The position numbers and the translations under genes are program-made. 49,640 nucleotides of DNA, taken from the IMG/VR virus record IMGVR_UViG_2718218452_000011. One strand, written 5' to 3'. Numbering within the stretch: the first letter of the stretch is position 1; the number at the start of each line of letters is the position of its first letter. Source of the stretch: a virus (taxonomy: Duplodnaviria > Heunggongvirae > Uroviricota > Caudoviricetes). Shown here one piece after another: positions 1 to 49,640 of the stretch. The notes below the pieces were generated by a model. That model saw only the letters and a list, made by a program, of their open reading frames with translations, ran no database searches and had not been told where the DNA came from.

Positions 1-1236
1 CTACGATAACCGCGCATTCAACATGGCTATCTGTTCGTCGTTCATGTCATCAATCCACATACCGTAAATTTCATACACCATCTGCGCAGTTTCATGCCCC
101 ATTTGGCTGGCTATAAATGCCGGGTTCGCTCCTGCCGTCAACAGCCAGCAGGCAAAAGTATGCCGCGTATGGTACGGATTACGGCGGCGAATACCAGCAC
201 GTTTTACTGCTGCATTCCACCTTGCCCCCAAACTGCTTACCGAGTAATAAGGTTTCTGTTTTCCGTTACACACCCTTGGCATGAAAACAAAATGCAGTTT
301 TTGCTTTTCGGTTCTGCCGTACTCCCGATGATAAAAGGTGATTTCGCTTTTGCGATGATGCCCGGTCAGTTTGTATTGCTCCTTCAGTGCTTCAAGAGCA
401 GGCTGCAGTAATGTTACCGTCCGGATCCCGGCATTTGTTTTTGGGGGACCGAACATATCAAGTATCGTCAGGTTTCTTCTGACATTCACAATTCCCTTCT
501 CGAAATCCACATCCTCCCACGCCAGAGCTGCCAGTTCCCCGTGACGAAGCCCGGAGTAAACGGCAAATTTCCACAAGTTTTGGCTCTGTCCTTTTTCACT
601 TTCCATTAATGCATTGAATTCTGTTTTAGATAACGGGTCAGGCTTTATTCTGTTTCGCTGTAATTTTTTTACTCCTTCAAATGGTTTGGTTGATATAAAT
701 CCCGACTGATACGCAAAACGTAACAGCGAACAGAGCAGGGCGATATAGTTATCAACTGTGCGCACGGTTCTTCCTTTTTTGTTGGATCTTGGATTATCCA
801 GGTAAAGCGTTTCTCCATGCAGCAGTTCATTCCGGTAGTTTAAGATATCGCTATAACGAATATATGATATCGGGGTACTTTCACAAATTATTATTCTGAG
901 TGTTTTTAATTGTGATTTCGTTTTCTTCATTGTGTTTGTTGTTAACTCTGTCTCTTTAATTTTTGTCCAGATATCACAAAGCTCCCCGAACGTTTTTATG
1001 ACTCTCGTTGTCACCATTTTTGCCCCAGTGCTGGACTGGGGAAAACGTCTTAAATACTCAAATTCACCGGAGTTTATTTCATGAACTATCAGCGCTCTTA
1101 AATTTCCGGCCTTTTTAATATTACTGTTTGTAATCTCCCAGCCTTTTAATGTTTCCCGACATCGTTTTCCTCGAAACATGAACCAGATGCGAATGTTTCT
1201 ACCTCTAATCTCGACACCTGTTGGTAATTTAGACAT
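1..1236 (-). CDS. int: Phage integrase, tyrosine recombinase family (411 aa)
   Basis: Track ORF; C-terminal catalytic region with R..HTRHT..Y-type motifs (..RRNPYHTRHTFACWLL..MVYEIYG..); first gene of prophage, adjacent to xis. Stop codon lies at window positions 1-3. Confidence 0.9.
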   Translation of the reverse strand: MSKLPTGVEIRGRNIRIWFMFRGKRCRETLKGWEITNSNIKKAGNLRALIVHEINSGEFEYLRRFPQSSTGAKMVTTRVIKTFGELCDIWTKIKETELTTNTMKKTKSQLKTLRIIICESTPISYIRYSDILNYRNELLHGETLYLDNPRSNKKGRTVRTVDNYIALLCSLLRFAYQSGFISTKPFEGVKKLQRNRIKPDPLSKTEFNALMESEKGQSQNLWKFAVYSGLRHGELAALAWEDVDFEKGIVNVRRNLTILDMFGPPKTNAGIRTVTLLQPALEALKEQYKLTGHHRKSEITFYHREYGRTEKQKLHFVFMPRVCNGKQKPYYSVSSLGARWNAAVKRAGIRRRNPYHTRHTFACWLLTAGANPAFIASQMGHETAQMVYEIYGMWIDDMNDEQIAMLNARLS

Positions 1237-1237
1237 A

Positions 1238-1453
1238 TCATGAGTCTTTGATAAACTGATTTATCTTTGGATAGTTGTACCAGATAATCCCTCGTTTGCT
1301 GTCTGGCTTACCTAAAGGAGATACTCGTTTGAAGTGGAAGCCCTCCACCCAACAGTTCTGGCGATATGCTTCAATTTGTCTGGCCCCCAGACCAGTGCGA
1401 AGCATCAGGCCGTATTCAACCATCCACTCTTCATTAAAGATTACTTGTGCCAT
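1238..1453 (-). CDS. xis: Excisionase-like small DNA-binding protein (71 aa from ATG at 1453; track ORF begins at TTG 1477)
   Basis: Small ORF immediately upstream of int on the same strand; GAGGTG RBS about 6 nt before the internal ATG; length matches recalled Rac YdaQ (71 aa). Confidence 0.6.
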
Positions 1454-1552
1454 CGCATCACCTCTGGCAGGCGCCAATGTTAGACTGAAATTGACGCCTG
1501 ATGTTGATTATTTATAATCAGCTATGAAGTTTTAATTTGAATACAATGCAAT

Positions 1553-1753
1553 TCACGAGGACTGAAGTTTCTCGCAATTAAAATTTATCAGTTTTACTTT
1601 CTGCTCTCTGGAAACGCCTGCTTCTTTTTTCCCTGAGAGCATTTTTTCGCATTCCGATTTGGTTAACTTTGTTTTTGAGTACCTTGTCCAGCTGGTAGGA
1701 GTGCCACCTTCCTTTTCAATAGTGGCGGTAATTTTATACATGAACACCTCCAT
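1553..1753 (-). CDS. Small hypothetical protein (Rac ydaC position); start uncertain
   Basis: Track ORF 1553..1813 overlaps the Lar ORF; internal Met starts (1753 or 1741) reduce the overlap. Lys/Glu-rich, no recognised motif. Confidence 0.4.
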   Translation of the reverse strand: MEVFMYKITATIEKEGGTPTSWTRYSKTKLTKSECEKMLSGKKEAGVSREQKVKLINFNCEKLQSS

Positions 1754-1928
1754 TATTATTTCCAGTGGTTCGTTTATTCCATCTTTCGAGTGCTTCTTTT
1801 TCACTTCCACCATAACCGGTTCGGGATTCGCATCCGTTACACTTTGCGCGGTAATATCCTGAAATGGCTTTCACCGTTACTGATGGACAACCACAAAACG
1901 GACATGGTTTGACTTTTTCATACCGCAT
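1734..1928 (-). CDS. ralR: Restriction alleviation protein, Lar family (64 aa from second ATG)
   Basis: KPCPFCG...C..C zinc-ribbon signature typical of Lar; purine-rich RBS before ATG at 1928; location between xis and the recombination genes as in Rac. Confidence 0.65.
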   Translation of the reverse strand: MRYEKVKPCPFCGCPSVTVKAISGYYRAKCNGCESRTGYGGSEKEALERWNKRTTGNNNGGVHV

Positions 1929-1991
1929 TGTCTTTTCTCTCATATAATAAAATTTTGTGATGGCGGTGAGGCTACGCCGCCAAAGTCAATA

Positions 1992-3095
1992 TTAGGAGCC
2001 GATATATTCTGGTTTCATATCTGTCAGTGTCGTTTTATACGCCTCATATAATTCACCCAGATGTGGTCGTGCAGCATTCAGCGTATTTTCCAGAGCAGTA
2101 AATTTTTGTTCTGCTTCTGGATCACCTGATGAAGGCAGGTCATTTATCATCTTCTCGATACTGGCAATAGCATTGAGACGGTGATGGCGCCGAACCACTT
2201 TTCCTTTAAGCTCGGCAAAGAATTCGCCGATCTGGTTTTTCTGATCCTCTATCTCTTGGCGTAATGCAGTGGTTTCCTCAGTCGTGGCCGCGCTTTCGAC
2301 ACGCTGCCGGAATTCATCAATCCACGCTTCGTCAATACGCTGTTCGATGGTTTCTGTTCGCTGCTCGCTTACCTCGCTATAATTCTGTACCGGCACAGGA
2401 TTGATGATTTTTTCCTGTGGCTCTTCCAGTTCGTCGGGGGTATACACGCCCAGGATGACGTCAGGACAATAAAGGCGAGCCCAGTATTTCAACGCCAGAT
2501 AGGCGAGCTGTTGTTTCGGGTTTGAGGTCCATAAAGGAGAATTACGCGTAATCACGCTGGAAAGAAACACCGGTTCTCCCCAGGTAATCTCACTTTCACC
2601 GCGAAGAACTGCACCCACTCGAACTGATAGACCATACTCATCTTCACTGGTCCAACATGGGATCGTTTCTTTTTTCTCATAGATTCCGCCTCCTTTGGCC
2701 GTTTTCTTAACGGTCTCCACTCGGGTGCGAGAGCATTTCTCCCAGTCTCCCTCGTACTTGTAATGGAAGCGCCCTACAATTGCACTTGAGCTAGAGATCA
2801 CAGCGTTAACCAGTTGTGCTTCATAACCCAGAACTCCGTTTACCAGGTGTGTTTTCTGAGCCACAGCGTAGGGGTTCATGCCCCATTGCATGGCTTGCAT
2901 GATGATTGCCATGCAGTCGGCAGGTTTTCCGCGAAGGTGATCGGGAACTGTGACGGTGGCCTGTGACATCAACCCGGCTACTTCCTGAAGTTGCGTCAAC
3001 GCCTGAACGTTAAAAATAGTGTTACTGGCAGAAATGGTATTTGGTGTCTGCTCTGTCGTGATGATATTGGTATTTTGCATGGTCAGGTTCTCCAT
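1992..3095 (-). CDS. Single-strand annealing protein, RecT/Redbeta superfamily (367 aa)
   Basis: Region ..GMNPYAVAQKTHLVNGVLGYEAQL.. resembles the lambda Bet core as recalled; C-terminal coiled-coil tail; stop/start coupled (ATGA-type) to the upstream exonuclease gene, classic exo-annealase pair. Confidence 0.6.
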   Translation of the reverse strand: MENLTMQNTNIITTEQTPNTISASNTIFNVQALTQLQEVAGLMSQATVTVPDHLRGKPADCMAIIMQAMQWGMNPYAVAQKTHLVNGVLGYEAQLVNAVISSSSAIVGRFHYKYEGDWEKCSRTRVETVKKTAKGGGIYEKKETIPCWTSEDEYGLSVRVGAVLRGESEITWGEPVFLSSVITRNSPLWTSNPKQQLAYLALKYWARLYCPDVILGVYTPDELEEPQEKIINPVPVQNYSEVSEQRTETIEQRIDEAWIDEFRQRVESAATTEETTALRQEIEDQKNQIGEFFAELKGKVVRRHHRLNAIASIEKMINDLPSSGDPEAEQKFTALENTLNAARPHLGELYEAYKTTLTDMKPEYIGS

Positions 3096-6000
3096 TAAGC
3101 CAGATGCAGTGCTTCAAGACGACGAAGATCAAAGTCGTTTAATTCGTCGGTGTAACTTTCGGTAATCGGTGCTGGCCAGTTGTTTGTCTCTAGGGCTTCG
3201 TTTATCTGGCGTAGCGTCCGGCGATATTCCTGTCGACCAAGTTCCAGGAGTTCCTGCGAGGCTTCCACGACAGCCACCCAGTGATAGCCAGCATCTTTGT
3301 TGACGAAGATCCAGAAAAATTTGTCCAGGTTTGCCACATCGCAATACATTGCGGCGCTGAGGTGATAATCACGCTCAATAATTTCACGGTGCAGGCGATC
3401 TTTAAGTCGTTCCTGCCGCACATAACCGAGGCTGACTGACTTCACGTCAGCGCAAATGCTTTCGTATGGCAGCCGGATTTCGATATCAGGACGGACCCTG
3501 ATTTCCAGCCCGGTTTCTTCATCAAACCCGAAATAGCTGATTTCAGATTTGCGATCCGGGTGGTTGAGTAGCCTTGCTGCATCGGTATTGTTTTGCAGTG
3601 CCGCGTGAATATTTTTTGCCTGTTCATACATATCCGGACTGATAAACGTTTTCCCGGCGTTTTCTTCTTGCTGGCGTTTTTGCCAGTCCTCCAGTGTCAC
3701 CAGTTCCGGGCGAATTTTCCGTGCGATTTCGGTTAATTGCTCTTTTGTGCCACTGATGTTGTAAGGCAAAGATTTAGCACGTTCTTTTTTTGCCAGTTCT
3801 GGGTCTACAGTTTCAATTTGATCCAGAAGCTGCTCCCGTGCTCCACTGGTTTTCAACAGAGGAGGGAGGCTTGCGTTGTATTCTTTAATACAGGCTTTCA
3901 TTGCTGATGCTGTATGTTTTTCCCCCTCAGGAATACGCCGAAATTCCACCGGAAGCGAACCGTAAAGGATGCCTGTTTCTTCGGCCCCAGCACTTACAGA
4001 CAGTGGCTGTATAAGAGTGCTGTTGTAGCTTTCGATCCACTCTTTCATCTGCTCTGGTGTCATCAGTGCTGGCAGACTGGCATTGTGTTTTTTAATGATG
4101 GCGATCAGTTCGTTAGAAGTAGTAACCACATATTCAGGAACCGGTACCGGAATGGCATATTCATCAGCGAATTTATCCGTTTCCAGAACATAGCTGTGAA
4201 TGATCCGCCCACGCAGCAGTGCATCACTTTCCTCGTTCGGAATAGTTCCGGCAATGTGCCGCCCGTGGTAATACATCAGGCTGATACGGGCATCCTTCAG
4301 CATCGTGCTGCTTATTCCGTTGGCGGAGTGATAAACCTCGTTCGGGAGGTTTTCATAGCGGCCTGGCTCGAAATATGACGGCCACATGATTTCAGTTGCT
4401 ACAGGAGCTGACGCTTCGCCAGTTTCATCACTGCAATCGCGATGCGGATCGCTGCCAGCATTCTCATTGTGCGGATGTTCAGCGCCTTCCATTTCCTCCG
4501 GATCTTTTTCCTGATATTCATTCTGATTTTCTTCATTAAAGGTTTTCTGATACGTTGCGTCGCCCATCACCGCACCACAATCAGGGCAGTTGCCGCCGCC
4601 GGTCTGACCGCAGGCGGTGCAGATCTTTTCCGGTTCCTGTTGCACTACTGGTTCAGGTTGTTTCGTTTCTGGCTCGTTTTGTAACGCATTTGAGCTGTTT
4701 TGTTCCGCTTTCTGGTCGTTCCGTTCCGATTCTTGCTGGTTCTGGTTCACAGAATCGCGGGTTTCAATCCCCTTCACCCATTTCGGATCATTCGGGTCGC
4801 TAATCCCTGCAACAAATTCTCCGCGAGAGGCAGCAAGCAGTTCATTAGCGTCAGGCTGGCTGATATTGGCTGCCTGCATAATTTTGTTTACTTCGTCAGC
4901 GGTAACTTTTACCTGATTAACCGGATCTATCTGCGCCTGAGTATCCAGCGATTGCGTGTTTTGGCGATGTTCAGTCGTACCCGACTCCATTGCTTCAGTC
5001 GTTGCCTGTTCATCTGCCATTGCGTCAGACGGTTGTGATTTTTCCTCATTATTTTTTTCTTCTTCTGTTTCGCGTTTAGCAGCCAGTTCGCGGTTAACTT
5101 CTTCCAGGATATCTTTTTCCGGTGTATGTCGTGCAGCAGCGAGAGTTTCCTCGGTAGGGTTCTCGTGATCAGTCTCCGTTAAATAGGCGTTGATATACCC
5201 CTGAAGGCGCCCCGGGTAGTGATAAAACTCAGGGTGTGCGCTTCGGATAAGTGCAAAAATAGCGGCACGGGAATAATCCAGGATACCCGGGATTGCGCGA
5301 AGTGCTGCGGACCATTCTTTGAACGGACTTTCTTTCTTCCGGACGACTTCTTTTGCGCGACGATAAACGCTGCCCGGAATTTCATAAATATTAAAATCCA
5401 TCGGAAGTGTGGCTGCTGCAATCTCCACATCCAGCGTATCGAAGGTGTGTACTAAATTCGGATTGCGATCGGTTTTGTTCCCGCCGCCAGCATTAGCACC
5501 GGAAGGCGTGCGGGTGATACGTGAAACACGATTTCCCTTCATCCACTCTTTTGTCAGCAGACCGCGATCGGTGTAGTCAGCGCCCAGGTATGCTTCGAAA
5601 AAAGCGGTCATCAGTCCCAGGTCTGAATTACCAGGATTAGGGAAAACTTTGTCAGTGTCGCGTACCAGTTTGTGGAGATCGCGAATTTCCAGTGGTTCGA
5701 GTTGCGCTGCTTTATTTGAGATGGCCAGCGCGGCAACGGCGGGAAGTTTTTCATCCTGTGCGTTATGTAATGCGCGCAGTTCGTCCCGCGAAACGTGAGT
5801 GATCGGTTTTTCGCTGCCGTGCTGTGCCAGCCATCGAACAGGCAGAATCTGACCTGAAACCGGCAGGAGCATGTTCTCCTCAATCTCAGCCATGTCTTCG
5901 CCGTTGACGTTGGTATTGTCAGTGCTGGCTGGTTTATCCTGAACAGAGGGCGAGGGCGCGATAAATACCATTGTGATGCCATCTTCCCCGCCTTTTTCGT

Positions 6001-6256
6001 AACGGTTGCAGAATTCCGTATCAAATACGCCTTCTGGCGGGAGGTCATCAACAACGGGCAAATTGACGCGAACCGGTTTTTTGAAGTCATCTTCATCGTA
6101 GCCAGCATCGTCAATCGCAACAGCACCACGGGAGATGGCAATGGATAATTTTTTCGCTTCAGCCCAGTAAAAACCGCCTTTAATACCGAGACGTTTTCTT
6201 ACTTTGTCATTTTTTGCTTCGTAATACAGTGGGTAAACTTGTTTATCGGTGCTCAT
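3095..6256 (-). CDS. recE: RecE-like exonuclease VIII (1053 aa) with PD-(D/E)XK-type C-terminal nuclease domain
   Basis: Very long ORF upstream of the annealase; C-terminal region (..RPDIEIR..ADVKSVS..ERDYHLSAAMY..) consistent with a RecE/YqaJ-type nuclease; long acidic low-complexity linker and a CxxC...CxxC motif (CTACGQTGGGNCPDCG). Confidence 0.6.
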   Translation of the reverse strand: MSTDKQVYPLYYEAKNDKVRKRLGIKGGFYWAEAKKLSIAISRGAVAIDDAGYDEDDFKKPVRVNLPVVDDLPPEGVFDTEFCNRYEKGGEDGITMVFIAPSPSVQDKPASTDNTNVNGEDMAEIEENMLLPVSGQILPVRWLAQHGSEKPITHVSRDELRALHNAQDEKLPAVAALAISNKAAQLEPLEIRDLHKLVRDTDKVFPNPGNSDLGLMTAFFEAYLGADYTDRGLLTKEWMKGNRVSRITRTPSGANAGGGNKTDRNPNLVHTFDTLDVEIAAATLPMDFNIYEIPGSVYRRAKEVVRKKESPFKEWSAALRAIPGILDYSRAAIFALIRSAHPEFYHYPGRLQGYINAYLTETDHENPTEETLAAARHTPEKDILEEVNRELAAKRETEEEKNNEEKSQPSDAMADEQATTEAMESGTTEHRQNTQSLDTQAQIDPVNQVKVTADEVNKIMQAANISQPDANELLAASRGEFVAGISDPNDPKWVKGIETRDSVNQNQQESERNDQKAEQNSSNALQNEPETKQPEPVVQQEPEKICTACGQTGGGNCPDCGAVMGDATYQKTFNEENQNEYQEKDPEEMEGAEHPHNENAGSDPHRDCSDETGEASAPVATEIMWPSYFEPGRYENLPNEVYHSANGISSTMLKDARISLMYYHGRHIAGTIPNEESDALLRGRIIHSYVLETDKFADEYAIPVPVPEYVVTTSNELIAIIKKHNASLPALMTPEQMKEWIESYNSTLIQPLSVSAGAEETGILYGSLPVEFRRIPEGEKHTASAMKACIKEYNASLPPLLKTSGAREQLLDQIETVDPELAKKERAKSLPYNISGTKEQLTEIARKIRPELVTLEDWQKRQQEENAGKTFISPDMYEQAKNIHAALQNNTDAARLLNHPDRKSEISYFGFDEETGLEIRVRPDIEIRLPYESICADVKSVSLGYVRQERLKDRLHREIIERDYHLSAAMYCDVANLDKFFWIFVNKDAGYHWVAVVEASQELLELGRQEYRRTLRQINEALETNNWPAPITESYTDELNDFDLRRLEALHLA

Positions 6257-6356
6257 TGTTTTTTAACCTCAACTCAGATTAAAATGCGTTTGTTCAGTGA
6301 ATAATCTTGCCGGATACACACTGTTCATAGCCTGCGCCATACGCAGGCTATTTCTT

Positions 6357-6632
6357 TCAGATTTCACCTTTTAATTTCATTGCAATCAGAGTTGCCAGAA
6401 ATTCGGCTTTTTTTTCTGCGGGCAGATTCTTTCCGATATGCACCAGGCACATTTTTTTGACGCCTTCGTTAAGTGTTTTAACGTTGCCTGATGGACCGTC
6501 GATTTCAACCACAGTGAAAGGGGTTTCTTTATTTTCTGTTTTAATCACGTAGCCAATACGCTTTCCTTCCAGGCTGACTTCGTGAACAATGTCATCAGTA
6601 GTAACAACAGTGGCTTCATAACTGGTAATCAT
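6357..6632 (-). CDS. racC: RacC-like protein (91 aa from internal ATG)
   Basis: Track ORF 6357..6680; the product from Met-17 (MITSYEATVVTTDDIVHEV...) matches recalled Rac RacC in sequence and length. Confidence 0.55.
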   Translation of the reverse strand: MITSYEATVVTTDDIVHEVSLEGKRIGYVIKTENKETPFTVVEIDGPSGNVKTLNEGVKKMCLVHIGKNLPAEKKAEFLATLIAMKLKGEI

Positions 6633-6706
6633 GTTTTTCTCCTTAATTAAGGTTGAGCGAATCCCTGCCATTGCTGGCATAAATTCAGTTTCGGATAGTC
6701 AGTTAA

Positions 6707-6877
6707 TTAAAGTTCGTGTGCCATCTGGTCTTTTTCGGCACAGATTTCACTACAATATTTTTTCATTTCCGTCGTTGGTATAACTCCACGCATGAAATGA
6801 AGTGGTCTTTTAATGCTTTTGCTTTCTTCAATTCCTTTATTGCAAAGGTGGTAAGCACATTTTATTTTCTTAGTCAT
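6707..6877 (-). CDS. ydaE: YdaE-like small Cys-rich protein (56 aa); below the ORF-track size cut-off
   Basis: Hand translation of minus strand: [56 protein letters not shown]; start overlaps the kilR stop (ATGA); length equals recalled YdaE. Confidence 0.55.
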   Translation of the reverse strand: MTKKIKCAYHLCNKGIEESKSIKRPLHFMRGVIPTTEMKKYCSEICAEKDQMAHEL

Positions 6878-7098
6878 CACCATGACTCCGCCTTTACAGG
6901 TAAACCATCACGACCGAGGAAGACTTTAATCATGCAGTCAGAAATGCATGTTTTTGTAGTCAGGTTACGAATATAAAGTTTTCGCTTTTTAATATTGTTT
7001 GCCGAGGCGATATATGTCCGACCTTCATGAAGAACATAATCGCCAGGAGTCACACACTGACGTGGTATTTCATCAGTTCCGAAGTGATGAGTAATCAT
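6877..7098 (-). CDS. kilR: KilR-like killing/cell-division inhibitor protein (73 aa from Met-5)
   Basis: Track ORF 6877..7110; ..[58 protein letters not shown] matches recalled KilR; length 73 aa from second start. Confidence 0.6.
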
Positions 7099-7110
7099 AA
7101 TTATCTCCAT

Positions 7111-7493
7111 TTTTACAAATGAATTTTGTCGATGCGGTGCCTGGTGCCTCCAGGTGACGTTAACCAGTTAACAATTAACGCCGGATAATCCACCCATAAC
7201 ACTGATGCTTTTAACTGTGCCGCGTGCGCTTAGCCGCATTCACCGCATCACAAAATTCACTTTAAAAAGGGCGGACATCAGTCGAACTTCAAGAAAAAAC
7301 TGATGCCGCCAAGACTACACACAGCAGTGTTGTTATTCACAACTGGAGGCGCACTCCCACCATTTAAATTTAACAGACAAGACCGACTCTTTATGGATAT
7401 CGGAAGTGCGCCTTCGTGTTGTATGCCTGTCTTTTTACCACTTCAGGCTCGGTGGTATACTGGAGTTCTCACACAACCAGTAAGGAATTGCTT
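7111..7493. promoter_or_regulatory. Long non-coding divergent control region (about 380 bp) between kilR (leftward) and a rightward small gene; candidate early promoters
   Basis: No ORF with RBS; contains a TTTACC..(16-17 bp)..TATACT promoter-like pair about 35 nt upstream of the ATG at 7494. Confidence 0.3.
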
Positions 7494-7727
7494 ATGCCTA
7501 TTCAATCTCAACACAAAAATATTGATTATCTTTCCGCCAGATTAGAGGCTACCGCGCTTGTTCTTGAAGAACTTGTTAAACTTCTTACGCCAGAGCAGCG
7601 TGAAAAACTGAATCTGGCAATTGCCGGGCGTTGTCCGGGCGTGAAAAATGCATCTCTCAGGAATAGAAATTCTCCAGCATATCAATTATTACAGTTCATC
7701 AATGATGGCGTCGGCAGCAGCGATTAA
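7494..7727 (+). CDS. Hypothetical protein (77 aa)
   Basis: Internal ATG of track ORF 7416..7727 preceded by TAAGGAA RBS; occupies the position where sieB lies in Rac but is not SieB-like (no membrane helices). Confidence 0.4.
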   Translation: MPIQSQHKNIDYLSARLEATALVLEELVKLLTPEQREKLNLAIAGRCPGVKNASLRNRNSPAYQLLQFINDGVGSSD

Positions 7728-7994
7728 TTTTTCTAATGCCTCTTCGACATGATAATTGTATGGTTGTAGTGACCTGACATCTGCAATGGCATCAGCCAGG
7801 TTTCGTGCCATTACGGCTGGTGCGATTTTTTTTGCTGCTGATACCCGGCTGGCGAGTTCCAGTGCGAGACGAGCCTGCCCCGGAGTCAGCTCTCTTTCTT
7901 TTGCCATTGTTGATGCCTGTACAGACAATTCATATGCCAGACAAAACACAGCATTATTCGTTTCTAGCGGGTCAATACCCTGAGTAAATGTCAT
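7689..7994 (-). CDS. Hypothetical protein (101 aa)
   Basis: Track ORF with strong RBS (AAGGGGAGAG) upstream of the ATG at 7994; 3' end overlaps the convergent 7494..7727 gene by 39 bp. Confidence 0.45.
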   Translation of the reverse strand: MTFTQGIDPLETNNAVFCLAYELSVQASTMAKERELTPGQARLALELASRVSAAKKIAPAVMARNLADAIADVRSLQPYNYHVEEALEKLIAAADAIIDEL

Positions 7995-8185
7995 CTTATC
8001 TCTCCCCTTAACGCCGGGTGGCGGAACTAAAACCTACAGCGCCGTGCTGTTCTTGATATAAATATTAGTAACGCGGATATTTTAAGTCAACAGTATGGCG
8101 TATAATATTTTTGATTTGGTAACTATGTAAATGTTTTTCAAGGGAAAAAATATTAGTTATACAGCTGATTTGCAGAAGTTATGGC

Positions 8186-8218
8186 ACAAAAAAACCGACT
8201 AAGACGTCGGTTTTTTTG
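8186..8218. terminator. Bidirectional rho-independent terminator-like hairpin (A-run, GC stem, T-run)
   Basis: AAAAAAACCGAC-TAAGAC-GTCGGTTTTTTT located just downstream (minus sense) of racR. Confidence 0.5.
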
Positions 8219-8243
8219 TTGTGGATGGGGTAATGAGCGGTGG

Positions 8244-8705
8244 CTACTGGTTACGTTTCTTTAGTGCCAGCATGTTCTCGAAGGCTTCCTCGTAGAGCTT
8301 GTTTAGTCCACGTAGCTGGTTAAGGAGTTTGGCTTTTTCTGACGCAGGTAGAATCTCGAAGAGGTTAAGTAACTCTGCCTGTTCTTCATTGACCAGCCTC
8401 CATCCTTTGCCTGAAAAGCTATCATCATAAGTATCTGATGATCTTACATAATTCATTAAGTCTTTAAGGTCTTCTCGAATGTCCTCTGGTTTTACCTTTA
8501 ACAGAGCCGCAAATTTTAGCGCAGCGTCGGTATTTACCGGTATCTTGCCGTTCAGATACTGGCTAACGGTGCCTTGAGATTCGAATCCTAACAACTCAGC
8601 CGCCAGCTCTTGAGTCAGCTTCAGCTCTTTTTTTCTTGCATTCCATGCGGCTTTTAAATTCTTGCTCGCTTCTGGAGTTGCAATCACTTCGCGTGTTTTT
8701 TTCAT
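8244..8705 (-). CDS. racR: Prophage repressor, XRE-family HTH (RacR-like, 153 aa)
   Basis: N-terminal HTH (..LKLTQELAAELLGFESQGTVSQYLNGK..); divergently arranged with a Cro-like gene across a 100-bp control region. Confidence 0.8.
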   Translation of the reverse strand: MKKTREVIATPEASKNLKAAWNARKKELKLTQELAAELLGFESQGTVSQYLNGKIPVNTDAALKFAALLKVKPEDIREDLKDLMNYVRSSDTYDDSFSGKGWRLVNEEQAELLNLFEILPASEKAKLLNQLRGLNKLYEEAFENMLALKKRNQ

Positions 8706-8806
8706 ACATAGAGTTTATTTGTTTTACCAATATTATCAAAGATAGTCTGACTATTGATCTTTAAAATTAGCGGAGCTAATATTTGCTCGAGGCATAACGT
8801 AGAAGG
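8706..8806. promoter_or_regulatory. Divergent promoter/operator region between racR and ydaS
   Basis: AT-rich 100-bp intergenic region with an imperfect inverted repeat (..CAAAGATAGTC TGAC TATTGATCTTT..), plausible repressor operator. Confidence 0.45.
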
Positions 8807-9088
8807 TTGGCTATGAACTTAAGAGACTATTTAAAAGAGAAACATATCACCCAGCTACAGTTTGGGAAGCTAACGGGTTTATCTCAGGTGCATGTAAGTC
8901 GAGTGCTGGGGGGCTATGAAAGATTCAGCCCTGAAAAAGCATTACGTGTTGCTGAAGTAACGAATTTCGAGGTTACACCTCATGAACTCCGGCCTGATAT
9001 CTACCCGAATCCGACCGATGGTTTACCTGTTGGATGTAAGGCTAACACACAAAATGCACAGGAGTTGATTCATGAAAATCAGGCATGA
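8807..9088 (+). CDS. ydaS: Cro-like HTH protein YdaS (93 aa)
   Basis: MAMNLRDYLKEKHITQLQFGKLTGLSQVHVSRVL.. HTH; position and sequence as recalled for Rac YdaS. Confidence 0.75.
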   Translation: MAMNLRDYLKEKHITQLQFGKLTGLSQVHVSRVLGGYERFSPEKALRVAEVTNFEVTPHELRPDIYPNPTDGLPVGCKANTQNAQELIHENQA

Positions 9089-9494
9089 GCACATCGAATC
9101 AGTGCTGTTAGCCCTGGCTGCTGAAAAAGGGCAGGCATGGGTAGCCAATGCAATTACTGAAGAATATCTGCGCCAGGGGGGCGGCGAATTGCCCCTGGTT
9201 CCAGGCAAGGACTGGAACAATCAGCAGAATATCTATCACCGTTGGTTGAAAGGTGAAACGAAAACGCAAAGAGAAAAAATTCAGAAGCTGATCCCAGCAA
9301 TTCTGGCAATCCTTCCGCGCGAGCTGCGTCACCGACTCTGCATCTTCGATACCCTGGAACGCCGTGCATTACTGGCGGCGCAGGAAGCGTTGAGTACGGC
9401 AATTGATGCGCATGATGATGCAGTCCAGGCCGTTTACCGGAAAGCGCATTTCAGCGGCGGTGGTTCGTCCGGCGATTCTGTTGTTGTTCATTAA
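9072..9494 (+). CDS. ydaT: YdaT-like protein (140 aa)
   Basis: Overlaps the ydaS 3' end; sequence as recalled for Rac YdaT. Confidence 0.7.
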   Translation: MKIRHEHIESVLLALAAEKGQAWVANAITEEYLRQGGGELPLVPGKDWNNQQNIYHRWLKGETKTQREKIQKLIPAILAILPRELRHRLCIFDTLERRALLAAQEALSTAIDAHDDAVQAVYRKAHFSGGGSSGDSVVVH

Positions 9495-9506
9495 GGTGAT
9501 GTGGTG

Positions 9507-9803
9507 ATGGAAAAATATGAACTGAAAAAATACCGACTTAAAACACTGGAAGGCGAAACATTGCTTCAGCGTATAGCCCGAAATGTTGCCTGGTATGCCA
9601 TACGACTCTCTCTGCATCGCCATCTTGTTAACGGGTATCCCTCGTCAACGCTGTTGTTCATCAATATCAAAGATAAAGAAAAAGCCGCAGAACACATTCG
9701 GTGGATGGAACTGGCGCAGGGACAAGCTCTTGATATTGAGTATGGCGATGAGATCGACTACAGCAAAGCTCAACCGCTGCGCCACGTAATTTTTAGGGGG
9801 TGA
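9507..9803 (+). CDS. Hypothetical protein (98 aa)
   Basis: ATG with AAGGTG RBS; no recognised domain. Confidence 0.45.
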   Translation: MEKYELKKYRLKTLEGETLLQRIARNVAWYAIRLSLHRHLVNGYPSSTLLFINIKDKEKAAEHIRWMELAQGQALDIEYGDEIDYSKAQPLRHVIFRG

Positions 9804-10055
9804 TTATGACATCTTTTCTTTTAGCTTTTGTAGGGCAACGATCAGTTCATCAATTTGGGTTGCATCCATTATCAACTCTAGTTTGTGATAAGCCCCGTAA
9901 TTTAGCTCCTGTGTGTGGAATTCCTGGGCAAGTATTTTTACTCCTCCGCGATTGAGCATTCCTGAGGTGCTAAAAATTTTTGACTCGGTTCCAGTAATAC
10001 TGTCCACCCAAAATTTTTGGGGGAATGGAGCAGACTTATCAAATGTAAAAGACAT
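9804..10055 (-). CDS. Hypothetical protein (83 aa), reverse-oriented AT-rich insert
   Basis: Strong AGGAGG RBS 6 nt upstream of ATG on minus strand; visibly AT-rich relative to flanks (by eye). Confidence 0.5.
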   Translation of the reverse strand: MSFTFDKSAPFPQKFWVDSITGTESKIFSTSGMLNRGGVKILAQEFHTQELNYGAYHKLELIMDATQIDELIVALQKLKEKMS

Positions 10056-10134
10056 GTCGAACCTCCTTTGGTTCTGTTGATTGGGGAATCACAGATTATA
10101 TCCGGAGGAAGGTTCGACACCAGATGAGGCAATT

Positions 10135-11259
10135 ATGGTTAAGGCTAAAAATATGCCAAATCCCATGCCAAAAACTAAGGCAAACAATGAGCCTTATCGC
10201 AAGGTAAAAATAACGATATGGGATGATCCCAAATTTAGGGCGTTATCTCCTCTGCCTCCAAGTGGACAGAGTTTGTTTATTTATCTGCTGACCAGTCCAT
10301 TTACCGGGATTATTCCTGGGTTGTTTAAAGCCGGGCGGGCAGCAATGGCTGAAGAGTTGGGGTGGGATATCGAAGCCTTTGACTTAGCCTTAGGCGAAGC
10401 CATGAATCTTGGCATGGTGAAAGCAGATATCAAAGCCAGAGTTTTTTGGCTCCCGAATGCTGCGAAACACAATCCGCCAAACTCGATAAATGTCATTAAA
10501 TCCTGGGCAAAGGCATTCGCTTTAATTCCTGATTGTCCTCTCAAATGGGAGGCCAGGGAATCGCTGAGAGCCGCGTCCTACGGGGTTTCTGAGGCTTTTG
10601 GGATGGCATTCGATAAGGAAATCCCTTTGCCTGAGGATAAGCCTAAGGATAAGGCTAACGCTTTGTCATGCGGTATCCAGATAACAGATAACAGATATAT
10701 AAACCCCACACATAACGCGCGCGTGCGCGAGAGTGCTCCGGCCAGTGAGGCAAATGGCATGCCGTTGCAGACAGCGGAACCTGATTACCTGGAAGGCCTG
10801 AGCGAACCCATCGGGAAATTTCCGATGACCGATGGCTGGCATCCGTCGCCGGATTTTCGACGACGGGCTGCGCTGTGGGGCGTGGCTCTTCCTGAGCCGG
10901 AATTTACACCAGCTGAACTTGCCGCCTTCCGGGACTACTGGGCAGCGGAGGGCAAAGTGTTCACGCAGGTTCAGTGGGAGCAGAAATTCGCCCGTCACGT
11001 AAATCACGTCAGGGCGCAGGTTAAACCAGTCAGCAAGGGGGGGAGCCATGCAGCCGCACCAGGTGGCACCGCATCACGGGCAGTTCAGGAAATTCGGGCA
11101 GCACGTGAGCAGTGGGAACGTGAAAACGGATTTATCAGCGACGGAAACGGCGTGGAAGCTGTGGGAACTCATGGGGGAGGTTTATTCGAACCGCTGGACC
11201 CAGAAGAACGGGGCCGCACCTTCGAAGCTCTGGATTGCACAGATTGGCGCGATGACTGA
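10135..11259 (+). CDS. Putative replication initiation protein (O-like position; DnaT-like C-terminal region)
   Basis: Track ORF 10081..11259 (TTG); likely ATG at 10135 with GAGG RBS; first gene of the replication pair upstream of the P-like gene. Confidence 0.55.
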   Translation: MVKAKNMPNPMPKTKANNEPYRKVKITIWDDPKFRALSPLPPSGQSLFIYLLTSPFTGIIPGLFKAGRAAMAEELGWDIEAFDLALGEAMNLGMVKADIKARVFWLPNAAKHNPPNSINVIKSWAKAFALIPDCPLKWEARESLRAASYGVSEAFGMAFDKEIPLPEDKPKDKANALSCGIQITDNRYINPTHNARVRESAPASEANGMPLQTAEPDYLEGLSEPIGKFPMTDGWHPSPDFRRRAALWGVALPEPEFTPAELAAFRDYWAAEGKVFTQVQWEQKFARHVNHVRAQVKPVSKGGSHAAAPGGTASRAVQEIRAAREQWERENGFISDGNGVEAVGTHGGGLFEPLDPEERGRTFEALDCTDWRDD

Positions 11260-11713
11260 GCAGCAAATCCGGCTGGTCTGCCGCCAGTGCATGGACCGCT
11301 GCCGGGCGGGTGAAACATGGCCTCCGGACCTGGCTGAGTTTGTGGCGCTGATTTCGGAAAGCGGGGCAAATCCATTTGGTCTGACGGTGGATAACGTGAT
11401 GGAGGAATATCGCCGCTGGCGCAATGAGTCCTGGCGATACGACGGAAGCGATAAATACCCGTGGTCTCAGCCTGTGCTGTATCACATTTGCCTCGAGATG
11501 CGTTCAAAGGGGATTGAGCGCCAGATGACCGAAGGGGAGTTAAAACGGCTTGCAGAACGGCAGCTGACGAAATGGGCAAAGCATGTTGGTAACGGCCTGA
11601 GCGTTCCGCCAGTCCGGCGGCAACTGGCAGCACCAGAACGCCCGTCGGGGCCAACACCAATTGAGTTGCTGAAACAGGAATATGAACGCCGGAAGGCAGC
11701 TGGTTTTGTTTGA
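11048..11713 (+). CDS. Replication protein P-like DnaB helicase loader (221 aa)
   Basis: C-terminal two-thirds aligns by eye with lambda P as recalled (..PPDLAEFVALI..YPWSQPVLYHICLEM..GELKRLAERQL..); strong AAGGGGGGGAG RBS before ATG 11048; overlaps upstream gene by about 210 nt. Confidence 0.65.
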   Translation: MQPHQVAPHHGQFRKFGQHVSSGNVKTDLSATETAWKLWELMGEVYSNRWTQKNGAAPSKLWIAQIGAMTEQQIRLVCRQCMDRCRAGETWPPDLAEFVALISESGANPFGLTVDNVMEEYRRWRNESWRYDGSDKYPWSQPVLYHICLEMRSKGIERQMTEGELKRLAERQLTKWAKHVGNGLSVPPVRRQLAAPERPSGPTPIELLKQEYERRKAAGFV

Positions 11714-11747
11714 GATTGGTAAATAATTTTTAACGGGAGAAATTTTA

Positions 11748-12533
11748 ATGGAAACGTTGATTGATACGTTAAAAGCGATGCAAAAGGTGACGTGCACTGA
11801 GCTTGCTACCAGTTTGGGCATTGCACCGGCTGAGGCGATTAAAATGTTGCGGGAGTACGAAGAGCAGGGAGAAGTTGTATCGGTTAATGGTTACTGGTCT
11901 GTTTCAGAACGACAAAGTGGCGTGAAAGAAAAAACAGTGCCGGTGTGTAAAGCGGAAAGAAAATCCCGCATGGTGGTCAGCAGAAAAGACCGTGAGCCAC
12001 TGAATCGCTGCGACATCCTGTCCACACTTGCTCATGGTGGGGCAATGACCACCGCTGAGATTGCAATTGCTGTGGGGCGTGCTGATTGCGTCAGGTCGCT
12101 GGTTTCTGCGATGGAAAAGCTTTGCCGCGATGGCATGGCGATTAAGCTGGGACAGGGGAAGGGGTGTAAGTGGATGCTGGTAAAAGAAACCGGGGAAAAT
12201 TTACCAGCAGAGCCGAAATTTGTATCGGTAGCGAAAACACCTGGTAAAGCCTTTTCTCAGCCAGCCGGTGTTGCGTTACCAGTACAGGAGGTTGCAACAC
12301 AGGAAGATATTAAAACAGAAACTGTGGCGGACATTGTGCAGTCGCTGCCATCGTTTACCGAAACGCGTGCGAATGACCTGATTTTACCATCGCTGCACAT
12401 GGCAAACCGCGAACTGCGTCGGGCGAAAAATCATGTCCGGAAGTGGGAGCGAGTTTGCGCGGCGCTGCGGGAGCTTAACAAGCACCGGGATATTGTACGG
12501 CAGATGAATTGTTCCAGAGAGGATGTGAAGTGA
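11748..12533 (+). CDS. Hypothetical protein (261 aa) with N-terminal winged-helix-like region
   Basis: Track ORF with GGGAGA RBS. Confidence 0.5.
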   Translation: METLIDTLKAMQKVTCTELATSLGIAPAEAIKMLREYEEQGEVVSVNGYWSVSERQSGVKEKTVPVCKAERKSRMVVSRKDREPLNRCDILSTLAHGGAMTTAEIAIAVGRADCVRSLVSAMEKLCRDGMAIKLGQGKGCKWMLVKETGENLPAEPKFVSVAKTPGKAFSQPAGVALPVQEVATQEDIKTETVADIVQSLPSFTETRANDLILPSLHMANRELRRAKNHVRKWERVCAALRELNKHRDIVRQMNCSREDVK

Positions 12534-12883
12534 GATGGCGTGGCTGGGTGCGGGCTGAAATCCTTATTCTGCGGCAGTGCGCGGGAACAATGAAGGTAAA
12601 AAGCATCGGCAGTCTGATTGGTCGTAGTGAGGCGGCTGTCAGGACGAAAGCCCGGGAGATGGGAATAAGTCTGATTCTGCGTGGTGATTTTCACCAGTCA
12701 GCAAAATATCTTCAGAGCGATATTGAGCTGGCGCGACAACTGCATCAGCGTGGCGTGTCCAGGAGAGAAATCGCCATAAAATTTGGAATGCCGTTGCGCA
12801 CAGTGAATAACACGTTTATTTCGACAGGAGAGTTCAGGAGTGAGGGTGAGAGTTTATATTGCCGGCCCAATGACGGGATATAA
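12530..12883 (+). CDS. Hypothetical small protein with HTH-like segment
   Basis: Track ORF 12509..12883 (TTG); GTG at 12530 overlaps the upstream stop (GTGA) and has a GAGGA RBS. Confidence 0.4.
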   Translation: MRWRGWVRAEILILRQCAGTMKVKSIGSLIGRSEAAVRTKAREMGISLILRGDFHQSAKYLQSDIELARQLHQRGVSRREIAIKFGMPLRTVNNTFISTGEFRSEGESLYCRPNDGI

Positions 12884-13136
12884 AAATTTCAACCGTGAGG
12901 CGTTTCACAAGGCGGAAGAGGAACTGAAACGTGAAGGGCATACCGTCTTAAACCCGGCAGTACTTCCGGACGGACTGACTCAGTTGCAGTACATGGATAT
13001 CTGCATGGCGATGATACGTTGCGTGGATGCGATTTATATGCTGAATGGCTGGCAGCGGTCGGCAGGTGCTAAGGCAGAACTGGCACTGGCGGAGAAGCTG
13101 GGGCATGCGGTTATTTTACAGAAGGCGATGCAGTGA
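12840..13136 (+). CDS. DUF4406-like / nucleoside 2-deoxyribosyltransferase-like fold protein (98 aa)
   Basis: N-terminal VYIAGPMTG Rossmann-like motif; family assignment from memory, not verified. Confidence 0.45.
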   Translation: MRVRVYIAGPMTGYKNFNREAFHKAEEELKREGHTVLNPAVLPDGLTQLQYMDICMAMIRCVDAIYMLNGWQRSAGAKAELALAEKLGHAVILQKAMQ

Positions 13137-13315
13137 ATATGTTCTGGATAATCAAAATTGAGCTGTTTGTTATTGTATTCCTGATCAGTGCATTTCTGGC
13201 AGCGGCTTTTATTATCTGGGAAAATCCTTTTCGACATATCAGTCCACTGTTTGCAATCAGGGTGTTAATAGCATCGGTTGTAGTGGTGTGGTTAATTTGT
13301 TTTGCATTATTTTAA
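13133..13315 (+). CDS. Small hydrophobic membrane protein (60 aa)
   Basis: Track ORF; two hydrophobic helices; ATGA-type overlap with upstream gene. Confidence 0.3.
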   Translation: MNMFWIIKIELFVIVFLISAFLAAAFIIWENPFRHISPLFAIRVLIASVVVVWLICFALF

Positions 13316-13328
13316 TGGAGTTAATGTT

Positions 13329-13643
13329 ATGAACGAAATCAAAGAAATGCCGGTAGAACGTGATGCATATGGCTGCTGGACACATCCTGAATATGAAAAA
13401 TTTTGTGATGGCCGGGAGTATATTTCGACGGAAGAATTTAATGCCTGGATGAAGGCAAATAATCTTCAGTGGACCATTCGCGCAATGGATGAAGATGATT
13501 TTAATCCGGATGCGGATGGTCCTGATATTTCCGCATGGGAGCCGGAACGACCAGAGGGTGATGGGTGGTTTATTGGCTCCATTCATGACACGGAAGACGG
13601 TCCGGTTTGTATCTGGTTGCGGAATTGTGAGGTGACACAGTGA
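13329..13643 (+). CDS. Hypothetical acidic protein
   Basis: Internal ATG of track ORF 13302..13643 with GGAG RBS. Confidence 0.4.
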   Translation: MNEIKEMPVERDAYGCWTHPEYEKFCDGREYISTEEFNAWMKANNLQWTIRAMDEDDFNPDADGPDISAWEPERPEGDGWFIGSIHDTEDGPVCIWLRNCEVTQ

Positions 13644-13969
13644 ATCAGATTAACTGTCAGGCACTGCGTGAGGCGGCAGAAGCAATAAAAACAGCAGCCA
13701 CACCACAAAAATTGCTGGCATTTCGTATGAAAGCCACACCGCAGGTTGTGCTGGCTTTGCTGGATGAGCTGGAAGCCAGAGACAAACGCATTGCAGAGAT
13801 GGAAGTAAGGGATGTGCAGTTACCGACTTGCTATGAGCCTCGATATGGTCATCCGATAAATACTGATGAGCGATGCGTCATGATACCCAGTGAGCATGGA
13901 CGCTGGCTTTATCTGGCTGACTTAGAGCATGCACTACGAGTGGCAGGTATTCGCATCAAAGGAGAGTGA
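13640..13969 (+). CDS. Ead/Ea22-like protein (109 aa)
   Basis: Resembles the Ead/Ea22-like family of lambdoid early regions (from memory); translationally coupled to neighbours. Confidence 0.45.
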   Translation: MNQINCQALREAAEAIKTAATPQKLLAFRMKATPQVVLALLDELEARDKRIAEMEVRDVQLPTCYEPRYGHPINTDERCVMIPSEHGRWLYLADLEHALRVAGIRIKGE

Positions 13970-13970
13970 C

Positions 13971-14327
13971 GTGGAAATAACCCCAGAAGATGAGTCCGGG
14001 AATATTGTTTTATTTCCGGTAAAAGAGGATGACCCACGTAATCAGGTGAATTTTCTTTATGAGCCATCGGAAAGACCATACTGCCATCACGCTTCTGTCC
14101 GGGTTGACGAAAAAGAGCGTCAGGTCCGCTGTAAAATCTGCGGTGCAGTTGTGGAGCCGTTTGACTGGATGCTCTCAGTGGCGAAAAGAGAAACCAGACT
14201 GGCAGATGATGTAAAACAATTGCGTCAGGAGGAACGGGAAAGACGTAAAAATATAGAAAAGCTAATTCAGATTGAGCGTAATGTGAAAGCGCGGATACGC
14301 AGGGCGACAAAACTTAGCCCAGAATAA
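13971..14327 (+). CDS. Hypothetical protein with putative zinc-ribbon (CHH..CKICG)
   Basis: GTG start just after the upstream stop with GGAGAG RBS; track ORF 13929..14327. Confidence 0.4.
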   Translation: MEITPEDESGNIVLFPVKEDDPRNQVNFLYEPSERPYCHHASVRVDEKERQVRCKICGAVVEPFDWMLSVAKRETRLADDVKQLRQEERERRKNIEKLIQIERNVKARIRRATKLSPE

Positions 14328-14417
14328 TCAACATTATTATTGAAAATATAATCCTTAACCGGAGGGATTTCTGCACCCTCAGAACATCAGGAGGCCGCCC
14401 GAAATGGCGGTAAGACA

Positions 14418-14591
14418 ATGCGAAAAATCAAAATAGTTATCGAAACGAGGATTGTTGGTAACGTGCGTGAAGATGTATTTGAAGTGGATGATGACGCGAC
14501 TCCTGAGGAAATAGAAAACGAGGCAATTGATGTTTTCTTTAATCACTGCAATTACTCAATTTACGAAATAAAAGACGAAGTGGAAGAGTAA
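14418..14591 (+). CDS. Small acidic hypothetical protein (57 aa), below the ORF-track cut-off
   Basis: Hand translation [57 protein letters not shown]; fills an otherwise empty gap; stop 1 nt before the next ATG. Confidence 0.3.
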
Positions 14592-14592
14592 A

Positions 14593-14955
14593 ATGGCGAC
14601 TTTGACCAAAGAAGAACGGTTTACCAAAGAGCAGTTAATAGCCCACGCAGAGGAGACTATTGAATCACAGAGACTGTGCATACCAGGCACAATCGACCAT
14701 GACCTCATTCGCGCATATAAGATGGATATTGCTGTTCTGGAAATTGCACTGCAATTGCTGGCAGCAGCGCCAGTTGGTAAATTTTATGAATACAAACCAG
14801 TGGGGTATCAGCGTCTGGTCGACGAGTTAACCATGCAGGTAAAGCGGTTAGCCTGGCAACTGAGGAAAGCGAAGCCGGACTGCAAACTGCCGGATAAGGC
14901 GATGGACTACCTGGAGCGAAACGGACTGAAAAGCGAGGAGGATGTTTTACGATGA
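14593..14955 (+). CDS. Hypothetical protein (120 aa)
   Basis: Track ORF. Confidence 0.45.
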
Positions 14956-15035
14956 CCTGGCCTGAAGCATTCACAACGGCAGGAATTGCGATGGCGGTGG
15001 CGCTGGTGGTGTATTCGATTTGCCGCTGGGGATAA
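14952..15035 (+). CDS. Putative 27-aa hydrophobic peptide
   Basis: [27 protein letters not shown]; ATGA overlap with upstream stop; followed directly by a strong terminator. Confidence 0.25.
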
Positions 15036-15040
15036 CAAAC

Positions 15041-15072
15041 AAAAACCCCGGATTGACGGTCCGGGGTTTTTG
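15041..15072 (+). terminator. Rho-independent terminator
   Basis: AAAAACCCCGG-ATTGACGGT-CCGGGGTTTTT hairpin plus T-run. Confidence 0.6.
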
Positions 15073-15249
15073 AAGGAAACAAACAGAAACAACAATTGCC
15101 GTTATCTGTTGCCACCAATGACAAGTAAACGTATCTCAGGCGAGCGCATTGCGCCGTTCTGACGCGGATACATTAGCCTGGGCAGAAGGTTCTGGCAATA
15201 AAAAATAGCGTTTTCTTATCGGTGTCGGTAAGATTGTTGCGGGTGCTTG

Positions 15250-15409
15250 AGGCTGTCTGCCTCGGGCATGCCACTGTAAGGCAGACAGAGAAAAGCCCCA
15301 GTTAACATTACGCGTCCGGCAAGACGCTTAACATTAATCTGAGGCCCAATCTATGCTACACAAACGTAGGTTAGCCTCTTACGTGCCGAAAGGCAAGGAG
15401 AAGCAGGCT
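15250..15409 (+). promoter_or_regulatory. hok mRNA leader with stem-loop; expected location of Sok-like antisense RNA / mok-type control
   Basis: 9-bp inverted repeat CTGTCTGCC...GGCAGACAG (about 15254..15288); in-frame upstream extension of hok; AAGGAG RBS before hok ATG. Confidence 0.35.
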
Positions 15410-15565
15410 ATGAAGCAGCAAAAGGCGATGTTAATCGCCCTGATCGTCATCTGTTTAACCGTCATAGTGACGGCACTGGTAACGAGGAAAGACCTCTGCG
15501 AGGTACGAATCCGAACCGGGCAGACGGAGGTCGCTGTCTTCGTAGACTACGAATCTAGAGAGTAA
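15410..15565 (+). CDS. hok: Hok/Gef-family type I toxin (51 aa)
   Basis: MKQQKAMLIALIVICLTVIVTALVTRKDLCEVRIRTGQTEVAVF.. has the Hok/Gef signature (TM helix then RKDLCEV..R.G..EVAAF). Confidence 0.8.
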   Translation: MKQQKAMLIALIVICLTVIVTALVTRKDLCEVRIRTGQTEVAVFVDYESRE

Positions 15566-15635
15566 GAGTGACCAGGCGGGAGAGTAATCTCCCGCCACCT
15601 CTGATGTGTCAGGCATCCTCAATGCACCCACACTT

Positions 15636-15668
15636 AACCCGCTTCGGCGGGTTTTTGTTTTTATTTTC
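15636..15668 (+). terminator. Rho-independent terminator after hok (fbi-like 3' region)
   Basis: AACCCGC-TTCG-GCGGGTT followed by a long T-run. Confidence 0.5.
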
Positions 15669-15786
15669 AACGCGTTTGAAGTTTTGGATAGTGCCGGAAT
15701 AGAATCAAAAATACTTAAGTAGCGCGCAGGGAGAAGAGGGATGGACCCCGAACAGGGGAGTGCTATTTATCTGGAAGGATTCTGAA

Positions 15787-15961
15787 GATGAAAATCGAAG
15801 AATTGCGTGAAATTTTTAGTGAAGATGGCCTCTATGCTGTGCGCGTTGAGAATGGAGAAGTTATCTACACAACGTTAATTCCTGATGATCATGTGATTTT
15901 ATCTATCGAGGCATTCATTGAATACCTTGAAAGGCTCGGTTTCAAGGTGGTTCGCGAATGA
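15787..15961 (+). pseudogene. Small ORF apparently split by a +1 frameshift (20-aa and 45-aa pieces)
   Basis: ATG 15787 with GGAAGG RBS reads MKIEELREIFSEDGLYAVAR then stops; the adjacent frame continues ..RVENGEVIYTTLIPDDHVILSIEAFIEYLERLGFKVVRE to 15961. Removing one G in GTGGCGCG would give one 57-aa ORF. Confidence 0.3.
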
Positions 15962-16020
15962 GTTATAATTCGTAAGCCAGCCTGAACAACTGGCAACCTA
16001 CAGCGCCATTGGAGACAGCA

Positions 16021-16620
16021 ATGGCGCATATACAACTGGTCAAACAAACTTCTTCTGGTTTACTTCTCCCGGCGACGCCGGAGAGTTGCGATTTTCTGCA
16101 TCAAATCAAAATAGGTGAGTGGATACACGCAGACTTTAAGCGTGTGCGTAACTACGCATTCCACAAGCGTTTTTTCAAACTCCTGCAACTGGGTTTCGAT
16201 TACTGGACTCCGGTCGGTGGGGCGATCACGCCTCGCGAACGAAAACTGGTGTCCGGTTTCGTTGATTACCTGTGTGAATCAGTAGGCCGGGAACATACGC
16301 CAGCTCTGAGCGAAGCCGCAGAGCAATATCTGAATACAGTTGCGACACACAGAACCCGTGATACGGCATTGCTAAAGTCGTTTGAGGCTTTCCGCGAGTG
16401 GGTAACCATTCAGGCCGGATTTTACACCGAGCATATTTATCCGGACGGTAGTCGTGGGCGTCGGGCGAAATCCATCGCGTTTGCGAATATGGACGAAACC
16501 GAGTTTCAGCAGGTTTATAAATCTGTACTGAATGTGCTGTGGAACTGGATTCTGTTCCGTAAATTTTCCTCTCCGGAACAAGTCGAAAATGTGGCCGCGC
16601 AGCTACTGGAGTTTGCGTAA
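16021..16620 (+). CDS. Hypothetical nin-region protein (199 aa)
   Basis: Track ORF 16009..16620 (TTG); ATG at 16021 with GGAGA RBS; no recognised domain. Confidence 0.45.
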   Translation: MAHIQLVKQTSSGLLLPATPESCDFLHQIKIGEWIHADFKRVRNYAFHKRFFKLLQLGFDYWTPVGGAITPRERKLVSGFVDYLCESVGREHTPALSEAAEQYLNTVATHRTRDTALLKSFEAFREWVTIQAGFYTEHIYPDGSRGRRAKSIAFANMDETEFQQVYKSVLNVLWNWILFRKFSSPEQVENVAAQLLEFA

Positions 16621-16910
16621 TGGTGGATTTACGTAAAGCGGCGCGGGGCCAGATGTGCCAGGTCAGAATCCCTGGCTACTGCAATCACAATCCCGAAACT
16701 TCTGTGCTGGCGCATTACAGGTTGGCGGGAACGTGCGGAATGGCGATAAAGCCACACGATATGCAGGCAGCGATTGCCTGTAGCTCGTGCCACGATTTAA
16801 TCGACGGGCGGGTAAAAACAAGCGATTACACCAAAGAAGAATTACGCCTGATGCATGCAGAAGGTGTTTTTCGCACGCAAGAAATCTGGAGAAAGGAAGG
16901 TTATTTATGA
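16620..16910 (+). CDS. YbcO-like putative nuclease (DUF1364-type, 96 aa)
   Basis: Cys/His-rich (..CQVRIPGYCNHNPETSVLAHYRLAG..CSSCHDLIDG..) resembling DLP12 YbcO as recalled; nin-region location. Confidence 0.55.
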   Translation: MVDLRKAARGQMCQVRIPGYCNHNPETSVLAHYRLAGTCGMAIKPHDMQAAIACSSCHDLIDGRVKTSDYTKEELRLMHAEGVFRTQEIWRKEGYL

Positions 16911-17449
16911 TTTACCCAACAAATACAGGCAAAAGCGGGGAACACCTTCGTCTCACCACGCTGGAAAGTGTCTGGATTCAGGGAAAACTGCGCATGTGGG
17001 GGCGCTGGTCGTATATTGGCGGCGGTAAGACGGGGAATATGTTCAACCAGTTGTTGGCCTCTAAAAAGCTGACAAAAACGGCAATTAACGAGGCGCTCCG
17101 GAGGATGAAAAAAGCAGGTCTGAACAAGTCTGAACTTGAGGCTTTTTTGCGGGATATGATTAACGGTAAGCAAAAGAGCTGGCTGGCGCATTGTACTGAT
17201 GCAGAGGCGTTATGTATTGATCGGGTCATAAGTGAGGTGCTGGCAGAGCATCCAGGATTGATTAGCGTCCTTCGTCAACGGTATGAGGGGCGGGGGATGA
17301 CCAAACGCAAAATGGCTGAATTGCTAAATGATGCACACCCAGAGTGGTGTTTTAGCACATGCGAAAAGCGAATTGCTAATTGGTTGGCCGTTGCTGAGTA
17401 TGCGCTATACATTCCTATGCGAGAATCATTCGCTCAAAAAACGGCTTGA
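16907..17449 (+). CDS. Putative late-gene antiterminator Q-like protein (180 aa)
   Basis: ATGA overlap with upstream stop and AGGAAGG RBS; ..LRMWGRWSY.. motif reminiscent of Q-family proteins; last gene before a terminator and the late region. Confidence 0.5.
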   Translation: MIYPTNTGKSGEHLRLTTLESVWIQGKLRMWGRWSYIGGGKTGNMFNQLLASKKLTKTAINEALRRMKKAGLNKSELEAFLRDMINGKQKSWLAHCTDAEALCIDRVISEVLAEHPGLISVLRQRYEGRGMTKRKMAELLNDAHPEWCFSTCEKRIANWLAVAEYALYIPMRESFAQKTA

Positions 17450-17532
17450 TTTTTTACGCATAAACCGCTTCAATTTTGCTAAGCTTCGCAAAGCTGTATC
17501 GCGAGGTGAACCAAGCGCATGAACTTTGATAC

Positions 17533-17557
17533 AACCCGCCATTGAGCGGGTTTTTTA
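17533..17557 (+). terminator. Rho-independent terminator downstream of Q (tR'-like)
   Basis: CCCGC-CATTGA-GCGGG followed by TTTTTT. Confidence 0.55.
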
Positions 17558-17678
17558 TGTCCGAAAAACGGCAGAGAACATAAAACGTGCTGGTGGTTGC
17601 GAATACTGGTCTTTCGGCTTGTATTTTTGTAAATCGATATATACTTATCTTGTGACCAGTAATGTCAGGGCAATTGAT

Positions 17679-18420
17679 ATGAATGAAGCCTGTTCTGTTG
17701 TTTTTGTTCATTCCCCGTTTGTTGTGCTCTTTGAAGGAAAAGAGCTCTCTCTTGAAAGTGGTAGTGCACTTCTTGTCAGGGGGGGGGCTGGATCGTTATT
17801 GCCCTTTTCGGAATGTTTTCGGCGAATAAGTCTCAGTGAATCGACAATTAGCCGTTACCTGTTGTGTGGAGACGAAAAACAGGATGTAGTTTTAGTCCGG
17901 CAAATACCACGATATCTTTGCGTGAGTTTTCCGAAGGCAGAATTGATGGGCATCCTGATTGATTATCTTTGTGAGGAAAAGATTCATACGGACAATTTAG
18001 CGGAAATGCTTTCCTTTTCGTGTCTGGCGTTTTTCTCATCAGAGAAGATGTTTTCGTCGTTTCTGACCGCGTGTATTAGCAATATTAGTGACAGGCTTAG
18101 TGCATTGTTTCGTACGGACATTGCAGCAAACTGGACTCTGAGAGATGTGTCTTCGGTTATGTATCAGTGAAAGTTTGTTAAAAAAAAGACTGAAAGAAGA
18201 AGGCACCTGTTTCAGTGAGTTGTTGCTTACAGAGAGAATGAGAATGGCAGCAATGCTGTTGAATCAATCTCGTTGCGCCATCAACAGAATCGCTGCTCAG
18301 TGCGGCTATAATTTTACATCTTATTTTATCAGCGTATTCAGGAGTTATTTTGGTGTTACACCGGCAGGTTACAGGATGGCTGCATTCAATGAGATGAGTT
18401 TAAGTGTTACTCAAGAATAA
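17679..18420 (+). pseudogene. AppY/GadX-like AraC-family transcriptional regulator, interrupted by a frameshift near 18165
   Basis: Track ORFs 17526..18170 and 18145..18420 overlap in different frames; the second carries the AraC HTH signature (..AAQCGYNFTSYFISVFRSYFGVTPAGYR). The junction (..DVSSVMY / ISESLLKKRL) is contiguous with recalled AppY (..IYTSESLIKKRL). Confidence 0.6.
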
Positions 18421-18595
18421 TTGAATTTTGCACTCATTGAAAACAGGCTCGCTGCGGCGGGCCTTTTTCATATCCGCGCCGCGCCCGGCGCACATCACAT
18501 CAGATAACACCACACAAAAGGCATCTGCGGGTGCCTTTGACAGGGTGTTTTTACGGGCCGCTGGAGGCCCTTTTTTATTTGTGGGAGGAAAAAGC

Positions 18596-18988
18596 ATGTC
18601 TGAACCCTTATCCGGTTCCGGTACGGCTGTGGCGCTCGGCGGGGCGACGGTATTCGGGCTGTTTACCGGAACGGATTTCGGGATTGTGTTTGGTGCGTTC
18701 GCCGGGGCGTTATTTGTGGCAACGATGCCGCAGGCGCTTTCAGCCTGGCGTGTGGCGGCGCATTTTCTGGTGTCGTTCATTATCGGCGTGCTGGGCGCAG
18801 AGGTTCTGGCATCCTGGCTGGTAAAGCATACAGGGTTTGACGGTGCGCCTGTCGACGCACTGTGTGCAGTGCTGGTGTCAGTGGTGTCGGTGAAGATTCT
18901 CTCGTTCATCCACCAGCAGGATATTGCATCACTGGTGTCCGGCCTGTTCTCCCGTCTGCGGGGTGGAGGAGGCGGCAATGTTAAGTAA
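18596..18988 (+). CDS. Putative holin/antiholin-like membrane protein (130 aa)
   Basis: Internal ATG of track ORF 18428..18988; Gly/Ala-rich predicted TM helices; directly upstream of second membrane protein and endolysin. Confidence 0.4.
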   Translation: MSEPLSGSGTAVALGGATVFGLFTGTDFGIVFGAFAGALFVATMPQALSAWRVAAHFLVSFIIGVLGAEVLASWLVKHTGFDGAPVDALCAVLVSVVSVKILSFIHQQDIASLVSGLFSRLRGGGGGNVK

Positions 18989-19253
18989 CCTTCCCGGATT
19001 GCTGAATGTAGCGTTATGCACGGTTATCGTGCTGACGCTCTTTTTTTATCGTCGCCGTGATTCCAGACATAAACCGCTGATGTCATGGCTGGCGTGGCTG
19101 CTGATGCTGCTGTATGCCTTTGCGCCCCTCAGCTATCTGTGTGGTCGCCCGTTAGCAACGGGCTGGCTGGAAGTGTTTTTTAACCTGCTGTTCTGCGTGC
19201 TGGTGATACGCGCACGCGGGAACGTCACAAAAATCTTTCCATTGTTGAGGTGA
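18978..19253 (+). CDS. Putative holin (91 aa, 2-3 TM helices)
   Basis: Internal ATG of track ORF 18924..19253; small hydrophobic protein immediately before the endolysin gene. Confidence 0.45.
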   Translation: MLSNLPGLLNVALCTVIVLTLFFYRRRDSRHKPLMSWLAWLLMLLYAFAPLSYLCGRPLATGWLEVFFNLLFCVLVIRARGNVTKIFPLLR

Positions 19254-19255
19254 AT

Positions 19256-19633
19256 ATGTCGGGTAAATTCAGATTCAGCCGTCGCAGTGAAAAAAATCTG
19301 GAGGGCGTTAAACCACAGCTGGTTGCTGTCGTTCGCCGTGCGCTGGAGCTGACGGAGGTTGATTTCGGTATTACGGAAGGGCTGCGCACGAAAGAACGCC
19401 AGAAACAGCTGGTCGCGGAAGGGAAAAGCCAGACCATGAACAGCCGCCACCTGACCGGTGATGCGGTGGATGTTGTTGCCTGGGTTGGCAGCCAGGTGTC
19501 ATGGGACTGGCCTCTGTACGAGAAAATCGCGCAGGCATTTAAGAAGGCTGCCGCAGAGCTGGGAACTGCCATCGAATGGGGCGGGGACTGGAAAACACTG
19601 AAAGACGGGCCTCACTTTCAGTTGAAACGCTGA
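19256..19633 (+). CDS. Endolysin, peptidase M15 family (L-alanyl-D-glutamate peptidase type)
   Basis: ..GLRTKERQKQLVAEGKSQTMNSRHLTGDAVDVV..DGPHFQL matches M15 peptidase endolysin motifs as recalled; GAGG RBS; follows the holin-like genes. Confidence 0.7.
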   Translation: MSGKFRFSRRSEKNLEGVKPQLVAVVRRALELTEVDFGITEGLRTKERQKQLVAEGKSQTMNSRHLTGDAVDVVAWVGSQVSWDWPLYEKIAQAFKKAAAELGTAIEWGGDWKTLKDGPHFQLKR

Positions 19634-19647
19634 TAACCAGGTGTGTT

Positions 19648-19830
19648 ATGAGCAGAAAACACTGGACACACAGAATGCCGCGAACGGCGGCGAAATGGGC
19701 ACTGGTAGCGATACTGGTGCCTTTTTTCCTGGTGGGATGCGTTAGCCTGGATAAGGCGCGCCAGCTTTTCGATACGGCTTCTCAGGTCTGCGAAATTGTC
19801 GACAATGTTCGGCAGCGTGTGCAGAACTAA
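19648..19830 (+). CDS. Small lipoprotein (60 aa; signal peptide and LVGC lipobox), possible lysis accessory/spanin-like
   Basis: MSRKHWTHRMPRTAAKWALVAILVPFFLVGC...; AGGTG RBS; last gene of the lysis cassette. No separate Rz-like gene recognised. Confidence 0.4.
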   Translation: MSRKHWTHRMPRTAAKWALVAILVPFFLVGCVSLDKARQLFDTASQVCEIVDNVRQRVQN

Positions 19831-19954
19831 TCGCCTGCCAGAGCAGAATATTTTGCTGAAAAATGAAGAGTGCTCCAGCGTCCGGAAAGCATAAAATTCG
19901 GTTATCTAATCTGGTTGATATATGAATGTGGGGGAAGTTCTCCCCCACTAAAAG

Positions 19955-20167
19955 TTAGCCTACCTTACGGTATGGATACACATTCTTTATGAACTGGTGA
20001 AAATACTGGCCTTTTGAACTGGCATTCATAAGCCCCTGATAGATCCTGGATGGAACGCCAGAGTATTGATAGATACCTCCATTGTGAAAGGCTATTTCCA
20101 GTGTGAGAGTTGCTGAATCATACCCAACAGACTGGAGATTTGATGATGAAACATAATTACGAATCAA
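19955..20167 (-). CDS. KTSC-domain protein (70 aa)
   Basis: ..YDSATLTLEIAFHNGGIYQYSGVPSRIYQGLMNASSKGQYFHQFIKNVY.. matches the KTSC domain pattern as recalled; reverse orientation. Confidence 0.55.
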   Translation of the reverse strand: MIRNYVSSSNLQSVGYDSATLTLEIAFHNGGIYQYSGVPSRIYQGLMNASSKGQYFHQFIKNVYPYRKVG

Positions 20168-20322
20168 AACAATATCCTCATATTGTGGGGAAAAGTCCCA
20201 ATGAAATTATTGATATATTTCGGCGTTATAACTTTGTCGATGATCATGGTCATCGTCTTGAAATGTGTCAGGACTTCATTGACTTAGTTAATGCGAAATC
20301 ACAACAACATCAGGATGGTTAG
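20143..20322 (+). CDS. Small hypothetical protein (59 aa)
   Basis: Internal ATG of track ORF 20110..20322 with GGAGA RBS; AT-rich. Confidence 0.3.
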   Translation: MMKHNYESKQYPHIVGKSPNEIIDIFRRYNFVDDHGHRLEMCQDFIDLVNAKSQQHQDG

Positions 20323-20439
20323 GTATTACAGCAGCCCTTCAGCGAGGGGCTGCGATAATGCCAGGCTCACCAGCAGCACCCGCCGCGCACCCAGCGCACT
20401 GGCTGCTGGTGAGCTTTTTTATATATAAAGCGAGGCTGT

Positions 20440-21228
20440 ATGAGCGAGAAATTGAAGATCGTCTATCGCCCGTTACAAAAACTGTCTCCATATGCGCACA
20501 ACGCCAGGACCCACAGCCCTGAGCAGGTGGCTCAACTGGTAGAAAGCATTAAGCAATTTGGCTGGACTAATCCAGTGCTGATTGACGAAAAGGGCGAAAT
20601 TATTGCTGGTCACGGTCGCGTTATGGCGGCTGAAGTGCTCAAAATGGATTCCGTCCCGGTCATTGTTCTGTCTGGTCTGACGGATGATCAGAAAAAGGCG
20701 TACCGCCTGGCAGATAATCGTCTGCCGCTTAACGCTGGCTGGGATGAAGAGCTGTTACGGATGGAACTTTCAGAGCTAATCAATGCTGATTTTGATATCT
20801 CCCTGACAGGATTCAGCCCAACAGAAATTGACGAACTGTTGATGGAAGTTTTGCCAGGTACCGGAAATGAGGAGGAGCCGTACACGACGAAAATTGATAC
20901 GCCTGTTTATGAGCCGTCAGGCGATAAACCGGATATCGGCGAACTGTACGACGATACGAAAACTCAGGAGCTGGTCAGCCGGATACGTTCGGCGTCCCTT
21001 GATCCTGATATCGAAAAATTCCTCCTGTGTGCAGCAGAGCGTCACACGGTGTTTGATTTCAGCAGAATTGCGGACTATTACGCTCACGCCCCGGCTGAAA
21101 TTCAGCACCTTTTTGAGGAGTCGGCGCTGGTGATCATTGATTATCAGCAGGCCATTGAAAATGGATTTGTCCGGATGACGCAACGCATGGTGGAGATCAT
21201 GCACGGCGGGGAGGAGGAATATGCGTGA
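20440..21228 (+). CDS. ParB-like nuclease (ParB/Srx) domain protein (262 aa)
   Basis: N-terminal ..PYAHNARTHSPEQVAQLVESIKQFGWTNPVLIDEKGEIIAGHGRVMAA.. ParB N-terminal domain signature. Confidence 0.7.
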   Translation: MSEKLKIVYRPLQKLSPYAHNARTHSPEQVAQLVESIKQFGWTNPVLIDEKGEIIAGHGRVMAAEVLKMDSVPVIVLSGLTDDQKKAYRLADNRLPLNAGWDEELLRMELSELINADFDISLTGFSPTEIDELLMEVLPGTGNEEEPYTTKIDTPVYEPSGDKPDIGELYDDTKTQELVSRIRSASLDPDIEKFLLCAAERHTVFDFSRIADYYAHAPAEIQHLFEESALVIIDYQQAIENGFVRMTQRMVEIMHGGEEEYA

Positions 21229-22153
21229 TGATTTTTGCGCCTTTATTCTGACTCACGGGCGACCGGACAAAGTTCTGACTTACCGAACATTACGTCGAGC
21301 TGGCTATACCGGTAAAATTTTTATCGTCGTTGATGATGAAGATAAAACCCGGCATCAGTACATAGCTGAATTTGGTAAACAGGTGTTGGTGTTTTCTAAA
21401 GCCGATATCGCCAGTCGTTTTGACGAAGCCGATAATTTCGGTGACCGTCGCTCAATTTTTTACGCACGTAATGCCTGCTTCGACCTGGCAAAACAGGTCG
21501 GGTGTAAATACTTCATTCAGTTCGATGATGATTATCATGAGTTCCAGTTTCGGGTGGATCACAACTATGACCAGGCCTATTTCCCGATAAGGAAACTGGA
21601 CGCAATCCTTTCTGAAATGCTGGCGTATTACGAATCAATTCCTGCGCTTTCCATCGCTATGTCGCAGGGGGGGGATTTTCTTGGTGACAATGGCGGCCAT
21701 GCTTCATGGGTGAAACGCAAGGCAATGAACAGCTTTATCTGTTCGGTTGAGCGACCGTTCTCATTCATGGGGCGCATTAACGAGGATGTGAATACTTACA
21801 CGAATCTCGGTCGCCGTGGTGAATTGTTTATGACGATTGGTGCTGTCCAGTTGGGACAGAAACAGACGCAGAAAAACAGCGGCGGAATGACCGAGCTGTA
21901 TCTGGATTCCGGAACCTACGTTAAAAGTTTTTACTCCGTCATGTATGCGCCCTCGTGCGTAAAAATCTCACTGATGGGGGCCAGCCATAAACGCATTCAC
22001 CATCAGGTCACCTGGAACAACGCTGCAGTAAAAATCCTTAACGAAAAATACAGGAAGAAGACACCCTGCATACCAATGGGGGTGACAAATGATTCCGTAT
22101 TCGAAAGTCGAGTCTCTGGCTGCGTGCCGGATGACCGCACAACAAATCGCTGA
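21221..22153 (+). CDS. Hypothetical 310-aa protein, possible GT-A-like nucleotide-sugar transferase fold (speculative)
   Basis: Translationally coupled to the ParB-like gene (8-nt overlap); ..IFIVVDDED.. and ..FIQFDDDYHEF.. acidic motifs resemble DXD-type signatures; no confident family assignment. Confidence 0.4.
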   Translation: MRDDFCAFILTHGRPDKVLTYRTLRRAGYTGKIFIVVDDEDKTRHQYIAEFGKQVLVFSKADIASRFDEADNFGDRRSIFYARNACFDLAKQVGCKYFIQFDDDYHEFQFRVDHNYDQAYFPIRKLDAILSEMLAYYESIPALSIAMSQGGDFLGDNGGHASWVKRKAMNSFICSVERPFSFMGRINEDVNTYTNLGRRGELFMTIGAVQLGQKQTQKNSGGMTELYLDSGTYVKSFYSVMYAPSCVKISLMGASHKRIHHQVTWNNAAVKILNEKYRKKTPCIPMGVTNDSVFESRVSGCVPDDRTTNR

Positions 22154-22340
22154 TGTTCTGGATGTTGATCTGAACCGACTGAAAGAAAATCGGGAAGCAA
22201 TGACAAATTTTTACGCATCCATCCGTAAGGGAAGAGCGAAAGGTGAAGCCGAGCTACGAGCCGCATTGTTTAAGCTTGCCAGAAAAGGGGATGCCTTTGC
22301 TCTGCGTGAGTTACTCAGGGTGGATAAAAATCAGGACTAA
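22089..22340 (+). CDS. Small hypothetical protein (83 aa), possibly DNA-binding
   Basis: Track ORF with GGGGTG RBS; overlaps the 3' end of the upstream gene; directly precedes the terminase small subunit. Confidence 0.35.
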   Translation: MIPYSKVESLAACRMTAQQIADVLDVDLNRLKENREAMTNFYASIRKGRAKGEAELRAALFKLARKGDAFALRELLRVDKNQD

Positions 22341-22343
22341 CTG

Positions 22344-23435
22344 ATGAACAGACCGGACTGGGGGGCGTTGCAGCAGGAATATATTGCTGAATACACCCGC
22401 TCCGGTGTATCTCCGGTGGCATGGTGTGAGGCAAGGGGACTGAATTACGCAACAGCCCGTCGTTACATCAAAAAACCTCCGAAAAATGCGCAGACAGAAA
22501 TGCGCAAAACTGCGCAACAAAGTGCGCAGAAAAAATCTGCGCAGACTGCGCAAAAGCGGAACGGAAAATCTCAGAAAAAAAAGCCAGTATCCGATGCGTG
22601 CCTGAATGAGGGCGACGCGGAGGAATTTTCGTTCTGCCCCGATGAATTCGGCATTTCTGACCAGCAGGCTAAGTTTGCGATGCTTGTTGCTCAGGGGAAA
22701 AAGCCGACAGAGGCATACCGACTGGCTGGTTATGAGGGGCAAGGTGCGACAGCTAACAGCAACGCCAGCCGTATGCTTAGAAATGCCAGGGTTTATCGTG
22801 CTATCAGCTACTTCCGCAATCAGTATCAGAAACGCTATACCGCAGACCTGGATTTACTGGTGAGTCAGTTGATGGCTATTGTCCAGGCCGACCCCAATCA
22901 GTTGGCACAATTTCGCCGTGTTAACTGCCGTTATTGCTGGGGCGAGAATCATCTCTACCAGTGGCGTGATATTGCAGAATTCGATAAGGCAGCGGCACAG
23001 GCCTCCAGAGATGGCAAACCCGAGCCGGAATATGGAGGCCTCGGCTTTGTTGATAACGCCATACCCAATCCGGATTGTCCGAAGTGCTGCGGTGAGGGAA
23101 CGGGACAGCTTTATATGGCTGATACCACTCTGCTTGATGGGGATGCGCGACAATTATATGCAGGGGCAAAGCTCGGGAAATTTGGTGTTGAGATCCTGCT
23201 GGAGGATAAGGCTGCCGCCCGGCGCGAACTTATCAAGCTGATAATGGCGACGAAAGGAAGTTCTGCTGGTGGTGCAACTGACAGTCGCAATGATCTGGAG
23301 CTTGAAGGACTGAGGCTTCGCAACGAAAAGCTGCGCACTGAGATTGAAAACCTCAAAAAAGGCGTGGGTGGTGAGAATAACGAAATAATTATCCACAACT
23401 CTCTGCCGATGCCGGGAGTGGATAATGTCGATTGA
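22344..23435 (+). CDS. Terminase small subunit (363 aa)
   Basis: ..KFAMLVAQGKKPTEAYRLAGYEGQGATANSNASRMLRNARVYRAISYF.. matches the terminase small-subunit (Terminase_2-like) pattern; precedes and overlaps the large subunit. Confidence 0.65.
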   Translation: MNRPDWGALQQEYIAEYTRSGVSPVAWCEARGLNYATARRYIKKPPKNAQTEMRKTAQQSAQKKSAQTAQKRNGKSQKKKPVSDACLNEGDAEEFSFCPDEFGISDQQAKFAMLVAQGKKPTEAYRLAGYEGQGATANSNASRMLRNARVYRAISYFRNQYQKRYTADLDLLVSQLMAIVQADPNQLAQFRRVNCRYCWGENHLYQWRDIAEFDKAAAQASRDGKPEPEYGGLGFVDNAIPNPDCPKCCGEGTGQLYMADTTLLDGDARQLYAGAKLGKFGVEILLEDKAAARRELIKLIMATKGSSAGGATDSRNDLELEGLRLRNEKLRTEIENLKKGVGGENNEIIIHNSLPMPGVDNVD

Positions 23436-24753
23436 AATCTACCTCCCAAAACCTCATGAGGGGCAAATAGCTGCATGGACGGCGGCAATAGAGGAACGCT
23501 TCCACGCGGTATGCTGTGGTCGTCGCTGGGGTAAAACGGTGATGCTGGTAAACATCGCTACCAGTTTCGCTACGCGGAAATTTGCCGTTCCTACCACCGG
23601 GCAACTTATCGCGGGTAGGGTGGGGATTTTTACCGCACAATACCGCCAGTACCAGGAAATCTGGGATGAAATTAGCGCCGTTCTGCAACCGCTGATCCTC
23701 AGCCAGTCAAAAAATGAAAAGCGCATTATTCTCCGTAATGGGGGGCGCATCGACTTTTGGGTAACGGACAATAACAAACTGGCCGGGCGTGGGCGTAAAT
23801 ATCACGCTGTGCTGATTGATGAGGCCGCATTCACTAAATCGCCGGAAATGCTCGAGGAAATCTGGCCCCGCGCTATACGCCCGACGCTTGTTGATTACCG
23901 TGGCTGTGCGTGGGTATTTTCCACACCAAACGGTATCGACGAGAGCAATTTTTTCTACGCGATATGCCACGATGAATCCCTGGGATTTGTCATGCACCAT
24001 GCGCCAACTTCATCGAATCCGTATATTCCGAAAGAAGAACTGGAGGAAACGGAGAAGAAATCCGATCCGCGTGTCTGGCAGCAGGAATATCTTGCCGAGT
24101 TCGTGGACTGGTCCAAAGACGCGTTACTCGATGTCGATAAGCTGCTGGTGGACGGTCAGCCGATTGAGATGCCGCCGTACTGCGACATGATTTTCGCAGT
24201 GATGGATACGGCGCTGAAAGGCGGGACCGAAAATGATGGTACTGGCGTGTTGTATTTCGCTTATGAGTCAACGTATTCGGACGAGCCAAAACTGACGATT
24301 ATTGACTGGGATGTGACGCAAATTAAAGCGTCATTGCTTCCTGAATATATCCCCGGCGTTTATGAAAACCTCGAGCGCCTCGCGAAATTATGCCGTCCGC
24401 GTCTGGGCTGCCAGGGAATTTTTATGGAAGACGCCGCGATGGGGGCAATCCTCAACCAGAAGGCGGAAACCGAAGGCTGGGATATGACGCCGATTAAATC
24501 GGCACTAACCAGCAAAGGTAAAGAAGAACGGGCGGTGATGGCATCCAGCTACCACTATCAGGGGATGTGCAAAATCGTCCGGGAGGCTTACGACAAGACC
24601 GTTTCATTCAAACGTACCACCGCAAACCACCTCATTAAACAAATCGCCGGGTTCCACCTGGCAGACAAAGACGCGCATAAACGTGCTGATGACCTTTTCG
24701 ATTGTTATACCTATGGATTGATTATCGCGCACGGTAATTACGCGGCGTTGTAA
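23425..24753 (+). CDS. Terminase large subunit (442 aa)
   Basis: Walker A-like CCGRRWGKT; ..VLIDEAAF.. Walker B-like; nuclease-domain acidic residues; canonical position. Confidence 0.85.
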   Translation: MSIEIYLPKPHEGQIAAWTAAIEERFHAVCCGRRWGKTVMLVNIATSFATRKFAVPTTGQLIAGRVGIFTAQYRQYQEIWDEISAVLQPLILSQSKNEKRIILRNGGRIDFWVTDNNKLAGRGRKYHAVLIDEAAFTKSPEMLEEIWPRAIRPTLVDYRGCAWVFSTPNGIDESNFFYAICHDESLGFVMHHAPTSSNPYIPKEELEETEKKSDPRVWQQEYLAEFVDWSKDALLDVDKLLVDGQPIEMPPYCDMIFAVMDTALKGGTENDGTGVLYFAYESTYSDEPKLTIIDWDVTQIKASLLPEYIPGVYENLERLAKLCRPRLGCQGIFMEDAAMGAILNQKAETEGWDMTPIKSALTSKGKEERAVMASSYHYQGMCKIVREAYDKTVSFKRTTANHLIKQIAGFHLADKDAHKRADDLFDCYTYGLIIAHGNYAAL

Positions 24754-24768
24754 AAAATCAGGATATTT

Positions 24769-26208
24769 TTGATGGCAGAGATCGAGATTACTGGCGGCCT
24801 CGGTTCAGCACTGATGCATATTCTTGAGGCTGAAGAAATTCAGCCGGGAACCGACATTGGCTATGAATTGTGTAAGCAGCTGTGGCAATTCCATCCTCTG
24901 GGCGGAAAACTTGTCGAAAAACCCATACTGATGGCGATGTGTAAGCCGCGCCAGTATAACGTGGAGACAGACCCTGACGAGAGGGTTGTGAGGCGTTTTC
25001 AGGAGGTATGGGAACGCATGAAGGTCAACGAGAAGATTAAAAATCTGTTTTTTCTGTCTCGTTGCTACGGTGCTGCAGCGATCGGCGTGGGCACCGACAG
25101 CGTTCCATGTCGTGAACCGCTTCCGACGTTCGGACTGACAGAAGATGACGTGTATATCAACGCGTGGGACCCGTTGAACGCTTCCGGTTCGATGGTGACT
25201 GACCAGAACCCCAACAGCCCGTTTTTCCAGGAAGCCAATAAAAAACTGAAGATTGGTGGGAAAGACTGGCATCCGTCACGCACACTGAAAATCTTCAACG
25301 GCACACCGATTTATCTGGAGTTTCAGAGTTCATCGTTCGGATTCACCGGACGTAGTGTGTTTCAGCGCGTTCTTTATTCCCTGAAATCCTATATCAACAC
25401 GATGGAGGCGAATGATCTCGTCAGCCAGAAGGCGGGCGTACTGGTAGCTAAAGTTGTGCAGTACGGTTCGAAACTTGACGGGATCATGGCTGCCGCCACG
25501 GGACGAAAAAGGGAAAACGTCAAAGAGGCAAAAAATAAAGGTGTGCTTAGTATCGGGAAGGATGAGGACGTTACCTCGCTAAATCTACAAAACATCGATG
25601 GTGCGCTAAACGCTGCACGCGACAATATTATTTCCGATATTGCGTCAGGGAGTGACGTTCCGGCGATCCTCATCAAAGAGGAAGCCTTTTCGAATGGTTT
25701 CGGTGAGGGGACCGAAGATTCGAAAGCCATCAGCCAGTATATCGATGGTGTACGCCAGCAGATTGAACCCGTGATGGATTATTTCGAACGCCTGGTGCAG
25801 TACATCGCCTGGAACGAGGAATTTTATCAGTCGCTGAAAAATGATTACCCGGACATCATAACTGATGACTATAAAACCACGTTTTACCAGTGGCGACGTG
25901 AATTTACCGCGACATGGCAGGAGCTGGTGGAGGAGTCGCCGGACAAACGCCGGGAAAGCGACAGTAAAGTGATTCAACAGGCGATAGCACTTTTCTCTGC
26001 CGTGTCGCCACAGGTTGATCCTGAAAACCGTGCCGCCGTCACTGAATGGCTGGCAAGCCTTGTTAATGCCACGCAAACCTATGGCGAAGCTCCACTCATC
26101 ATTGATGTGGACGCGCTGGCGAATTATGAACCACCGAAGCAGGAGACGCCTGATGGCAATTTCCAGCCGGGCGGTGAGGAAGAAGAAACGGATCAGGACG
26201 CTATATGA
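24769..26208 (+). CDS. Portal protein (479 aa), putative
   Basis: Size and position immediately after the terminase large subunit; acidic C-terminus. Confidence 0.6.
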   Translation: MMAEIEITGGLGSALMHILEAEEIQPGTDIGYELCKQLWQFHPLGGKLVEKPILMAMCKPRQYNVETDPDERVVRRFQEVWERMKVNEKIKNLFFLSRCYGAAAIGVGTDSVPCREPLPTFGLTEDDVYINAWDPLNASGSMVTDQNPNSPFFQEANKKLKIGGKDWHPSRTLKIFNGTPIYLEFQSSSFGFTGRSVFQRVLYSLKSYINTMEANDLVSQKAGVLVAKVVQYGSKLDGIMAAATGRKRENVKEAKNKGVLSIGKDEDVTSLNLQNIDGALNAARDNIISDIASGSDVPAILIKEEAFSNGFGEGTEDSKAISQYIDGVRQQIEPVMDYFERLVQYIAWNEEFYQSLKNDYPDIITDDYKTTFYQWRREFTATWQELVEESPDKRRESDSKVIQQAIALFSAVSPQVDPENRAAVTEWLASLVNATQTYGEAPLIIDVDALANYEPPKQETPDGNFQPGGEEEETDQDAI

Positions 26209-36061: not shown

Positions 36062-38136
36062 TGGCTGGTAACCAGATGCCAGTTCTGACGCTGGATGTTA
36101 ATGAAGAACACCTCAGGCGGCTTGAGGCGATATTTGAAAAGTATCGCAACGGACTGATGATTGGCCCTGCCGGTACGCCGCTTAAAATACCTTCAAATAC
36201 AGGTCCGGGAGGTGGCTCTTGGCAGACAACCACAGGCGGAGAAGCCAATCAGGCTCCCAGGAAACCATCTTCACCCGCGCCAGTTCTGGCTGCTTCCACT
36301 GATGGACGTTTAAGGGATGAAAAATGGCGCTTTGTTGGCAGCGGGAAAACACCTGATTCGCTGGTGAGCAACTATAAAGGTCGCGGCGAAACGATGTTTG
36401 ATAAGTACCTCAGCGGGCTGGGGAAAAAAGCCAAACAGACGCTGAAAACTTACAAGCAGATCAATTCTACGCTACGGACGACCACTTCGAGATTAAACAA
36501 CCTGTTTAAAACCACCGTATCGTGGGGGACAAAACTTGCGGTTATGGGCGTTGCCGGGCCGTTTGGCTTTGGCATGATGGCTCGTAATGTTGTAGAGAAA
36601 CAGAAAAATGCTGATGAATTGCAGGCAACGCCAGGAGAGCTAAAGGCGGCAGAAAGCACTTATTCGCCTTATTTTTCCGGTGTTGGTAATTTGCTCAATA
36701 CACTGGCAGCCGCGCAAAATGACACTCAGCATCCTGCCTACAACGGGCTAATTGGATTAGGGATAAATCCTAAAAAAGGGGCAGCAGAAAATCTTCCTGT
36801 ATTGTTAGAAAGAGTTGCTGCTCTTGCAAAGGAGTATGAGGGAACCGGACTTACTCAGAGCATGCTCAGAGGTCGTGGCCTTGGATGGGTAAATTTTGGT
36901 ATTGCTAACCAGTTAGTCAAATATCAGGACAAAATACCTGAACTCAACAAAGAGTTTTTATCGCGAGCTTCTCAGAATGACTCGTTGCTCACCTCTGGAC
37001 ATACAAGCCAGTATCAGAATCTTACCAGCAACTTAGAAAATAACTGGGATCAACTTACCAGCGGATTTCAGGGGGCAATGTCGGGTAACTCTGTACAGCT
37101 AATTAGAATATCTAATGGTGTAAAGAATGCTGGTCTAAATTTCCTTAACGGTGAGAACTTTAAAAGAATTTTGACTGATGTTGAAACAGGTCTGGATAAA
37201 CTTGGTAAGTATGTAAATGGCCCGCATTTTAATAACGACCTGAATAATTTTGCCGAAAATGTTGCAAAGGTTGTTAAGGCACTTAGCGGGTTTGTTGGTT
37301 TTGCGGTTGAACATCCCTGGCTTTTTGGGGCCGCAGTACTTGCTGGACCATCGAGAGTTGGTGCTGTGGCAGCCACAACGACCGGAGTTGCCGCCCGTGT
37401 TGTTGGTGGAAGTCTTCTTGGGGCTACAGCCGGAACAGTAGCTGGATTGGCTATTCCTACAAATGACACACCTACCACCAGTGAGGAAATGAAAGGGCTG
37501 GAGGGGCGTTTCAACTTTGATTATTTTAACGAAGTGCAGGAGTGGCAAAAAAACAATCCGGGTAAGGTCTGGCCTGGAGGATTGCAGGGATTTTCAAATC
37601 AAGTAAACAGATCTGCATATTTATCCAGAGGGATCAGGAATAACAATCCCGGAAATCTTAATTTCGCAGGACAAAAAGGGGCTACCCTGGAATCGGGGCC
37701 AAATGCCCGTTTTGCCAGCTTCCCGACGATGCTGGAAGGCATTGCTGCCTTAGATCGGCAAGTAATGCTATACCTGAAACGCGGCAAAAATACGATTGAT
37801 CAGATTATTGATATTTATGCCCCTTCATCTGATGGAAATAACACATCGTCCTATAAAAGCTATCTCTCTCAGTACACTGGATTAGGTGTTAAGGAGAAAA
37901 TCGATGGTTCTAATTTTGAGATAATGAGAAAGCTAATTCAGGGCATTATTAACCATGAAAATGGGGACGCCGCTCGTGCAGTAAGTGGCGATGATGTGAT
38001 GCGGGCGCTGGCAATGAACCGGGGGAAGGTATATTCACCAAATAATACTTCTCAGGTAATCAGGCTCGACGTTCAACAAAAACCAGGTTCCGACATACTG
38101 GCACAACTCGCCGGAATGCAACAAATACCGGGGTAA
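36058..38136 (+). CDS. Putative tail tape measure protein (692 aa)
   Basis: Largest tail gene, downstream of the chaperone pair; central Gly/Ala-rich hydrophobic segments. Confidence 0.5.
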   Translation: MMAGNQMPVLTLDVNEEHLRRLEAIFEKYRNGLMIGPAGTPLKIPSNTGPGGGSWQTTTGGEANQAPRKPSSPAPVLAASTDGRLRDEKWRFVGSGKTPDSLVSNYKGRGETMFDKYLSGLGKKAKQTLKTYKQINSTLRTTTSRLNNLFKTTVSWGTKLAVMGVAGPFGFGMMARNVVEKQKNADELQATPGELKAAESTYSPYFSGVGNLLNTLAAAQNDTQHPAYNGLIGLGINPKKGAAENLPVLLERVAALAKEYEGTGLTQSMLRGRGLGWVNFGIANQLVKYQDKIPELNKEFLSRASQNDSLLTSGHTSQYQNLTSNLENNWDQLTSGFQGAMSGNSVQLIRISNGVKNAGLNFLNGENFKRILTDVETGLDKLGKYVNGPHFNNDLNNFAENVAKVVKALSGFVGFAVEHPWLFGAAVLAGPSRVGAVAATTTGVAARVVGGSLLGATAGTVAGLAIPTNDTPTTSEEMKGLEGRFNFDYFNEVQEWQKNNPGKVWPGGLQGFSNQVNRSAYLSRGIRNNNPGNLNFAGQKGATLESGPNARFASFPTMLEGIAALDRQVMLYLKRGKNTIDQIIDIYAPSSDGNNTSSYKSYLSQYTGLGVKEKIDGSNFEIMRKLIQGIINHENGDAARAVSGDDVMRALAMNRGKVYSPNNTSQVIRLDVQQKPGSDILAQLAGMQQIPG

Positions 38137-38139
38137 ACC

Positions 38140-38808
38140 ATGTCACTTAATTACTTTGGACAAGCTTTCAAACTGGCGTTTGAAGTATCGCCCATTCTTT
38201 TAGTTGATGGCATAGCGTCGAAAATTCCCGGCGGGGTGATGCCGATTGCTGTTTTGACCGAAGGCCTAAGCATTGTGAACGGTCTGCTGCATGGCGAGAT
38301 TCGTACACGCTCGATGGCGGCATTTACCCCGATGGCGGGGACAACGTTGGTTCAGCAGGATATTTGCAACCTGAATTTCTATAACCAGGTAACGGCAGCG
38401 AATGCGACCGTCAAGAAGCCTAACCGGGTAGTCATGCAGATGATCCGTCCGGCATCAACGGAGGACGGTGGCTACATCACTAAGGGGATGACATTCACGG
38501 CGCTGAAAATGGCGCTCGATATGCATAACCAGTATGGCGGTTGTTACACCGTAATGACGCCATCTTTCATCTACACGCGCTGTCTGATGCGGTCGTTTAT
38601 CGATACATCCGGTTTCTCTGAGCAGAACAAGCAGGTTCAGCACACCTGGCAGATTGAGTTTGAGCAACCATTGTCGTCTGTCGAACAAACGGTAAAAACG
38701 CTGGCGAGCGTTCTGGATAAATTTGATAAAGGGATGCCGTCAGACGGGGCGCTATCGTGGTCAGGTATTAAGAACCAGGTCGTGCAGGAGTTTGGTTTTG
38801 GCTTATGA
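38140..38808 (+). CDS. Putative tail protein (Mu gp43/N-like position)
   Basis: Position only. Confidence 0.35.
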   Translation: MSLNYFGQAFKLAFEVSPILLVDGIASKIPGGVMPIAVLTEGLSIVNGLLHGEIRTRSMAAFTPMAGTTLVQQDICNLNFYNQVTAANATVKKPNRVVMQMIRPASTEDGGYITKGMTFTALKMALDMHNQYGGCYTVMTPSFIYTRCLMRSFIDTSGFSEQNKQVQHTWQIEFEQPLSSVEQTVKTLASVLDKFDKGMPSDGALSWSGIKNQVVQEFGFGL

Positions 38809-39071
38809 CAACGTTAATTCCTTTCAAACCTGACGGGCGAGGACCATTTCAGTTCACTGCCAGAATCGGAGAATATGAAACATTCGCCCGCGTTCCGTTT
38901 AATCTGTATGCAAATCGTTACTACCTGGAACTGAAAGACAGTTCAGGCGACGTGATTGTATACATGCCTTTGATCGCGTCACCTGACAGTTACGACATCA
39001 ATCTGGCGCTGCCTTGCTCTCCGGGGAAACTTGTTTTTCGCGAAAGTACGAATCAGTTTGAGGTTTCGTAA
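38805..39071 (+). CDS. Small putative tail protein (88 aa)
   Basis: Position; ATGA-type coupling. Confidence 0.3.
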   Translation: MTTLIPFKPDGRGPFQFTARIGEYETFARVPFNLYANRYYLELKDSSGDVIVYMPLIASPDSYDINLALPCSPGKLVFRESTNQFEVS

Positions 39072-40078
39072 TGCGTTATTACCGACTGGAAATTATTAAT
39101 CCTAAAACAGGCAAGCCGCCAGTGGATAGCAATGGAAAACCCATTGGACCTTTTGATACCAATGAAACACCAGGATGTGGGTTGCATGTTGAATTTGACT
39201 TTGAAGTAACCGGCCTGGATGTAGTCTGTTCGGGTACGATGCTGACGATCTATGGATTACCAATTGACATGCTGAAGCAAAGCGTAAGTTTGCAGGGTTG
39301 TCTGGTACGTATGAAAGCAGGCTTTGTTCAGGGGTTACCACTGGCAAATAAGGATCAACAGGGGGAGGTAATCTATGGTGAAATTTATCTGGCCTATGCC
39401 AACTGGATCGGCACGAACCAGACTTTAAACCTGGTAATAAATCCAAGCATACGCAAAACCGATGACGGTAACCCTTTTTCAATTGAGGGGCAGGGGGAAG
39501 CAGGGGAAAGGGTGGGTGATGTTTTAGTCCGCGCTTTGCAAAAAGCATATCCCAATAAACTTATTGATTGCACAGTCAGCGACAACCTGGTTTTGCCAGA
39601 GCCGTGGACGGGCAAATATACGGAGATTGGTTCGCTGGCTATGGTCGTAAAAAACGCCTCTATTGCGATGATGCGTAATGAAAGGTATAGCGGAATCGCC
39701 ATCAGTATTCTTTCCGACAGAATACGAATCTACGATAACGCATCGGCAAAGTGGGGTGAGCCAAAAACAATTCATGCCCATGAACTGGTCGGGCAGCCGA
39801 CATGGATAGCGCCGTTTACCGTCAGTTTCAAATGCCCTATGAGAGGCGATATCAGATGTGGTGATGTGGTTAAACTGCCGGAGGGGCTATATTCTGGCGC
39901 TGCGTCGATTGTGATGGCTAATACAACGGTACCCAGCGTTATCGCAAAAAATTCGACCACGTTCACCGGGAAATTTCTTGTGAAATCAGTCAGACACATT
40001 GGTTCGTATCTGACAGCCGATGGCGATGCCTGGGTGACGGTATTTGAGGCATATGCTGAGAACTGGGCGAGGGTGTAA
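39071..40078 (+). CDS. Putative baseplate hub / tail protein D-like (335 aa)
   Basis: Position between tape measure and spike-like gene. Confidence 0.4.
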   Translation: MRYYRLEIINPKTGKPPVDSNGKPIGPFDTNETPGCGLHVEFDFEVTGLDVVCSGTMLTIYGLPIDMLKQSVSLQGCLVRMKAGFVQGLPLANKDQQGEVIYGEIYLAYANWIGTNQTLNLVINPSIRKTDDGNPFSIEGQGEAGERVGDVLVRALQKAYPNKLIDCTVSDNLVLPEPWTGKYTEIGSLAMVVKNASIAMMRNERYSGIAISILSDRIRIYDNASAKWGEPKTIHAHELVGQPTWIAPFTVSFKCPMRGDIRCGDVVKLPEGLYSGAASIVMANTTVPSVIAKNSTTFTGKFLVKSVRHIGSYLTADGDAWVTVFEAYAENWARV

Positions 40079-40791
40079 TGTCAAACGCTCAAAAATTACC
40101 GTTTCTCCGAACACTGTCGGAGATGATGACCAGTTCTGGTAACCAGCAAGCCGAGCTTAAAGGCCGCGAATTGCCCTGCCATGTTGTCGATATCTGCGGG
40201 CAAATAGTGACAGTTCAGTTTGATATGCTGCCGGAGGGGATCAACTTCCCGCAGATAACAATCCCTGTCGCCACATTCCCGTATATCCGTTACCCGATAC
40301 AGCCGGGCGATCGAGGAGTAACAATTGCCGCTGATGTATCACTGCGCGGTGTGTCCGGATTGGGAACCGGTATGGCAACGCTTTCTTACTCGATGTCGCT
40401 CACTCCCCTGTTTTTCGTGCCATTGGCAAACAAGGAGTGGTCCGACGAAGATCCGCAAAAAATCGTTTTGTACGGTCCGGATGGCGCGATCCTCAAAACA
40501 GAGGACGGCAGTAGCTCGGTAATGGTGGCTCTGGAAGAAATCAGGCAAAAGTCGAAAGCTGTTTACCTCGAGGCCGAAGATATTTTCCTGAACGGGAAAA
40601 TTCACCTCAATGGACCGATCGTCCAGGACAAAGCCCAGATGAAGGATACAACCGCTTCGCTGATTGGTCCTCTTAATGTCGAGATGGATGCAGTTATCAA
40701 CGGCGTGAGCGTCAGCGGCCACAGCCACGATGTGACTGGTGTTCAAAGCGGCAGCAGCACGATTACGTCGAAGAAACCAAATCCTGGTTAA
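40078..40791 (+). CDS. Baseplate assembly protein V-like (spike), 237 aa
   Basis: C-terminal ..GVSVSGHSHDVTGV.. resembles the conserved HxH spike motif of gpV/Mu gp45-type proteins as recalled. Confidence 0.55.
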   Translation: MSNAQKLPFLRTLSEMMTSSGNQQAELKGRELPCHVVDICGQIVTVQFDMLPEGINFPQITIPVATFPYIRYPIQPGDRGVTIAADVSLRGVSGLGTGMATLSYSMSLTPLFFVPLANKEWSDEDPQKIVLYGPDGAILKTEDGSSSVMVALEEIRQKSKAVYLEAEDIFLNGKIHLNGPIVQDKAQMKDTTASLIGPLNVEMDAVINGVSVSGHSHDVTGVQSGSSTITSKKPNPG

Positions 40792-40829
40792 TACCGGTTC
40801 ATTTCACTTTAAATTCTGACCATAAAACG

Positions 40830-40865
40830 AAAACCCCGACTGTTGGCCCAGTCGGGGTTTTCTGT
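40830..40865 (+). terminator. Rho-independent terminator-like hairpin
   Basis: AAAACCCCGACTG-TTGGCC-CAGTCGGGGTTTTCTGTTTCT. Coordinates +/-1 nt. Confidence 0.5.
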
Positions 40866-40945
40866 TTCTCACCTTGAATACGCAAGGGATGATTACGTAT
40901 GTTTGGAGGTCTTCCGTGATTAATTTTAGCGGAGGAGACTGGATT

Positions 40946-41077
40946 GTGAAAGCCTTAAAATTAGTGGCAAAAAGCAATACCTTACGACGCATGTATTACA
41001 CCGCTGCACTCGTAGCTTTAGCATTTGCCTTTTCACCAGTACTGACAGAGTTAGTTAAAGTGATGGGGGCACGATGA
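40946..41077 (+). CDS. Small membrane protein (43 aa from GTG)
   Basis: GGAGGAG RBS 7 nt upstream of in-frame GTG (codon 25 of track ORF 40874..41077); hydrophobic; ATGA overlap with next gene. Confidence 0.3.
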   Translation: MKALKLVAKSNTLRRMYYTAALVALAFAFSPVLTELVKVMGAR

Positions 41078-41421
41078 GAACATGGGGCCGCGTCACCGAC
41101 GCGAACGGCAACAAAAAATGGGTTGCAGTAGAATCTGACGCCAACGGTGATTTCTCCTACGGCTGGCTGACGACGCTCATTCAGACGTTAAAGCTGGGAT
41201 TGGGGGAGTCGCCGTTTTACGCGAATTACGGTATTCCTGCACAGCAGTGCATCGTGCAGCAGATTTACCCAGACTACTATGTGAACATGGTTCAGCAACA
41301 GTTTGCTGGGTATTTTGCATCACTGGCAATTTCAAAGGTAGATGGAGCAGATAACCCCACCTATAACATCGATGTTGTGTTTTTTAATGGGACCAGTTAC
41401 CGGACGCAGGTGCCGGTATGA
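41074..41421 (+). CDS. Baseplate wedge protein W-like (gp25-like), 115 aa
   Basis: ..LIQTLKLGLGESPFYANYGIP.. resembles the gp25/GPW motif (G.R...P.FG) as recalled; size matches P2 gpW. Confidence 0.5.
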   Translation: MRTWGRVTDANGNKKWVAVESDANGDFSYGWLTTLIQTLKLGLGESPFYANYGIPAQQCIVQQIYPDYYVNMVQQQFAGYFASLAISKVDGADNPTYNIDVVFFNGTSYRTQVPV

Positions 41422-41570
41422 ATCACAGTTTTATGATAAAACTTTTACCTTGGTTTGGAGTGCTGTAGAGAGATATTTTAGGGGGGCGAGTAATTTTCTA
41501 AGCTGGAGCATATTGACATATATTATTTCGGATTTGCAAAATACATATTGTTACCATGGAGGAGACAAGC

Positions 41571-42731
41571 ATGGAAAATTTTGCAAATAAGTTAAAAATA
41601 CACACAGAGCATGTTGCAAAAATGGGGGTGTTTTGTACAACTGAAGAAACGACAAAACAAGCACTCATTATGCCATTACTAGATATTCTTGGTTTTACTC
41701 CGTATGATCCAAGAAAAGTCAAAGCTGAGTATAGTGCTGACTTCCCCGGGGTTAAGGCTAATGAACGGGTTGATTACGCTTTATTTTGTCATGATGTTCC
41801 TGTGATGTTCATTGAGGCGAAATCGTTTTCAGAACAAATTGATAATCACTGCCCACAGCTATCAAGATATTTTAATTCAACACCGGAAGTTACTATATCA
41901 GCCATTACAAATGGTGTTGAATGGCGTTTTTTTACGGATTTGAAACAAAAAAACATAATGGATTCAACGCCGTTTTTAAAAATAAGAATGGATTCTCTAA
42001 CTCACTCCGATATTACACAATTATTTCGTTTTCGTTATGATAAATTCAAACCAGAGGCTTTACGGACACTGGCTGAAGAAAGTGTTTATTTGAATTCATT
42101 TACTAAAACAATCAGTTCTAGTCTTCGTGAAGTTGATCTGGAGTTTGTTCGATATGTTGCTAGTCGTTCAAATATTGAGAGACAACTTAATCAGAGATTT
42201 CTTGAGTTCGTGACTCCATTAGTTAAACAGGCCGTTGAGCGCGCTGTTAGCGCAATGGTGGTTTCCGGGCTATCTACACAACCGGTAGAGCAAACTAAAG
42301 AAAATGATGCAACGGATACACAAGTTAATAACGCCATTGTTGATGAAGAAAACCCCAACATAATAACCACAGCCAAAGAATTGGAGCTATTTGAAAGGGT
42401 AAAACAAATCATACAAACAGAAGATAATATAGAATATAAAGATACTGAGTCATATTTTGGTGTGCTATTGAATGGTAAAACTAATAGATGGCTGTTAAGA
42501 TTTTATGATAAAAAATCTTCATTTATAACTTTACCTATTTCGCTTAGTGAAGTTCAGTTGAATGAAATAAGACGAGCTCGACTTGATACGGATGGTAAAA
42601 GGATACATATAACTAATCCGGAAGATATACTTCGCATATCTGGTTTGATTCTGGATTCATACGAGTATGTTAAAAATGATGATAATTTCCGCCGAGGGTC
42701 CAGAGTGAGCAGTTTAGAAGAGGTTGAATAA
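41571..42731 (+). CDS. HsdR-N/Mrr-like PD-(D/E)XK nuclease-domain protein with uncharacterised 240-aa C-terminal domain; candidate defence gene
   Basis: GGAGGAG RBS 6 nt before ATG 41571; motifs ..ERVDYALF..(16)..VMFIEAKS..Q..Y...TNGVEWRFF fit the type I R-subunit N-terminal nuclease fold; AT-rich, own promoter-like sequence and terminator; inserted between baseplate W-like and J-like genes. Confidence 0.6.
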   Translation: MENFANKLKIHTEHVAKMGVFCTTEETTKQALIMPLLDILGFTPYDPRKVKAEYSADFPGVKANERVDYALFCHDVPVMFIEAKSFSEQIDNHCPQLSRYFNSTPEVTISAITNGVEWRFFTDLKQKNIMDSTPFLKIRMDSLTHSDITQLFRFRYDKFKPEALRTLAEESVYLNSFTKTISSSLREVDLEFVRYVASRSNIERQLNQRFLEFVTPLVKQAVERAVSAMVVSGLSTQPVEQTKENDATDTQVNNAIVDEENPNIITTAKELELFERVKQIIQTEDNIEYKDTESYFGVLLNGKTNRWLLRFYDKKSSFITLPISLSEVQLNEIRRARLDTDGKRIHITNPEDILRISGLILDSYEYVKNDDNFRRGSRVSSLEEVE

Positions 42732-42733
42732 GT

Positions 42734-42759
42734 AAAAAACCCGCGAAAGCGGGTTTTTT
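42734..42759 (+). terminator. Rho-independent terminator
   Basis: AAAAAACCCGC-GAAA-GCGGGTTTTTT three nt after the nuclease stop. Confidence 0.65.
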
Positions 42760-42771
42760 AATGGAGTAAAT

Positions 42772-43998
42772 ATGTCAGAAATACCAATTACTATGACCAG
42801 TGCGGGGGCGCAGCCTACGCCACCCAATGATTTGCTTGCAGATCTTATCATCAGAGTTGCTGAAAAAGTACCTGGATATACAGCCAACCTTCCGGCGGGG
42901 CTTATTACTGACCTTGCCAGCACGGCAGTCGGGGCGCTGGCATTAATAGACCAGGCGCGGGTGGACCTTATTAACTCCGTAAGCCCATACGGCGCAAATA
43001 TTCCGTTATTGATGCAACTCGGAAACATTTATGGAGCACAGAAGGGATTAAGTACAAATACGGCGGTATACGTGGTGTTTGAGGCGTTGCCGGGGTTTGG
43101 TATCCCTAAAGGATTTGTTGTCGGTGACGGCAACTACCAGTATGCAGTTTCCCGCGATACGGTGGTGCCGGAAAGCGGGCAGACTGAGCCAGTCTACTGT
43201 GTGGCCACAACGTCAGGCTCATGGGCTGTACCGGAAGGAACCGTAACGCAGGTCATTACATCGGTACCCAAAGATCAGCCTGTAAAATGCACGAACCTTA
43301 CCGCAGGGATGCCAGGTCAGGAGGCGCAAACGTGGGCATCTTACCGCGCCGAAGTCATGGAGTCCGGCATGTTTGGTGTGCAGGGAACACCGGATTGCTT
43401 TAAAGCGATGCTCAAATCAGTAAGCGGTGTGCGAGAAAACCTGATTTCTTTCCGGCAGTCGTCGCTGGGGAAATGGGTTGCGGTTGTTGGTGGCGGTGAT
43501 CCGTATGATGTGGCTTATGCTATTTACAAATCTGTACCGGATATTTCGAAACTGACCAACGATGTTAGCAATCCATCTGGTGCGGCAGTGGAAAAACGCA
43601 CGGTTTCAATAACCGTTTCGCCAGATGTTTATCAGGTGCCGTTCGTTATCCCGTCATCACAAAACGTCATGGTGCTAATCACCTGGAACACTGTATCTGA
43701 TGATTATGTTGATCCGGCGGGTATTGCTATGGCTGTGCAGCAAAACGTTGCTGATTACATCAATTCTATTGAAGTCGGACACCCGATAAATCTGCTGCGA
43801 ATCCAGGATATTTTTACCAGTTCCGTCAGATTGTTGGTTGATGCGACGTTGATCTCAACAATCAGTGTGAGCATTGGCATTAATGGCCATATTGTTCCTC
43901 CGGCAAAAGACACAAGCCTGGTTTATGGCGATACCTATTCCTATTTTTCGACGGTGGCATCACAGGTTCAAGTTAACAAGTATGCAATATCTGACTGA
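42772..43998 (+). CDS. Baseplate J-like protein (408 aa)
   Basis: Size and position after the W-like gene, followed by I-like and fibre genes (P2/Mu order). Confidence 0.55.
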   Translation: MSEIPITMTSAGAQPTPPNDLLADLIIRVAEKVPGYTANLPAGLITDLASTAVGALALIDQARVDLINSVSPYGANIPLLMQLGNIYGAQKGLSTNTAVYVVFEALPGFGIPKGFVVGDGNYQYAVSRDTVVPESGQTEPVYCVATTSGSWAVPEGTVTQVITSVPKDQPVKCTNLTAGMPGQEAQTWASYRAEVMESGMFGVQGTPDCFKAMLKSVSGVRENLISFRQSSLGKWVAVVGGGDPYDVAYAIYKSVPDISKLTNDVSNPSGAAVEKRTVSITVSPDVYQVPFVIPSSQNVMVLITWNTVSDDYVDPAGIAMAVQQNVADYINSIEVGHPINLLRIQDIFTSSVRLLVDATLISTISVSIGINGHIVPPAKDTSLVYGDTYSYFSTVASQVQVNKYAISD

Positions 43999-44608
43999 AA
44001 AAATTCTCCCTGCTTATCCGTTTGTGCAGTACAGAGATGATCCGAATGTTGTTGCGTTCTTTGATGCATACAATGAAATTGCTCAGGAATACCTCGATTC
44101 ACTCAACAATCTGGCATTGCCATGCTGGACATCGGAATCAATAACCGGGCAATTGCTGGACTGGATTGCTCTCGGGATTTATGGCGTTGAAAGGCCTTTA
44201 CTACAGGTTTCCGAGGAGGCTATTGCACGCGGCGCATACGATACCATTGAATACAATACAATCCCTTATGCGGCAATGCGGAATTATGTTCCGGGGCAGG
44301 CATCGTATGTTCCGGATGATTATTTCAAGCGAATATTAACTTGGAATTTTTATAAGGCTGACGGTTCGCATTTCTGCATTGACTGGTTAAAGCGCCGTGT
44401 GGCACGGTTCATTCATGGGAAAAACGGAATAGACCCGCCGTTGCAGCACACTTTTGATGTGAGCGTGACTGTATCGGACAGTGTTTTTTCTATTCAGATA
44501 CCAGAATATGGTGATGGTATAGGCTATTTTCTGAAAGATGCCATTGACCAGAAATATGTAAAACTCCCTTTTATTTATTCCTATGCAACAACGGTGATTC
44601 AAAAATGA
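43982..44608 (+). CDS. Tail protein I-like (DUF2313-type), 208 aa
   Basis: Internal ATG of track ORF 43874..44608 overlapping the J-like stop by 17 nt; position before the tail fibre. Confidence 0.45.
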   Translation: MQYLTEKILPAYPFVQYRDDPNVVAFFDAYNEIAQEYLDSLNNLALPCWTSESITGQLLDWIALGIYGVERPLLQVSEEAIARGAYDTIEYNTIPYAAMRNYVPGQASYVPDDYFKRILTWNFYKADGSHFCIDWLKRRVARFIHGKNGIDPPLQHTFDVSVTVSDSVFSIQIPEYGDGIGYFLKDAIDQKYVKLPFIYSYATTVIQK

Positions 44609-46158
44609 TTCTTGGATTCGGAAATAACGTTGTTTCAGCACTGGCTGGTGATATTACGACGATTCAGACTGATATTCCGGTGATGCCGGGCACGGGAGCT
44701 AAATTTGCAAAATTGCTTTCTGCCGATTTTGAAAATAAATCGAACGGGCAACGCGTCTATGCAAAAATTACGCTTACCGATAATAAAGAGTCTGCATTTG
44801 AGATTTGTCACCTGGTATCGGTAAGCGGTGATGTGCTGAAAGTTATTCGTGGGCAGGAAGGAACAACCGCGAAAGGTTGGTCCCTTAATGACGTTGTGGC
44901 TAACTTTGCCACGCGTGGGTCGGAAAACCATTTCGTACAGATTGCGCAGCTTCAGAGCGGTCATTATATTGCGGGTGTTGCTGGTGGCACTGCAAACACA
45001 CTGACGCTGGAACTTCCCTCGACGTTTTTTGTTAATGAGGGTACAGATTGGACGCTACGAACCCCGATTATCGTTTTCCCCGTTCAGAACAATACCAACG
45101 CGGCGACACTTCAACTAACACTAGGCGGAAAGGTTCTTGGTACGTTCCCACTTTATAAGGGGAACAAGTCCGAGCTGGTGGCGAATGATATCATTAAGGG
45201 TATTCCTTTGATTTGCCTTCTTGATAGCGAGAAAAGCTATTTCAGCGTGATAAACCCCGGCAATATCTATTCAGATTTTGATCTGCGATATGTAAAAAAA
45301 TCTGGTGATTTGATGACCGGGGAGCTGAAAATCCGTGGTTTTAATGCGCTGAGGATTTTCAACGAAGCCTTTGGTCTGATTTTTCGTCGTTCGGAAGAGT
45401 GCCTGCATCTCATTCCTACCAGGGAAAATCAGGGCGAAAACGGCGATATTGGTCCACTTCGCCCGTTCACTATTAATCTGCGGACGGGCGAAATATCCAT
45501 GTCGCATAAAGTGTCTGTTGGCGGTGGTTCGCAGGTCAATGGTGCGCTGGGTATCGGCGTTCAGAACGCGCTGGGCGGAAACTCAATTGCTTTCGGGGAT
45601 AACGATACGGGTATAAAACAAAACGGCGACGGCATTCTGGATGTTTATGCGAATGGACAGCATGTATTTCGTTTCCAGAATGGTGTGGCGATAGCGTTAA
45701 AAAATATTCAGGCCGGAAATGCTAAAAAATTCACGTTATCCAGCGCCAACAACTCCACGAAAAACGCAACGTTTAATTTATGGGGTAATTCATCCCGACC
45801 TGTAGTTGCAGAGCTTGGTGATGATTCCGGCTGGCATTTTTACAGCCAGAGAAATACGGATAACAGTATAACGTTCGCTGTAAACGGGAAGATGGTTCCA
45901 TCAAACTACGGAAACTTTGATGCCCGTTACCAGCAGCGAAATGGCGGCGTGCAGGATGTGCGTTATGGCTCCGAAATGTTTTATAACCCGGGAGGTAACG
46001 AAAAATCCTGGACATTTCGCTCACCTTCAGGCCACGGATTATCCGGTATTAATGTGCAGGATACCGGAAAAAATTCAGCAGATAACATCGGCGGCGTGTA
46101 TTACCGACCGCTTCAGAAACTGATTAACGGCACCTGGTATAACGTGGCGAGTGTTTAA
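44605..46158 (+). CDS. Tail fibre protein (P2 gpH-like position, 517 aa)
   Basis: Gly/Asn/Ser-rich C-terminal region typical of fibre receptor-binding tips; followed by a chaperone gene. Confidence 0.55.
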   Translation: MILGFGNNVVSALAGDITTIQTDIPVMPGTGAKFAKLLSADFENKSNGQRVYAKITLTDNKESAFEICHLVSVSGDVLKVIRGQEGTTAKGWSLNDVVANFATRGSENHFVQIAQLQSGHYIAGVAGGTANTLTLELPSTFFVNEGTDWTLRTPIIVFPVQNNTNAATLQLTLGGKVLGTFPLYKGNKSELVANDIIKGIPLICLLDSEKSYFSVINPGNIYSDFDLRYVKKSGDLMTGELKIRGFNALRIFNEAFGLIFRRSEECLHLIPTRENQGENGDIGPLRPFTINLRTGEISMSHKVSVGGGSQVNGALGIGVQNALGGNSIAFGDNDTGIKQNGDGILDVYANGQHVFRFQNGVAIALKNIQAGNAKKFTLSSANNSTKNATFNLWGNSSRPVVAELGDDSGWHFYSQRNTDNSITFAVNGKMVPSNYGNFDARYQQRNGGVQDVRYGSEMFYNPGGNEKSWTFRSPSGHGLSGINVQDTGKNSADNIGGVYYRPLQKLINGTWYNVASV

Positions 46159-46160
46159 CA

Positions 46161-46706
46161 ATGTTGCATTTAAAAAATATTACTGCAGGCAATCCGAAAA
46201 CCGCAGAACAATATCAGATGACAAAACAACATGGTATCACCTGGCTTTTTTCGGAAGATGACAAAAACTGGTATGAAGAGCTGAAAAATTTTGCCAGTGA
46301 CACCATAAAAATGGTTTACACCGGAGACGGGCGCGTGGTGTGGGTCGGTAAGGATGTGACAGGCATTGAACCCCGTAACGCCAGTGTAATTGAAGTTCCT
46401 GATATTACCGCTAACCGCCGTATTACCGTGCCTGGTTACTGGTTTTACCGCGACGATAAATTTGTCTTCGACTACAAACTTAAAGCGAAAGATGAGCGTG
46501 ATGCCCTGTTACAACAGGCCAGCATCATGACCAGCGAATGGGAAAAAGACCTGCTGCTGGGATTAATCAGTGACGAAGACAGGGAGAGGCTGAAAGCGTA
46601 CCGCATTTACGCGAAATCGCTGCAGGCGATGGATTTCAACATTATCACTGATAAAACCTCATATAACGCCATTGAATGGCCCGTCTCTCCGGAAGCCTCT
46701 TCCTGA
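46161..46706 (+). CDS. Tail fibre assembly chaperone (181 aa)
   Basis: Position immediately downstream of the fibre gene; size typical of Tfa/gpG chaperones. Confidence 0.5.
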   Translation: MLHLKNITAGNPKTAEQYQMTKQHGITWLFSEDDKNWYEELKNFASDTIKMVYTGDGRVVWVGKDVTGIEPRNASVIEVPDITANRRITVPGYWFYRDDKFVFDYKLKAKDERDALLQQASIMTSEWEKDLLLGLISDEDRERLKAYRIYAKSLQAMDFNIITDKTSYNAIEWPVSPEASS

Positions 46707-46729
46707 TTTAATTTATCGCGAGAAAAACT

Positions 46730-48163
46730 ATGTCTGTAGTGATATCAGGTGCGCTGATTGATGGCGCAGGCATCCCCATGTCCGGATGCCACATAATTCT
46801 GAAATCCCGGGTAAACACCTCAGAAGTGGTGATGCGCACAGTTGCTGATGTGGTAACGGGCGCTGACGGTGAATATTCATTTGAAGCACAGACCGGGAAA
46901 TACTGCGTATATCTGAAACAGGACTGGCGCGACGAGTACTGTGTTGGCGATATTGCTGTATACGATGACTCAAAGCCTGGCACGTTGAACGACTTTCTGA
47001 CCGCTCTCGATGAAGGCGATCTTAAACCGGATGTTGTGAAACGTTTTGAGGAAATGGTGGGGCAGGCGCAGCAGAGTGCGGAAGCCGCCGCCGGAAGTGC
47101 GCAGGAAGCAGGGAAGCACGCTGCCAGCATCGAAGAAGCTAAAGAGCGTGTTGAAACGCTGGCCGGGGAGGTTAAGCAGAACGCTGATGCTGTTGCGAAA
47201 GACAAGCGGCAGGTCGAAACCCTGGCATCACAGGTTGAGGGTACCGCCTCAGTAGTCAGACAGGATGCGGAAGCGGCAAAAAAAGCCGCATCCGATGCAG
47301 AACAAGCCAGGGATGATATTGAAACCGCGTTATCTGCGACACTCAAAACTGCTAATCACCTGTCTGAAATTGCCGCAGCAGGTCAGAATGCTCTGCAGGA
47401 ATCACGCTATAATCTGGGATTAAAAGACGCAGCCACAATGGATGTGCAGAGCAGCATTTACGACCGGACTGAAGGCCGAGTAGCAATACCGGGGACTTTA
47501 GGATATGGGGCGTATTACCGGACTAAAAAGACATTCAGCGCACAGAATGGCCCTGCAGAATTTCTGTCCTGGGTGCAAGAAACTCCGCCTGGTAAATATG
47601 CAGTTACTCAGAATGGCGGTGCAAATTATAAACCGATTATAAATGGAACTACTAACTTTACTGGAATTATCGAAATACAAATACTTGATGTATTAGATGA
47701 TGATAGCAATCAAAAAAATAAAGATAAGAAGCTGACCTTCGAGAATGTTAATGGCGAAACCTATTCGTGTATGATGCGCGCGGTATCCAGCGCGGCTTTT
47801 CTGACTGACTGGATAAATGAAAGTCTGCAGGCTGGTGATGTTCTCAGCGTTCTTTTATCTAAAACAAATACGTACGGCGACCCTGGGCTGAATGGACTCA
47901 TCCTCGCAGCTTACCAGGGAAATGCTGACAATGACGCGTATATCACTCTTACGAGAGGGGCTTCATACTCTGGCTCATCATTAACGGTTGTATCAATTTC
48001 CGTACTGAACAACAGAAACAATAAAGCCACTTCCACGCCTACAGTTACGACTCGTGGATGTCGGGGATGGAGTTTGCCGGGAGTTTATACAGCACTAAGT
48101 GGGGCCGCCGGCAATGCTACTGGTGATAAAGCGATTATTGGTCTTTTTATGCGAGTGAGGTAA
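46730..48163 (+). CDS. Side tail fibre protein (lambda Stf / Rac StfR-like N-terminus), 477 aa
   Basis: N-terminus MSVVISGALIDGAGIPMSGCHIILKSRVNTSEVV...YDDSKPGTLNDFL resembles the conserved prophage tail-fibre N-terminal domain as recalled; Ala/Glu-rich coiled region follows. Confidence 0.65.
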   Translation: MSVVISGALIDGAGIPMSGCHIILKSRVNTSEVVMRTVADVVTGADGEYSFEAQTGKYCVYLKQDWRDEYCVGDIAVYDDSKPGTLNDFLTALDEGDLKPDVVKRFEEMVGQAQQSAEAAAGSAQEAGKHAASIEEAKERVETLAGEVKQNADAVAKDKRQVETLASQVEGTASVVRQDAEAAKKAASDAEQARDDIETALSATLKTANHLSEIAAAGQNALQESRYNLGLKDAATMDVQSSIYDRTEGRVAIPGTLGYGAYYRTKKTFSAQNGPAEFLSWVQETPPGKYAVTQNGGANYKPIINGTTNFTGIIEIQILDVLDDDSNQKNKDKKLTFENVNGETYSCMMRAVSSAAFLTDWINESLQAGDVLSVLLSKTNTYGDPGLNGLILAAYQGNADNDAYITLTRGASYSGSSLTVVSISVLNNRNNKATSTPTVTTRGCRGWSLPGVYTALSGAAGNATGDKAIIGLFMRVR

Positions 48164-48732
48164 TGATGTCGGAGATTGCTGCTATCAGGAATGCACGGTA
48201 TCTGGAAAATGGCGCGGTTGACTGCGAGGTTTTGTTCAGTGACCTTCCGAATTTTCTCCCCTATACAGCAACCAGTACCGATTCTGCCGAAACAGGACGT
48301 CGGGTGTGGCAAGAACTACAAAGCGGGAGATGGGGTGAGATTACCCCGTTCGTCGTTACACCAGAACTGCTGGAGGCCGTAAAAGCAGCCAAACGTCAGG
48401 AAATAGAAGAATGGCGTACAGAGCAGGAGGCGCAGCCATTTATTTTTGAATATAACGGTCGCACCTGGAACGCTGGCCCCGACTCAATGGCTCGTCTTTA
48501 TCCGGCAGTAATGGCATCAAAGTCTGAAACAGCGCGAAAAACCATGGTATGGAGCGATGCGGAAAACCAGCAGGTGAAGCTGTCAATGCCGGAACTGGAA
48601 GAACTGGCAGCAGCAATGGCGCAGGCTGTTGTTGAACGCAATGACGAGATTTATCGCCGTCAGCGAGAGAAGAAAGAAGCGTTAGACACTCTGGAGGATT
48701 TAGATGCGATACGAGCATTTAATGTTGAGTAA
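48163..48732 (+). CDS. Tail fibre assembly protein (Tfa-like, 189 aa)
   Basis: ATGA-coupled to the Stf-like gene; sequence type typical of lambdoid Tfa (from memory). Confidence 0.65.
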   Translation: MMSEIAAIRNARYLENGAVDCEVLFSDLPNFLPYTATSTDSAETGRRVWQELQSGRWGEITPFVVTPELLEAVKAAKRQEIEEWRTEQEAQPFIFEYNGRTWNAGPDSMARLYPAVMASKSETARKTMVWSDAENQQVKLSMPELEELAAAMAQAVVERNDEIYRRQREKKEALDTLEDLDAIRAFNVE

Positions 48733-48904
48733 CGAATAGGTCGCAGTGAGTTGTTCTGGTATCTGAAGAATGAGGCTCCGGTTGCTGGCTGCAGTCGGAG
48801 GTTTATGATGTGTACTCTCACATTGTTGAAGAAATCAATTGCGCAATTGGAGAGCAGGAACGTAAGAAAACAAGAGAAAGTCTACAATCGCTTGTAGGGT
48901 GTCA

Positions 48905-48945
48905 CTTCTTGATTTTTGCATAAATTTTATGATAAAATCATGAAG
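48905..48945 (+). promoter_or_regulatory. Candidate sigma-70 promoter for the terminal cargo gene
   Basis: TTGATT..(about 18 bp)..TAAAAT in an AT-rich spacer; a perfect 14-bp palindrome CAATTGCGCAATTG lies about 60 bp upstream (about 48836..48849). Confidence 0.3.
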
Positions 48946-48968
48946 TAAAAGTGATGGGAGAAACTTTC

Positions 48969-49640
48969 ATGAATATGCCTCATTGTGTTCTGCATACAGG
49001 AATTGATTCGGATTTTGTACTTAGTAAACTGGGCTTTACAGAAAATGATATTCGCGATGCGTTAATGTCTGCTTTATACGAGCGACGCAAATCCAGTAAG
49101 CTCCACCCTAAAGTGGATGCTGGATTCCGCTTTTGGAGTGAGATGGTTGCCGCGCTTCGCCGTATTCTGATTGGTAAGGGTAACGGCTGGTCTTCTGAAG
49201 TAGTCAATCGCATGGAAATGGTCGTTAATTCAAGCAAAGGGGTTAATCTGATTATTACCTCAGGTGACGGACATACCGGGCGTCCTGATGGATTGCCTAA
49301 AACCAAAAATGCAAAGGGAGAGGCAACTCGCTCGATTGTTCACAACAATCCGGGTACATTTGATATGTTCCAAGCAGATACCTTACATTCAGGCAAAGCT
49401 GAGATCACGCCGATAGATAGCACCCGAACTTATATCGTTCTGTATTATTATGATGCGGCAAATAAAGAAATTCGCTGTGAGGTATCGTATCCGGTAGGGA
49501 TGGTGAATCAGGACGGATTTGCCAGAGTAAGCGCGTGGAGTGAGCGAATTATTTTAGCTCCTCTGCAATTTGAAGGTGCGGATATTTTCCCTGAACAGGA
49601 TTTTGATGATGACATATCAATTTCAGTTGAAAGCAAATGA
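48969..49640 (+). CDS. Hypothetical 224-aa protein of unknown function (cargo gene at the fibre-distal end)
   Basis: Track ORF 48951..49640; GGGAGA RBS before ATG 48969; AT-rich relative to the tail genes; no recognised domain. Stop codon coincides with the window end. Confidence 0.45.
   Translation: MNMPHCVLHTGIDSDFVLSKLGFTENDIRDALMSALYERRKSSKLHPKVDAGFRFWSEMVAALRRILIGKGNGWSSEVVNRMEMVVNSSKGVNLIITSGDGHTGRPDGLPKTKNAKGEATRSIVHNNPGTFDMFQADTLHSGKAEITPIDSTRTYIVLYYYDAANKEIRCEVSYPVGMVNQDGFARVSAWSERIILAPLQFEGADIFPEQDFDDDISISVESK

Follow-up and report, generated by a model that had tools for sequence, protein, structure and literature searches.

What do two small genes of opposite orientation do inside the early rightward operon of a prophage, and do they belong together? 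The question arises at one locus in 49,640 nucleotides of Caudoviricetes DNA (IMG/VR record IMGVR_UViG_2718218452_000011), the whole stretch that was analysed and is called the window here; the host element is a Rac-like E. coli prophage. A sequence-only reading had described a convergent pair between ydaT and the replication genes, and this layout is confirmed, with orf98 at 9507-9803 on the plus strand and orf83 at 10055-9804 on the minus strand. Their stop codons adjoin, TGA at 9801-9803 and TAA read from 9806 to 9804, leaving zero spacer and zero overlap. The locus comprises these features:

9065-9082, plus strand: inverted repeat TTGATTCATGAAAATCAG that resembles a YdaT-box and overlaps the start codon of ydaT; context, outside the insert
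9072-9494, plus strand: ydaT, a CII-analogue regulator and the left neighbour of the pair
9495-9499, plus strand: GGTGA, Shine-Dalgarno (SD) sequence of orf98, 7 nt 5' of ATG 9507 and immediately after the ydaT stop codon (9492-9494)
9507-9803, plus strand: orf98, 98 aa, basic (pI 9.2), soluble
10055-9804, minus strand: orf83, 83 aa, soluble, pI 6.05, leftward
9858-10040, minus strand: centre of orf83, which an otherwise near-identical Salmonella copy (L115) has in replaced or strongly diverged form
10056-10118, no strand assigned: inverted repeat or hairpin of about 63 bp, called the socket; it contains the orf83 SD and -10 box, adjoins the orf83 start codon and has the arms CATGTCGAACCTCC...GGTTCGRCACC
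10067-10062, minus strand: AGGAGG, SD of orf83, 6 nt 5' of its ATG and unchanged in every copy, also where the cargo differs
10095-10100, minus strand: candidate -10 box TATAAT, with no recognisable -35 and a predicted start near 10088
10132-10159, minus strand: second leftward promoter-like site TTGGCA-16-CATAAT, 10/12 consensus, inside the 5' end of the replication gene
10135-11259, plus strand: replication initiator gene with a DnaT-type domain (phrog_1408), the right neighbour

Two small genes in the early operon

The pair sits between well-defined neighbours. On the left, the ydaT product matches PF06254 (E 3.8e-11) and phrog_163, 'CII-like' (E 6e-37); PGAP labels this gene 'toxin YdaT family'. 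The repeat TTGATTCATGAAAATCAG is one mismatch from TTGATT-N6-AATCAA, and the footprinted YdaT-box of Rac lies at the same position (PMC11879457; PMC9986795). On the right, the replication gene probably starts at ATG 10135, behind a GAGG SD at 10126-10129. The phrog_1408 alignment begins at residue 20 counted from this codon, whose equivalent is also annotated as the start in PP818812, and the PGAP start lies about 210 nt further downstream.

The minus-strand gene had been called AT-rich and antisense to the early rightward operon, and both descriptions hold, the second by its orientation. GC content falls to its regional minimum in orf83 (0.397), against 0.455 in orf98, 0.52 in ydaT, 0.525 in the replication gene and 0.481 in the whole window, and the drop relative to ydaT and the replication gene is the base composition expected of a phage moron. 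Low GC also occurs in ydaS and in the repressor gene (8244-8705, same orientation as orf83), at about 0.44 each.

Comparative evidence identifies orf98 and orf83 as genuine, fast-evolving protein genes, because both frames are under purifying selection, both proteins keep conserved motifs and both genes have well-spaced ribosome-binding sites. Against diverged copies, dN/dS is 0.09-0.14 for orf98 and 0.20-0.34 for orf83, and in nearly every comparison the annotated frame gives the lowest value of the six. In five genera, the protein motifs are retained at 32-57% identity. The orf98 family, whose homologues go down to 32-38% identity, has ETLIQRIARNVAWYALR close to the N-terminus and VIFRG at the C-terminus as its hallmarks, and it includes a tandem paralogue. 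The orf83 family consists exclusively of proteins of about 78-86 aa that share MxFTFDK, WVDS, RGxIKILxQEF and, at the C-terminus, a helix with QIDELIxxLQKLKEKM. Both genes have PGAP annotations in 18 complete genomes. It is extremely improbable that the frames are chance or decaying sequences in a spacer: the proteins are ORFans with poor structure predictions, the pair is rare and some copies are disrupted, but dN/dS and family conservation effectively refute such a reading, and strong, correctly spaced ribosome-binding sites also speak against it. The strong AGGAGG site had been singled out in front of the minus gene, and it is indeed there.

By its position and signals, orf98 is fit to be expressed as part of the early rightward operon, since its SD directly follows the ydaT stop codon and it has no predicted promoter of its own. 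The plus-strand frame spans 9501-9803, so that ATG 9507 yields 98 aa and GTG 9501 yields 100 aa.

Profile searches bore out the statement that neither protein has a recognisable domain. With single proteins and family profiles alike, no family match was obtained in Pfam, PHROGs, NCBIfam, PADLOC or PDB sequences; the sole PADLOC match of orf98 was a partial one to HEC-05 (14.6 bits, 45/583 positions). Both proteins are hydrophilic and lack a membrane segment (maximum 19-residue Kyte-Doolittle means of 0.51 and 0.69). A scan of GTDB species representatives with the orf83 profile gave zero matches, and an IMG/VR scan returned near-identical copies only. An exhaustive HMMER search with the orf83 profile added five small proteins and three giant repeat proteins; the latter were rejected as short-motif artefacts in which 'MLNRGNIKIL', repeated 4-8 times, inflates the score.

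The inverted repeat in front of orf83

The start region of orf83 belongs to an element with a history of its own. The socket folds at -35.3 kcal/mol as plus-strand RNA (z -3.95) and at -27.8 kcal/mol as minus-strand RNA, and its 17 outer pairs are retained in 12 variants, in which UA, UG and CG pairs alternate. Loci with unrelated cargo have the socket at 92-100% identity, and elsewhere it fronts non-homologous leftward genes or nothing. A search of Rfam gave no match for it (E<=1). INPHARED phages and PLSDB plasmids contain the socket and lack the orf98-orf83 cassette.

We infer leftward promoter activity at the socket from the TATAAT box, which is conserved in window-type sockets and reads TATACC, TATATC, TGTACT or TATATT in distant ones. 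A consensus promoter scan missed this box because the -35 is absent. Since the promoter lacks a -35 and the -10 is non-consensus in distant copies, the hairpin rather than the promoter may be the conserved feature. The second leftward site is weak, as two sites were found against 2.1 expected by chance. A YdaT operator at the socket was considered and rejected: the candidate TTGATTGGGGAATCAC has an N4 spacer, not N6, and is degraded in CP-933P-type sockets. The earlier proposal that the reverse gene has its own promoter needs qualifying: the SD, the ATG and the candidate TATAAT box belong to an element shared with unrelated genes.

The cassette is bounded on one side by the repeat, which in L106 lies on both sides of a solo orf83-like gene. 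In L114, pair and socket occur together between cro and a lambda-type cII, and ydaT is absent. No IntI integrase gene was present among the called genes and Pfam matches of the loci examined, and exchange by ordinary homologous recombination accounts for the data as well as an integron-like mechanism with attC-like repeats does.

Distribution, pairing and alternative cassettes

Genome comparison establishes the pair as a rare, exchangeable accessory module of Rac/CP-933P-type lambdoid prophages. It occurs in 18 of 5426 complete E. coli genomes, and empty sites exist, as expected of an acquired insert and not of universal core lambdoid genes. What had been taken for an independently acquired insert is thus a facultative acquired one, although the insert is the pair and not the reverse gene alone. 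Empty sites are found in L012 and L044, whose 140-aa ydaT is near-identical to that of the window; there the leftward element abuts the ydaT stop codon and runs straight into the ydaT 3' end. Unrelated cassettes occupy the same site in L002, L008 and L009, and at least three other cassettes stand behind the same SD and ATG. The slot therefore shows the presence/absence pattern of a phage moron. In K-12 Rac, ydaT and ydaU are separated by a 12-nt gap only, with neither cassette nor socket. E. coli C7 (NZ_CP010240) is 100% identical to the window over the segment that was compared, 9400-10150.

Where the pair is present, its two genes have stayed together. It is kept in about ten diverged lineages from E. 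coli, Citrobacter, Enterobacter and Salmonella (window type, L003-6, L007, L088/89, L090, L092, L109, L113, L114 and L115), in which the genes abut (about nine lineages) or overlap by 21 nt. The lowest identities across these lineages are 37-47% for orf98 and 46-57% for orf83, and the surrounding repressors, ydaT types and replication modules vary from one lineage to another. The pair follows ydaT in nine lineages and stands just upstream of the lambda-type cII in L114.

Other observations loosen this picture. Relative to the Salmonella enterica copy L115 (CP191473), the window has only 52% nucleotide identity in the centre of orf83, flanked by 97% in the control element, 85% in the 3' end of orf83 and 90% in orf98. 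The orf98 protein remains 92% identical despite the swapped orf83 centre, which argues against tight allele-specific pairing. A solo orf83-like gene exists in L106, and Yokenella (L087) and L107/L108 have orf98-like genes and lack orf83. In P0010, P0017 and L091, single partners persist in frameshifted or truncated form.

The other occupants of the slot are likewise convergent pairs of plus- and minus-strand ORFs. Windowed dN/dS in cassettes B, C and the Yokenella type shows constraint alternating between strands. No significant hhalign relationship was found among the cassettes for orf98 with the 137-aa ORF, orf98 with the 169-aa ORF or orf83 with the 75-aa ORF, and PADLOC gave no defence-family match for the other cargo genes of the slot.

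One of these occupants belongs to the equally uncharacterised ECs1072 family of phage-associated proteins (NF033230) and is a leftward slot gene of CP-933P and Sp-type prophages. It too lies between ydaT and the replication gene, with its ATG directly after the same SD and repeat. In contrast to orf83, with which it shares no homology, its product has 151 aa and the gene shares about 317 nt with a long plus-strand ORF (phrog_8304) where orf83 and orf98 merely abut. Against NF033230, with its cut-off of 70 bits, the slot-mate of CP-933P reaches 105.7 bits, whereas orf83 has no NCBIfam match.

Possible roles of the pair

The absence of any intrinsic terminator on either strand between 9000 and 10050 shapes the proposed mechanism. 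With none between or after the two genes, opposing transcription would have to collide and complementary RNAs would be made. In the repressed prophage, orf83 alone would be produced; upon derepression or infection, the early rightward operon would be transcribed strongly, so that orf98 is made and orf83 silenced. The orf83 protein might then be a protective or exclusion factor expressed in the lysogen, and orf98 might be the prophage's early partner, neutralising or superseding orf83 upon its own lytic growth, so that the overall logic could be one of 'defence with self-immunity'. We assign a probability of about 0.35 to this reading, which combines a mobile accessory module, reciprocal expression of orf83 in the lysogen and orf98 upon derepression, a protective orf83 and orf98 as its partner. 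A superinfection-exclusion role, named earlier as a candidate, is a guess weakened by the lack of defence or exclusion matches in PADLOC, Pfam and PHROGs and of the membrane segment common in exclusion proteins, and an obligatory partnership by the solo orf83-like gene (L106) and the orf98-like genes without orf83 (L087, L107). AlphaFold2 models, for which shallow alignments were used, are poor (pLDDT 43.2 for orf98 and 50.8 for orf83), so this best explanation has no structural support. Uninduced cultures of O157 Sakai were found to contain ECs1072, the prototype of the family in the same socket position of CP-933P, under growth-phase regulation (PMC2241611), an observation counted for lysogen expression of a slot-mate.

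A possible, if tentative, alternative is that the locus tunes the lysis-lysogeny decision. In that case orf98 would help the CII-type regulator, as a CIII-like protector from FtsH or a modulator of YdaT; a leftward RNA from the socket, directed toward the repressor gene, would act as an antisense transcript in the manner of OOP/pO or pRE, covering orf98, ydaT and ydaS; and orf83 would be an added small regulator. The pair does adjoin a CII-type gene in every lineage, orf83 is oriented as the repressor gene is, the element in empty sites reads directly into the ydaT 3' end, and the slot is equivalent in position to the lambda cII-O junction that holds pO/oop. The lambda OOP RNA is a short (about 77 nt), terminated leftward transcript overlapping the 3' end of the CII gene. 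Here, too, the slot lies between a CII-type gene and a replication initiator and is read leftward, antisense to the CII-type gene, but the leftward unit codes for a protein and has no OOP-like terminator or Rfam match, so that the likeness is one of position alone. Resemblance to lambda CIII is comparably limited. Both orf98 and CIII are small early proteins, orf98 adjoins the CII analogue, and its 11-residue stretch ETLLQRIARNV resembles ESLLERITRKL, the essential helix of CIII; yet CIII has 54 aa and belongs to the leftward pL operon, and the profile score against CIII is 1.0 bit, a value that 153 of 20,000 shuffles also reach, so the similarity is not significant. The motif was rejected, as neither orf98 nor 13 family members match Pfam, PF02061 included, and BLASTP gives no alignment to CIII. 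Reverse promoters activated by YdaT have been described for Rac and CP-933P (PMC11879457, PMC8630535), whereas the sole YdaT-box-like sequence by the socket is the wrongly spaced one described above. The module is also dispensable, as its rarity and the empty sites show, which is unusual for core decision circuitry.

The same swapping and solo copies that weaken an obligatory partnership favour a reading in which the genes travel independently, orf98 as an early host-takeover or anti-defence gene and orf83 as an unrelated lysogenic-conversion moron, co-inherited through their 0-bp distance and recombination in the flanks. Besides the shuffled orf83 allele in L115, the solo gene between two socket copies in L106, the orf98-like genes without orf83 and the tandem orf98 paralogue, synonymous divergence is unequal (dS 0.5-1.3 for orf98 against 0.3-0.4 for orf83). 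We consider this explanation unlikely, because about nine lineages, with protein identities as low as about 40-55%, keep the spacerless tail-to-tail abutment amid reshuffled surroundings, and other slot occupants are also convergent. A toxin-antitoxin-like function had been suggested as a candidate, but a toxin-antitoxin or abortive-infection pair, in which one gene is toxic and the other its antidote, is not supported. Two small adjacent genes on a mobile element would suit it, and antisense overlap of their transcripts could give control at the RNA level; against this, the genes are convergent on opposite strands rather than a co-transcribed operon, no toxin or antitoxin fold, DNA-binding antitoxin domain or defence family was matched in Pfam, NCBIfam, PADLOC or PDB, and neither protein is a small hydrophobic type I toxin. 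Solo copies and shuffled alleles exist, and the disrupted single partners are a weak argument against addiction. All this makes such a pair improbable.

Known systems offer partial parallels for the preferred reading of reciprocal expression and self-immunity. Hendrix, Juhala and Casjens are said to have introduced the concept of phage 'morons' as extra genes between conserved modules of lambdoid prophages. The locus resembles these in its presence or absence among near-identical prophages, the lower GC of orf83, its orientation against the operon and its candidate promoter, and orf83 is presumably expressed from the repressed prophage as morons are. It differs in being a convergent pair with one member in the early operon and no flanking terminator, and in that the promoter and ribosome-binding site of orf83 lie in a conserved element common to other cargo and were not brought by the gene. 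For the proposed logic, a lysogen-made factor harmful to phage development coupled to a means of sparing the prophage itself during lytic growth, P22 sieB/esc is one example of defence with self-immunity. BstA/aba is a known prophage defence with cognate self-immunity (PMC8585504). Neither is homologous to orf98 or orf83 by PADLOC or Pfam, the two proteins here are much smaller, and an immunity role for orf98 is a guess. The membrane segment of SieA-, SieB-, Imm- or Cor-like exclusion proteins was likewise missing from both proteins, and PF14163 (SieB) gave no match. The literature gave no link between this locus and svsR or other published prophage sRNAs.

A parallel for the slot itself is offered by the variable hotspots of anti-phage genes in P2/P4 prophages (PMC9122126), which share a fixed backbone position, conserved flanks and many alternative, unrelated small cassettes. 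The occupants here differ in matching no known defence system, in lying within the early operon and in spanning 0.5-0.7 kb only. A bolder extension, which we regard as distinctly unlikely, would make the socket both a portable signal for starting transcription and translation of a leftward gene and a recombination or processing site that turns the CII-replication junction of Rac/CP-933P-type prophages into a cassette hotspot. In that scheme orf83 and orf98 would form a new family, an anti-phage factor made in the lysogen and its early-made self-immunity partner, and the swapped orf83 centre would set target specificity.

The slot is variable and belongs to E. coli and Salmonella prophages of a very widespread class, and we found no prior description of it in the literature. 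It lies within the immunity region under study for RacR/YdaS/YdaT and PaaR2/YdaS/YdaT, and the RacR and PaaR2 studies skip whatever lies from ydaT to the replication gene. If orf98 and orf83 are unrelated passengers, the locus would be a routine phage mosaic insert. At least five unrelated 'dark-matter' cassettes stand behind one shared control element, and at comparable places in P2/P4 elements new defence or counter-defence genes were found. If the proposed logic is true, the pair would offer a tractable example, about 0.6 kb in size, of how tail-to-tail placement makes lysogen-only and early-lytic genes mutually exclusive.

Layout and coding status of the gene pair

The tail-to-tail pair orf98 (98 aa) and orf83 (83 aa) is a real feature of a Rac-like E. 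coli prophage that carries recE/recT and kilR. As the sequence-only reading described, both ORFs lie as a convergent pair directly 3' of ydaT, and their stop codons meet at 9803/9804. Its description of the reverse gene as AT-rich also agrees with the measured composition, with a GC content of 0.397 for orf83 versus 0.455 for orf98 and 0.481 for the window; the neighbouring ydaT and replication genes have 0.52 and 0.525.

Features of the early region (window coordinates)
8244-8705, leftward: HTH repressor
8807-9088: ydaS (cro-like)
9072-9494: ydaT, CII analogue (PF06254, phrog_163)
9495-9499: Shine-Dalgarno (SD) sequence GGTGA of orf98, 7 nt before its ATG and immediately preceded by the ydaT stop
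9507-9803, plus strand: orf98
10055-9804, minus strand: orf83, with AGGAGG 6 nt before its ATG

To the right lies a replication initiator gene with a DnaT-type domain, which probably starts at the ATG at 10135 (GAGG SD) rather than at the PGAP start about 210 nt further 3', at ~10345 (4946 in comparison locus L001). In the longer form, the alignment with the PHROG replication-initiator profile begins at residue 20, and this is also the form annotated in PP818812. The annotated P-like gene (L001 5853-6314) is likewise shorter than the longest ORF (11048-11713 in the window). On the other side of the pair, TTGATTCATGAAAATCAG at 9065-9082 is a YdaT box with one mismatch that overlaps the ydaT start codon, and the footprinted YdaT box of K-12 Rac occupies the same position (PMC11879457). 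Weak sub-threshold Rfam matches to IS128 (E 0.021) and STnc370 (E 0.24) at 8145-8222, just past the point where the leftward repressor gene ends, probably reflect a terminator-like hairpin.

Comparison of the window with the diverged copies in Citrobacter freundii (L003) and a metagenome-assembled contig (L007) gives dN/dS values of 0.09-0.14 for orf98 and 0.20-0.34 for orf83, and in nearly every comparison the annotated frame has the lowest value of all six for both genes. Both are real genes. Across the same locus pairs, dS is clearly lower in orf83 (0.30-0.41) than in the adjoining orf98 (0.52-1.26), pointing either to added constraint on orf83 at the RNA level or to differing recombination histories. 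Both proteins are soluble, with pI values of 9.2 (orf98) and 6.05 (orf83), and neither contains a hydrophobic segment. The earlier statement that neither has a recognisable domain is borne out, since single proteins and family profiles had no match in Pfam, PHROGs, NCBIfam, PADLOC or PDB sequences. AlphaFold2 models built on shallow alignments are poor (pLDDT 51 for orf83, 43 for orf98).

Distribution and mosaicism

The pair occurs in 18 of 5426 complete E. coli genomes and is absent from the isolated phage and plasmid records searched. A word-indexed search of 5.8 billion proteins returned a handful of close relatives, while the orf98 profile recovered homologues at 38-47% identity. Scanning 1.84 billion representatives exhaustively with HMMER and the orf83 profile brought in five more proteins, 78-86 aa long; three further matches were spurious, arising from repeat motifs.

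Among the loci encoding these homologues, nine lineages show exact tail-to-tail abutment: the window type, L003-6, L007, L088/89 (Enterobacter bugandensis), L090 (E. coli), L092 (Citrobacter braakii), L109, L113 and L115 (Salmonella enterica). L114 is a tenth lineage, with the two homologues overlapping by 21 nt; here the pair lies between cro and a lambda-type cII, with ydaT absent. Around the pair, the repressor, cro, ydaT subtype and replication module vary between lineages. Solo members also exist: an orf83-like gene (P0031) at L106, and orf98-like genes without orf83 in Yokenella (L087) and at L107/L108, where a conserved 75-aa ORF overlaps a diverged orf98 paralogue on the opposite strand. 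In some strains a single partner is frameshifted or truncated. The Yokenella regensburgei locus, in which no orf83 homologue was found, has tandem orf98-family paralogues 3' of ydaT (3980-4599), the second ending in LFRY rather than VIFRG. A separate observation in the late-regulatory region of the C. freundii prophage is a 73-aa gene (L003 5540-5761) with a Pfam match to STb_secrete, the heat-stable enterotoxin B family.

Nucleotide identity between the window and the Salmonella copy changes sharply along the module.

Nucleotide identity, window versus L115
Control element: 97%
First 15 nt of orf83: 93%
Central 183 nt of orf83 (9858-10040): 52%, with indels
Last 54 nt of orf83: 85%
orf98: 90% (protein identity 92%)

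The Salmonella orf83 is still a family member, keeping MSFTF.., WVD, RG.I..L and the C-terminal helix. Its divergent centre between conserved flanks therefore indicates that a distant orf83-core allele recombined beside a window-type orf98, which argues against tight allele-by-allele co-adaptation of the two proteins. Such a central swap is what a region carrying specificity would be expected to show.

The variable slot and its hairpin element

Aligned diverged copies show that homology continues past the orf83 start codon for ~70 nt further upstream, at a level above coding-region conservation. The segment at ~10048-10125 is 92-100% identical in prophages without the pair, for example CP-933P of O157:H7 EDL933 (L009), strain 06-00048 (L002) and PP818812 (L008), each with the same AGGAGG-N6-ATG followed by a different leftward ORF. 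Searching IMG/VR with 24 nt of the element yielded 77 further loci, and at least four states lie behind the same start signals.

States of the slot between ydaT and the replication gene
orf98/orf83 cassette
Cassette B: 151-aa leftward ORF overlapping a 137-aa rightward ORF (phrog_37051)
Cassette C: CP-933P 151-aa leftward gene (NCBIfam NF033230, 'ECs1072 family phage-associated protein') overlapping a 169-aa rightward ORF (phrog_8304)
Empty: element 5 nt from the ydaT stop, with ATA in place of ATG

A Xenorhabdus genome has a further cargo of 99 aa, and K-12 Rac has neither element nor cassette in its 12-nt ydaT-ydaU gap. Apart from the NF033230 assignment, cargo proteins matched no defence model or known family. 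Published data on ECs1072, the cassette C prototype, bear on expression from this slot in lysogens: it was detected in O157 Sakai cultures without induction and was regulated by growth phase, with a 2.13-fold decrease on the tabulated transition (PMC2241611).

The slot's other cassettes (L009 1861-2509, L008 1875-2508, L087 4279-4716, L107 3065-3395) have long ORFs on both strands overlapping by 228-317 nt. Diverged copies keep both open, with purifying selection alternating between strands along the overlap, and databases differ in the strand annotated (plus in PHROGs, minus in NCBIfam). At L106, element copies flank P0031 at ~1640-1700 and ~1260-1325, one right after ydaT and the other before a DUF1376 replication gene, as would be expected if a cassette had inserted through recombination at the element. 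In PP818812.1 ('Actinobacillus phage vB_Apl-pPE4'), the matched 78-nt segment (window 10048-10125) shows 100% identity with the E. coli prophage sequence and ydaT is near-identical to that of the window, so the stated host looks doubtful; the record may represent an E. coli prophage that was induced.

The element is an imperfect inverted repeat at 10056-10118, also present at L009 2509-2573 and at L088, L090, L092, L087, L106, L107, L114 and L116, between a CII-type gene (or cargo) and the rightward gene that follows. The long hairpin formed by its plus-strand RNA has a folding energy of -35.3 kcal/mol (z = -3.95), while the minus-strand RNA folds worse (-27.8 kcal/mol). Twelve sequence variants, some of them distant and detected only through protein homology, retain the 17 outer pairs, with UA/UG/CG alternation, and several G-U pairs would be A-C mismatches on the opposite strand. 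The interior varies in sequence with pairing maintained, and no Rfam family matches. Selection may act on the hairpin itself, and the element could serve as an RNase III/retroregulation site, as a terminator of leftward transcription or a mask of the SD, or as a linker for recombination.

The start signals of orf83 are embedded in this conserved element, which is common to unrelated cargo, and the left arm includes the complement of its SD. The apical region holds a perfect TATAAT on the minus strand (10100..10095), a candidate from which a leftward mRNA would begin near 10088, leaving its SD free. The proposal that the reverse gene has its own promoter is thus only partly upheld. No -35 was found for this box, a consensus scanner made no promoter call there, and distant copies read TATACC, TATATC, TGTACT or TATATT, which leaves a leftward promoter no more than plausible.

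Possible functions of the module

Neither strand has an intrinsic terminator between or after the two genes, so leftward and rightward transcripts must overlap. From this layout, expression would be reciprocal: orf83 would be made while the early rightward promoter is repressed, and upon derepression orf98 would be made while convergent transcription and antisense pairing silence orf83. Our preferred but tentative reading (probability about 0.35) makes orf83 a protective or exclusion factor expressed in the lysogen, with orf98 as the prophage's early partner that neutralises or replaces it.

A module that tunes lysis-lysogeny is possible, if doubtful. It would account for the CII-type gene that always adjoins the pair, a slot position equivalent to lambda pO/oop, and leftward transcription directed at the repressor gene; orf98 also has an 11-residue motif in common with the essential helix of lambda CIII, although this similarity is not significant. 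That the genes are two unrelated passengers, merely linked, is unlikely. The toxin-antitoxin-like function once suggested is quite improbable: the genes are convergent, they give no TA family signal, solo copies exist and alleles are shuffled. The idea that the ORFs are non-genes is rejected by the selection analysis and has almost no probability left.

In the published dissections of the immunity region, on RacR/YdaS/YdaT (PMC5700373, PMC11879457) and on PaaR2/YdaS/YdaT of CP-933P (PMC8630535, PMC9986795), two genes, ydaS and ydaT, separate the repressor from the replication gene, and the slot genes are not treated. Like phage morons, the module is facultative and deviates in base composition and orientation; unlike them, it is a convergent pair without terminators and with shared, borrowed start signals. 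The slot is alike in concept to P2/P4 hotspots (PMC9122126), but no known defence gene was found in it. The suggestion of an acquired insert stands as far as facultative presence and empty sites go, but the unit is the pair and not the reverse gene alone. The pair is a rare, mobile and selectively maintained two-gene accessory module in a variable early-region slot beside a CII-type regulator.

What the first reader, a model, noticed from the sequence alone, without database searches (positions are those of the whole stretch)
15250..15670. hok-family type I toxin locus embedded in the prophage early region
A 51-aa Hok/Gef-type toxin ORF (MKQQKAMLIALIVICLTV...RKDLCEVRIRTGQTEVAVF) lies with a structured leader (9-bp stem at about 15254..15288), an in-frame upstream extension and a 3' hairpin terminator. 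Chromosomal hok loci are often decayed; here the ORF is intact. It could stabilise the prophage or act in abortive infection.
Basis: partly seen in the sequence, partly recalled or inferred. Interest (0 to 1): 0.45.

Follow-up and report, generated by a model that had tools for sequence, protein, structure and literature searches.

The report
Intact hok/mok/sok toxin-antitoxin cassette in prophage
This is a complete, ordinary copy of the well-known hok/sok RNA-controlled toxin-antitoxin cassette, about 93% identical to the tested hokW-sokW of Shiga-toxin phages, sitting in a Rac-type prophage of E. coli; it is real but not new.

Summary
Window 15229-15662 (+) holds a complete hok/mok/sok type I toxin-antitoxin cassette.

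- **Toxin and mok:** the 51-aa Hok ORF (15410-15565) matches Pfam HOK_GEF at 4e-23. The in-frame 70-aa extension from 15353 is the mok reading frame.
- **RNA elements:** the leader matches Rfam sok RF01794 (116 bits, cut-off 59). The 5' end (tac, 15241-15252) pairs with a 3' element (fbi, 15617-15629), and this pairing shows compensatory changes across 38 distinct hok loci. A Sok promoter and a hairpin-shaped Sok RNA lie on the minus strand (about 15361 to 15291). A terminator sits at 15636-15653.
- **Origin and context:** the window is E. coli C7, in a Rac-type lambdoid prophage. The cassette lies between the replication genes and the Q-like antiterminator, as in phage mEp460 and other Rac prophages.
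- **Closest relative:** the cassette is about 93% identical to hokW-sokW of phages 933W and Sp5 (Hok 49/51 residues). Takada et al. 2021 showed that system is a type I TA that speeds lysis and phage release after induction.
- **Frequency:** at least 80% of the 501-base query is matched in 3808 of 5426 complete E. coli genomes.

Unlike the K-12 copies hokA, hokC, hokD and hokE, every regulatory element here is intact. Verdict: real, correctly interpreted, already known. The biological role in this prophage is untested.

The parts
15229..15234 (+). Predicted -10 hexamer (TAAGAT) of the hok promoter, 6 nt upstream of the conserved RNA 5' end. No good -35 element.
   Evidence: In 22 hok loci a TA...T-type hexamer (TAGAAT, TATAAT, TAGGAT, TACAAT and others) sits at the same fixed distance before the conserved GGG, while the sequence further upstream is unrelated. 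The promoter scanner did not reach its threshold here. Inferred, not shown.
15241..15662 (+). Predicted full-length hok mRNA of about 420 nt, from the conserved 5' G to the terminator U tract.
   Evidence: The Rfam model's position 1 aligns to 15241. The terminator is at 15636-15653. The MFE fold has z = -7.9. Transcript ends are inferred by homology, not measured.
15241..15252 (+). tac element (GGGUGCUUGAGG). It has three alternative partners: fbi, ucb and a metastable partner just downstream.
   Evidence: It pairs with 15617-15629 in the full-length MFE, with AAGCCCC 15293-15299 in the isolated 5' 60 nt at -32.0 kcal/mol, and with 15260-15272 when the 3' end is removed. These partners are named in the R1 model (PMC9841398).
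15253..15288 (+).
   Evidence: Part of the Rfam RF01794 consensus structure. Homologues show paired changes, GTCTGCC/GGCAGAC versus ATCTGTC/GGCAGAT and TTTTTGT/ACAAAAA.
15293..15301 (+). ucb / anti-SD box (AAGCCCCAG). It pairs with the mok SD region in the closed form and with tac in the open form.
   Evidence: The full-length MFE pairs GCC.CAG here with CUG.AGGC at 15339-15345. The 5' 60-nt fold pairs it with tac. Conserved in all aligned leaders.
15291..15361 (-). Predicted Sok antisense RNA of about 71 nt: an unpaired 5' tail, a long hairpin and a U-rich 3' end. It overlaps the mok start by 9 nt.
   Evidence: Maps base for base onto sokW annotated in phage 933W. The fold is -30.6 kcal/mol with z = -5.6. 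K-12 sokC overlaps mokC by the same 9 nt. The inner hairpin stem covaries, GCGTC/GACGC versus ACGTC/GACGT. Expression not testable here.
15368..15396 (-). Sok promoter: -35 TTGCCT (15396-15391), 17-nt spacer, -10 TAACCT (15373-15368). The -35 overlaps the hok SD.
   Evidence: Read from the sequence. Both hexamers are conserved in position across Escherichia, Kluyvera, Photorhabdus, Pantoea and plasmid loci, as TTGCCT/TTGACC and TAACCT/TAATCT. By my reading of their primers, Takada et al. silenced sokW by replacing the + strand heptamer TAGGTTA; the same heptamer is at window 15367-15373 (primers YO-421 and YO-422). The generic scanner missed it.
15341..15344 (+). mok Shine-Dalgarno sequence (GAGG), 8 nt before the mok ATG.
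   Evidence: Sequence. GAGGCC is invariant in the 18 aligned leaders.
15353..15565 (+). mok reading frame, 70 aa, in frame with hok.
   Evidence: 65 of 68 aligned residues match MokW of 933W. K-12 mokC is likewise an in-frame extension of hokC. K-12 mokB is out of frame, so the frame relation varies within the family.
15395..15400 (+). hok Shine-Dalgarno sequence (AAGGAG), 9 nt before the hok ATG.
   Evidence: Sequence. CAAGGAG is conserved in nearly all aligned leaders.
15410..15565 (+). hok toxin gene, 51 aa.
   Evidence: Pfam HOK_GEF 4.3e-23. PHROG 251 'MokW-like host killing' 1.3e-32. 96% identical to HokW, 92% to K-12 HokD and 78% to HokC. RefSeq annotates it as Hok/Gef family protein WP_000813259.1.
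15548..15551 (+). TACG motif at Tyr47 (TAC followed by G). Candidate TadA A-to-I editing site at A15549, which would recode Tyr47 to Cys.
   Evidence: Every hok homologue examined except K-12 hokA, which has no TACG in its coding sequence, carries an in-frame TAC-G: at Tyr46, 47 or 48 where Cys30 is hard-coded, and at Tyr29 in hokB. The heptamer CUACGAA here equals the one at hokB's edited site. Editing of hokC, hokD and hokE at Tyr46 is reported in PMC5630033. Not shown for this locus.
15575..15596 (+). Perfect 9-bp hairpin with a GUAA loop downstream of the stop codon. It is the predicted 3' end-protecting hairpin of the processed (active) mRNA.
   Evidence: Its role is inferred from R1, where mutations in the last stem-loop of the truncated mRNA abolish toxicity (PMC9841398).
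15617..15629 (+). fbi (fold-back inhibition) element, CCUCAAUGCACCC. It is complementary to tac with one bulged U.
   Evidence: This is the only match to CCTCAA.?GCACCC on the + strand of the window, apart from the complement of tac itself. The duplex of -21.1 kcal/mol is reached by 2 of 1000 shuffles. Compensatory changes occur at tac positions 4, 7, 8 and 12 in 38 distinct loci.
15636..15662 (+). Intrinsic terminator of the hok mRNA: a 7-bp stem, a 4-nt loop and a T run.
   Evidence: The same terminator follows hok in the Rac prophage of strain 442/2, but not in 933W.
15040..15072 (.). Perfect 13-bp inverted repeat flanked by A and T runs. A bidirectional terminator-like hairpin that insulates the cassette from upstream early genes.
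   Evidence: Absent from the 933W and Rac 442/2 versions, where it falls within a roughly 160-nt block specific to the window. Function inferred.

Best explanation
This is a complete hok/mok/sok type I toxin-antitoxin cassette of the hokW/hokD subgroup. It is carried as an accessory gene in the delayed-early (nin-like) region of a Rac-type lambdoid prophage of E. coli C7.

**Mechanism, inferred by homology to plasmid R1 hok/sok and to hokW-sokW.**
1. A weak constitutive promoter (-10 at 15229-15234) makes a stable mRNA of about 420 nt.
2. While the RNA is nascent, the 5' tac element is held in a metastable hairpin.
3. In the finished RNA, tac pairs with the 3' fbi element. The ucb box then covers the mok ribosome-binding site, so the RNA is neither translated nor bound by Sok.
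4. Slow 3' trimming removes fbi, back to the 15575-15596 hairpin. tac switches to ucb and the mok ribosome-binding site opens.
5. Ribosomes translating mok then allow coupled translation of hok.
6. While the cassette is present and transcribed, the short-lived Sok RNA, made from a stronger promoter on the opposite strand, pairs with the mok start region. This blocks translation and marks the duplex for RNase III.
7. If Sok supply stops, the reservoir of processed hok mRNA is translated. The 51-aa Hok peptide inserts into the inner membrane and collapses it.

**Likely role in this prophage, inferred from the tested homologue.** Sok is lost when the prophage is induced, and Hok then damages the membrane early, which speeds lysis and phage release. 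Prophage retention and interference with other phages are possible additional effects.

**Shown here:** all sequence and RNA-structure elements, and their conservation.
**Inferred:** transcription, processing, toxicity and role.
For: - **Toxin family:** Pfam HOK_GEF 4.3e-23; PHROG 251 at 1.3e-32.
- **Leader RNA:** Rfam RF01794 at 116 bits against a cut-off of 59.
- **Closed form:** the full-length MFE shows tac/fbi and ucb/mok-SD pairing, z = -7.9. The tac/fbi duplex of -21.1 kcal/mol is reached by 2 of 1000 shuffles.
- **Covariation of tac/fbi:** compensatory double changes at four positions across 38 distinct loci from five genera, a plasmid and K-12 hokB.
- **Alternative folds:** a tac/ucb fold of -32 kcal/mol for the 5' 60 nt and a metastable 5' hairpin when fbi is removed. 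These match the three states described for R1 (PMC9841398).
- **Sok:** the promoter hexamers, mok SD, mok ATG and hok SD are conserved in position. The Sok fold is a 5' tail plus a long hairpin, z = -5.6.
- **Nearest relative:** about 93% DNA identity to hokW/mokW/sokW annotated in 933W and VT2-Sakai. Mok/Hok identity is 65 of 68.
- **Experiments on hokW-sokW:** HokW is toxic; sokW expressed from its own promoter neutralises it; by my reading of primers YO-421 and YO-422, the silencing mutation replaced the TAGGTTA -10 heptamer that is also present here; sokW disappears and HokW appears in the inner membrane after mitomycin C in a RecA-dependent way; deleting the locus delays growth arrest by about 40 min and halves phage release (PMC8621323).
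- **Position:** the viable phage mEp460, the Rac prophage of strain 442/2 and K-12 Qin carry hok at the same position, followed by rem.
Against: - Nothing in the sequence contradicts the assignment.
- No expression, processing or toxicity data exist for this allele.
- The generic promoter scanner did not call either promoter.
- ViennaRNA's MFE for the 3'-trimmed RNA prefers the metastable 5' hairpin over tac/ucb. Thermodynamic prediction alone therefore does not reproduce the activation step.
- NCBIfam Hok models score below their cut-offs: 53 against 73, and 39 against 89.
- The lysis-assist role may not apply here. An IS3 element at 28043-29256 lies between a truncated DUF2213 gene, which sits in the block right after the terminase genes, and a truncated NUDIX gene, so this prophage may not make particles.
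- hokW sits in a different part of its phage genome and on the opposite strand of that record, so its trigger need not be the same.
- Chromosomal hok loci tested earlier did not mediate post-segregational killing, as cited in bioRxiv 10.1101/2025.08.07.668861.
Confidence: 0.9

Rival explanations
1. Addiction module. The cassette mainly stabilises the prophage. Cells that lose or excise the element stop making the unstable Sok RNA, translate the stable processed hok mRNA, and die (post-segregational killing).
For: - This is the established function of the R1 plasmid system, and all RNA elements needed for it are present: a stable folded mRNA, the fbi element and the Sok promoter.
- The 933W record labels hokW 'prophage maintenance'.
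- hok genes are about four-fold enriched in prophages (bioRxiv 10.1101/2025.08.07.668861).
- This prophage already carries a second type I TA, ralR/RalA.
Against: - The 933W label is a prediction, not an experiment.
- Takada et al. report that deleting hokW-sokW from Sp5 did not affect growth under normal conditions; they do not report on prophage stability.
- A single-copy integrated element is rarely lost by segregation.
Confidence: 0.25
2. Phage defence. Infection by a lytic phage shuts off host transcription and Sok decays. Hok then kills or depolarises the cell before the invader completes its cycle (abortive infection or exclusion).
For: R1 hok/sok on a high-copy plasmid reduced T4 plating efficiency by 42% and plaque size by about 85%, as cited in PMC8621323. 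The logic of an unstable antitoxin fits transcription shut-off.
Against: - The Hok and Mok proteins and both neighbouring ORFs match no PADLOC defence model.
- hok is not enriched near defence systems (section title; Discussion text).
- The T4 effect was modest and was obtained at high copy number.
- For the closest relative, the measured effect was pro-phage, not anti-phage.
Confidence: 0.15
3. Silent passenger. The cassette is structurally intact but functionally idle under normal conditions, kept only by recent horizontal spread with lambdoid phage modules.
For: - The cassette is extremely common and moves between contexts. At least 80% of the query is matched in 3808 of 5426 E. coli genomes, with a median of 2 and up to 9 places per genome.
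- It occupies different positions in 933W and in Rac-type phages.
- The prophage carries an IS3 insertion and a frameshifted gene.
Against: - Regulatory RNA pairings are maintained by compensatory substitutions across genera, which indicates selection on regulated expression.
- The 96%-identical HokW is toxic and is expressed on induction.
- Decayed copies such as those in K-12 show visible lesions that are absent here.
Confidence: 0.1

Closest known systems
hokW-mokW-sokW of Stx2 phages 933W and Sp5 (VT2-Sakai)
   Same: - About 93% DNA identity over the cassette.
- Hok is identical at 49 of 51 residues; Mok matches at 65 of 68.
- The same mok frame, Sok promoter hexamers, long Sok hairpin, and tac and fbi elements.
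- The same 27-aa ORF lies upstream.
- Experimentally a type I TA that assists lysis on induction (PMC8621323).
   Different: - In 933W the cassette lies near one end of the record, on the opposite strand, upstream of the very large L0134 ORF. Here it lies in the nin-like early region.
- The window has a roughly 160-nt block with a bidirectional terminator before the promoter, a TAAGAT rather than TAGAAT -10 hexamer, and its own terminator after fbi.
- The predicted Sok 5' tail differs at several bases, GUGUAGCAUAGAUUGGGCC against GUUCAGCAUGGAUUGAGCC.
- The last two Hok residues are RE rather than EK.
hokD (relF) of the Qin prophage, E. coli K-12
   Same: Hok is 92% identical. It occupies the same prophage neighbourhood, with hok followed by rem. 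RefSeq names most close relatives of the window locus 'hokD'.
   Different: K-12 hokD has no tac, mok or sok leader. relBE ends 71 nt upstream of the hokD start, and no tac motif was found. The window copy has the full regulatory leader.
hok/mok/sok (parB) of plasmid R1, the paradigm of the family
   Same: The same architecture and RNA logic: tac/fbi closure, ucb/mok-SD sequestration, a metastable 5' hairpin, a mok-coupled hok, and a cis-antisense Sok aimed at the mok start (PMC9841398).
   Different: - Hok protein identity is only about 44% (figure for HokW in PMC8621323).
- The window's mok is in frame with hok. From my own recollection, not checked here, R1 mok is out of frame, as K-12 mokB is.
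- The Sok hairpin carries a 16-17-nt extension relative to the hokC, hokB and plasmid types.
- The carrier is a prophage, not a plasmid.
hokC (gef)/mokC/sokC of E. coli K-12
   Same: Hok is 78% identical. mokC is an in-frame extension. sokC overlaps the mokC start by 9 nt, as predicted here.
   Different: In K-12, IS186 sits 20 nt after the stop codon and the fbi partner is lost: the best duplex is -13.3 against -21.1 kcal/mol. The Sok hairpin is short. The location is in the core chromosome.

Membership tests
hok/sok (Hok/Gef) type I toxin-antitoxin family | Toxin of about 50 aa matching the Hok/Gef profile, with an N-terminal hydrophobic helix and the conserved Cys, Thr, Leu and Glu positions | tested here: met
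   Pfam PF01848 at 81 bits against a cut-off of 22. The invariant C15, T17, L29, E31 and E40 are shared with HokA to HokE and a plasmid Hok.
hok/sok (Hok/Gef) type I toxin-antitoxin family | Overlapping upstream mok reading frame with its own Shine-Dalgarno sequence | tested here: met
   A 70-aa ORF from 15353, with GAGG 8 nt upstream. It aligns with the annotated mokW and mokC. The SD and ATG are conserved in 18 leaders.
hok/sok (Hok/Gef) type I toxin-antitoxin family | Structured hok leader recognised by the curated covariance model | tested here: met
   RF01794 at 116.1 bits against 59, covering the full model (positions 1-157). The hit is on the hok strand and the model consensus ends at the hok AUG. 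It therefore recognises the leader, which contains the complement of Sok.
hok/sok (Hok/Gef) type I toxin-antitoxin family | cis-encoded antisense Sok gene with its own promoter, opposite the mok translation start | tested here: met
   TTGCCT, a 17-nt spacer and TAACCT lie on the minus strand, conserved in position. The -10 heptamer matches the one I read Takada's primers as replacing to silence sokW. The predicted RNA folds as a 5' tail plus a hairpin, z = -5.6. This is a sequence-level test only.
hok/sok (Hok/Gef) type I toxin-antitoxin family | Long-range 5'-3' fold-back (tac/fbi) supported by covariation | tested here: met
   Compensatory changes: U-A to C-G in 9 loci at tac position 4; G-C to A-U in 9 loci at position 12; and single compensatory changes at positions 7 and 8.
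hok/sok (Hok/Gef) type I toxin-antitoxin family | Sok RNA is transcribed, is unstable and neutralises Hok; Hok kills by membrane damage | not testable with these tools
   Shown only for the relative hokW-sokW, which is about 93% identical (PMC8621323).
hok/sok (Hok/Gef) type I toxin-antitoxin family | 3' processing of the mRNA activates translation and Sok binding | tested here: inconclusive
   Removing fbi in silico changes the 5' fold, and the tac/ucb fold is the MFE for the 5' 60 nt. However, the MFE of the trimmed RNA picks the metastable hairpin instead. This needs experiment.
Catalogued anti-phage defence systems (PADLOC) | Protein matches a model of a known or candidate defence system | tested here: not met
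   No hit for Hok, Mok or the two neighbouring ORFs at E up to 0.01.
TadA-edited hok mRNAs | In-frame TAC-G at the Tyr that aligns with Cys46 of HokB | tested here: met
   TAC G at codon 47 (15548-15551), with the heptamer CUACGAA as at hokB's edited site. Editing of hokC, hokD and hokE at this position is reported in PMC5630033. Whether editing happens here is not testable. Local fold predictions were ambiguous.

The most novel reading that the evidence does not exclude
The placement of the cassette may itself be the trigger. It lies on the same strand as the early rightward operon, just after a terminator (15040-15072). On induction, antiterminated early transcription would read through the cassette against the Sok promoter and occlude it. 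That would explain the unexplained, RecA-dependent disappearance of Sok seen for hokW, and would make Hok a timed, induction-coupled lysis helper.

A perfect tRNA-Arg-like CUACGAA motif at Tyr47 might add a second layer, with TadA editing (Tyr47 to Cys) tuning toxin potency.
Probability: 0.1. Interest if true: 0.35.

Novelty: already known. Interest (0 to 1): 0.1.

Why it matters
The finding matters little as a discovery. hok/sok has been a textbook type I toxin-antitoxin system for decades. Its presence in lambdoid prophages was already annotated in the 933W record (AF125520). The near-identical hokW-sokW was characterised in 2021, and a recent survey catalogued tens of thousands of Hok homologues and their enrichment in prophages.

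The value here is in annotation. RefSeq marks only the 51-aa CDS in this genome. The mok frame, the Sok RNA, the promoters and the tac, ucb and fbi elements can now be placed to the base. The locus can be recorded as an intact copy, unlike the four damaged K-12 copies (hokA, hokC, hokD, hokE). It could serve as a natural nin-region allele for testing how prophage induction removes Sok.

Tried and rejected
- **Related-locus search with a wide alignment.** It was repeated with the four closest proteins.
- **Generic promoter scan.** It called neither the hok nor the Sok promoter. Its one hit inside the leader, TTAACA-18-TATGCT at 15328-15357 (+), was set aside as chance: 2 sites were found against 0.8 expected, and it lies inside the Sok hairpin.
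- **Permissive Rfam scan.** It gave only sub-threshold hits at 15034-15142 (rnk leader, toxic sRNA, PsrR1, F6) and a 22-nt CsrC fragment at 15575-15596. These are hairpin look-alikes, all far below their gathering scores, and were rejected.
- **NCBIfam.** Hok-family and HokA models scored below their cut-offs. These models are built on plasmid and HokA sequences, so I did not count this against membership.
- **PADLOC.** No hit.
- **Fold of the 3'-trimmed mRNA.** It did not reproduce the tac/ucb open form as the MFE.
- **Local folds around the TACG site.** They were inconsistent between alleles, so I make no claim of a tRNA-like hairpin.
- **Other mechanical ORFs.** The minus-strand 71-aa ORF (15455-15670) and the small + strand ORFs at 15568-15722 have no support and were treated as noise.
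- **Not run.** Structure prediction and the large protein-database searches were skipped because identity was already unambiguous.
Full report
**1. What is in the sequence**

The region 15200-15700 was read directly. A 70-aa in-frame version starts at ATG 15353. Both match Pfam HOK_GEF: 4.3e-23 for the short form and 1.1e-22 for the long form, against a cut-off of 22 bits. Both also match PHROG 251, 'MokW-like host killing'.

A scan of the whole window against Rfam gave three hits above gathering score. One is RF01794 (sok) at 15241-15415 on the + strand, at 116.1 bits against 59, E 7.5e-26. The hit is on the hok strand, and the model consensus ends in the AUG that aligns with the hok start. 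What the model recognises is therefore the hok leader, which contains the complement of Sok.

The 3' terminator is at 15636-15653, followed by a T run. The only correction is that the RNA starts at 15241, not 15250.

**2. Where the window comes from**

The 501-base query is 100% identical to E. coli strain C7 (cow), NZ_CP010240.1. The RefSeq annotation of the whole window shows a Rac-type lambdoid prophage:
- intR, xisR, ralR (with the RalA RNA found), recT, recE and kilR;
- a repressor region with ydaS and ydaT, then a DnaT-like protein and replication protein P;
- a string of small genes, then hok;
- DUF1367, DUF1364 and DUF1133 (called Q in the Rac record);
- holins, an endolysin, terminase, and baseplate, tail and tail-fibre genes.

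The cassette is therefore in the delayed-early, nin-like region, on the same strand as the early rightward genes. The viable phage mEp460, the Rac prophage of strain 442/2 and K-12 Qin carry hok at the same place, followed by rem. The 57-aa ORF downstream of the window cassette (15788-15961) is Rem-like at its N-terminus.

**3. How common it is**

At least 80% of the query is matched in 3808 of 5426 complete E. coli genomes. Any match occurs in 4719 genomes, with a median of 2 and up to 9 places per genome. C7 itself has 4 places. Features under the matches are annotated as hokD or as Hok/Gef family protein.

Among phage records, 79 have a match. In 933W and VT2-Sakai the features are annotated mokW, hokW and sokW.

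**4. RNA anatomy**

*Fold-back pairing.* Folding 15241-15658 gives -174.6 kcal/mol, with z = -7.9. In this fold the 5' GGGUGCUUGAGG pairs with CCUCAAUGCACCC at 15617-15629, with one bulged U. This is the tac/fbi fold-back. The duplex of -21.1 kcal/mol is reached by 2 of 1000 dinucleotide shuffles of the 3' region. The motif occurs nowhere else in the window.

*Covariation.* I fetched 54 loci encoding Hok relatives from one genome per species, and the K-12 loci hokA to hokE plus an IncHI2 plasmid hok. Among 38 distinct loci with both elements:
- tac position 4 is U-A in 28 loci and C-G in 9 (Photorhabdus, Pantoea);
- position 12 is G-C in 28 and A-U in 9;
- positions 7 and 8 each show one compensatory change (hokB and the plasmid).

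The pairing is thus maintained by compensatory change.

*Closed and open forms.* In the same full-length fold, the box AAGCCCCAG (15293-15301) pairs with the mok SD region CUGAGGC. Alone, the 5' 60 nt fold so that tac pairs with AAGCCCC around the 9-13-bp hairpin, at -32.0 kcal/mol. This is the Rfam consensus structure. With fbi removed, the MFE instead pairs tac with 15260-15272. These three states match those described for R1: the closed full-length form, the open truncated form and the metastable nascent form (Le Rhun et al. 2022, PMC9841398). Thermodynamic prediction cannot rank the last two.

**5. The antisense gene**

Mapping the annotated sokW of 933W onto the window places Sok on the minus strand from 15361 to about 15291. 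Upstream of it, on the minus strand, are TTGCCT (15396-15391), a 17-nt spacer and TAACCT (15373-15368).

In an alignment of 18 diverse leaders, both hexamers keep their positions, as do the mok SD (GAGGCC), the mok ATG and the hok SD. By my reading of their primers, Takada et al. silenced sokW by replacing the + strand heptamer TAGGTTA with CCGGCTC (primers YO-421 and YO-422). The window has the same TAGGTTA at 15367-15373.

The predicted 74-nt RNA folds as a 9-nt free 5' tail followed by a long hairpin and a U-rich end, at -30.6 kcal/mol, z = -5.6. The inner stem covaries, GCGTC/GACGC against ACGTC/GACGT in Kluyvera. K-12 sokC overlaps mokC by 9 nt, the same overlap as predicted here.

**6. 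The hok promoter**

Sequence upstream of tac is unrelated among loci, apart from a TA...T hexamer at a fixed distance from the conserved RNA start. It is TAAGAT in the window, and TAGAAT, TATAAT, TAGGAT or TACAAT elsewhere. This supports a promoter with a -10 hexamer and a weak -35, and a start at or near G15241.

**7. Intact versus decayed**

In K-12:
- hokC and hokE have IS186 about 20 nt after the stop codon, and their best tac partner is poor (-13.3 and -10.0 kcal/mol);
- hokA has IS150 in its leader;
- hokD lies 71 nt after relE and has no tac.

The window copy has none of these lesions.

**8. Function**

Nothing here can test function. The nearest relative has been tested (Takada et al. 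2021, PMC8621323):
- HokW (49 of 51 residues identical to the window Hok) arrests growth when induced.
- sokW expressed from its own promoter prevents this, partly through RNase III and Hfq.
- After mitomycin C, sokW RNA vanishes, and HokW appears in the inner membrane about an hour before endolysin. This depends on RecA.
- Deleting the locus delays growth arrest by about 40 min and halves released phage.

R1 hok/sok also modestly inhibits T4 (cited). Against a defence role, Hok has no PADLOC model and is not enriched near defence systems, although it is four-fold enriched in prophages (bioRxiv 10.1101/2025.08.07.668861).

I rank lysis assist on induction first, addiction second and defence third. 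There is a caveat. An IS3 element at 28043-29256 lies between truncated DUF2213 and NUDIX genes, and another gene is frameshifted. This prophage may therefore be defective, in which case only the last two roles could matter.

**9. A further known layer**

Bar-Yaacov et al. 2017 (PMC5630033) showed TadA editing of hokC, hokD and hokE at Tyr46 (TAC within TACG), which creates a second Cys. The window has TAC-G at codon 47 (15548-15551), with the heptamer CUACGAA identical to that at hokB's edited site. Editing is plausible but untested, and the local fold predictions were ambiguous.

**10. Verdict**

The finding is real and correctly interpreted. It is a complete hok/mok/sok cassette of the hokW/hokD subgroup in the early region of a Rac-type prophage. 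It is already known in kind and nearly in sequence, and interest is low.

Noticed in passing
window 14952-15035 (+): A 27-aa hydrophobic ORF ([27 protein letters not shown]). Its ATG overlaps the stop codon of the upstream gene (ATGA). It is conserved directly upstream of hokW in 933W ([26 protein letters not shown]) and in two other hok loci (L015, L018). It is not annotated in RefSeq or in 933W, and has no Pfam or PHROG match. It may be a small membrane protein that travels with some prophage hok cassettes.
   Followed up: partly
window 15040-15072: A perfect 13-bp inverted repeat flanked by A and T runs, a bidirectional terminator-like hairpin. It lies in a roughly 160-nt block between the 27-aa ORF and the hok promoter. 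The block is absent from the 933W and Rac 442/2 versions.
   Followed up: partly
window 1553-1928: A second type I toxin-antitoxin system lies in the same prophage: the ralR toxin gene on the minus strand, and RalA antitoxin RNA (Rfam RF02694, 215 bits) at 1557-1735 on the + strand. RefSeq also annotates a DUF1187 CDS on the opposite strand over the RalA RNA.
   Followed up: no
window 26967-29602: An IS3-family element (28043-29256, with the ALIL frameshift pseudoknot at 28859-28975) lies between a C-terminally truncated DUF2213 gene and an N-terminally truncated NUDIX gene. This is just downstream of the terminase genes and the two ORFs that follow them. The prophage is probably defective for particle formation.
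   Followed up: no
window 15788-15961 (+): A 57-aa ORF (PHROG 340) whose first 31 residues are 61% identical to Rem of the Rac 442/2 prophage. RefSeq annotates only 15788-15865, as a partial pseudogene, although the ORF runs to a stop at 15961. The hok-rem order is the same as in K-12 Qin and mEp460.
   Followed up: partly
window 15548-15551 (+): A TACG motif at Hok Tyr47, with the heptamer CUACGAA identical to that at the TadA-edited site of hokB. Editing would give Tyr47 to Cys. A second TACG at 15504-15507 (GTA CGA) would be synonymous if edited.
   Followed up: partly
window 41571-42731 and 24772-26208: RefSeq annotates a 'type I restriction endonuclease' gene inside the baseplate/tail module, which may be a moron. 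It also annotates an 'anti-CBASS Acb1 family' protein immediately after the terminase genes, a position I would expect (from general phage gene order, not checked here) to hold a portal gene.
   Followed up: no
loci L013, L029, L032: E. coli-type hok sequences, 92-100% identical at the protein level, sit on contigs labelled Veillonella parvula MAG, Acinetobacter idrijaensis and Xanthomonas pisi. The last two contigs are 275 and 431 bases long. This is most likely contamination or mis-binning, not real hosts.
   Followed up: no
E. coli C7 chromosome (outside the window): The C7 chromosome has four places matching this cassette at megablast level. The predicted Sok 5' tails differ between alleles (window against 933W). 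This raises the question of whether paralogous Sok RNAs cross-react.
   Followed up: no

Follow-up and report, generated by a model that had tools for sequence, protein, structure and literature searches.

A prophage-borne AraC-type regulator gene between Q and the lysis genes, probably inactivated by a recent two-base deletion in Escherichia coli C7

A lambdoid prophage of Escherichia coli strain C7 carries, in the slot between its Q-like late antiterminator gene and its lysis genes, a moron for an AraC-type transcriptional regulator whose reading frame is broken by the loss of two bases. On balance, we favour the reading that the intact protein is a regulator of acid resistance, as its relatives suggest, and that it was recently inactivated in C7 by slippage in a short CG repeat. 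On this reading, the inactivation is recent and private to the strain, and it is an unremarkable case of decay in a familiar class of phage cargo gene.

Prophage context

The window, i.e. the whole stretch of 49,640 nucleotides that was analysed, is 100% identical to positions 3338088-3387727 of NZ_CP010240.1, from E. coli strain C7 (cow). The element is a lambdoid prophage at the Rac site, and its collinear relatives are integrated adjoining ttcA. The gene order starts with intR, xisR, ralR, recT, recE, and kilR, followed by an immunity region of the ydaS/ydaT type and the replication genes. A nin-like block consists of a DUF1367 gene, which matches a PHROG family annotated as NinB/Orf, a YbcO-like nuclease gene, and the DUF1133 gene. 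Past the AraC-type locus lie two holin genes, an M15 endolysin gene, and the genes for terminase, head, and tail, with a baseplate J/gp47 gene among those for the tail. The order around the locus, all on the + strand, is thus Q-like gene, terminator, AraC-type gene, terminators, holins, and endolysin. Apart from the AraC-type gene, the C7 prophage is decaying in further ways too: an IS3-family element (28043-29256) interrupts the DUF2213 gene of the head region, and the loss of 1 bp after 12811 causes a second frameshift, which changes the last part of a gene for a small DNA-binding protein.

The antiterminator module

The gene upstream of the locus (16907..17449, + strand; 180 aa) had been called Q-like in an earlier, sequence-only reading of this DNA, and profile searches agree: it matches Pfam DUF1133 with an E-value of 1e-106 and phrog_753, annotated as "anti-termination protein Q-like", with an E-value of 5.7e-79. 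Its match to the Phage_antitermQ profile is weak (27.2 bits against a cut-off of 26). In prophage Sp10 of the Sakai strain, the homolog, 85% identical at the DNA level, carries the annotation of a phage antiterminator. In a search of PDB sequences with the Q-like protein, the top match was Q of phage 21, which did not reach significance (E-value 0.26). The gene is therefore treated here as a putative late antiterminator gene of the DUF1133 type, an assignment based on family annotation and one borderline Pfam score.

A putative PR′-like late promoter (17446..17474, + strand) overlaps the end of this gene. It was assigned by eye only, from a −35 hexamer TTGATT and a −10 hexamer TTCAAT separated by a 17-nt spacer, and each hexamer matches the consensus at four of six positions in this reading. 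Sakai Sp10, ES1, and F2_407_2_2 have this Q type too, and the stretch is conserved behind it in all three. A sigma-70 consensus scan of positions 17300-18700 returned no sites, the putative PR′ included, although weak or activator-dependent promoters escape such a scan. Further downstream, the tR′-like terminator that had been proposed from the sequence was recovered by terminator scan and RNA folding (17533..17558, + strand): the hairpin proper (AACCCGC-CATTGA-GCGGGTT) occupies 17533-17552 and is followed by a run of six T. It is one of six terminator-like sites between 17300 and 18700, where 1.3 were expected. The hairpin is conserved with the Q module, as in Sakai Sp10 and ES1, and it is also conserved with the AraC module where this stands behind a different Q type, as in L015.

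Between the putative PR′ and tR′, a conserved RNA of about 75-80 nt (~17481-17558) is predicted, and it could be a regulatory small RNA similar to StxS. One published prophage small RNA, HnrS, was considered for it. HnrS is 66 nt long, is encoded in Sp9, Sp10, and Sp12, and is nearly confined to LEE-positive strains, whereas the Q/PR′ module is present in about 1800 of 5426 genomes; given also the mismatch in size, it seems unlikely that the two RNAs are the same. An Rfam search of positions 17380-18700 at a permissive threshold gave nothing significant, its best matches being rsmX (E-value 0.12) and isrK (13.5 bits).

A mobile unit in the Q-holin slot

Behind the tR′-like hairpin, a leader (17559..17678, + strand) precedes the AraC-type gene. 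Over leader and gene together, identity to L015 is 87.6%, and the Q gene in front of this pair in L015 is unrelated. The gene is AT-rich, as had been pointed out: its G+C content is 41.9%, whereas that of the window is 48.1% and those of the Q gene and the lysis genes are 48.4% and 56.1%. Its coding region contains a run of nine G (17779..17787, + strand) that was followed by length comparison across genomes: an 81-bp query around the run spans 79 bp in C41, 84 bp in C5, and 81 bp in all other genomes. A strong intrinsic terminator comes right after the gene (18445..18469, + strand; terminator scan and fold), with an 8-bp stem that includes six G-C pairs, a TTTTT tail, and a fold z-score of −3.4. 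Two further hairpins, the second of which is terminator-like, lie ahead of the holin gene (18517..18576, + strand; terminator scan and fold) and belong to a stretch that travels with the holin module, the sequence being shared from ~18497. The lysis cassette itself (18596..19633, + strand), comprising the two holin genes and the M15 endolysin gene by RefSeq and PHROG holin/endolysin assignments, forms the downstream edge of the slot. The AraC-type gene thus occupies the late-operon cargo position that the sequence-only reading gave it.

The contents of this slot vary among prophages. At the same ttcA site, the collinear F2_407_2_2 prophage agrees with C7 in Q type and in both holin genes, but tRNA-Thr and tRNA-Gly fill the slot between Q and the holins. 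In ES1, which encodes an identical Q protein, these tRNAs again come after Q, and the lysis cassette beyond them is a different one. Among the ~1800 genomes with the Q module, just 33 have this holin module close by. Conversely, the AraC gene stands behind an unrelated Q type (Pfam PF03589) in four cases, namely an allele with 83% identity, a homolog with 42% identity, and two metagenome contigs, and the gap between the PF03589 Q gene and the AraC gene is ~200-230 nt each time. In a set of 12 metagenome contigs that carry the gene, a Q gene of one of two unrelated types is found upstream in seven and a holin gene downstream in nine, and the order is the same wherever neighbours are identifiable. 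Homology between the window and the 83% allele extends from the terminator hairpin (~17530) to ~18457. Homology with prophages that do not have the AraC gene stops at 17554 (ES1), 17558 (Sp10), or 17614 (F2_407_2_2) and resumes at ~18497. Because the limits of homology fall at the tR′ hairpin and at ~18457, the mobile unit, as delimited by these alignments, consists of terminator, leader, gene, and terminator.

The locus agrees with the classical description of a moron, here placed between Q and the lysis genes, since it shows replacement polymorphism in the slot, has its own downstream terminator, and has a G+C content unlike that of its flanks. In O157 prophages, the site downstream of PR′ has been described as a moron insertion site (Tree et al., PMC4104026). 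Similar placements of AraC-type genes are found elsewhere. In phiSTEC1575-Stx2k, a PsrA-like gene is separated from the upstream antiterminator gene by five small ORFs and precedes the tRNA-stx2 block. In Lambda_ev245 and related phages, Q and three other genes are followed by an AraC-type gene immediately ahead of holin S.

The lesion in strain C7

In the window, the AraC-type gene is split into two overlapping ORFs. The first (17679..18170, + strand; 163 aa) aligns to residues 1-160 of the intact 247-aa protein and comprises the regulatory domain, helix 1 and most of helix 2 of the DNA-binding domain (DBD), and then four out-of-frame codons; it ends in TLRDVSSVMYQ followed by a stop codon. 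The second (18145..18420, + strand; 91 aa), which reads MCLRLCISESLLKKRL..., contains DBD helices 3-7 as placed by the AF2 model, with helix 2 rewritten and without helix 1 and the N-terminal domain, and still matches Pfam HTH_18 (E-value 2.3e-14) and HTH_AraC (E-value 1.6e-10). In RefSeq, the locus is accordingly annotated as a "hypothetical protein" and a "helix-turn-helix transcriptional regulator". The sequence-only reading had seen this frame break, with frame 1 ending in DVSSVMYQ and the overlapping ORF running into the helix-turn-helix (HTH) domain, and had offered a 2-bp deletion as the first of two options for its cause. Alignment with strain A17 singles out that option. A17 has the same 1 kb at 99.7% identity with a single uninterrupted gene of 744 bp encoding 247 aa (WP_001405091.1), and both C7 ORFs lie within this one AraC-family protein, as the earlier reading had supposed. 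The lesion (18152..18157, + strand) is the loss of one CG unit of a CGCG repeat, giving TCTTCGGTT in the window where relatives have TCTTCGCGGTT; the missing CG is placed at 18154-18155 (TCTT--CGGTT in the window against TCTTCGCGGTT in A17), and it is the sole length difference within the gene between A17 and the window.

The deletion is private to C7, being present in one of 41 complete genomes and in none of 12 metagenome contigs. A 61-bp probe across the junction matched 41 complete genomes, with at least 99% identity in C7 only and 95-99% identity in the other 40; the alignments of the 11 listed among these 40 all span 63 bp with 96.8% identity, the figures expected from a 2-bp gap. In the metagenome contigs, which were searched with a pattern admitting either allele, CGCG is intact in all 12, and all encode a full-length product of 247 aa (246 aa in one contig). 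The earlier suggestion that the gene might be intact in relatives therefore holds for the 40 other complete genomes as well as for every contig.

The sequence-only reading had left open whether the break reflects recent inactivation or a sequencing error, and both alternatives stand, with the former favoured. We regard the deletion with fair confidence as a real mutation in C7 because it is private, affects a short CG repeat and not a homopolymer, and occurs in an assembly with no excess of indels. Consensus errors usually concentrate in homopolymers, and a dinucleotide repeat at the lesion is what replication slippage would predict. Within the ~29 kb that C7 and A17 share at 98.6% identity or more, conserved sequence has no further small indel, the remaining indels being confined to locally divergent patches, and a 50-kb stretch of the C7 core genome contains one frameshifted coding sequence. 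The competing explanation, in which the living strain has an unbroken gene and the C7 assembly has wrongly lost 2 bp at this point, is unlikely, though it deserves some weight. It would account for an allele that is otherwise 99.7% identical to intact alleles, for a deletion found in just one complete genome and no metagenome contig, and for a broken gene in a family under purifying selection, and the 1-bp deletion after 12811 provides a second small frameshift in the same prophage. Nevertheless, neither of the two small deletions is in a homopolymer, and the ~29 kb of near-identical prophage DNA and the 50 kb of core genome speak against a general indel problem in this assembly. Moreover, a cluster look-up places the exact truncated products on two contigs, the longer of which, at 5,349,582 bp, differs in length from the C7 RefSeq record and hints at a second assembly with the same allele.

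If the deletion is real, as we favour, its consequence can be read from its position. By multiple alignment and the AF2 model, the break at residues 160/161 falls at the end of helix 2 of the first HTH motif (HTH1), just ahead of the invariant recognition-helix residues S164, S166, L167, and K169. Since the frame breaks within this helix, no product has both domains. The 163-aa product has no DNA-contacting helix. In the 91-aa ORF, helix 1 and the whole dimerisation/regulatory domain at the N-terminus are absent; its ATG at 18145 sits inside the upstream ORF with GAGAG immediately 5′ at zero spacing, as read directly from the sequence, so that it has no well-spaced ribosome-binding site and its translation initiation appears doubtful. 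Taken together, these features of the two fragments make it most likely that the C7 regulator is non-functional. One could argue that the split gene is still active, either through heterodimers of the N-terminal domain with GadW, GadX, or YdeO or through the 91-aa fragment as a minimal activator like MarA or SoxS. Both ORFs are indeed open and annotated in RefSeq, the shorter one retains both recognition helices, and stand-alone AraC-type DBDs are known in MarA and SoxS, which are both among the weak profile matches. Even so, an active split gene is very improbable, considering that helix 1 is missing from the 91-aa ORF and helix 2 rewritten, that its start codon is poorly placed for initiation, and that an allele private to one strain bears no sign of selection for the split form. 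Programmed frameshifting or phase variation at the lesion was also considered and rejected, as a single genome carries the deletion and a contingency repeat would have to be longer than (CG)2. With an indel relative to intact orthologs at codon 160/161, inside HTH1, the locus as sequenced is a frameshift pseudogene, and the two C7 ORFs should be annotated as one pseudogene. The frameshift matters for annotation only and opens no new question.

Family and distribution of the intact protein

The earlier assignment to the AraC family is confirmed at the level of sequence profiles. The intact protein matches Pfam HTH_18 (53.9 bits, cut-off 33.6) and HTH_AraC (41.2 bits, cut-off 26.6), and its best PDB matches are the DBD of GadX (3mkl, E-value 1.7e-22) and Rns (E-value 7e-18), followed by CsvR and ToxT. 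In the AF2 model, the DBD is confident, with seven helices and 10-residue block means of pLDDT of 73-94 over residues 131-240, and it superposes on 3mkl with an rmsd of 1.0-1.3 Å and a TM score of 0.91-0.92. Sequence and model thus agree on an AraC/XylS-family regulator with a predicted C-terminal DBD of ~100 aa containing two HTH motifs. The N-terminal domain is modelled with low confidence (block means of pLDDT of 33-60 over residues 1-130), too uncertain for a comparison with the fatty-acid pockets of ToxT and Rns or for any statement on a ligand.

In pairwise comparisons, the intact protein is 39% identical to ECs_0287 of Sakai (over 234 aa), 37% to the PsrA-like protein of the Stx2k phage, 37% to YdeO, 36% to GadW, 30% to AppY, and 27% to YbcM, while identity to GadX and EnvY is 40% over the DBD only. 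BLASTP alignments with the subgroup, whose proteins measure ~240-275 aa, cover 229-242 aa with E-values of 2e-35 to 8e-51. The intact protein has its N-terminal M-x-x-x-C-S-V start in common with GadW, YdeO, AppY, ECs_0287, and PsrA, and x-C-S-V recurs in all full-length comparators (C-S-I in one). An alignment of 13 proteins has 22 invariant columns, including C5, W152, S164, S166, L167, K169, R187, G210, Y211, S215, Y216, and F217; in the recognition helices, S164, S166, L167, K169, L172, E175, S215, Y216, and F217 are invariant in all 13, GadX and EnvY included. By these sequence comparisons, the protein belongs to the GadW/YdeO/AppY/PatE/PsrA subgroup and is an ortholog of none of its members. 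The top NCBIfam profile is YdeO, over residues 2-230, yet scores fall short of the equivalog cut-offs for both YdeO (148.3 bits against 348) and GadX (98.5 against 500). Orthology with AppY would imply high identity and an equivalent position in the prophage, and identity is 30% and the slot different. The resemblance to AppY that the earlier reading had stressed therefore stands as membership of one subgroup, with alignment over the full length, and does not extend to close relationship (30%, compared with 39% for ECs_0287). Three other homologs with 39-41% identity (P0013-P0015) were considered as PsrA/PsrB and rejected, since P0014 is not in a prophage and lies beside an hdeA-like gene and the real psrA is in Sakai Sp4.

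DNA of the gene is present in 73 of 5426 complete genomes, always on the chromosome, and many of these genomes are of cattle or farm origin. Close alleles (76-99% identity) are found in E. coli only. Among sequenced phages, a DNA search with the gene gave no match, and a protein search gave homologs at no more than 40% identity. Between the A17 allele and the allele whose protein is 83% identical, dN/dS is 0.30 in both domains, which argues that the family is maintained by selection and functional.

Proposed function and regulation

The position of the gene suggests how it would be expressed. In a lysogen, the putative PR′ would give a short RNA ending at tR′, and expression of the AraC gene is expected to be low because the tR′-like terminator stands upstream and a strong promoter belonging to the gene itself was not found; basal expression would require a weak or activator-dependent promoter within 17559-17678. 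Upon induction, polymerase modified by Q would pass tR′, the AraC gene, and the three downstream hairpins and continue into the lysis genes. By analogy with PatE, PsrA/PsrB, and AppY, the intact protein is predicted to bind AT-rich DNA at host promoters such as those of gadE and hdeAB, and the prophage would thereby be plugged into the acid-resistance network of its host. Activation of acid-resistance promoters is suggested by the 30-39% identity to these regulators together with the conserved recognition helices. In C7, slippage would have removed one CG of CGCG, shifting the frame in helix 2 of HTH1, with loss of the regulatory output.

A more far-reaching proposal is that the intact protein (WP_001405091.1 and its alleles) constitutes a separate AraC lineage of the Q slot, mostly in cattle and farm E. 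coli, which is switched on by Q at induction and rewires acid-resistance or colonisation genes in a way unlike PatE, Psr, and AppY, with the C7 N-terminal domain acting as a dominant negative on GadW, GadX, or YdeO and the PR′-tR′ RNA acting like StxS. As a whole, this combination is quite improbable, and the more conservative reading, i.e. a Q-slot moron for a likely acid-resistance regulator that decayed in C7, is preferred.

Comparison with known systems

Prophage AraC-type regulators such as AppY, PatE, and PsrA/PsrB link the carriage of a phage to acid resistance, to motility, and to type III secretion. PatE, PsrA/PsrB, and AppY are activators of gadE and hdeAB, through which they influence biofilm formation and motility as well as acid resistance and type III secretion (PMC10877973, PMC10057817). 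The locus described here adds a further lineage, whose identity to the characterised regulators in this comparison does not exceed 39% and which may be of use in cataloguing phage cargo and in work on the acid resistance of bovine E. coli.

[quoted passage not shown] From its position and size, ECs_0287 in Sakai Sp1 is taken to be PatE (z0321 of EDL933); it is 99% identical to a gene of phage mEp332. It shares 39% identity over 234 aa with the C7-type protein and is also 247 aa long, but its gene lies at the right end of the prophage past the tail-fibre genes, outside the Q-holin slot. AppY, encoded in DLP12 of K-12, is likewise a prophage-borne AraC/XylS protein of the same subgroup that aligns over its full length, and it directly activates gadE and other acid-stress genes (PMC10057817). 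However, it is among the more distant relatives of the C7-locus protein, and appY is located past the tail-fibre remnants, after tfaX at the extreme right of DLP12, the slot between Q and S in this prophage being occupied by nmpC. YdeO and GadW, with 37% and 36% full-length identity, act in glutamate-dependent acid resistance and are chromosomal, whereas the C7-type gene is prophage-borne and patchily distributed.

PsrA is closer in its genomic setting. PsrA and PsrB are prophage-encoded regulators of secretion in O157:H7 that target gadE and hdeA and in this way influence type III secretion (PMC10877973). In O157 Sakai, the psrA gene is ECs_1087 (PMC13502914). PsrA belongs to the same AraC/XylS subgroup, with 237 aa in an extended ORF and an x-C-S-V start, and its gene, like that of C7, lies between an antiterminator gene and the late/lysis genes. 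In Sp4, ECs_1087 is ~1.6 kb downstream of the antiterminator gene ECs_1084, with two genes between them, directly ahead of ileZ-argN-argO, and sequence related to the tR′ hairpin plus leader is found upstream (76% identity over 87 nt). In contrast, identity of the proteins is 36% in the multiple alignment, and psrA is followed by ileZ-argN-argO, with effector and pch loci near, whereas the C7 gene has the holins directly after it. Finally, the lineage shares the Q-holin slot with stx of Stx phages, being placed between the Q gene with its PR′-tR′ region and the lysis genes and on the strand of both, and its terminator-leader-gene module moves behind unrelated Q genes.

Possible frameshift-prone sites in the regulator gene

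Two homopolymer runs lie within the coding sequence of the AraC/XylS-family regulator gene, namely a G9 run at 17779-17787 and an A8 run at 18180-18187, and it may be that frameshifts or sequencing errors arise repeatedly at both. Strain C41 lacks 2 bp of the 81-bp stretch spanning the G9 run, and the N-terminal part is then left without annotation; in strain C5 this stretch is 3 bp longer. As for the A8 run, some database proteins (P0009, P0010) switch frame immediately after the KK that it encodes. The exact truncated products of the C7 gene (17679-18167 and 18145-18417) were found on two contigs by cluster look-up, the longer of which measures 5,349,582 bp as against 5,310,035 bp for the C7 RefSeq record; a second assembly may carry the same frameshifted allele as C7.

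A further indel is seen in the gene for a small DNA-binding protein (12590-12843), where a 1-bp deletion after 12811 (AATAAC-ACG in the window versus AATAACTACG in strain F2_407_2_2) alters the final ~10 residues. It is a second frameshift outside a homopolymer in the C7 prophage.

A homologue outside prophages

A homologous protein of 242 aa, P0014, is encoded at 4001-4729 of contig L012 (GCA_964206615.1), and it shares 39% identity with the 247-aa regulator and 43% with YdeO. The surroundings of its gene are non-prophage, with a ProQ-domain gene nearby and an hdeA-like gene ~1.1 kb away. This neighbourhood ties the subgroup of GadW, YdeO, AppY, PatE and PsrA to acid-stress loci outside phages.

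Annotation and state of the prophage

The DUF1627 gene is given a start at 12045 in RefSeq (489 bp), but a 786-bp ORF is open from 11748 (11748-12533), and its product is nearly identical to a protein of F2_407_2_2; the short RefSeq gene is an annotation artefact and not a truncation. The minus-strand ORF at 18400-18597, annotated in RefSeq as a 65-aa hypothetical protein (WP_000898679.1), spans the terminator hairpins between the regulator gene and the holin gene and is probably spurious.

The C7 prophage encodes two type I toxin-antitoxin loci. One, at 1557-1735, pairs RalR with the RalA sRNA (215 bits in Rfam); the other, at 15241-15565, is hok with sok (116 bits in Rfam). Strain A17 shares both a gene annotated as 'anti-CBASS protein Acb1 family' (24772-26208), the next after the terminase gene, and one annotated as 'type I restriction endonuclease' (41571-42731) within the baseplate gene cluster. 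The DUF2213 gene (pieces at 26967-28001 and 29309-29602), unbroken in A17, is interrupted in C7 by an IS3-family element (28043-29256), in which the programmed-frameshift pseudoknot is present (Rfam ALIL, 120 bits). The C7 prophage is probably defective.

The putative PR'-tR' stretch

The stretch from the putative PR' promoter to the tR' hairpin (17446-17558) is kept 3' of DUF1133-type Q genes in prophage Sp10 of O157 Sakai and in strains ES1 and F2_407_2_2, and the module with this stretch occurs in ~1800 complete genomes. It had no significant match in Rfam (isrK, 13.5 bits, E 5.4). An RNA of ~75-80 nt with a terminator end would be expected from 17446-17558, and this predicted transcript resembles the StxS type of sRNA.

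What the first reader, a model, noticed from the sequence alone, without database searches (positions are those of the whole stretch)
20440..22153. ParB/Srx-domain gene translationally coupled to a 310-aa protein with DXD-like acidic motifs, just upstream of the terminase
The 262-aa protein has a clear ParB N-terminal domain; its stop overlaps the start of a 310-aa protein with ..IVVDDED.. and ..QFDDDY.. motifs suggestive (weakly) of a nucleotide-dependent transferase. Such a coupled pair next to the packaging genes could be a DNA-modification or anti-restriction module, or a packaging accessory. The partner's function is not known to me.
Basis: partly seen in the sequence, partly recalled or inferred. 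Interest (0 to 1): 0.5.

Follow-up and report, generated by a model that had tools for sequence, protein, structure and literature searches.

The report
ParB-adaptor plus TAGT glycosyltransferase cassette
Two translationally coupled late genes of a Rac-like E. coli prophage encode a TET-associated-family glycosyltransferase and its dedicated ParB-like partner; the pair is conserved next to terminase genes in phages of bacteria and archaea, it probably puts a sugar on phage DNA, and its acceptor is unknown because these phages make no hydroxymethyl-pyrimidine.

Summary
ORF 20440-21228 (262 aa) has a ParB/Srx N-domain. Its stop overlaps by 8 nt the start of ORF 21221-22153 (310 aa), which sits just upstream of terS/terL.

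The 310-aa protein belongs to a known family: Pfam PF20691 (TET-Associated Glycosyltransferase, E 1.7e-35), with a GT-A fold and intact R...DDD...ED motifs. RefSeq calls it 'GREB1-related protein' and calls the ParB gene ynaK.

New here:
- **Obligate pair.** A homologue of the partner's C-terminal module lay directly upstream of every TAGT homologue in 124 of 124 loci scored. These span many bacterial phyla, an archaeal MAG and a haloarchaeal virus.
- **Coupled junction.** The stop and start overlap in 72 of 78 non-redundant junctions. Terminases of several types lie downstream.
- **Invariant partner.** The constant part is a linker motif plus an acidic helical C-terminal domain. The ParB N-domain is absent in four loci.
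- **No precursor pathway found.** Neither this prophage nor two small complete phages with the pair has an annotated TET/JBP, thymidylate-synthase-like or C5-methyltransferase gene.

Best reading (about 0.45): a late-expressed, adaptor-dependent DNA glycosyltransferase, analogous to ParB-dependent phage thymine dioxygenases and ParB-methyltransferase fusions. The acceptor is unknown; protein glycosylation is the main rival. I rate it a new variant of a known kind, of moderate interest.

The parts
20363..20421 (+). Terminator-like hairpin (15-bp stem) plus U-run, 20 nt upstream of the first gene. It marks the upstream boundary of the cassette and packaging transcription unit, and would have to be read through by late antitermination (inferred).
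   Evidence: dG -34.9 kcal/mol, z -5.6, 0 of 200 shuffles fold as well. One search lists sub-hairpins.
20440..21228 (+). Adaptor gene (262 aa; PGAP name ynaK, 'ParB/Srx family N-terminal domain-containing protein'). Domains: ParB/Srx nucleotide-binding-type domain plus two or three helices (aa 1-~136), a disordered acidic linker (aa ~137-170), and an acidic helical C-terminal domain (aa ~171-255).
   Evidence: Purifying selection, omega 0.11-0.18.
20440..20847 (+). ParB/Srx N-domain plus following helices (aa 1-136). Box-II-like AGHGR (H58, R60 invariant), N21-x-R23, and D92-N93. This is the same module as in phage ParB-DNA-methyltransferase fusions. It is an accessory part, absent from four homologous loci.
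   Evidence: Pfam PF02195. phrog_498 'DNA methyltransferase' E 5e-51 over aa 3-141. PADLOC MTase_II E 1.8e-37 over aa 8-144. Foldseek hits to CDP/CTPgammaS-bound ParB, Noc, KorB, PadC and Srx. HMM alignment to Noc. Absence in L080, L105, L106 and L126.
20881..20916 (+). Conserved linear motif Y148-T-T-K-I-D-T-P-V-Y-E-P159 (consensus Y-[TS]-x5-P-x-Y-x-P) in the otherwise disordered linker. It is a candidate docking peptide for the glycosyltransferase, or a candidate acceptor site.
   Evidence: Invariant Y148, K151, P155, Y157 and P159 in A2. Retained in Bacteroides, Lactobacillus, Nocardia, Haloarcula-virus and ParB-less partners. pLDDT below 50.
20950..21204 (+). C-terminal helical domain of the adaptor (aa ~171-255; FLLxAAERHTVFxFSKIADYYAH...LFEESALVIIDY..AIE.GF). 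This is the invariant partner module of this TAGT subfamily. No Pfam family matches it.
   Evidence: Found directly upstream of TAGT in 124 of 124 loci scored. About 1196 clusters at 50% identity carry it; in the 150 best it is almost always C-terminal in ~260-aa proteins and never fused to a TAGT-sized extension. No Pfam hit. Weak repeated hits to PF23887.
21221..21228 (+). Overlap of the adaptor's stop with the glycosyltransferase's start (ATGCGTGA), which gives translational coupling.
   Evidence: An overlap of 4-20 nt is conserved in 72 of 78 non-redundant junctions.
21221..22153 (+). Glycosyltransferase gene (310 aa), TAGT family (PF20691; PGAP 'GREB1-related protein' in sister genomes). 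GT-A catalytic core is aa 1-215. A highly conserved basic C-terminal region is aa 216-287. A lineage-specific tail, aa 288-310, overlaps the next ORF.
   Evidence: Pfam E 1.7e-35, 123.3 bits against a cut-off of 27.5. phrog_842 E 1.6e-101. AF2 model with a confident core. Foldseek: GT2 SpsA, glycogenin and others, and viral TAGT models at E 6e-21. omega 0.05-0.07. pI 9.7 for aa 216-287.
21524..21532 (+). DDD (D102-D103-D104), the DXD-type metal and nucleotide-sugar motif of the GT-A fold. Other invariant catalytic-type residues are R14, D38/D41, N187-E188-D189 and H260-H261.
   Evidence: Invariant columns in A1. They correspond to the R...DDD...EDY/F motifs described for phage DNA GT-A enzymes and the trypanosome base-J glucosyltransferase (bioRxiv 10.1101/2023.12.21.572611).
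22089..22340 (+). Context: small ORF (83 aa from the first ATG; PGAP starts it at 22131) with a match to a PHROG family named terminase small subunit, between the cassette and terS.
   Evidence: phrog_309 E 2.5e-22. PGAP CDS. Co-conserved in enterobacterial loci.
22344..24753 (+). Context: terminase small (22344-23435) and large (23425-24753) subunit genes. The cassette sits immediately upstream of terminase genes in most related loci.
   Evidence: Terminase_3-type and Terminase_6-type large subunits and Sf6-like small subunits lie downstream in distant loci.

Best explanation
The two genes encode a two-subunit glycosyltransferase made at the start of the late (packaging) gene block.

Shown:
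- The 310-aa protein is a Leloir-type GT-A enzyme of the TAGT family with all catalytic-type motifs intact.
- The 262-aa protein is its dedicated partner. Its conserved linker motif and acidic C-terminal domain are found with every member of this TAGT subfamily.
- The genes are almost always translationally coupled, which implies roughly equimolar synthesis.

Inferred:
- The partner's C-terminal module binds and activates or positions the basic glycosyltransferase.
- The ParB/Srx N-domain, where present, tethers or loads the complex on double-stranded DNA, possibly in a nucleotide-dependent way.
- The enzyme then transfers a sugar from a nucleotide-sugar onto replicated phage DNA before packaging. 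This would protect the DNA from host nucleases in the next host, as the ParB-methyltransferase fusions in the same genomic position are thought to do.

The acceptor is not known. These phages have no recognisable route to 5-hydroxymethyl-pyrimidines, so the target would have to be something present in ordinary DNA.
For: - **Family and fold.** Pfam TAGT E 1.7e-35. The AF2 core is a GT-A fold and the nearest viral models are TAGT proteins. R14, DDD102-104 and ED188-189 are invariant.
- **What the family does.** Characterised phage members glycosylate DNA: the T2/T6 beta-glucosyl-HMC-alpha-GT (PMC13216743) and the 5mYOX-linked GT-A enzymes acting on 5hmC (bioRxiv 10.1101/2023.12.21.572611).
- **Obligate pairing.** The partner's C-terminal module is directly upstream in 124 of 124 loci scored, from many bacterial phyla, an archaeal MAG and a haloarchaeal virus. 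The junction overlaps in 72 of 78 cases. Both genes are under strong purifying selection.
- **Conservation across hosts.** At least 39-47% identity between enterobacterial, Lactobacillus, Nocardia and Haloarcula-virus enzymes. This argues for universal substrates such as DNA and a common nucleotide-sugar, not a host-specific protein.
- **ParB module.** It is the type fused to phage DNA methyltransferases. It superposes on CDP/CTPgammaS-bound ParB, Noc and KorB structures.
- **Experimental precedent.** A phage ParB-like protein with a nucleotide-binding domain, linker and C-terminal domain, and no DNA-binding domain, is required for a thymine dioxygenase to act on dsDNA (PMC13229309).
- **Charge.** The glycosyltransferase is basic, especially aa 216-287 (pI 9.7). 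The partner is acidic outside its ParB domain.
- **Position.** It is the first cassette of the packaging block, downstream of a terminator-like hairpin.
Against: - No biochemical activity, donor or acceptor could be tested.
- No TET/JBP, thymidylate-synthase-like hydroxymethylase or C5-methyltransferase is annotated in this prophage, in phage phi jlb1 or in phage c5. The only acceptor types known for DNA glycosyltransferases therefore appear to be missing.
- Direct glycosylation of canonical DNA bases by a Leloir enzyme has no precedent (my knowledge).
- A eukaryotic family member, GREB1, glycosylates a protein (PMC7968844).
- The ParB domain is dispensable in four loci, so DNA tethering cannot be the essential role of the partner.
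- The ParB box II is GHGR rather than GERR, so nucleotide binding is uncertain.
- The C-terminal third of the enzyme and the partner's C-terminal domain were modelled with low confidence. The proposed interaction is therefore untested.
Confidence: 0.45

Rival explanations
1. The enzyme glycosylates a protein rather than DNA. The most economical version is that it modifies its own partner on a Tyr, Thr or Ser of the conserved Y-[TS]-x5-P-x-Y-x-P linker motif, as glycogenin does on Tyr or as glycocin S-/O-glycosyltransferases do on an adjacent-gene peptide. The product would be a glycosylated ParB-like protein of unknown role.
For: GREB1, a TAGT-family member, O-GlcNAcylates ERalpha (PMC7968844). 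The partner always carries an invariant hydroxyl-rich linear motif in a disordered segment. The genes are co-translated. The GT-A core resembles glycogenin and the peptide glycosyltransferases ThuS and SunS, though only at the generic fold level. No hydroxymethyl-pyrimidine pathway is present.
Against: The bacterial and phage members characterised so far act on DNA. The fusion of the partner to a ParB module shared with DNA methyltransferases points to DNA. The fixed position at the head of the packaging block does too. The structural similarity to glycogenin and SunS is no better than to other GT-A enzymes (E about 1e-4 to 1e-3, TM 0.3-0.4).
Confidence: 0.2
2. The complex glycosylates another universal molecule, such as a nucleotide, a signalling nucleotide or an RNA, as an anti-defence measure. 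The ParB N-domain would serve as a nucleotide-binding module rather than a DNA tether.
For: Very high conservation across bacteria and archaea fits any universal substrate. ParB/Srx folds bind CTP, ATP or GTP and include small-molecule kinases such as SerK and Srx (PMC12704722). Phages are known to inactivate immune signalling nucleotides (my knowledge).
Against: No family member is known to act on small molecules. The ParB domain is optional. No defence or anti-defence profile matched the glycosyltransferase in PADLOC.
Confidence: 0.1
3. The pair is a DNA-packaging accessory. A ParB-like nuclease or DNA-binding protein would help the terminase recognise or cut pac/cos DNA, by analogy with HNH proteins next to terminases. 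The second protein would be a structural or regulatory helper whose glycosyltransferase fold is vestigial.
For: The cassette lies immediately upstream of terS/terL in most loci, and right after cos in phage c5. ParB_N domains were historically annotated as nucleases.
Against: The catalytic glycosyltransferase motifs are invariant under strong purifying selection. The cassette accompanies at least two unrelated large-terminase families and different small subunits, which argues against specific packaging contacts. In a 195-kb Vibrio phage it sits among replication genes, and in HHTV-2 it is 2.9 kb from the terminase. The ParB domain can be missing.
Confidence: 0.05
4. It is what PHROG-derived annotations call it: a beta-glucosyl-HMC-alpha-glucosyltransferase that adds a second glucose to glucosyl-5-hydroxymethylcytosine, as in T2 and T6.
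For: phrog_842 carries that name. RefSeq records of phi jlb1, c5 and HHTV-2 repeat it. It shares a Pfam family with the T-even enzyme.
Against: No dCMP hydroxymethylase, alpha- or beta-GT, TET or C5-methyltransferase is annotated in this prophage or in the small complete phages that carry the pair. Identity to T4-like-phage homologues is only about 23-25%, and the E. coli T-even enzymes were not retrieved at E 1e-3.
Confidence: 0.03

Closest known systems
TET-Associated Glycosyltransferase family (Pfam PF20691): T2/T6 beta-glucosyl-HMC-alpha-glucosyltransferase and the 5mYOX-linked phage GT-A DNA glycosyltransferases; distant relatives are trypanosome JGT and animal GREB1
   Same: Strong profile match, GT-A fold and R...DDD...ED catalytic motifs. 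Phage-encoded.
   Different: No TET/JBP, hydroxymethylase or primary glucosyltransferase is annotated in the genome. Identity to T4-like homologues is only about 23-25%. This subfamily always has a dedicated upstream partner protein and a conserved basic C-terminal region.
ParB-dependent phage thymine dioxygenases (5mYOX176/ParB176; PMC13229309)
   Same: A phage ParB-like protein with a nucleotide-binding-type N-domain, short helices, a roughly 50-aa disordered linker and a C-terminal domain, without an obvious DNA-binding domain, is encoded next to a DNA-modification-family enzyme. In that system the ParB is required for activity on dsDNA.
   Different: The partner enzyme here is a glycosyltransferase, not a dioxygenase. 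Here the ParB N-domain is dispensable in some lineages, whereas both domains were needed for ParB176.
Phage and prophage ParB-DNA methyltransferase fusions (phrog_498; PADLOC MTase_II; PF02195+PF01555 fusions in PMC12704722)
   Same: The first ~140 residues are the same ParB module (E 5e-51 and 1.8e-37). The fusions are likewise enriched in prophages (PMC12704722). From my knowledge they also typically lie upstream of the terminase; this was not checked here.
   Different: The methyltransferase domain is replaced by a linker plus C-terminal domain that recruits a separately encoded glycosyltransferase. The two are not covalently fused.
Chromosomal and plasmid ParB/Noc/KorB CTPase clamps
   Same: The N-domain fold superposes on theirs, at 3.4-4.1 A over about 140 residues for Noc, KorB and CcParB. 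Equivalents of some phosphate-binding residues are retained (N21, R23, R60).
   Different: No HTH parS-binding domain. No dimerisation-domain Pfam match. No parA in the window. Below the TIGR00180 cut-off (36.5 against 58.45). Box II is GHGR, not GERR.

Membership tests
TAGT (Pfam PF20691) | Profile match above the curated gathering score | tested here: met
   123.3 bits against a cut-off of 27.5, E 1.7e-35, aa 8-222 covering profile positions 4-205 of 205.
TAGT (Pfam PF20691) | GT-A fold | tested here: met
   AF2 core aa 1-215 is mostly pLDDT above 80. Foldseek PDB top hits are GT-A enzymes: a Leptospira GT, SpsA, glycogenin and GnT-I. The best viral models are TAGT proteins, E 6e-21.
TAGT (Pfam PF20691) | Catalytic R...DDD...ED(Y/F) motifs described for phage GT-A DNA glycosyltransferases and JGT | tested here: met
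   R14, D102-D103-D104 and E188-D189 are invariant in A1. The residue after ED is V, not Y or F. The motif definition comes from bioRxiv 10.1101/2023.12.21.572611.
TAGT (Pfam PF20691) | Genomic association with a TET/JBP dioxygenase or another source of 5-hydroxymethyl-pyrimidine | tested here: not met
   No such gene appears in the PGAP table of the prophage or in Pfam scans of 10 unnamed proteins. None is annotated in complete phages phi jlb1 and c5. No third conserved gene family other than terminases occurs in 44 diverse loci.
TAGT (Pfam PF20691) | Glycosyl transfer to a DNA base or to a base-linked sugar | not testable with these tools
   Needs biochemistry or nucleoside mass spectrometry.
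T2/T6 beta-glucosyl-HMC-alpha-glucosyltransferase (the label of phrog_842) | The phage makes HMC DNA and encodes an alpha- or beta-glucosyltransferase that supplies the acceptor | tested here: not met
   No dCMP hydroxymethylase or alpha/beta-GT is annotated. Homologues in T4-like Aeromonas phages are only 23-25% identical.
ParB/Srx N-terminal domain (PF02195) | Profile match above the gathering score, and the ParB/Srx fold | tested here: met
   28.6 bits against 26.3. Foldseek hits to B. subtilis, M. xanthus and C. crescentus ParB, Noc, PadC, KorB and Srx.
Canonical partition ParB (TIGR00180) | HTH parS-binding domain, C-terminal dimerisation domain, ParA partner, GERR box | tested here: not met
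   36.5 bits against a cut-off of 58.45. No HTH or ParB_C Pfam hit. No parA in the annotated prophage. Box II reads GHGR.
ParB/Srx N-terminal domain (PF02195) | NTP binding or hydrolysis | tested here: inconclusive
   Equivalents of N-x-R (N21, R23) and the last Arg of box II (R60) are invariant, but the E and first R of GERR are replaced by H and G. Binding cannot be tested here.
ParB-dependent DNA-modifying enzyme systems (PMC13229309) | ParB-like protein with N-domain, disordered linker and C-terminal domain, and no DNA-binding domain, encoded next to the enzyme | tested here: met
   AF2 model: N-domain plus helices to aa 134, disordered 137-170, helical 172-255. Adjacent and overlapping genes.
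ParB-dependent DNA-modifying enzyme systems (PMC13229309) | Enzyme activity on dsDNA depends on the ParB-like partner | not testable with these tools
   Requires co-expression or in vitro reconstitution.
ParB-DNA methyltransferase fusions | A methyltransferase domain fused to the ParB module | tested here: not met
   Only aa 3-144 match phrog_498 and PADLOC MTase_II. No methyltransferase Pfam domain.

The most novel reading that the evidence does not exclude
The adaptor-TAGT complex attaches a sugar directly to a canonical component of DNA, such as an exocyclic amine or another position of an unmodified base, with no hydroxymethyl-pyrimidine precursor. That would be an undescribed DNA modification. 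It would be carried by temperate phages of many bacterial phyla and of haloarchaea, and by prophages in over a quarter of complete E. coli genomes.
Probability: 0.2. Interest if true: 0.9.

Novelty: new variant of a known kind. Interest (0 to 1): 0.58.

Why it matters
DNA similar to the cassette region occurs in 1563 of 5426 complete E. coli genomes, and in 865 of them the match covers at least 80% of it. The cassette also occurs in Lactobacillus dairy phages, gut Bacteroides prophages and a haloarchaeal virus. Yet its product is annotated either as 'hypothetical', 'GREB1-related', or wrongly as a T-even HMC glucosyltransferase.

Recent papers note hundreds of 'solitary' TAGTs with no known precursor pathway (PMC13216743). 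They also report that about 65% of GT-containing viral contigs lack a neighbouring base-modification enzyme (bioRxiv 10.1101/2023.12.21.572611).

This analysis shows that a large share of these form one rigid two-gene unit with a dedicated partner domain. That gives a concrete and easily cloned system, two genes of 1.7 kb from E. coli. With it one can ask what a DNA-family glycosyltransferase does when no hydroxymethyl base is available, and whether ParB-like adaptors are a general way of delivering base-modifying enzymes to DNA. If the acceptor is ordinary DNA, this would be a new modification relevant to restriction evasion, to phage therapy host range and to sequencing artefacts.

Tried and rejected
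- **Partition function.** Rejected: no HTH, no ParA, and below the TIGR00180 cut-off.
- **Known anti-phage defence system.** PADLOC matched only the ParB module of MTase_II and nothing for the glycosyltransferase.
- **NCBIfam.** No model matched the 310-aa protein.
- **Solved relative of the glycosyltransferase by sequence.** None in the PDB.
- **Third conserved gene.** All-against-all clustering of ORFs in 44 diverse loci found only terminases, PcfJ-like proteins and structural genes.
- **Fusion of the partner's C-terminal domain to other enzymes.** A HMMER search of 1.84 billion representatives found about 1196 hits. Among the 150 best listed, nearly all have the ParB-N plus CTD layout or are shorter, and none has a TAGT-sized extension.
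- **Fold of the partner's C-terminal domain.** The AF2 confidence was too low (pLDDT 45-72) for a meaningful fold comparison.
- **Literature.** Iyer et al. 2013, which defined TAGT and first proposed ParB targeting, is not held in the library. The supplements of PMC13229309 are not held either, so ParB176 could not be aligned with this protein. Searches for ynaK, for GREB1 with ParB, and for TAGT with ParB gave no functional study of this pair.
- **AlphaFold database fold library.** Unavailable.
- **dN/dS.** Synonymous sites were saturated for most pairs; only three comparisons per gene set were usable.
- **K-12 ydaY as a remnant of the glycosyltransferase.** It is not. Rac keeps only the first 89 codons of the ParB-like gene.
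Full report
**Observation.** The window is part of a Rac-like prophage of E. coli strain C7, carrying intR, xisR, ralR, recT, recE, kilR and ydaS/T; the 2.1-kb query around the finding is 100% identical to NZ_CP010240.1. ORF 20440-21228 (262 aa) and ORF 21221-22153 (310 aa) exist as described. The second ATG lies 8 nt inside the first gene, at ATGCGTGA. The first protein matches Pfam ParB_N above threshold and phrog_620 over its full length. The second contains the quoted IVVDDED and QFDDDY motifs. A small ORF with a phrog_309 match (a family named terminase small subunit), then terS and terL, follow directly. A strong hairpin with a U-run (dG -34.9, z -5.6) ends 20 nt before the first start codon.

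**What the 310-aa protein is.** It belongs to a named family: Pfam PF20691, TET-Associated Glycosyltransferase (E 1.7e-35, 123 bits against a cut-off of 27.5). RefSeq names sister copies 'GREB1-related protein' and the upstream gene ynaK.
- An AlphaFold2 model has a confident GT-A core at aa 1-215. It resembles SpsA, glycogenin, GnT-I and other GT-A enzymes. Its closest viral matches are predicted structures of phage TAGT proteins (E 6e-21).
- In an alignment of 17 homologues down to 60% identity, R14, D38/D41, D102-D103-D104-Y105, N187-E188-D189 and H260-H261 are invariant.
- These correspond to the R...DDD...ED motifs reported for phage GT-A DNA glycosyltransferases and the trypanosome base-J glucosyltransferase (bioRxiv 10.1101/2023.12.21.572611).

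**What the 262-aa protein is.**
- Residues 1-~136 form a ParB/Srx-fold module. It superposes on CDP/CTPgammaS-bound ParB, Noc, KorB and PadC.
- At the sequence level it is the same module that is fused to DNA methyltransferases in phages: phrog_498 at E 5e-51 and PADLOC MTase_II at E 1.8e-37.
- It is not a partition ParB. There is no HTH, no ParA, and it scores below the TIGR00180 cut-off. Box II reads GHGR instead of GERR, although N21, R23 and R60 are invariant.
- Residues ~137-170 are predicted disordered but contain an invariant motif, Y148-T-T-K-I-D-T-P-V-Y-E-P159.
- Residues ~171-255 form an acidic helical domain with no Pfam family.

**The pair is one unit.** I fetched 80 viral loci and 42 loci from one-genome-per-species bacterial and archaeal assemblies that encode a TAGT homologue. 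Every one has a homologue of the 262-aa protein immediately upstream on the same strand.
- Scoring those 122 loci plus two sequenced phages with profile HMMs, the C-terminal module was directly upstream in 124 of 124.
- The genome loci include Enterobacterales, Bacteroidota, Firmicutes, Actinobacteria, Planctomycetes, Chlorobi, Ignavibacteria, Spirochaetes, Desulfobacterota, Saccharibacteria and an archaeal MAG.
- Sequenced phages with the pair include Lactobacillus phages phi jlb1 and c5, Nocardia phage NTR1, Porphyromonas phages (only 26% identical) and the haloarchaeal virus HHTV-2. Hits in LL-Ku, phiLdb and Ld17 also lie in the first 2 kb of their records, but their upstream genes were not checked.
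- In 78 non-redundant junctions, 72 overlap stop and start by 4-20 nt, mostly 8 or 11.
- Where synonymous sites are not saturated, omega is 0.05-0.07 for the enzyme and 0.11-0.18 for the partner.
- Clustering all ORFs of 44 diverse loci found no other universally conserved neighbour. The recurrent ones are Sf6-like small terminase subunits and Terminase_3-type or Terminase_6-type large subunits downstream.

**The invariant partner is the C-terminal module, not ParB.** In three metagenomic or genomic loci (L080, L105, L106) and in a 195-kb Vibrio phage, the upstream gene is only about 130-140 aa. It consists of the Y-[TS]-x5-P-x-Y-x-P motif plus the helical domain, with no ParB domain. A search of 1.84 billion representative proteins with the C-terminal 124 residues found about 1196 clusters. 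Among the 150 best, nearly all are ~260-aa proteins with the domain at the C-terminus, and none has a TAGT-sized extension. So the C-terminal module is the cognate partner of this glycosyltransferase subfamily, and the ParB module is a frequent but dispensable addition. The partner is strongly acidic outside the ParB module (net -26). The enzyme is basic, especially its very conserved but poorly modelled region at aa 216-287, with pI 9.7.

**What it probably does.** Characterised phage members of the family glycosylate DNA. The T2/T6 enzyme extends glucosyl-5hmC (PMC13216743). The 5mYOX-linked GT-A enzymes put sugars on 5hmC. A 2026 study showed that a phage ParB-like protein with the same layout (N-domain, short helices, ~50-aa disordered linker, C-terminal domain, no DNA-binding domain) is required for a thymine dioxygenase to act on double-stranded DNA. 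That study cites the 2013 hypothesis that ParB homologues direct modification enzymes to DNA (PMC13229309).

My best-supported model rests on four points:
- these precedents;
- the ParB module shared with DNA methyltransferases;
- the position at the head of the packaging block;
- conservation across bacteria and archaea, which implies universal substrates.

On that model, this is a late-expressed, adaptor-dependent DNA glycosyltransferase that marks replicated phage DNA before packaging. The family assignment, the fold, the motifs, the obligate pairing and the coupling are shown. Complex formation, DNA targeting, the donor, the acceptor and the anti-restriction role are inferred.

**The open problem.** The acceptor types known for DNA glycosyltransferases are hydroxymethyl-pyrimidines or sugars already attached to them. 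I found no TET/JBP, thymidylate-synthase-like hydroxymethylase, C5-methyltransferase or primary glucosyltransferase in this prophage (PGAP table; Pfam scan of ten unnamed proteins). None is annotated in the complete 38-kb phi jlb1 or 32-kb c5 genomes. The PHROG-derived label 'beta-glucosyl-HMC-alpha-glucosyltransferase' used in RefSeq phage records is therefore almost certainly an over-annotation.

Either the enzyme modifies something in ordinary DNA, which would be new chemistry, or the acceptor is not DNA. GREB1, the animal member of the family, O-GlcNAcylates a protein (PMC7968844). The partner's invariant hydroxyl-rich motif in a disordered linker is a plausible acceptor as well as a plausible docking peptide. 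I rate DNA glycosylation at about 0.45, protein (possibly partner) glycosylation at about 0.2, another universal acceptor at about 0.1, a packaging accessory at about 0.05, and the canonical HMC role at about 0.03.

**Comparison with what is known, and novelty.** Both protein families are known, and the general co-occurrence of GTs with ParB-like genes and terminases has been noted statistically. So has the existence of 'solitary' TAGTs: 288 of 753 phage genomes, with function undefined. A 2025 survey of the ParB-CTPase fold describes ParB-methyltransferase fusions in prophages but does not mention glycosyltransferases (PMC12704722). I found no study of this cassette.

What is added here:
- these solitary TAGTs form a rigid, translationally coupled two-gene unit;
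- its invariant partner is a previously unnamed C-terminal module;
- the unit travels with terminases of different families across bacteria and archaea;
- it occurs where no precursor pathway is detectable.

That makes it a new variant of a known kind, not a new kind. It is moderately interesting, and would be highly interesting if the acceptor proves to be unmodified DNA.

**Caveats.**
- The loci were retrieved with peptide patterns taken from this subfamily, so the 100% pairing applies to the subfamily, down to about 26% identity in Porphyromonas phages. It does not apply to all PF20691 proteins.
- Absence of precursor enzymes rests on annotation tables and a limited Pfam scan.
- Both structure models have low-confidence C-terminal parts.
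- This copy of the prophage carries an IS3 insertion in a head gene and is probably defective. Intact relatives have been deposited as phage genome records.

Noticed in passing
window 28043-29256: An IS3-family element with a programmed frameshift is inserted into a head-module gene (DUF2213-type, annotated as incomplete). This copy of the prophage is therefore probably unable to form particles.
   Followed up: no
window 24772-26208: PGAP names this 478-aa protein 'anti-CBASS protein Acb1 family'. By position, directly after terL, and by Pfam (Phage_portal_3, E 1.6e-12), it is the portal protein. The label looks like a mis-annotation.
   Followed up: partly
window 20321-20421: A strong terminator-like hairpin (15-bp stem, dG -34.9, z -5.6) with a U-run lies just before the cassette. 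An 83-nt stretch overlapping its 5' half (20321-20403) is 90.5% identical to a segment of Actinobacillus phage vB_Apl-pPE4, an unexpectedly distant host.
   Followed up: partly
window 22484-22555: Inside the terS gene there are five direct copies of AAnTGCGCAnAA, plus the palindromic pair TGCGCAGA/TCTGCGCA. In all there are seven TGCGCA cores in 72 nt. This is a candidate pac or TerS-binding site. It also encodes a repetitive (S/T)AQ(K/Q) stretch of the protein.
   Followed up: no
L131 5378-5981 (E. coli K-12 MG1655, Rac prophage): K-12 ynaK is only the first 89 codons of this ParB-like gene (92% identity). The rest of the gene and the glycosyltransferase are deleted. The following gene ydaY is unrelated, so K-12 cannot be used to study the cassette.
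   Followed up: yes
L080 5601-6005, L105 5607-6011, L106 4899-5294, L126 5459-5878: The four ParB-less partner proteins all give weak, sub-threshold Pfam hits (E 0.005-0.08) to the same part of PF23887, 'Phage L5 gene 47-like protein'. This is a possible remote relationship of the C-terminal module to a mycobacteriophage protein of unknown function.
   Followed up: no
window 22082-22153: The E. coli lineage glycosyltransferase has a 23-aa C-terminal tail absent from homologues in other genera, which end near aa 287. The tail overlaps the next ORF by 23-65 nt, depending on the start chosen. It is probably a read-through extension with no conserved function.
   Followed up: partly
window 41571-42400 onward (L001 41272-42101; the fetched locus ends there): A type I restriction endonuclease gene lies just beyond the baseplate genes near the right end of the prophage region. 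It could be prophage cargo or flanking host DNA.
   Followed up: no
window 17679-18420 and 19955-20167: Moron-like genes sit around the lysis cassette. There is a split AraC-type HTH regulator (two adjacent CDSs) upstream of the holins, and a KTSC-domain gene on the minus strand between the endolysin and the cassette.
   Followed up: no

What the first reader, a model, noticed from the sequence alone, without database searches (positions are those of the whole stretch)
41422..42771. AT-rich single-gene insertion in the baseplate operon encoding an HsdR-N/Mrr-like PD-(D/E)XK nuclease with an unknown C-terminal domain
Between the W-like (ends 41421) and J-like (starts 42772) baseplate genes, which are normally adjacent, sits a 1.35-kb AT-rich insert. 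It has a promoter-like sequence (TTGACA at about 41513), a strong GGAGGAG RBS, one 386-aa ORF and a tight rho-independent terminator (42734..42759). The N-terminal 150 residues carry the motif set D-Y-A-L-F ... M-F-I-E-A-K ... Q..Y ... TNGVEW typical of type I restriction R-subunit N-terminal / Mrr-like nucleases. The remaining 240 residues match nothing I recognise and could be a sensing or regulatory domain. Autonomous nuclease genes inserted in prophage structural operons are a recurring signature of anti-phage defence genes, so this is the best candidate in the window for an undescribed single-protein defence system.
Basis: partly seen in the sequence, partly recalled or inferred. Interest (0 to 1): 0.8.

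Follow-up and report, generated by a model that had tools for sequence, protein, structure and literature searches.

The report
Stand-alone nuclease gene in prophage tail operon
A foreign, AT-rich single gene wedged between two baseplate genes of an E. coli Rac-type prophage encodes a small stand-alone DNA-cutting enzyme from a very large, experimentally untested family that usually sits right behind prophage repressors, so it is a credible but unproven anti-phage defence gene rather than a new kind of system.

Summary
A 1,332-bp cassette (41432-42763, GC 0.357, the most AT-rich stretch of the window) sits between the W-position gene and baseplate J. It holds one 386-aa ORF, a promoter-like site, a strong RBS and a tight terminator. 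Related prophages carry unrelated cargo in the same slot, so it is a moron hotspot.

The family is large (3,369 clusters at 50% identity; at least 575 IMG/VR contigs; phrog_4225). It typically lies directly downstream of the prophage repressor on the same strand, which implies expression in lysogens.

Defence is plausible but untested. The family is absent from PADLOC 2.0. Databases already label it "type I" or "predicted type IV" restriction endonuclease. Identity with DefenseFinder's FS_HsdR_like could not be tested.

Verdict: a real feature and a good candidate, of moderate novelty.

The parts
41432..42763 (+). Cargo cassette (moron) inserted in the variable slot between the W-position gene and baseplate J
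   Evidence: Homology to related prophages (E. coli W, JNEC-KY178, ETEC1703, phage vB_Apl-pPE4) stops at about 41431-41435 and resumes at about 42764. GC is 0.357, the lowest stretch of this length in the window.
41513..41542 (+). Sigma-70 promoter-like site (TTGACA, 18 nt, CAAAAT)
   Evidence: 10 of 12 matches. This is a consensus match only and has not been shown to be functional.
41558..41564 (+). Ribosome-binding site GGAGGAG, 6 nt before the ATG
   Evidence: Sequence read directly.
41571..42731 (+). CDS of 386 aa (stop codon included). Identical to RefSeq WP_000426902.1 and a member of phrog_4225.
   Evidence: The phrog_4225 match is full length with E = 4.5e-149.
41571..41975 (+). Residues 1-135: HsdR-N-type PD-(D/E)XK nuclease core (E25, K29, E53, D68, E82-x-K84, Q96-xxx-Y100, G115)
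41976..42275 (+). Residues 136-235: helical extension packed on the nuclease core. It has no Pfam family.
   Evidence: AF2 model me1e353c61ba3, pLDDT 85-95, helices 145-152, 161-186, 190-199 and 208-235. No Pfam hit in this protein or in distant members.
42276..42356 (+). Residues 236-262: disordered linker, hypervariable in sequence and length
   Evidence: pLDDT below 50 for residues 236-252. This is the most variable block in the alignments, with 16-18% top-residue frequency and gaps.
42357..42695 (+). Residues 263-375: C-terminal alpha/beta domain with a YdhG/DUF1801-like ('double-wing', YjbR/MotA-CTD-like) fold. Conserved residues are T266, T267, E270, D291, Y295 and R310.
42733..42760 (+). 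Rho-independent terminator hairpin (12-bp stem, GAAA loop, T-run), immediately before the RBS of J
   Evidence: -17.4 kcal/mol, z = -4.5; perfect inverted repeat I2.
41074..41421 (+). Left flank: conserved 115-aa gene in the W position (phrog_7986, function unknown)
   Evidence: It is 94-95% identical at nucleotide level in related prophages.
42772..43998 (+). Right flank: baseplate J-like gene
   Evidence: Pfam Baseplate_J E = 7e-8 and phrog_6 baseplate wedge E = 1e-37.

Best explanation
The insert is a moron: a horizontally acquired, self-contained single-gene cassette sitting in a hypervariable cargo slot of the tail/baseplate operon of a Rac-family E. coli prophage.

Its product is a two-module enzyme. 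An HsdR-N-type PD-(D/E)XK nuclease with a helical extension (residues 1-235) is joined through a flexible 25-residue tether to a C-terminal YdhG/DUF1801-like 'double-wing' domain (residues 263-375).

Shown here:
- the cassette boundaries, its composition and its terminator;
- the nuclease fold and an active site that is essentially invariant across the family;
- the C-terminal fold;
- the size of the family, and its habitual position directly downstream of prophage repressors on the same strand.

Inferred:
- The gene is expressed in the lysogen. Here that would be from its own promoter, with the terminator shielding J. Elsewhere it would be co-transcribed with the repressor.
- It acts as a partner-less restriction-like nuclease against incoming foreign DNA (superinfecting phages).
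- The C-terminal domain acts as the targeting or sensing module that keeps host and prophage DNA safe, because no methyltransferase or antitoxin accompanies it. That points to a type IV-like (modification- or structure-dependent) or trigger-gated nuclease.
- The tethered nuclease head cuts near the bound site, as in type IIS/IIG enzymes.
- During lytic growth, Q-type antitermination would read through the terminator so that J is still made.
For: Cassette:
- Boundaries, alternative cargo in the same slot, AT-richness and the terminator are documented.

Nuclease:
- Pfam HSDR_N and HSDR_N_2 both score above threshold.
- E25, D68, K84, Y100 and G115 are invariant in all 133 sequences of A4. K29, E53, E82 and Q96 are at least 90% conserved there and invariant in the 76-sequence A5.

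C-terminal domain:

Lysogen expression and accessory role:
- The homologue lies directly after the repressor, on the same strand, in Citrobacter, Klebsiella phage KpF5, E. coli PCN061 and STEC384, Enterobacter, a Salmonella Mu-like prophage, a Xenorhabdus remnant and S. pneumoniae phage IPP25.
- In 68 IMG/VR loci the nearest upstream ORF is on the same strand in 60. It is an S24 CI-like protein in 20 and RacR in 11.
- This place corresponds to sieB in K-12 Rac and rexAB in lambda (established knowledge).
- The closest relatives (85-87% aa) sit in the Q-to-lysis/stx moron site on the opposite strand.

No partner:
- No methyltransferase is annotated in this prophage.
- Solitary chromosomal copies occur in Gilliamella and Bacteroidetes.

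Patchy distribution:
- Only 33 of 5,426 complete E. coli genomes carry a homologue.
Against: - No experiment on any family member was found in the papers searched.
- PADLOC 2.0 has no model, so there is no precedent-based support.
- The promoter is only a consensus match.
- The function of the C-terminal domain is inferred from fold similarity at 7-14% identity to proteins that are mostly uncharacterised. YdhG and frataxin-like proteins are not known DNA binders.
- Some homologues have a DNA methyltransferase nearby, for example convergent in the Salmonella Mu-like prophage. A restriction-modification-like relationship therefore cannot be excluded everywhere.
- Solitary chromosomal copies next to housekeeping genes could also fit a housekeeping DNA-processing role.
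- The prophage in this window carries an IS3 in a head gene, so selection on the phage side cannot be assumed here.
Confidence: 0.6

Rival explanations
1. It is a defence gene, but an already described one: the family is the same as the PICI-borne 'HsdR-like' single-gene system of Fillol-Salom et al. 2022 (DefenseFinder FS_HsdR_like). The function would then be as in the main explanation, with little novelty.
For: The name and single-gene nature are recalled from memory and were not tested. Family members carry the NCBI label 'type I restriction endonuclease / HsdR N-terminal domain', which would invite the name 'HsdR-like'. A Bacillus homologue lies at the edge of a PICI-like satellite, in the order repressor, integrase, this gene, with a DUF927 primase nearby.
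Against: None of the 33 E. coli genomes with a homologue has it in a PICI in the contexts inspected. 'HsdR-like' might equally denote a helicase-containing protein. The paper and the HMM were not available.
Confidence: 0.15
2. It serves the prophage's own biology rather than defence. Examples are a maintenance or addiction toxin, or a nuclease acting in recombination, excision or processing of phage DNA, expressed as part of the lysogeny module.
For: It is tightly linked to repressor and integrase genes in many phages. A repressor-plus-gene pair is retained in a Xenorhabdus prophage remnant. Structural neighbours include Cas4, Hjc and RecB-type nucleases.
Against: The gene also occurs far from lysogeny modules. 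It is found in this baseplate slot, in the Q-to-lysis moron site on the opposite strand, and solitary in chromosomes. It is dispensable: sister prophages lack it. No antitoxin-like partner is present.
Confidence: 0.13
3. It is a free-standing homing endonuclease, or another selfish nuclease, that inserted itself between two conserved structural genes as the seg and mob genes of T-even phages do.
For: It is an AT-rich, autonomous nuclease gene between conserved late genes, with its own promoter-like site and terminator. In 3 of 68 viral loci the upstream neighbour is also a tail or baseplate gene.
Against: Nucleotide homology between copies in different contexts is confined to the ORF. The slot holds unrelated cargo in relatives, and no empty target site was seen. 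Most copies sit behind repressors, not in conserved genes. The conserved non-nuclease domain and the solitary chromosomal copies do not fit homing either.
Confidence: 0.06
4. It is an inert remnant or decoy: a truncated HsdR or type IIG fragment with no enzymatic role, or an anti-restriction decoy.
For: It contains only the N-terminal domain of much larger restriction enzymes. Weak hits fall on the N-termini of type I and type IIG proteins.
Against: It has a full-length conserved architecture of about 350-400 aa in 3,369 clusters, with invariant catalytic residues and a conserved C-terminal domain. That indicates purifying selection on an active enzyme.
Confidence: 0.03

Closest known systems
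N-terminal endonuclease domain of type I HsdR subunits (EcoR124I HsdR, PDB 2w00; HsdR fragment 3h1t; Pfam HSDR_N PF04313/PF13588)
   Different: There is no SF2 helicase/translocase domain and no HsdM/HsdS partner, and the protein is 386 aa rather than about 1,000 aa. NCBIfam PRK11448 scores 19 bits against a cut-off of 729. The RefSeq name 'type I restriction endonuclease' is therefore misleading.
Type IIG/IIL restriction-modification enzymes (BpuSI 3s1s, DrdV 7lo5, MmeI class)
   Different: There is no methyltransferase and no target-recognition domain of that type. The recognition module is replaced by a small YdhG/DUF1801-like domain behind a disordered linker.
Type IV (modification-dependent) restriction enzymes such as Mrr
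   Same: A single polypeptide combining a PD-(D/E)XK nuclease with a separate small binding domain and no cognate methyltransferase. IMG labels a family member 'predicted type IV restriction endonuclease'.
   Different: The domain order is reversed, there is no Mrr_cat or Mrr_N hit, and modification dependence is untested.
Lysogen-expressed exclusion genes next to prophage repressors (lambda rexAB, Rac sieB)
   Same: Same genomic logic: an accessory gene directly downstream of the repressor, transcribed in the lysogen. This holds for most family members.
   Different: The proteins are unrelated (membrane or ion-channel-type rather than a soluble nuclease). In this window the gene is not at the repressor but in the baseplate operon.
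Single-protein nuclease defence systems with a regulatory domain (e.g. Shedu SduA)
   Same: This is a working analogy only: one PD-(D/E)XK nuclease whose non-catalytic domain decides when or where it cuts.
   Different: A different nuclease subfamily (DUF4263 against HSDR_N) and a different domain order. There is no PADLOC hit.

Membership tests
HSDR_N-type PD-(D/E)XK nuclease domain (Pfam PF04313 / PF13588) | Profile match above the curated gathering score | tested here: met
   PF04313 scores 53 bits (cut-off 25.1) and PF13588 scores 37.8 bits (cut-off 25).
HSDR_N-type PD-(D/E)XK nuclease domain (Pfam PF04313 / PF13588) | Catalytic D...(D/E)xK residues, plus QxxxY, present and conserved | tested here: met
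   D68, E82-A-K84 and Q96-xxx-Y100 are present. D68, K84 and Y100 are invariant in A4 (133 sequences), where E82 and Q96 are at least 90% conserved. All five are invariant in A5 (76 sequences).
HSDR_N-type PD-(D/E)XK nuclease domain (Pfam PF04313 / PF13588) | Restriction-endonuclease-like alpha/beta fold | tested here: met
Type I restriction enzyme R subunit (the name RefSeq gives) | SF2 helicase/translocase domains following the nuclease domain | tested here: not met
   The protein is 386 aa and has no ResIII, DEAD or helicase hit. NCBIfam PRK11448 scores 19 bits against a cut-off of 729.
Type I restriction enzyme R subunit (the name RefSeq gives) | hsdM and hsdS genes in the locus | tested here: not met
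   No methyltransferase or specificity gene is annotated anywhere in the prophage.
Mrr-like type IV enzymes | Mrr_cat nuclease domain and Mrr_N winged helix | tested here: not met
   No such Pfam hit at E <= 1.
Type IV (modification-dependent) restriction endonuclease | Cleaves only modified DNA and has no cognate methyltransferase | not testable with these tools
   The absence of a partner was observed. Dependence on modification needs biochemistry. The label exists only as an IMG annotation.
PHROG phrog_4225 ('endonuclease') | Full-length profile match | tested here: met
   E = 4.5e-149, residues 1-370 against profile positions 1-357 of 357.
Known or candidate defence systems in PADLOC-DB 2.0.0 | Match to any of 5,027 models | tested here: not met
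   No hit at E <= 10 for this protein. Distant members show only weak hits confined to the nuclease domain.
DefenseFinder FS_HsdR_like (Fillol-Salom 2022) | Match to the system's HMM, or identity with the published PICI protein | not testable with these tools
   The paper is not held and the model is not available. The resemblance is a recollection of the name only.
Moron (autonomous accessory gene in a prophage late operon) | Present or absent between closely related phages, with deviant base composition | tested here: met
   25 genomes carry this insert while relatives carry other cargo in the same slot. GC is 0.357 against 0.482.
Moron (autonomous accessory gene in a prophage late operon) | Own terminator | tested here: met
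   Hairpin at 42733-42760, -17.4 kcal/mol, z = -4.5.
Moron (autonomous accessory gene in a prophage late operon) | Own promoter active in the lysogen | tested here: inconclusive
   A 10/12 consensus site at 41513-41542. There are no expression data.
Free-standing homing endonuclease | Insertion next to its own cleavage site, with empty sites in relatives and flanks that move with the gene | tested here: not met
   No empty site was found and the slot holds unrelated cargo. Homology between contexts is limited to the ORF.
YdhG/DUF1801-like ('double-wing', YjbR/MotA-CTD-like) fold for the C-terminal domain | Structural superposition on solved members | tested here: met
YdhG/DUF1801-like ('double-wing', YjbR/MotA-CTD-like) fold for the C-terminal domain | Sequence-profile membership (Pfam DUF1801 or DUF419) | tested here: not met
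   No Pfam hit in this protein or in ten distant members.

The most novel reading that the evidence does not exclude
The family is a previously unvalidated, pan-bacterial single-protein anti-phage system that prophages carry mainly behind their repressor. An HsdR-type nuclease head would be tethered to a YdhG/DUF1801-like double-wing domain that recognises a feature of invading DNA (a modification, an end or a structure) or a phage protein. This would give that widespread domain of unknown function its first role in immunity.
Probability: 0.35. Interest if true: 0.6.

Novelty: new member of a known kind. Interest (0 to 1): 0.45.

Why it matters
If the defence role holds, one small gene would explain a very common accessory gene of temperate phages across Proteobacteria, Firmicutes, Bacteroidetes, Fusobacteria and Actinobacteria. 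The scale is at least 575 IMG/VR contigs and 3,369 clusters at 50% identity.

It would correct a widespread misannotation ('type I restriction endonuclease').

It would also assign a function to a YdhG/DUF1801-like domain.

Finally, it documents a baseplate-operon slot in Rac-family prophages that exchanges cargo (this nuclease, Ant antirepressors, an LprI-labelled protein). That slot could be mined for further accessory genes.

If the defence role does not hold, the finding is an ordinary moron carrying an annotated nuclease.

Tried and rejected
Sequence-level searches of the PDB
- Searches with the single protein and with two profiles (37 and 133 sequences) returned only chance hits such as haemagglutinin, an ankyrin protein and Pr125Pol.

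First structure model
- The first AF2 model, built from 37 close homologues, was mediocre (pLDDT 67.6). Its Foldseek E-values were all above 0.01.
- It was replaced by a model from 76 diverse sequences (pLDDT 88.6).

Pfam on the middle and C-terminal parts
- No Pfam family was found for these parts, even in distant or longer members. The TerD and DnaJ extras look like fusions or gene-calling artefacts.

Literature (all 10 searches used)
- No experimental paper on the family was found.
- The Campylobacter paper only lists an HsdR-N protein as a strain difference.
- The DefensePredictor text and supplements and the 2026 domain-centric NAR paper do not mention the family's accessions.
- The Fillol-Salom 2022 paper could not be opened.

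Transposition signature
- No terminal inverted repeats flank the cassette.
- The 12-nt direct repeat GTTTTTTAATGG does not coincide with the left boundary.

Other rejected readings
- A classical restriction-modification pair was rejected for this locus because no methyltransferase is annotated in the prophage.
- A structural tail protein was rejected because of the alternative cargo in the slot and the non-structural contexts of homologues.

Failed call
- A Pfam scan of alignment A4 failed on the size limit.
Full report
**1. What is in the sequence**

The window is an entire Rac-family prophage of E. coli, 100% identical to strains C7 and C3. It is integrated next to ttcA, with intR at the left end and uspF/ompN to the right.

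The ORF runs from 41571 to 42731 on the + strand and encodes 386 aa. It lies between a conserved 115-aa gene that ends at 41421 and the baseplate J gene that starts at 42772. GGAGGAG lies 6 nt before the ATG. RefSeq annotates the same CDS as WP_000426902.1, 'type I restriction endonuclease'.

The hairpin at 42733-42760 has a 12-bp stem and a T-run, folds at -17.4 kcal/mol with z = -4.5, and no shuffle out of 200 does as well. The simple scanner missed it only because the T-run is consumed by the stem.

The promoter is a 10/12 consensus match: TTGACA at 41513, an 18-nt spacer, then CAAAAT. In an AT-rich region this is weak evidence on its own.

The composition is clearly foreign. GC is 0.357 against a window mean of 0.482 (sd 0.035), making this the most AT-rich stretch of its length in 49.6 kb. 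GC3 is 0.26 against 0.49-0.59 in the neighbouring genes.

**2. Boundaries and nature of the insertion**

Related prophages were aligned to the window: E. coli W, JNEC-KY178, ETEC1703 and the phage record vB_Apl-pPE4. Homology breaks at about 41432-41435 and resumes at about 42764, 8 nt before the J start codon.

The same slot holds different cargo in those relatives:
- an AntA/AntB antirepressor plus a 179-aa hypothetical protein on the opposite strand;
- in ETEC1703, an Ant remnant plus a 356-aa protein labelled LprI-family that ends with its own terminator in front of the same GGAG-ATG of J.

I found no relative with an empty slot. 'Normally adjacent' therefore does not hold for this phage group. 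The slot is a cargo-exchange hotspot.

Twenty-five of 5,426 complete E. coli genomes carry this insert here at 98.6-100% identity.

No terminal inverted repeats or boundary-matching direct repeats were found.

The cassette has its own terminator, a promoter-like site and deviant composition, and its presence varies between relatives. This is the classical moron pattern. A Q-like antiterminator gene is present in the prophage. Read-through of the cassette terminator during late transcription is therefore plausible, but this is an inference.

**3. The protein**

Pfam places residues 25-128 in HSDR_N and HSDR_N_2, both above gathering thresholds. There is no Mrr_cat hit and no helicase hit. NCBIfam's type I endonuclease model scores 19 bits against a cut-off of 729. 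The protein is therefore neither Mrr-like nor a type I R subunit, whatever its database name says.

PHROGs gives a full-length match to phrog_4225 'endonuclease' (E = 4.5e-149).

A first AlphaFold model from 37 close homologues was mediocre (pLDDT 67.6). A second model from 76 diverse sequences reached pLDDT 88.6, with 273 residues at or above 90. It shows two rigid modules, residues 1-235 and 262-375, separated by a disordered segment. That segment is also the hypervariable part of the alignment.

So the refuter 'no PD-(D/E)XK fold' fails. The 'unknown 240 residues' become a helical extension, a flexible tether and a double-wing-type alpha/beta domain. Neither the helical part nor the C-terminal domain is covered by any Pfam family, even in distant members. 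No solved structure is detectable by sequence.

**4. Conservation**

The alignments hold 76-133 relatives, and most of those drawn from the 50%-identity representative library are only 25-40% identical to the query.

The nuclease-core residues E25, K29, E53, D68, E82, K84, Q96, Y100, G115 and D123 are invariant or nearly so (at least 90%). The C-terminal residues T266, T267, E270, D291, Y295 and R310 are also strongly conserved.

This pattern indicates selection on an active enzyme and on the C-terminal domain. It argues against a decayed fragment.

**5. Size and spread of the family**

- The 5.8-billion-protein search found 1,356 relatives. Those listed are nearly all about 383 aa and come from Enterobacterales.
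- The exhaustive representative search found 3,369 clusters at E <= 1e-3 and 293 at E <= 1e-30, mostly 350-400 aa.
- tblastn finds it in temperate phages of Klebsiella, Clostridium, Enterococcus, Lacticaseibacillus, Streptococcus, Porphyromonas, Fusobacterium, Corynebacterium and Pseudomonas.
- At least 575 IMG/VR contigs encode a relative.
- The exact protein has been seen on at least 1,000 public contigs.
- From memory, that IMG name belongs to COG4748, which one paper lists among restriction endonucleases. I could not test COG membership.

**6. Genomic context, the most informative new evidence**

In lambdoid, Rac-like, Mu-like and Gram-positive prophages the gene lies immediately downstream of the prophage repressor on the same strand, with gaps of 9-250 nt. 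Examples:
- Citrobacter;
- Klebsiella phage KpF5;
- S. pneumoniae phage IPP25, in the order repressor, hypothetical, gene, integrase;
- E. coli PCN061 and STEC384;
- a Salmonella Mu-like prophage;
- a Xenorhabdus remnant that keeps just the CI-like gene and this gene;
- further enterobacterial prophages.

In 68 IMG/VR loci not identical to the window, the nearest upstream ORF is on the same strand in 60. It is an S24-peptidase CI-like protein in 20 and RacR itself in 11. More of them are HTH-only proteins.

That position is where Rac K-12 carries sieB and lambda carries rexAB (established knowledge). It implies transcription in the lysogen.

Other contexts:
- The closest relatives of the window protein (85-87% aa) sit in the other classical moron site, between Q and the lysis/stx genes on the opposite strand.
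- A few loci have tail or baseplate neighbours, as here.
- A Bacillus copy lies at the edge of a PICI-like satellite.
- Solitary chromosomal copies exist in Gilliamella and a Bacteroidetes lineage.

Nucleotide similarity between contexts is confined to the ORF. Only 33 of 5,426 complete E. coli genomes have any homologue.

Patchy distribution, mobility between accessory slots and lysogen-type placement are what is expected of a prophage-borne defence or exclusion gene. They do not prove one.

**7. Mechanism**

Shown: an intact HsdR-type nuclease head; a flexible tether; a conserved small alpha/beta domain whose structural relatives include DNA-binding double-wing proteins; and no methyltransferase, antitoxin or other partner in this prophage or at solitary loci.

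Inferred:
- The protein is a partner-less restriction-like nuclease.
- Its C-terminal domain supplies discrimination, through modified DNA, a DNA structure or end, or a phage-derived trigger.
- The tethered head then cuts nearby, by analogy with type IIS/IIG enzymes.

Dam-type m6A dependence is unlikely. E. coli is Dam+, and several carrier prophages encode Dam-like methylases.

I put about 0.9 on 'active nuclease moron', about 0.6 on 'acts in defence or exclusion in the lysogen', and about 0.25 on the specific type IV-like reading.

**8. Rivals**

- Homing endonuclease: disfavoured by the context data and by ORF-limited homology.
- A function within the phage's own lysogeny biology: this remains possible because of the tight linkage to repressors and integrases. 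It is weakened by copies in unrelated slots and by the gene's dispensability in sister prophages.
- Inert remnant or decoy: contradicted by the conservation.
- Structural tail protein: excluded.
- On novelty, the family may be identical to DefenseFinder's FS_HsdR_like. I remember only the name, and neither the paper nor the model was accessible.

**9. Known versus new**

The nuclease domain is a bona fide HSDR_N member. The protein is not a member of the type I, Mrr or type IIG families, because defining features were tested and not met. It matches no PADLOC 2.0 model.

It works most like a type IV or type IIS-style tethered nuclease, and genomically like rex/sie-type lysogen-expressed exclusion genes.

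The family is already catalogued and computationally labelled as a restriction endonuclease, and single-gene PD-(D/E)XK defence proteins are a well-populated class. For example, 14 were newly identified in E. coli by DefensePredictor (PMC13092281). I therefore rate it a new member of a known kind.

The unvalidated status of the family, its repressor linkage and the YdhG-like domain are the parts worth an experiment.

**10. Verdict**

Interest is 0.45.

Noticed in passing
window 41532-41542 and 41578-41588: A perfect 11-nt inverted repeat (ATTTGCAAAAT / ATTTTGCAAAT) brackets the RBS and start codon of the nuclease gene. As RNA it forms a hairpin that encloses both (-15 kcal/mol, z = -2.55, 4 of 200 shuffles as good). 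The 5' arm overlaps the predicted -10 hexamer. Transcripts from the cassette promoter would therefore lack that arm, while read-through late transcripts would carry it. This could be a way to silence translation during lytic growth, or it could be an operator.
   Followed up: partly
window 41379-41390 and 42753-42764: A 12-nt direct repeat, GTTTTTTAATGG, has one copy inside the 3' end of the W-position gene and the other at the right edge of the cassette (terminator T-run plus AATGG). It does not match the left boundary, so it may be chance or a trace of illegitimate recombination.
   Followed up: no
window 40829-40862 and 40874-41077: A very strong 14-bp-stem bidirectional terminator-like hairpin sits inside the baseplate operon, between the V-like gene and the W-position gene. 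It is followed by a second variable region (homology to relatives is lost at about 40887-41060). That region holds an unannotated 67-aa TTG-start ORF with a hydrophobic C-terminus and no Pfam hit.
   Followed up: partly
window about 28043-29256: An IS3-family element interrupts a head-module gene (DUF2213 / NUDIX-labelled fragments), so the prophage in this strain is probably defective.
   Followed up: no
window 24772-26208: RefSeq labels this gene 'anti-CBASS protein Acb1 family'. Pfam identifies it as the portal protein (Phage_portal_3, E = 1.6e-12), and it lies in the portal position after the terminase. The label looks misleading.
   Followed up: yes
L006 4930-6000 (E. coli ETEC1703, same W/J slot): Here the slot carries a 356-aa protein annotated 'lysozyme inhibitor LprI family'. 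It has no Pfam or PADLOC hit and has its own terminator placed exactly as in the nuclease cassette. It is another uncharacterised moron in the same hotspot.
   Followed up: partly
L021 7001-9000 (Salmonella Mu-like prophage): The family gene is convergent with, and 62 nt from, a Dam-like MethyltransfD12 gene. DNA methyltransferases also lie within a few kb in several other carrier prophages (L003, L015, L019, L020, L028, L029). This may reflect only how common orphan methylases are in lambdoid phages, but a functional link was not excluded.
   Followed up: no
L024 6290-8152 (Xenorhabdus budapestensis chromosome): A CI-like (HTH_3 + Peptidase_S24) gene and the family gene, 9 nt apart, survive as an isolated pair beside an IS110 element and housekeeping genes. 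This suggests the pair may be retained as a unit after prophage decay.
   Followed up: no
window 7689-7994 (minus strand), downstream of the prophage repressor at 8244-8705: In this prophage, the repressor-adjacent slot where the nuclease family usually sits is occupied by a 100-aa hypothetical protein with no Pfam hit.
   Followed up: partly

Follow-up and report, generated by a model that had tools for sequence, protein, structure and literature searches.

The prophage analysed here carries two complete tail fibre/chaperone cassettes in tandem. With a probability of roughly 60%, they encode a primary baseplate fibre and an accessory, portable side fibre, which would be independent receptor-binding modules, co-transcribed and probably both part of the virion. 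The analysed DNA (the window, 49,640 nucleotides) is a full-length prophage with a contractile tail, intact and integrated at the Rac site of E. coli C7 (NZ_CP010240.1), and the cassettes lie at the end of its late operon.

The fibre region and its genes

The contractile tail was recognized in the window by genes for a sheath (phrog_205), for a hub and for wedge proteins of the J type. The J/gp47-family wedge defines the baseplate to which fibre 1 belongs. From this gene onward, we annotated the following features:

42772..43998, + strand: baseplate wedge protein, J/gp47 family (PF04865 E 7e-8; phrog_6 baseplate wedge E 1e-37)
43982..44608, + strand: second wedge protein, P2 gpI position, 208 aa (phrog_8212 E 2e-119)
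44605..45312, + strand: fibre 1 N-terminal part, about 236 aa (phrog_25419; conservation tracks tail type)
45313..45683, + strand: fibre 1 conserved shaft island, aa about 237-360 (DNA identity; Mu S alignment)
45684..46158, + strand: fibre 1 variable distal tip, Mu S-like, putative receptor-binding end (Mu S and phiTE STF matches)
46161..46706, + strand: tail fibre assembly protein, Caudo_TAP, Mu U-like (PF02413 E 8e-23; 5yvq_B E 7e-38)
46730..47011, + strand: fibre 2 N-terminal collar/anchor domain, aa 1-94 (PF08400; 9e7m_Ta; AF2/Foldseek)
47012..47425, + strand: fibre 2 linker and Ala/Glu/Gln-rich helical (coiled-coil-like) shaft, aa about 95-232 (AF2; XM1 alignment)
47426..48163, + strand: fibre 2 variable C-terminal region, putative receptor-binding, aa about 233-477 (position, variability)
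48163..48732, + strand: predicted DUF4376-type chaperone for fibre 2 (PF14301 E 2.9e-17; phrog_1141)
48776..48800, + strand: terminator-like hairpin (10-bp stem, 6 GC pairs)

The four fibre and chaperone ORFs, all on the + strand, were found exactly where the original prediction had placed them: 44605-46158 (517 aa), 46161-46706 (181 aa), 46730-48163 (477 aa) and 48163-48732 (189 aa). Fibre 1 overlaps the upstream wedge gene by 4 nt, and the subsequent spacings are 2, 23 and -1 nt. Each ORF had a family match far from chance, bearing out the claim of two consecutive cassettes from different families. Neither cassette is a fragment: fibre 1 keeps an N-terminus co-varying with the wedge, and fibre 2 a full PF08400 anchor. 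The hairpin probably marks the end of the late (fibre) operon. A promoter-like site for the RmrT/RmrA pair was located 3' of it, at 48909-48938. Further downstream, the E. coli C7 genome has only this RmrT/RmrA defence pair in the prophage, followed by the host genes uspF/ompN.

The gene order of J-type and I-type wedge, fibre 1 and Caudo_TAP was confirmed, and is the arrangement of the Mu S/U or P2 H/G module. Fibre 1 matched tail-fibre families in PHROG (E about 1e-120). It had been described as a P2 gpH-position fibre. The position held; the Pfam profile search gave no match to PF12571, the P2 gpH-type N-terminal domain (present in the P2-like relative L129, E 2e-34), and the tip and the chaperone are Mu S/U-like. 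The N-terminal 236 aa are unrelated to both Mu S and P2 gpH, and by their conservation they appear to be the tail-type-specific, baseplate-docking part. We used the I-position wedge protein (43982..44608) as marker for the tail type in the locus comparison. It was 100% to 62% conserved over 80 IMG/VR loci, and co-varied with J and with the fibre 1 N-terminus. The latter was 97-100% identical across all E. coli-type relatives, 59-75% identical where the I protein of the relatives was 62-83% identical, and missing from phiP27.

The shaft island of fibre 1 is a recombination boundary, its DNA being 92% identical to phiP27 L54 and 96% to Rac-SA53, and it aligns with Mu S residues 267-366. DNA identity to the relatives drops sharply within the distal tip. 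Against the PDB, the C-terminus matched Mu S (5yvq_A, E 9e-14) and the phiTE short tail fibre (STF; 9cuy_c, E 2.5e-15). Residues 416-516 align with Mu S 414-503 (E 8e-11), and phiTE STF 478-552 aligns with the tip (E about 3e-15). The Caudo_TAP gene has a variable N-terminal half and a conserved 3' end, the conserved block resuming at 46554. The first module would thus comprise a wedge-specific N-terminal part of ~236 aa and a Mu S-like distal tip, folded by the Mu U-like Caudo_TAP protein.

Fibre 2 has a complete PF08400 collar (profile positions 1-131 of 134, E 5.5e-62) and matched the lambda Stf collar domain (9e7m_Ta, E 1.6e-17). The AF2 model of the anchor is a beta-sandwich plus a helix. 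In a Foldseek search of the PDB with model residues 1-130, just the lambda Stf collar (4e-6; TM 0.72 normalised to the target) and XM1 gp40 (2e-5) were found at E <= 0.001. Collar, linker, helical shaft, accessory layout and location at the tail-operon end are all as in lambda Stf (Ur-lambda; K-12 Rac StfR/TfaR). Lambda Stf and K-12 Rac StfR, 93.5% identical to each other, share only 43-46% identity with the anchor, and the BLASTP alignment with StfR is confined to residues 1-121. In the shaft region, AF2 placed a helix at residues 100-128, and the region aligns with the XM1 gp40 coiled coil. Partial conservation with phiP27 reaches as far as 47575. The C-terminal region gave at best 31-39% identity to phage records, and the records with its homologues also hold the closest DUF4376 homologues. 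BLASTP against StfR did not find the gp37-like tip of lambda Stf/StfR in it. An alignment of both fibre C-termini to known receptor-binding domains had been proposed; it succeeded for the tip of fibre 1, and the AF2 model of the fibre 2 C-terminal region (pLDDT 75) had no PDB fold match at E <= 0.001.

The second cassette had been read as a lambda Stf/StfR-like fibre plus Tfa, which proved right for the collar and wrong for the chaperone. Lambda Stf has a Caudo_TAP chaperone and a gp37-like tip, whereas fibre 2 has a DUF4376 protein and an unrelated C-terminus. The fourth ORF, which overlaps the fibre 2 stop by 1 nt, had no Caudo_TAP match in Pfam and no BLASTP similarity to TfaR, and reached 63.5 bits with PF14301 (cut-off 25 bits). 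Its C-terminus is conserved (48307-48701), and its N-terminus varies in step with the fibre 2 tip. Members of the DUF4376 family are intermolecular fibre chaperones in the Alteromonas phages V22 and A5 (PMC7289586, PMC10579305). V22 gp27 and A5 gp9 resemble the window's protein in Pfam family, size and location directly 3' of the fibre gene, but their cognate fibres and hosts differ, and for the window the chaperone role is predicted from sequence. The second module would be an accessory side fibre on the lambda Stf plan, presumably folded by the DUF4376 chaperone: a 94-aa collar/anchor is followed by a linker, a helical shaft and an exchangeable binding domain at the C-terminus.

A second-fibre anchor shared by different tails

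The tandem double-cassette array is a known architecture, common in E. coli prophages and not peculiar to the window. The same order of primary fibre, Caudo_TAP, PF08400 fibre and DUF4376 was found in phiP27 (L54-L57) and Rac-SA53 (tail1-4), with fibre 2 anchors 91-92% identical to the window's. Rac-SA53 agrees with the window in the entire baseplate and is likewise integrated beside uspF. PhiP27 has an unrelated Mu-like tail and shares nothing else with the window's virion genes (tblastn E <= 1e-3). In both, the distal tips differ from the window's, and the fibre 2 C-terminal region is just 32-35% identical. The Rac-SA53 tail3 has 1061 aa, compared with 477 aa in the window, and the Tfa identity to the window's is 40% in Rac-SA53 and 74% in phiP27.

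About 4% of the complete E. coli genomes carry the junction block between the Tfa 3' end and the fibre 2 N-terminus. Identical anchor alleles (100 codons compared) were found behind Rac-type, Mu-like (phiP27-type) and other tails, and P2-like tails (PF09684, PF04865, PF12571; L129 and L117) had the same anchor at 85-92% identity. From these comparisons, the anchor seems to form a separate PF08400 subfamily, typically as second fibre behind a primary fibre/Tfa pair. It holds this second-fibre position in three contractile-tail types, and in lambdoid prophages which already have a lambda-type Stf. The fibre 2 ORFs in relatives were 422 to 1061 aa long and mostly intact, and most were followed by a DUF4376 gene at a distance of -3 to +30 nt. 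The fibre 2 binding domain and DUF4376 co-occurred across phages, and the mosaic breakpoints coincided with domain borders.

Possible mounting of the second fibre

Two solved structures bear on how fibre 2 might be attached. The Ur-lambda structure shows a ring of 12 Stf N-domains, which touches gpV and gpM through sparse loop contacts only (PMC12617516). The gpV/gpM junction is not exposed on the contractile virion of the window: the lambda tube/distal-tail-protein junction lies under the sheath in a contractile tail, so that a lambda-style ring at the tube tip should be impossible here. The related N-domain of the Vibrio myophage XM1 is attached at the neck (PMC10457771). It belongs to gp40, the sole solved anchor relative on a contractile-tailed phage, which has an Ig-like N-domain and a trimeric coiled coil and, as a neck collar spike, sits on the rings of head completion and tail terminator. 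Residues 1-126 of gp40 are homologous to the fibre 2 anchor region (phmmer E 4.8e-9 over residues 1-280; Foldseek E 1.8e-5, 130 aligned columns). Unlike fibre 2, gp40 ends in a tailspike and is encoded away from the baseplate genes. By analogy with XM1 gp40, our leading guess for the attachment site of fibre 2 is the neck collar, with the baseplate rim as alternative.

Against the neck site, the link to XM1 is distant, with 24% identity between gp40 and fibre 2, and the XM1 N-domain does not reach the PF08400 threshold (E 0.007). In sequence, the nearer relative of the anchor is lambda Stf, whose docking site would be buried by the sheath here. The neck proteins of the prophage had no Pfam or PDB sequence matches.

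We propose that the anchor domain alone would mount the accessory fibre, with no tail-specific adaptor, in which case the cassette could move freely between tail types. It is difficult to see how any specific protein-protein docking site could serve an identical anchor on three tails unrelated in sequence. Tentatively, the anchor subfamily could be a universal plug for an accessory fibre, fitting contractile tails of the Mu-like, P2-like and Rac-SA53 types as well as lambdoid tails that have a lambda-type Stf collar already. This is a possibility we hold at less than even odds; it would imply a docking mode independent of the tail type. Such docking could be by a ring that closes on itself at the neck/terminator, where structure is conserved, or on the upstream fibre/Tfa, which would give one branched appendage.

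In such a branched or serial fibre, the anchor would dock on the primary fibre or on a tip-bound Tfa as in Mu, and the two cassettes would encode its proximal and distal parts. Consistent with this, the fibre 2 subfamily lies almost always immediately 3' of a Caudo_TAP gene, and the conserved DNA block runs from the 3' end of Tfa across the 23-nt spacer and through the anchor. This block is all that phiP27 has in common with the prophage, and a docking partner encoded inside it would account for the portability. The Mu Tfa is reported to stay on the fibre tip, in work cited in PMC10579305. Simple linkage, however, also accounts for the adjacency. In L094, a fibre-2-type gene follows an Stf with an intramolecular S74 chaperone and no Tfa, and in L134 and L135 a gene for a glycosyltransferase lies between Tfa and fibre 2. 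Moreover, the primary tips that accompany the anchor vary widely, as do the Tfa types (Mu U-like, lambda-like), and both solved anchor homologues bind tail or neck rings, not fibres. We consider a single appendage unlikely.

Selection, loss and exchange of the second cassette

All 45 informative IMG/VR loci with the E. coli-type tail keep at least a trace of fibre 2 directly after Tfa. The cassette was deleted or truncated in nine of them; this loss in about one fifth of the loci indicates that it is dispensable. None of the ~21 informative distant relatives (I protein 62-79% identical) had it, with L086 (I protein 70%) set apart from this count as the sole exception. The cassette was also missing from three Serratia-type genome loci (L165-L167), and the existence of these relatives of the tail without it points to an evolutionary add-on. 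Among 58 unique anchor alleles, the median pairwise dN/dS was 0.11, which points to strong purifying selection on the anchor, and with a mean dS of 0.77 the synonymous divergence is close to saturation. From this selection we infer that fibre 2 is probably incorporated into the virion, and the evidence favours the reading, already put forward in the original prediction, that the particle carries two fibre types.

Fibre 2 could instead be a passenger, a lambdoid side-fibre cassette left behind or gained by recombination at the prophage end and perhaps expressed, not assembled on the virion. The K-12 Rac prophage, with the same attachment site and early genes, has remnants of a lambdoid tail, with stfR-tfaR as the last genes, and PF08400 fibres are overwhelmingly from siphoviruses. 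The deletions in some relatives, and the Serratia relatives that manage without the cassette, agree with this as well. Acquisition from a lambdoid prophage as a recent event, one of the two options originally offered, is not supported, given the low identity of the anchor to lambda Stf and K-12 StfR. The purifying selection, the intact ORFs in most loci, the active swapping of the binding domain with its matched chaperone, and the retention of the cassette in three contractile-tail lineages also argue against a passenger, which makes this explanation quite improbable.

That the fibres are alternatives, each particle having fibre 1 or fibre 2 as in the Mu G-segment or P1 C-segment switch, fits two binding specificities encoded side by side as in invertible fibre segments, but it is very improbable, given that both cassettes lie on one strand, each with its own N-terminal anchor, that these anchors come from unrelated families and so cannot compete for one socket, that no promoter/terminator pattern above chance was found between the cassettes, and that an inversion system was not detected. 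No invertase was recognized in the window, as first noted, and no invertible segment as in Mu; the search downstream in E. coli C7, from the fibres to attR and the host uspF/ompN, gave no invertase or recombinase. The sole inverted repeat pair in the region, 17 nt at 82% complementarity, was not meaningful.

With a primary baseplate fibre and an accessory side fibre, variation would come about through cassette exchange at the conserved boundary segments, not through DNA inversion. The second fibre may add or speed reversible adsorption to a second receptor, leading to a wider host range.

The array itself is ordinary: known phages have it annotated, and a few percent of the E. coli genomes contain it. 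Tail fibres determine which bacteria a phage can infect, and a self-anchoring, exchangeable second cassette would be a simple way to a wider or shifting host range. Such shifts matter for toxin prophages, phiP27 having Stx2e and Rac-SA53 having LT-IIa. If the anchor does work on unrelated tails, it would offer a ready handle for adding receptor-binding fibres to engineered phages and tailocins.

Gene layout and genomic setting

All four ORFs of the original prediction were present on the + strand, with exactly the coordinates it gave. Downstream, a terminator-like hairpin and a promoter-like site were found.

Features of the fibre region
44605-46158, + strand: fibre 1, 517 aa (WP_077898319.1)
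46161-46706, + strand: chaperone 1, 181 aa
46730-48163, + strand: fibre 2, 477 aa (WP_073519379.1)
48163-48732, + strand: chaperone 2, 189 aa
48776-48800: terminator-like hairpin, after chaperone 2
48909-48938: promoter-like site, ahead of the unrelated gene pair that comes next

The preceding wedge gene and fibre 1 overlapped by 4 nt at the wedge stop. Further on, gaps of 2 nt and then 23 nt separated the genes, and the last two overlapped by 1 nt. Because they are this tight, we read the four genes as one operon. The PGAP labels were “phage tail protein” and “tail fiber assembly protein” for fibre 1 and chaperone 1, “prophage tail fiber N-terminal domain-containing protein” for fibre 2, and “DUF4376 domain-containing protein” for chaperone 2.

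The window was 100% identical to the chromosome of E. coli strain C7 (cow; NZ_CP010240.1). Chaperone 2 was followed by the two last prophage genes and then by the host genes uspF, ompN and nifJ, which mark the Rac integration site. The tail is contractile: among the prophage genes are those for a sheath (phrog_205), a hub and two wedge proteins, one of J type (PF04865) and one of 208 aa that occupies the P2 gpI position (the I protein). The sheath had no sequence match in the PDB, and ten head, neck and tail proteins had no Pfam match. The candidate neck proteins are encoded by the ORFs at 31285-33590.

Between the fibre operon and attR/uspF there was an RmrT/RmrA defence pair with its own promoter-like site (48954-49640 and the next gene past the window end, 18938-20044 in locus L001). 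The PADLOC matches had E-values of 1e-59 and 7e-143, and RmrA combined HTH_3 and Peptidase_M78. Within the baseplate operon, a gpW-like gene and baseplate J flanked a 391-aa ORF (41556-42731, + strand) with HSDR_N and HSDR_N_2 domains, the N-terminal nuclease-like fold of type I restriction R-subunits. It had a G + C content of 33-39%, versus ~48% in its surroundings, a promoter-like site at 41513-41542, and no PADLOC match. Since Rac-SA53 has other genes at the same spot, two hypothetical ones and an antirepressor gene encoded on the opposite strand, the site appears to be a hot spot for moron insertion.

The absence of an invertase from the window extended to the source genome, where a search from the fibres to the prophage end found no recombinase. 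Both cassettes are on one strand, and the sole inverted repeat recovered in the repeat search was a 17-nt pair with 82% complementarity. Without an invertase downstream and without meaningful crossover repeats, an inversion switch was rejected.

Composition and ancestry of the two cassettes

Across all E. coli relatives of this tail, the N-terminal ~236 aa of fibre 1 (phrog_25419) kept 97-100% identity, which fell to 59-75% in loci where the I protein was at 62-83%. Such co-variation would be expected of a baseplate-docking part, and we consider this region a putative one. It is not the N-domain of P2 gpH (PF12571), which fibre 1 lacks and which a truly P2-like relative does carry. From aa ~237 on, fibre 1 was similar to Mu S (5yvq_A, E 9e-14) and to the phiTE short fibre tip (9cuy_c). 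Chaperone 1, a Caudo_TAP protein, aligned to Mu U at E 7e-38.

A PF08400 domain (E 5.5e-62), complete and hereafter called the anchor, forms the start of fibre 2. Among solved structures, it matched the collar domain of lambda Stf (9e7m, E 1.6e-17) and, less strongly, the “collar spike” gp40 of the Vibrio myophage XM1 (7kjk, E 5e-9). The AF2 model of residues 1-130 consisted of a beta-sandwich and then a helix starting at residue 100, and the only Foldseek matches in the PDB at E <= 0.001 were lambda Stf collar and XM1 gp40 chains. For the C-terminal 245 aa of fibre 2, the putative binding domain, an AF2 model (pLDDT 75) gave no fold match in the PDB with Foldseek (E <= 0.001), and relatives were found at only 31-39% identity. 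They occurred in exactly the phages with the closest homologues of chaperone 2, namely phiP27, Rac-SA53, lambdoid SerU-LTIIb, and the Av-05 and vB_EcoM_TH18-like Escherichia phages. Chaperone 2 itself had been taken for a Tfa and is instead a DUF4376 protein, a family for which experiments on two Alteromonas phages, V22 and A5, established the role of an intermolecular fibre chaperone of a separate kind (PMC7289586, PMC10579305).

Compared with StfR/TfaR of K-12 Rac and with the lambda Stf N-terminus, fibre 2 showed identities of 43% (StfR) and 46% (lambda Stf), over the first ~120 aa only and with nothing elsewhere. The StfR and lambda Stf N-termini shared 93.5% identity. In the phage database, the anchor had matches of >60% identity only in phiP27, Rac-SA53 and a near-identical pPE4 record, every lambdoid match being <60%. 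By these identities, the anchor is a distinct PF08400 subfamily. The different ancestry proposed for the two cassettes therefore stands, whereas a recent capture of fibre 2 from a lambdoid prophage is rejected.

K-12 Rac (L164) has its integration site in common with the window and, by way of Rac-SA53, also early genes, recET and kilR among them. K-12 Rac ends in lambdoid tail remnants (a tape-measure fragment, lomR, stfR, tfaR and pinR), where the window has a contractile-tail module. By the link through Rac-SA53, this cryptic prophage has a full-length relative in the window.

Spread and exchange of the four-gene array

The annotations of Rac-SA53 (tail1-4) and of phiP27 (L54-L57), an Stx2e phage, show the same four-gene order. 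PhiP27 has a Mu-like tail, and all that it shares with the virion module of this prophage (tblastn, E <= 1e-3) is a block that begins at aa 230 of fibre 1 and runs to the DUF4376 end. Among 53 IMG/VR loci with an I protein at least 91% identical, 45 were long enough to judge, and in all 45 the fibre-2 N-terminus came directly after Tfa. This count includes nine degraded copies of the second cassette, two truncated and seven reduced to 33 aa that are fused in the direction of a partial DUF4376 gene. In these seven deletion variants (L007, L016, L022, L023, L029, L030, L035), 33 fibre-2 codons were left, the partial DUF4376 gene lay ~250 nt further on, and the other tail genes were intact. Fibre 1 and Tfa alone were found in ~21 informative loci with the I protein at 62-79% identity, with L086 (70%) as an exception having fibre 2, and in three Serratia-type genome loci (L165-L167, one labelled Sphingomonas). 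The arrangement is conserved and not an accident of this window.

Scanning genome contigs with the wedge protein as query gave only four loci. One distant tail relative, in Arsenophonus nasoniae (L168, 10817-12977), had two tandem fibres, each with a fibre-1-type N-terminus, which is a different route to two fibres.

A separate search seeded with the anchor found it, at 75-96% identity, behind a primary fibre/Tfa pair in Rac-SA53-type, phiP27-type and P2-like tails (Tail_P2_I, Baseplate_J, PF12571), and in two lambdoid loci where the anchor-type fibre came after a lambda-type Stf. These two lambdoid prophages, L094 (6661-12346) and L155 (7049 to the contig end), carried the tandem PF08400 fibres, of different subfamilies, in a gpL-K-I-J-Lom context. 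In one branch of relatives (L134 and L135), an inserted family-2 glycosyltransferase gene (8867-9865 in L135) separated Tfa from the second fibre. The Tfa-3'/anchor block was present in ~232 of 5426 complete E. coli genomes. Record PP818812.1 (Actinobacillus phage vB_Apl-pPE4) had ~93% DNA identity to this E. coli prophage across the baseplate and fibre genes, and its Actinobacillus host label looks doubtful.

DNA comparison with relatives gave a classical modular pattern.

Conserved and variable segments in the DNA comparison with relatives
42764-45683 (conserved): wedge genes with the anchor and shaft of fibre 1
45684-about 46553 (variable): tip of fibre 1, N-terminus of Tfa
46554-about 47205/47575 (conserved): C-terminus of Tfa, spacer, anchor and shaft of fibre 2
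47576-48306 (variable): tip of fibre 2, N-terminus of DUF4376
48307-48701 (conserved): C-terminus of DUF4376

The median pairwise dN/dS of the anchor was 0.11, at a mean dS of 0.77 (58 distinct alleles, first 100 codons), and anchors identical in amino-acid sequence were carried by different tail types. Fibre-2 ORFs ranged from 422 to 1061 aa, most of them intact, and for most of the ORFs a DUF4376 gene started -3 to +30 nt from the fibre-2 stop. One class (465 aa) had a Caudo_TAP chaperone in place of DUF4376. The low dN/dS, the anchors shared across tails, the intact ORFs and the modular pattern argue for fibre 2 being a working, exchangeable module and not a relic.

Possible mounting of the second fibre

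The gpV/gpM junction of Ur-lambda is encircled by four Stf trimers, whose twelve N-domains make up a ring held by only a few contacts of one loop; the fibres speed adsorption and are dispensable (PMC12617516). In a contractile tail, this docking site would lie under sheath and baseplate. The only solved relative of the anchor on a myophage is XM1 gp40, of which six trimers are bound at the neck (PMC10457771). For these two reasons we place the neck first as the site of fibre 2, with the baseplate rim as alternative. A literature search on 8JOV, vB_Apl-pPE4, Rac-SA53 and PF08400 yielded nothing useful on virion composition, and we infer incorporation, attachment site and receptors of fibre 2. 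The first cassette would provide the primary baseplate fibre, which would trigger contraction. The second would provide an accessory fibre, self-anchored via its ring-forming N-domain, and may confer a second receptor specificity. The tandem fibres of the two lambdoid prophages suggest that the two anchor subfamilies attach at separate positions of the same virion.

A ring with sparse, generic contacts fits the presence of identical anchors on unrelated tails. These are accounted for equally well if the anchor docks on a partner encoded inside the shared block, either Tfa or the fibre-1 shaft. Two findings make such docking less likely: L094 has no Tfa upstream of its anchor-type fibre, and in L134 and L135 the glycosyltransferase gene lies in between.

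The observation of two consecutive cassettes was confirmed, and its interpretation partly supported. The window adds one more case to a prophage architecture already known from E. coli and fairly common there; its tip alleles are new. Its sole feature of wider interest is how a lambda-Stf-type anchor would be mounted on contractile tails of three unrelated lineages.
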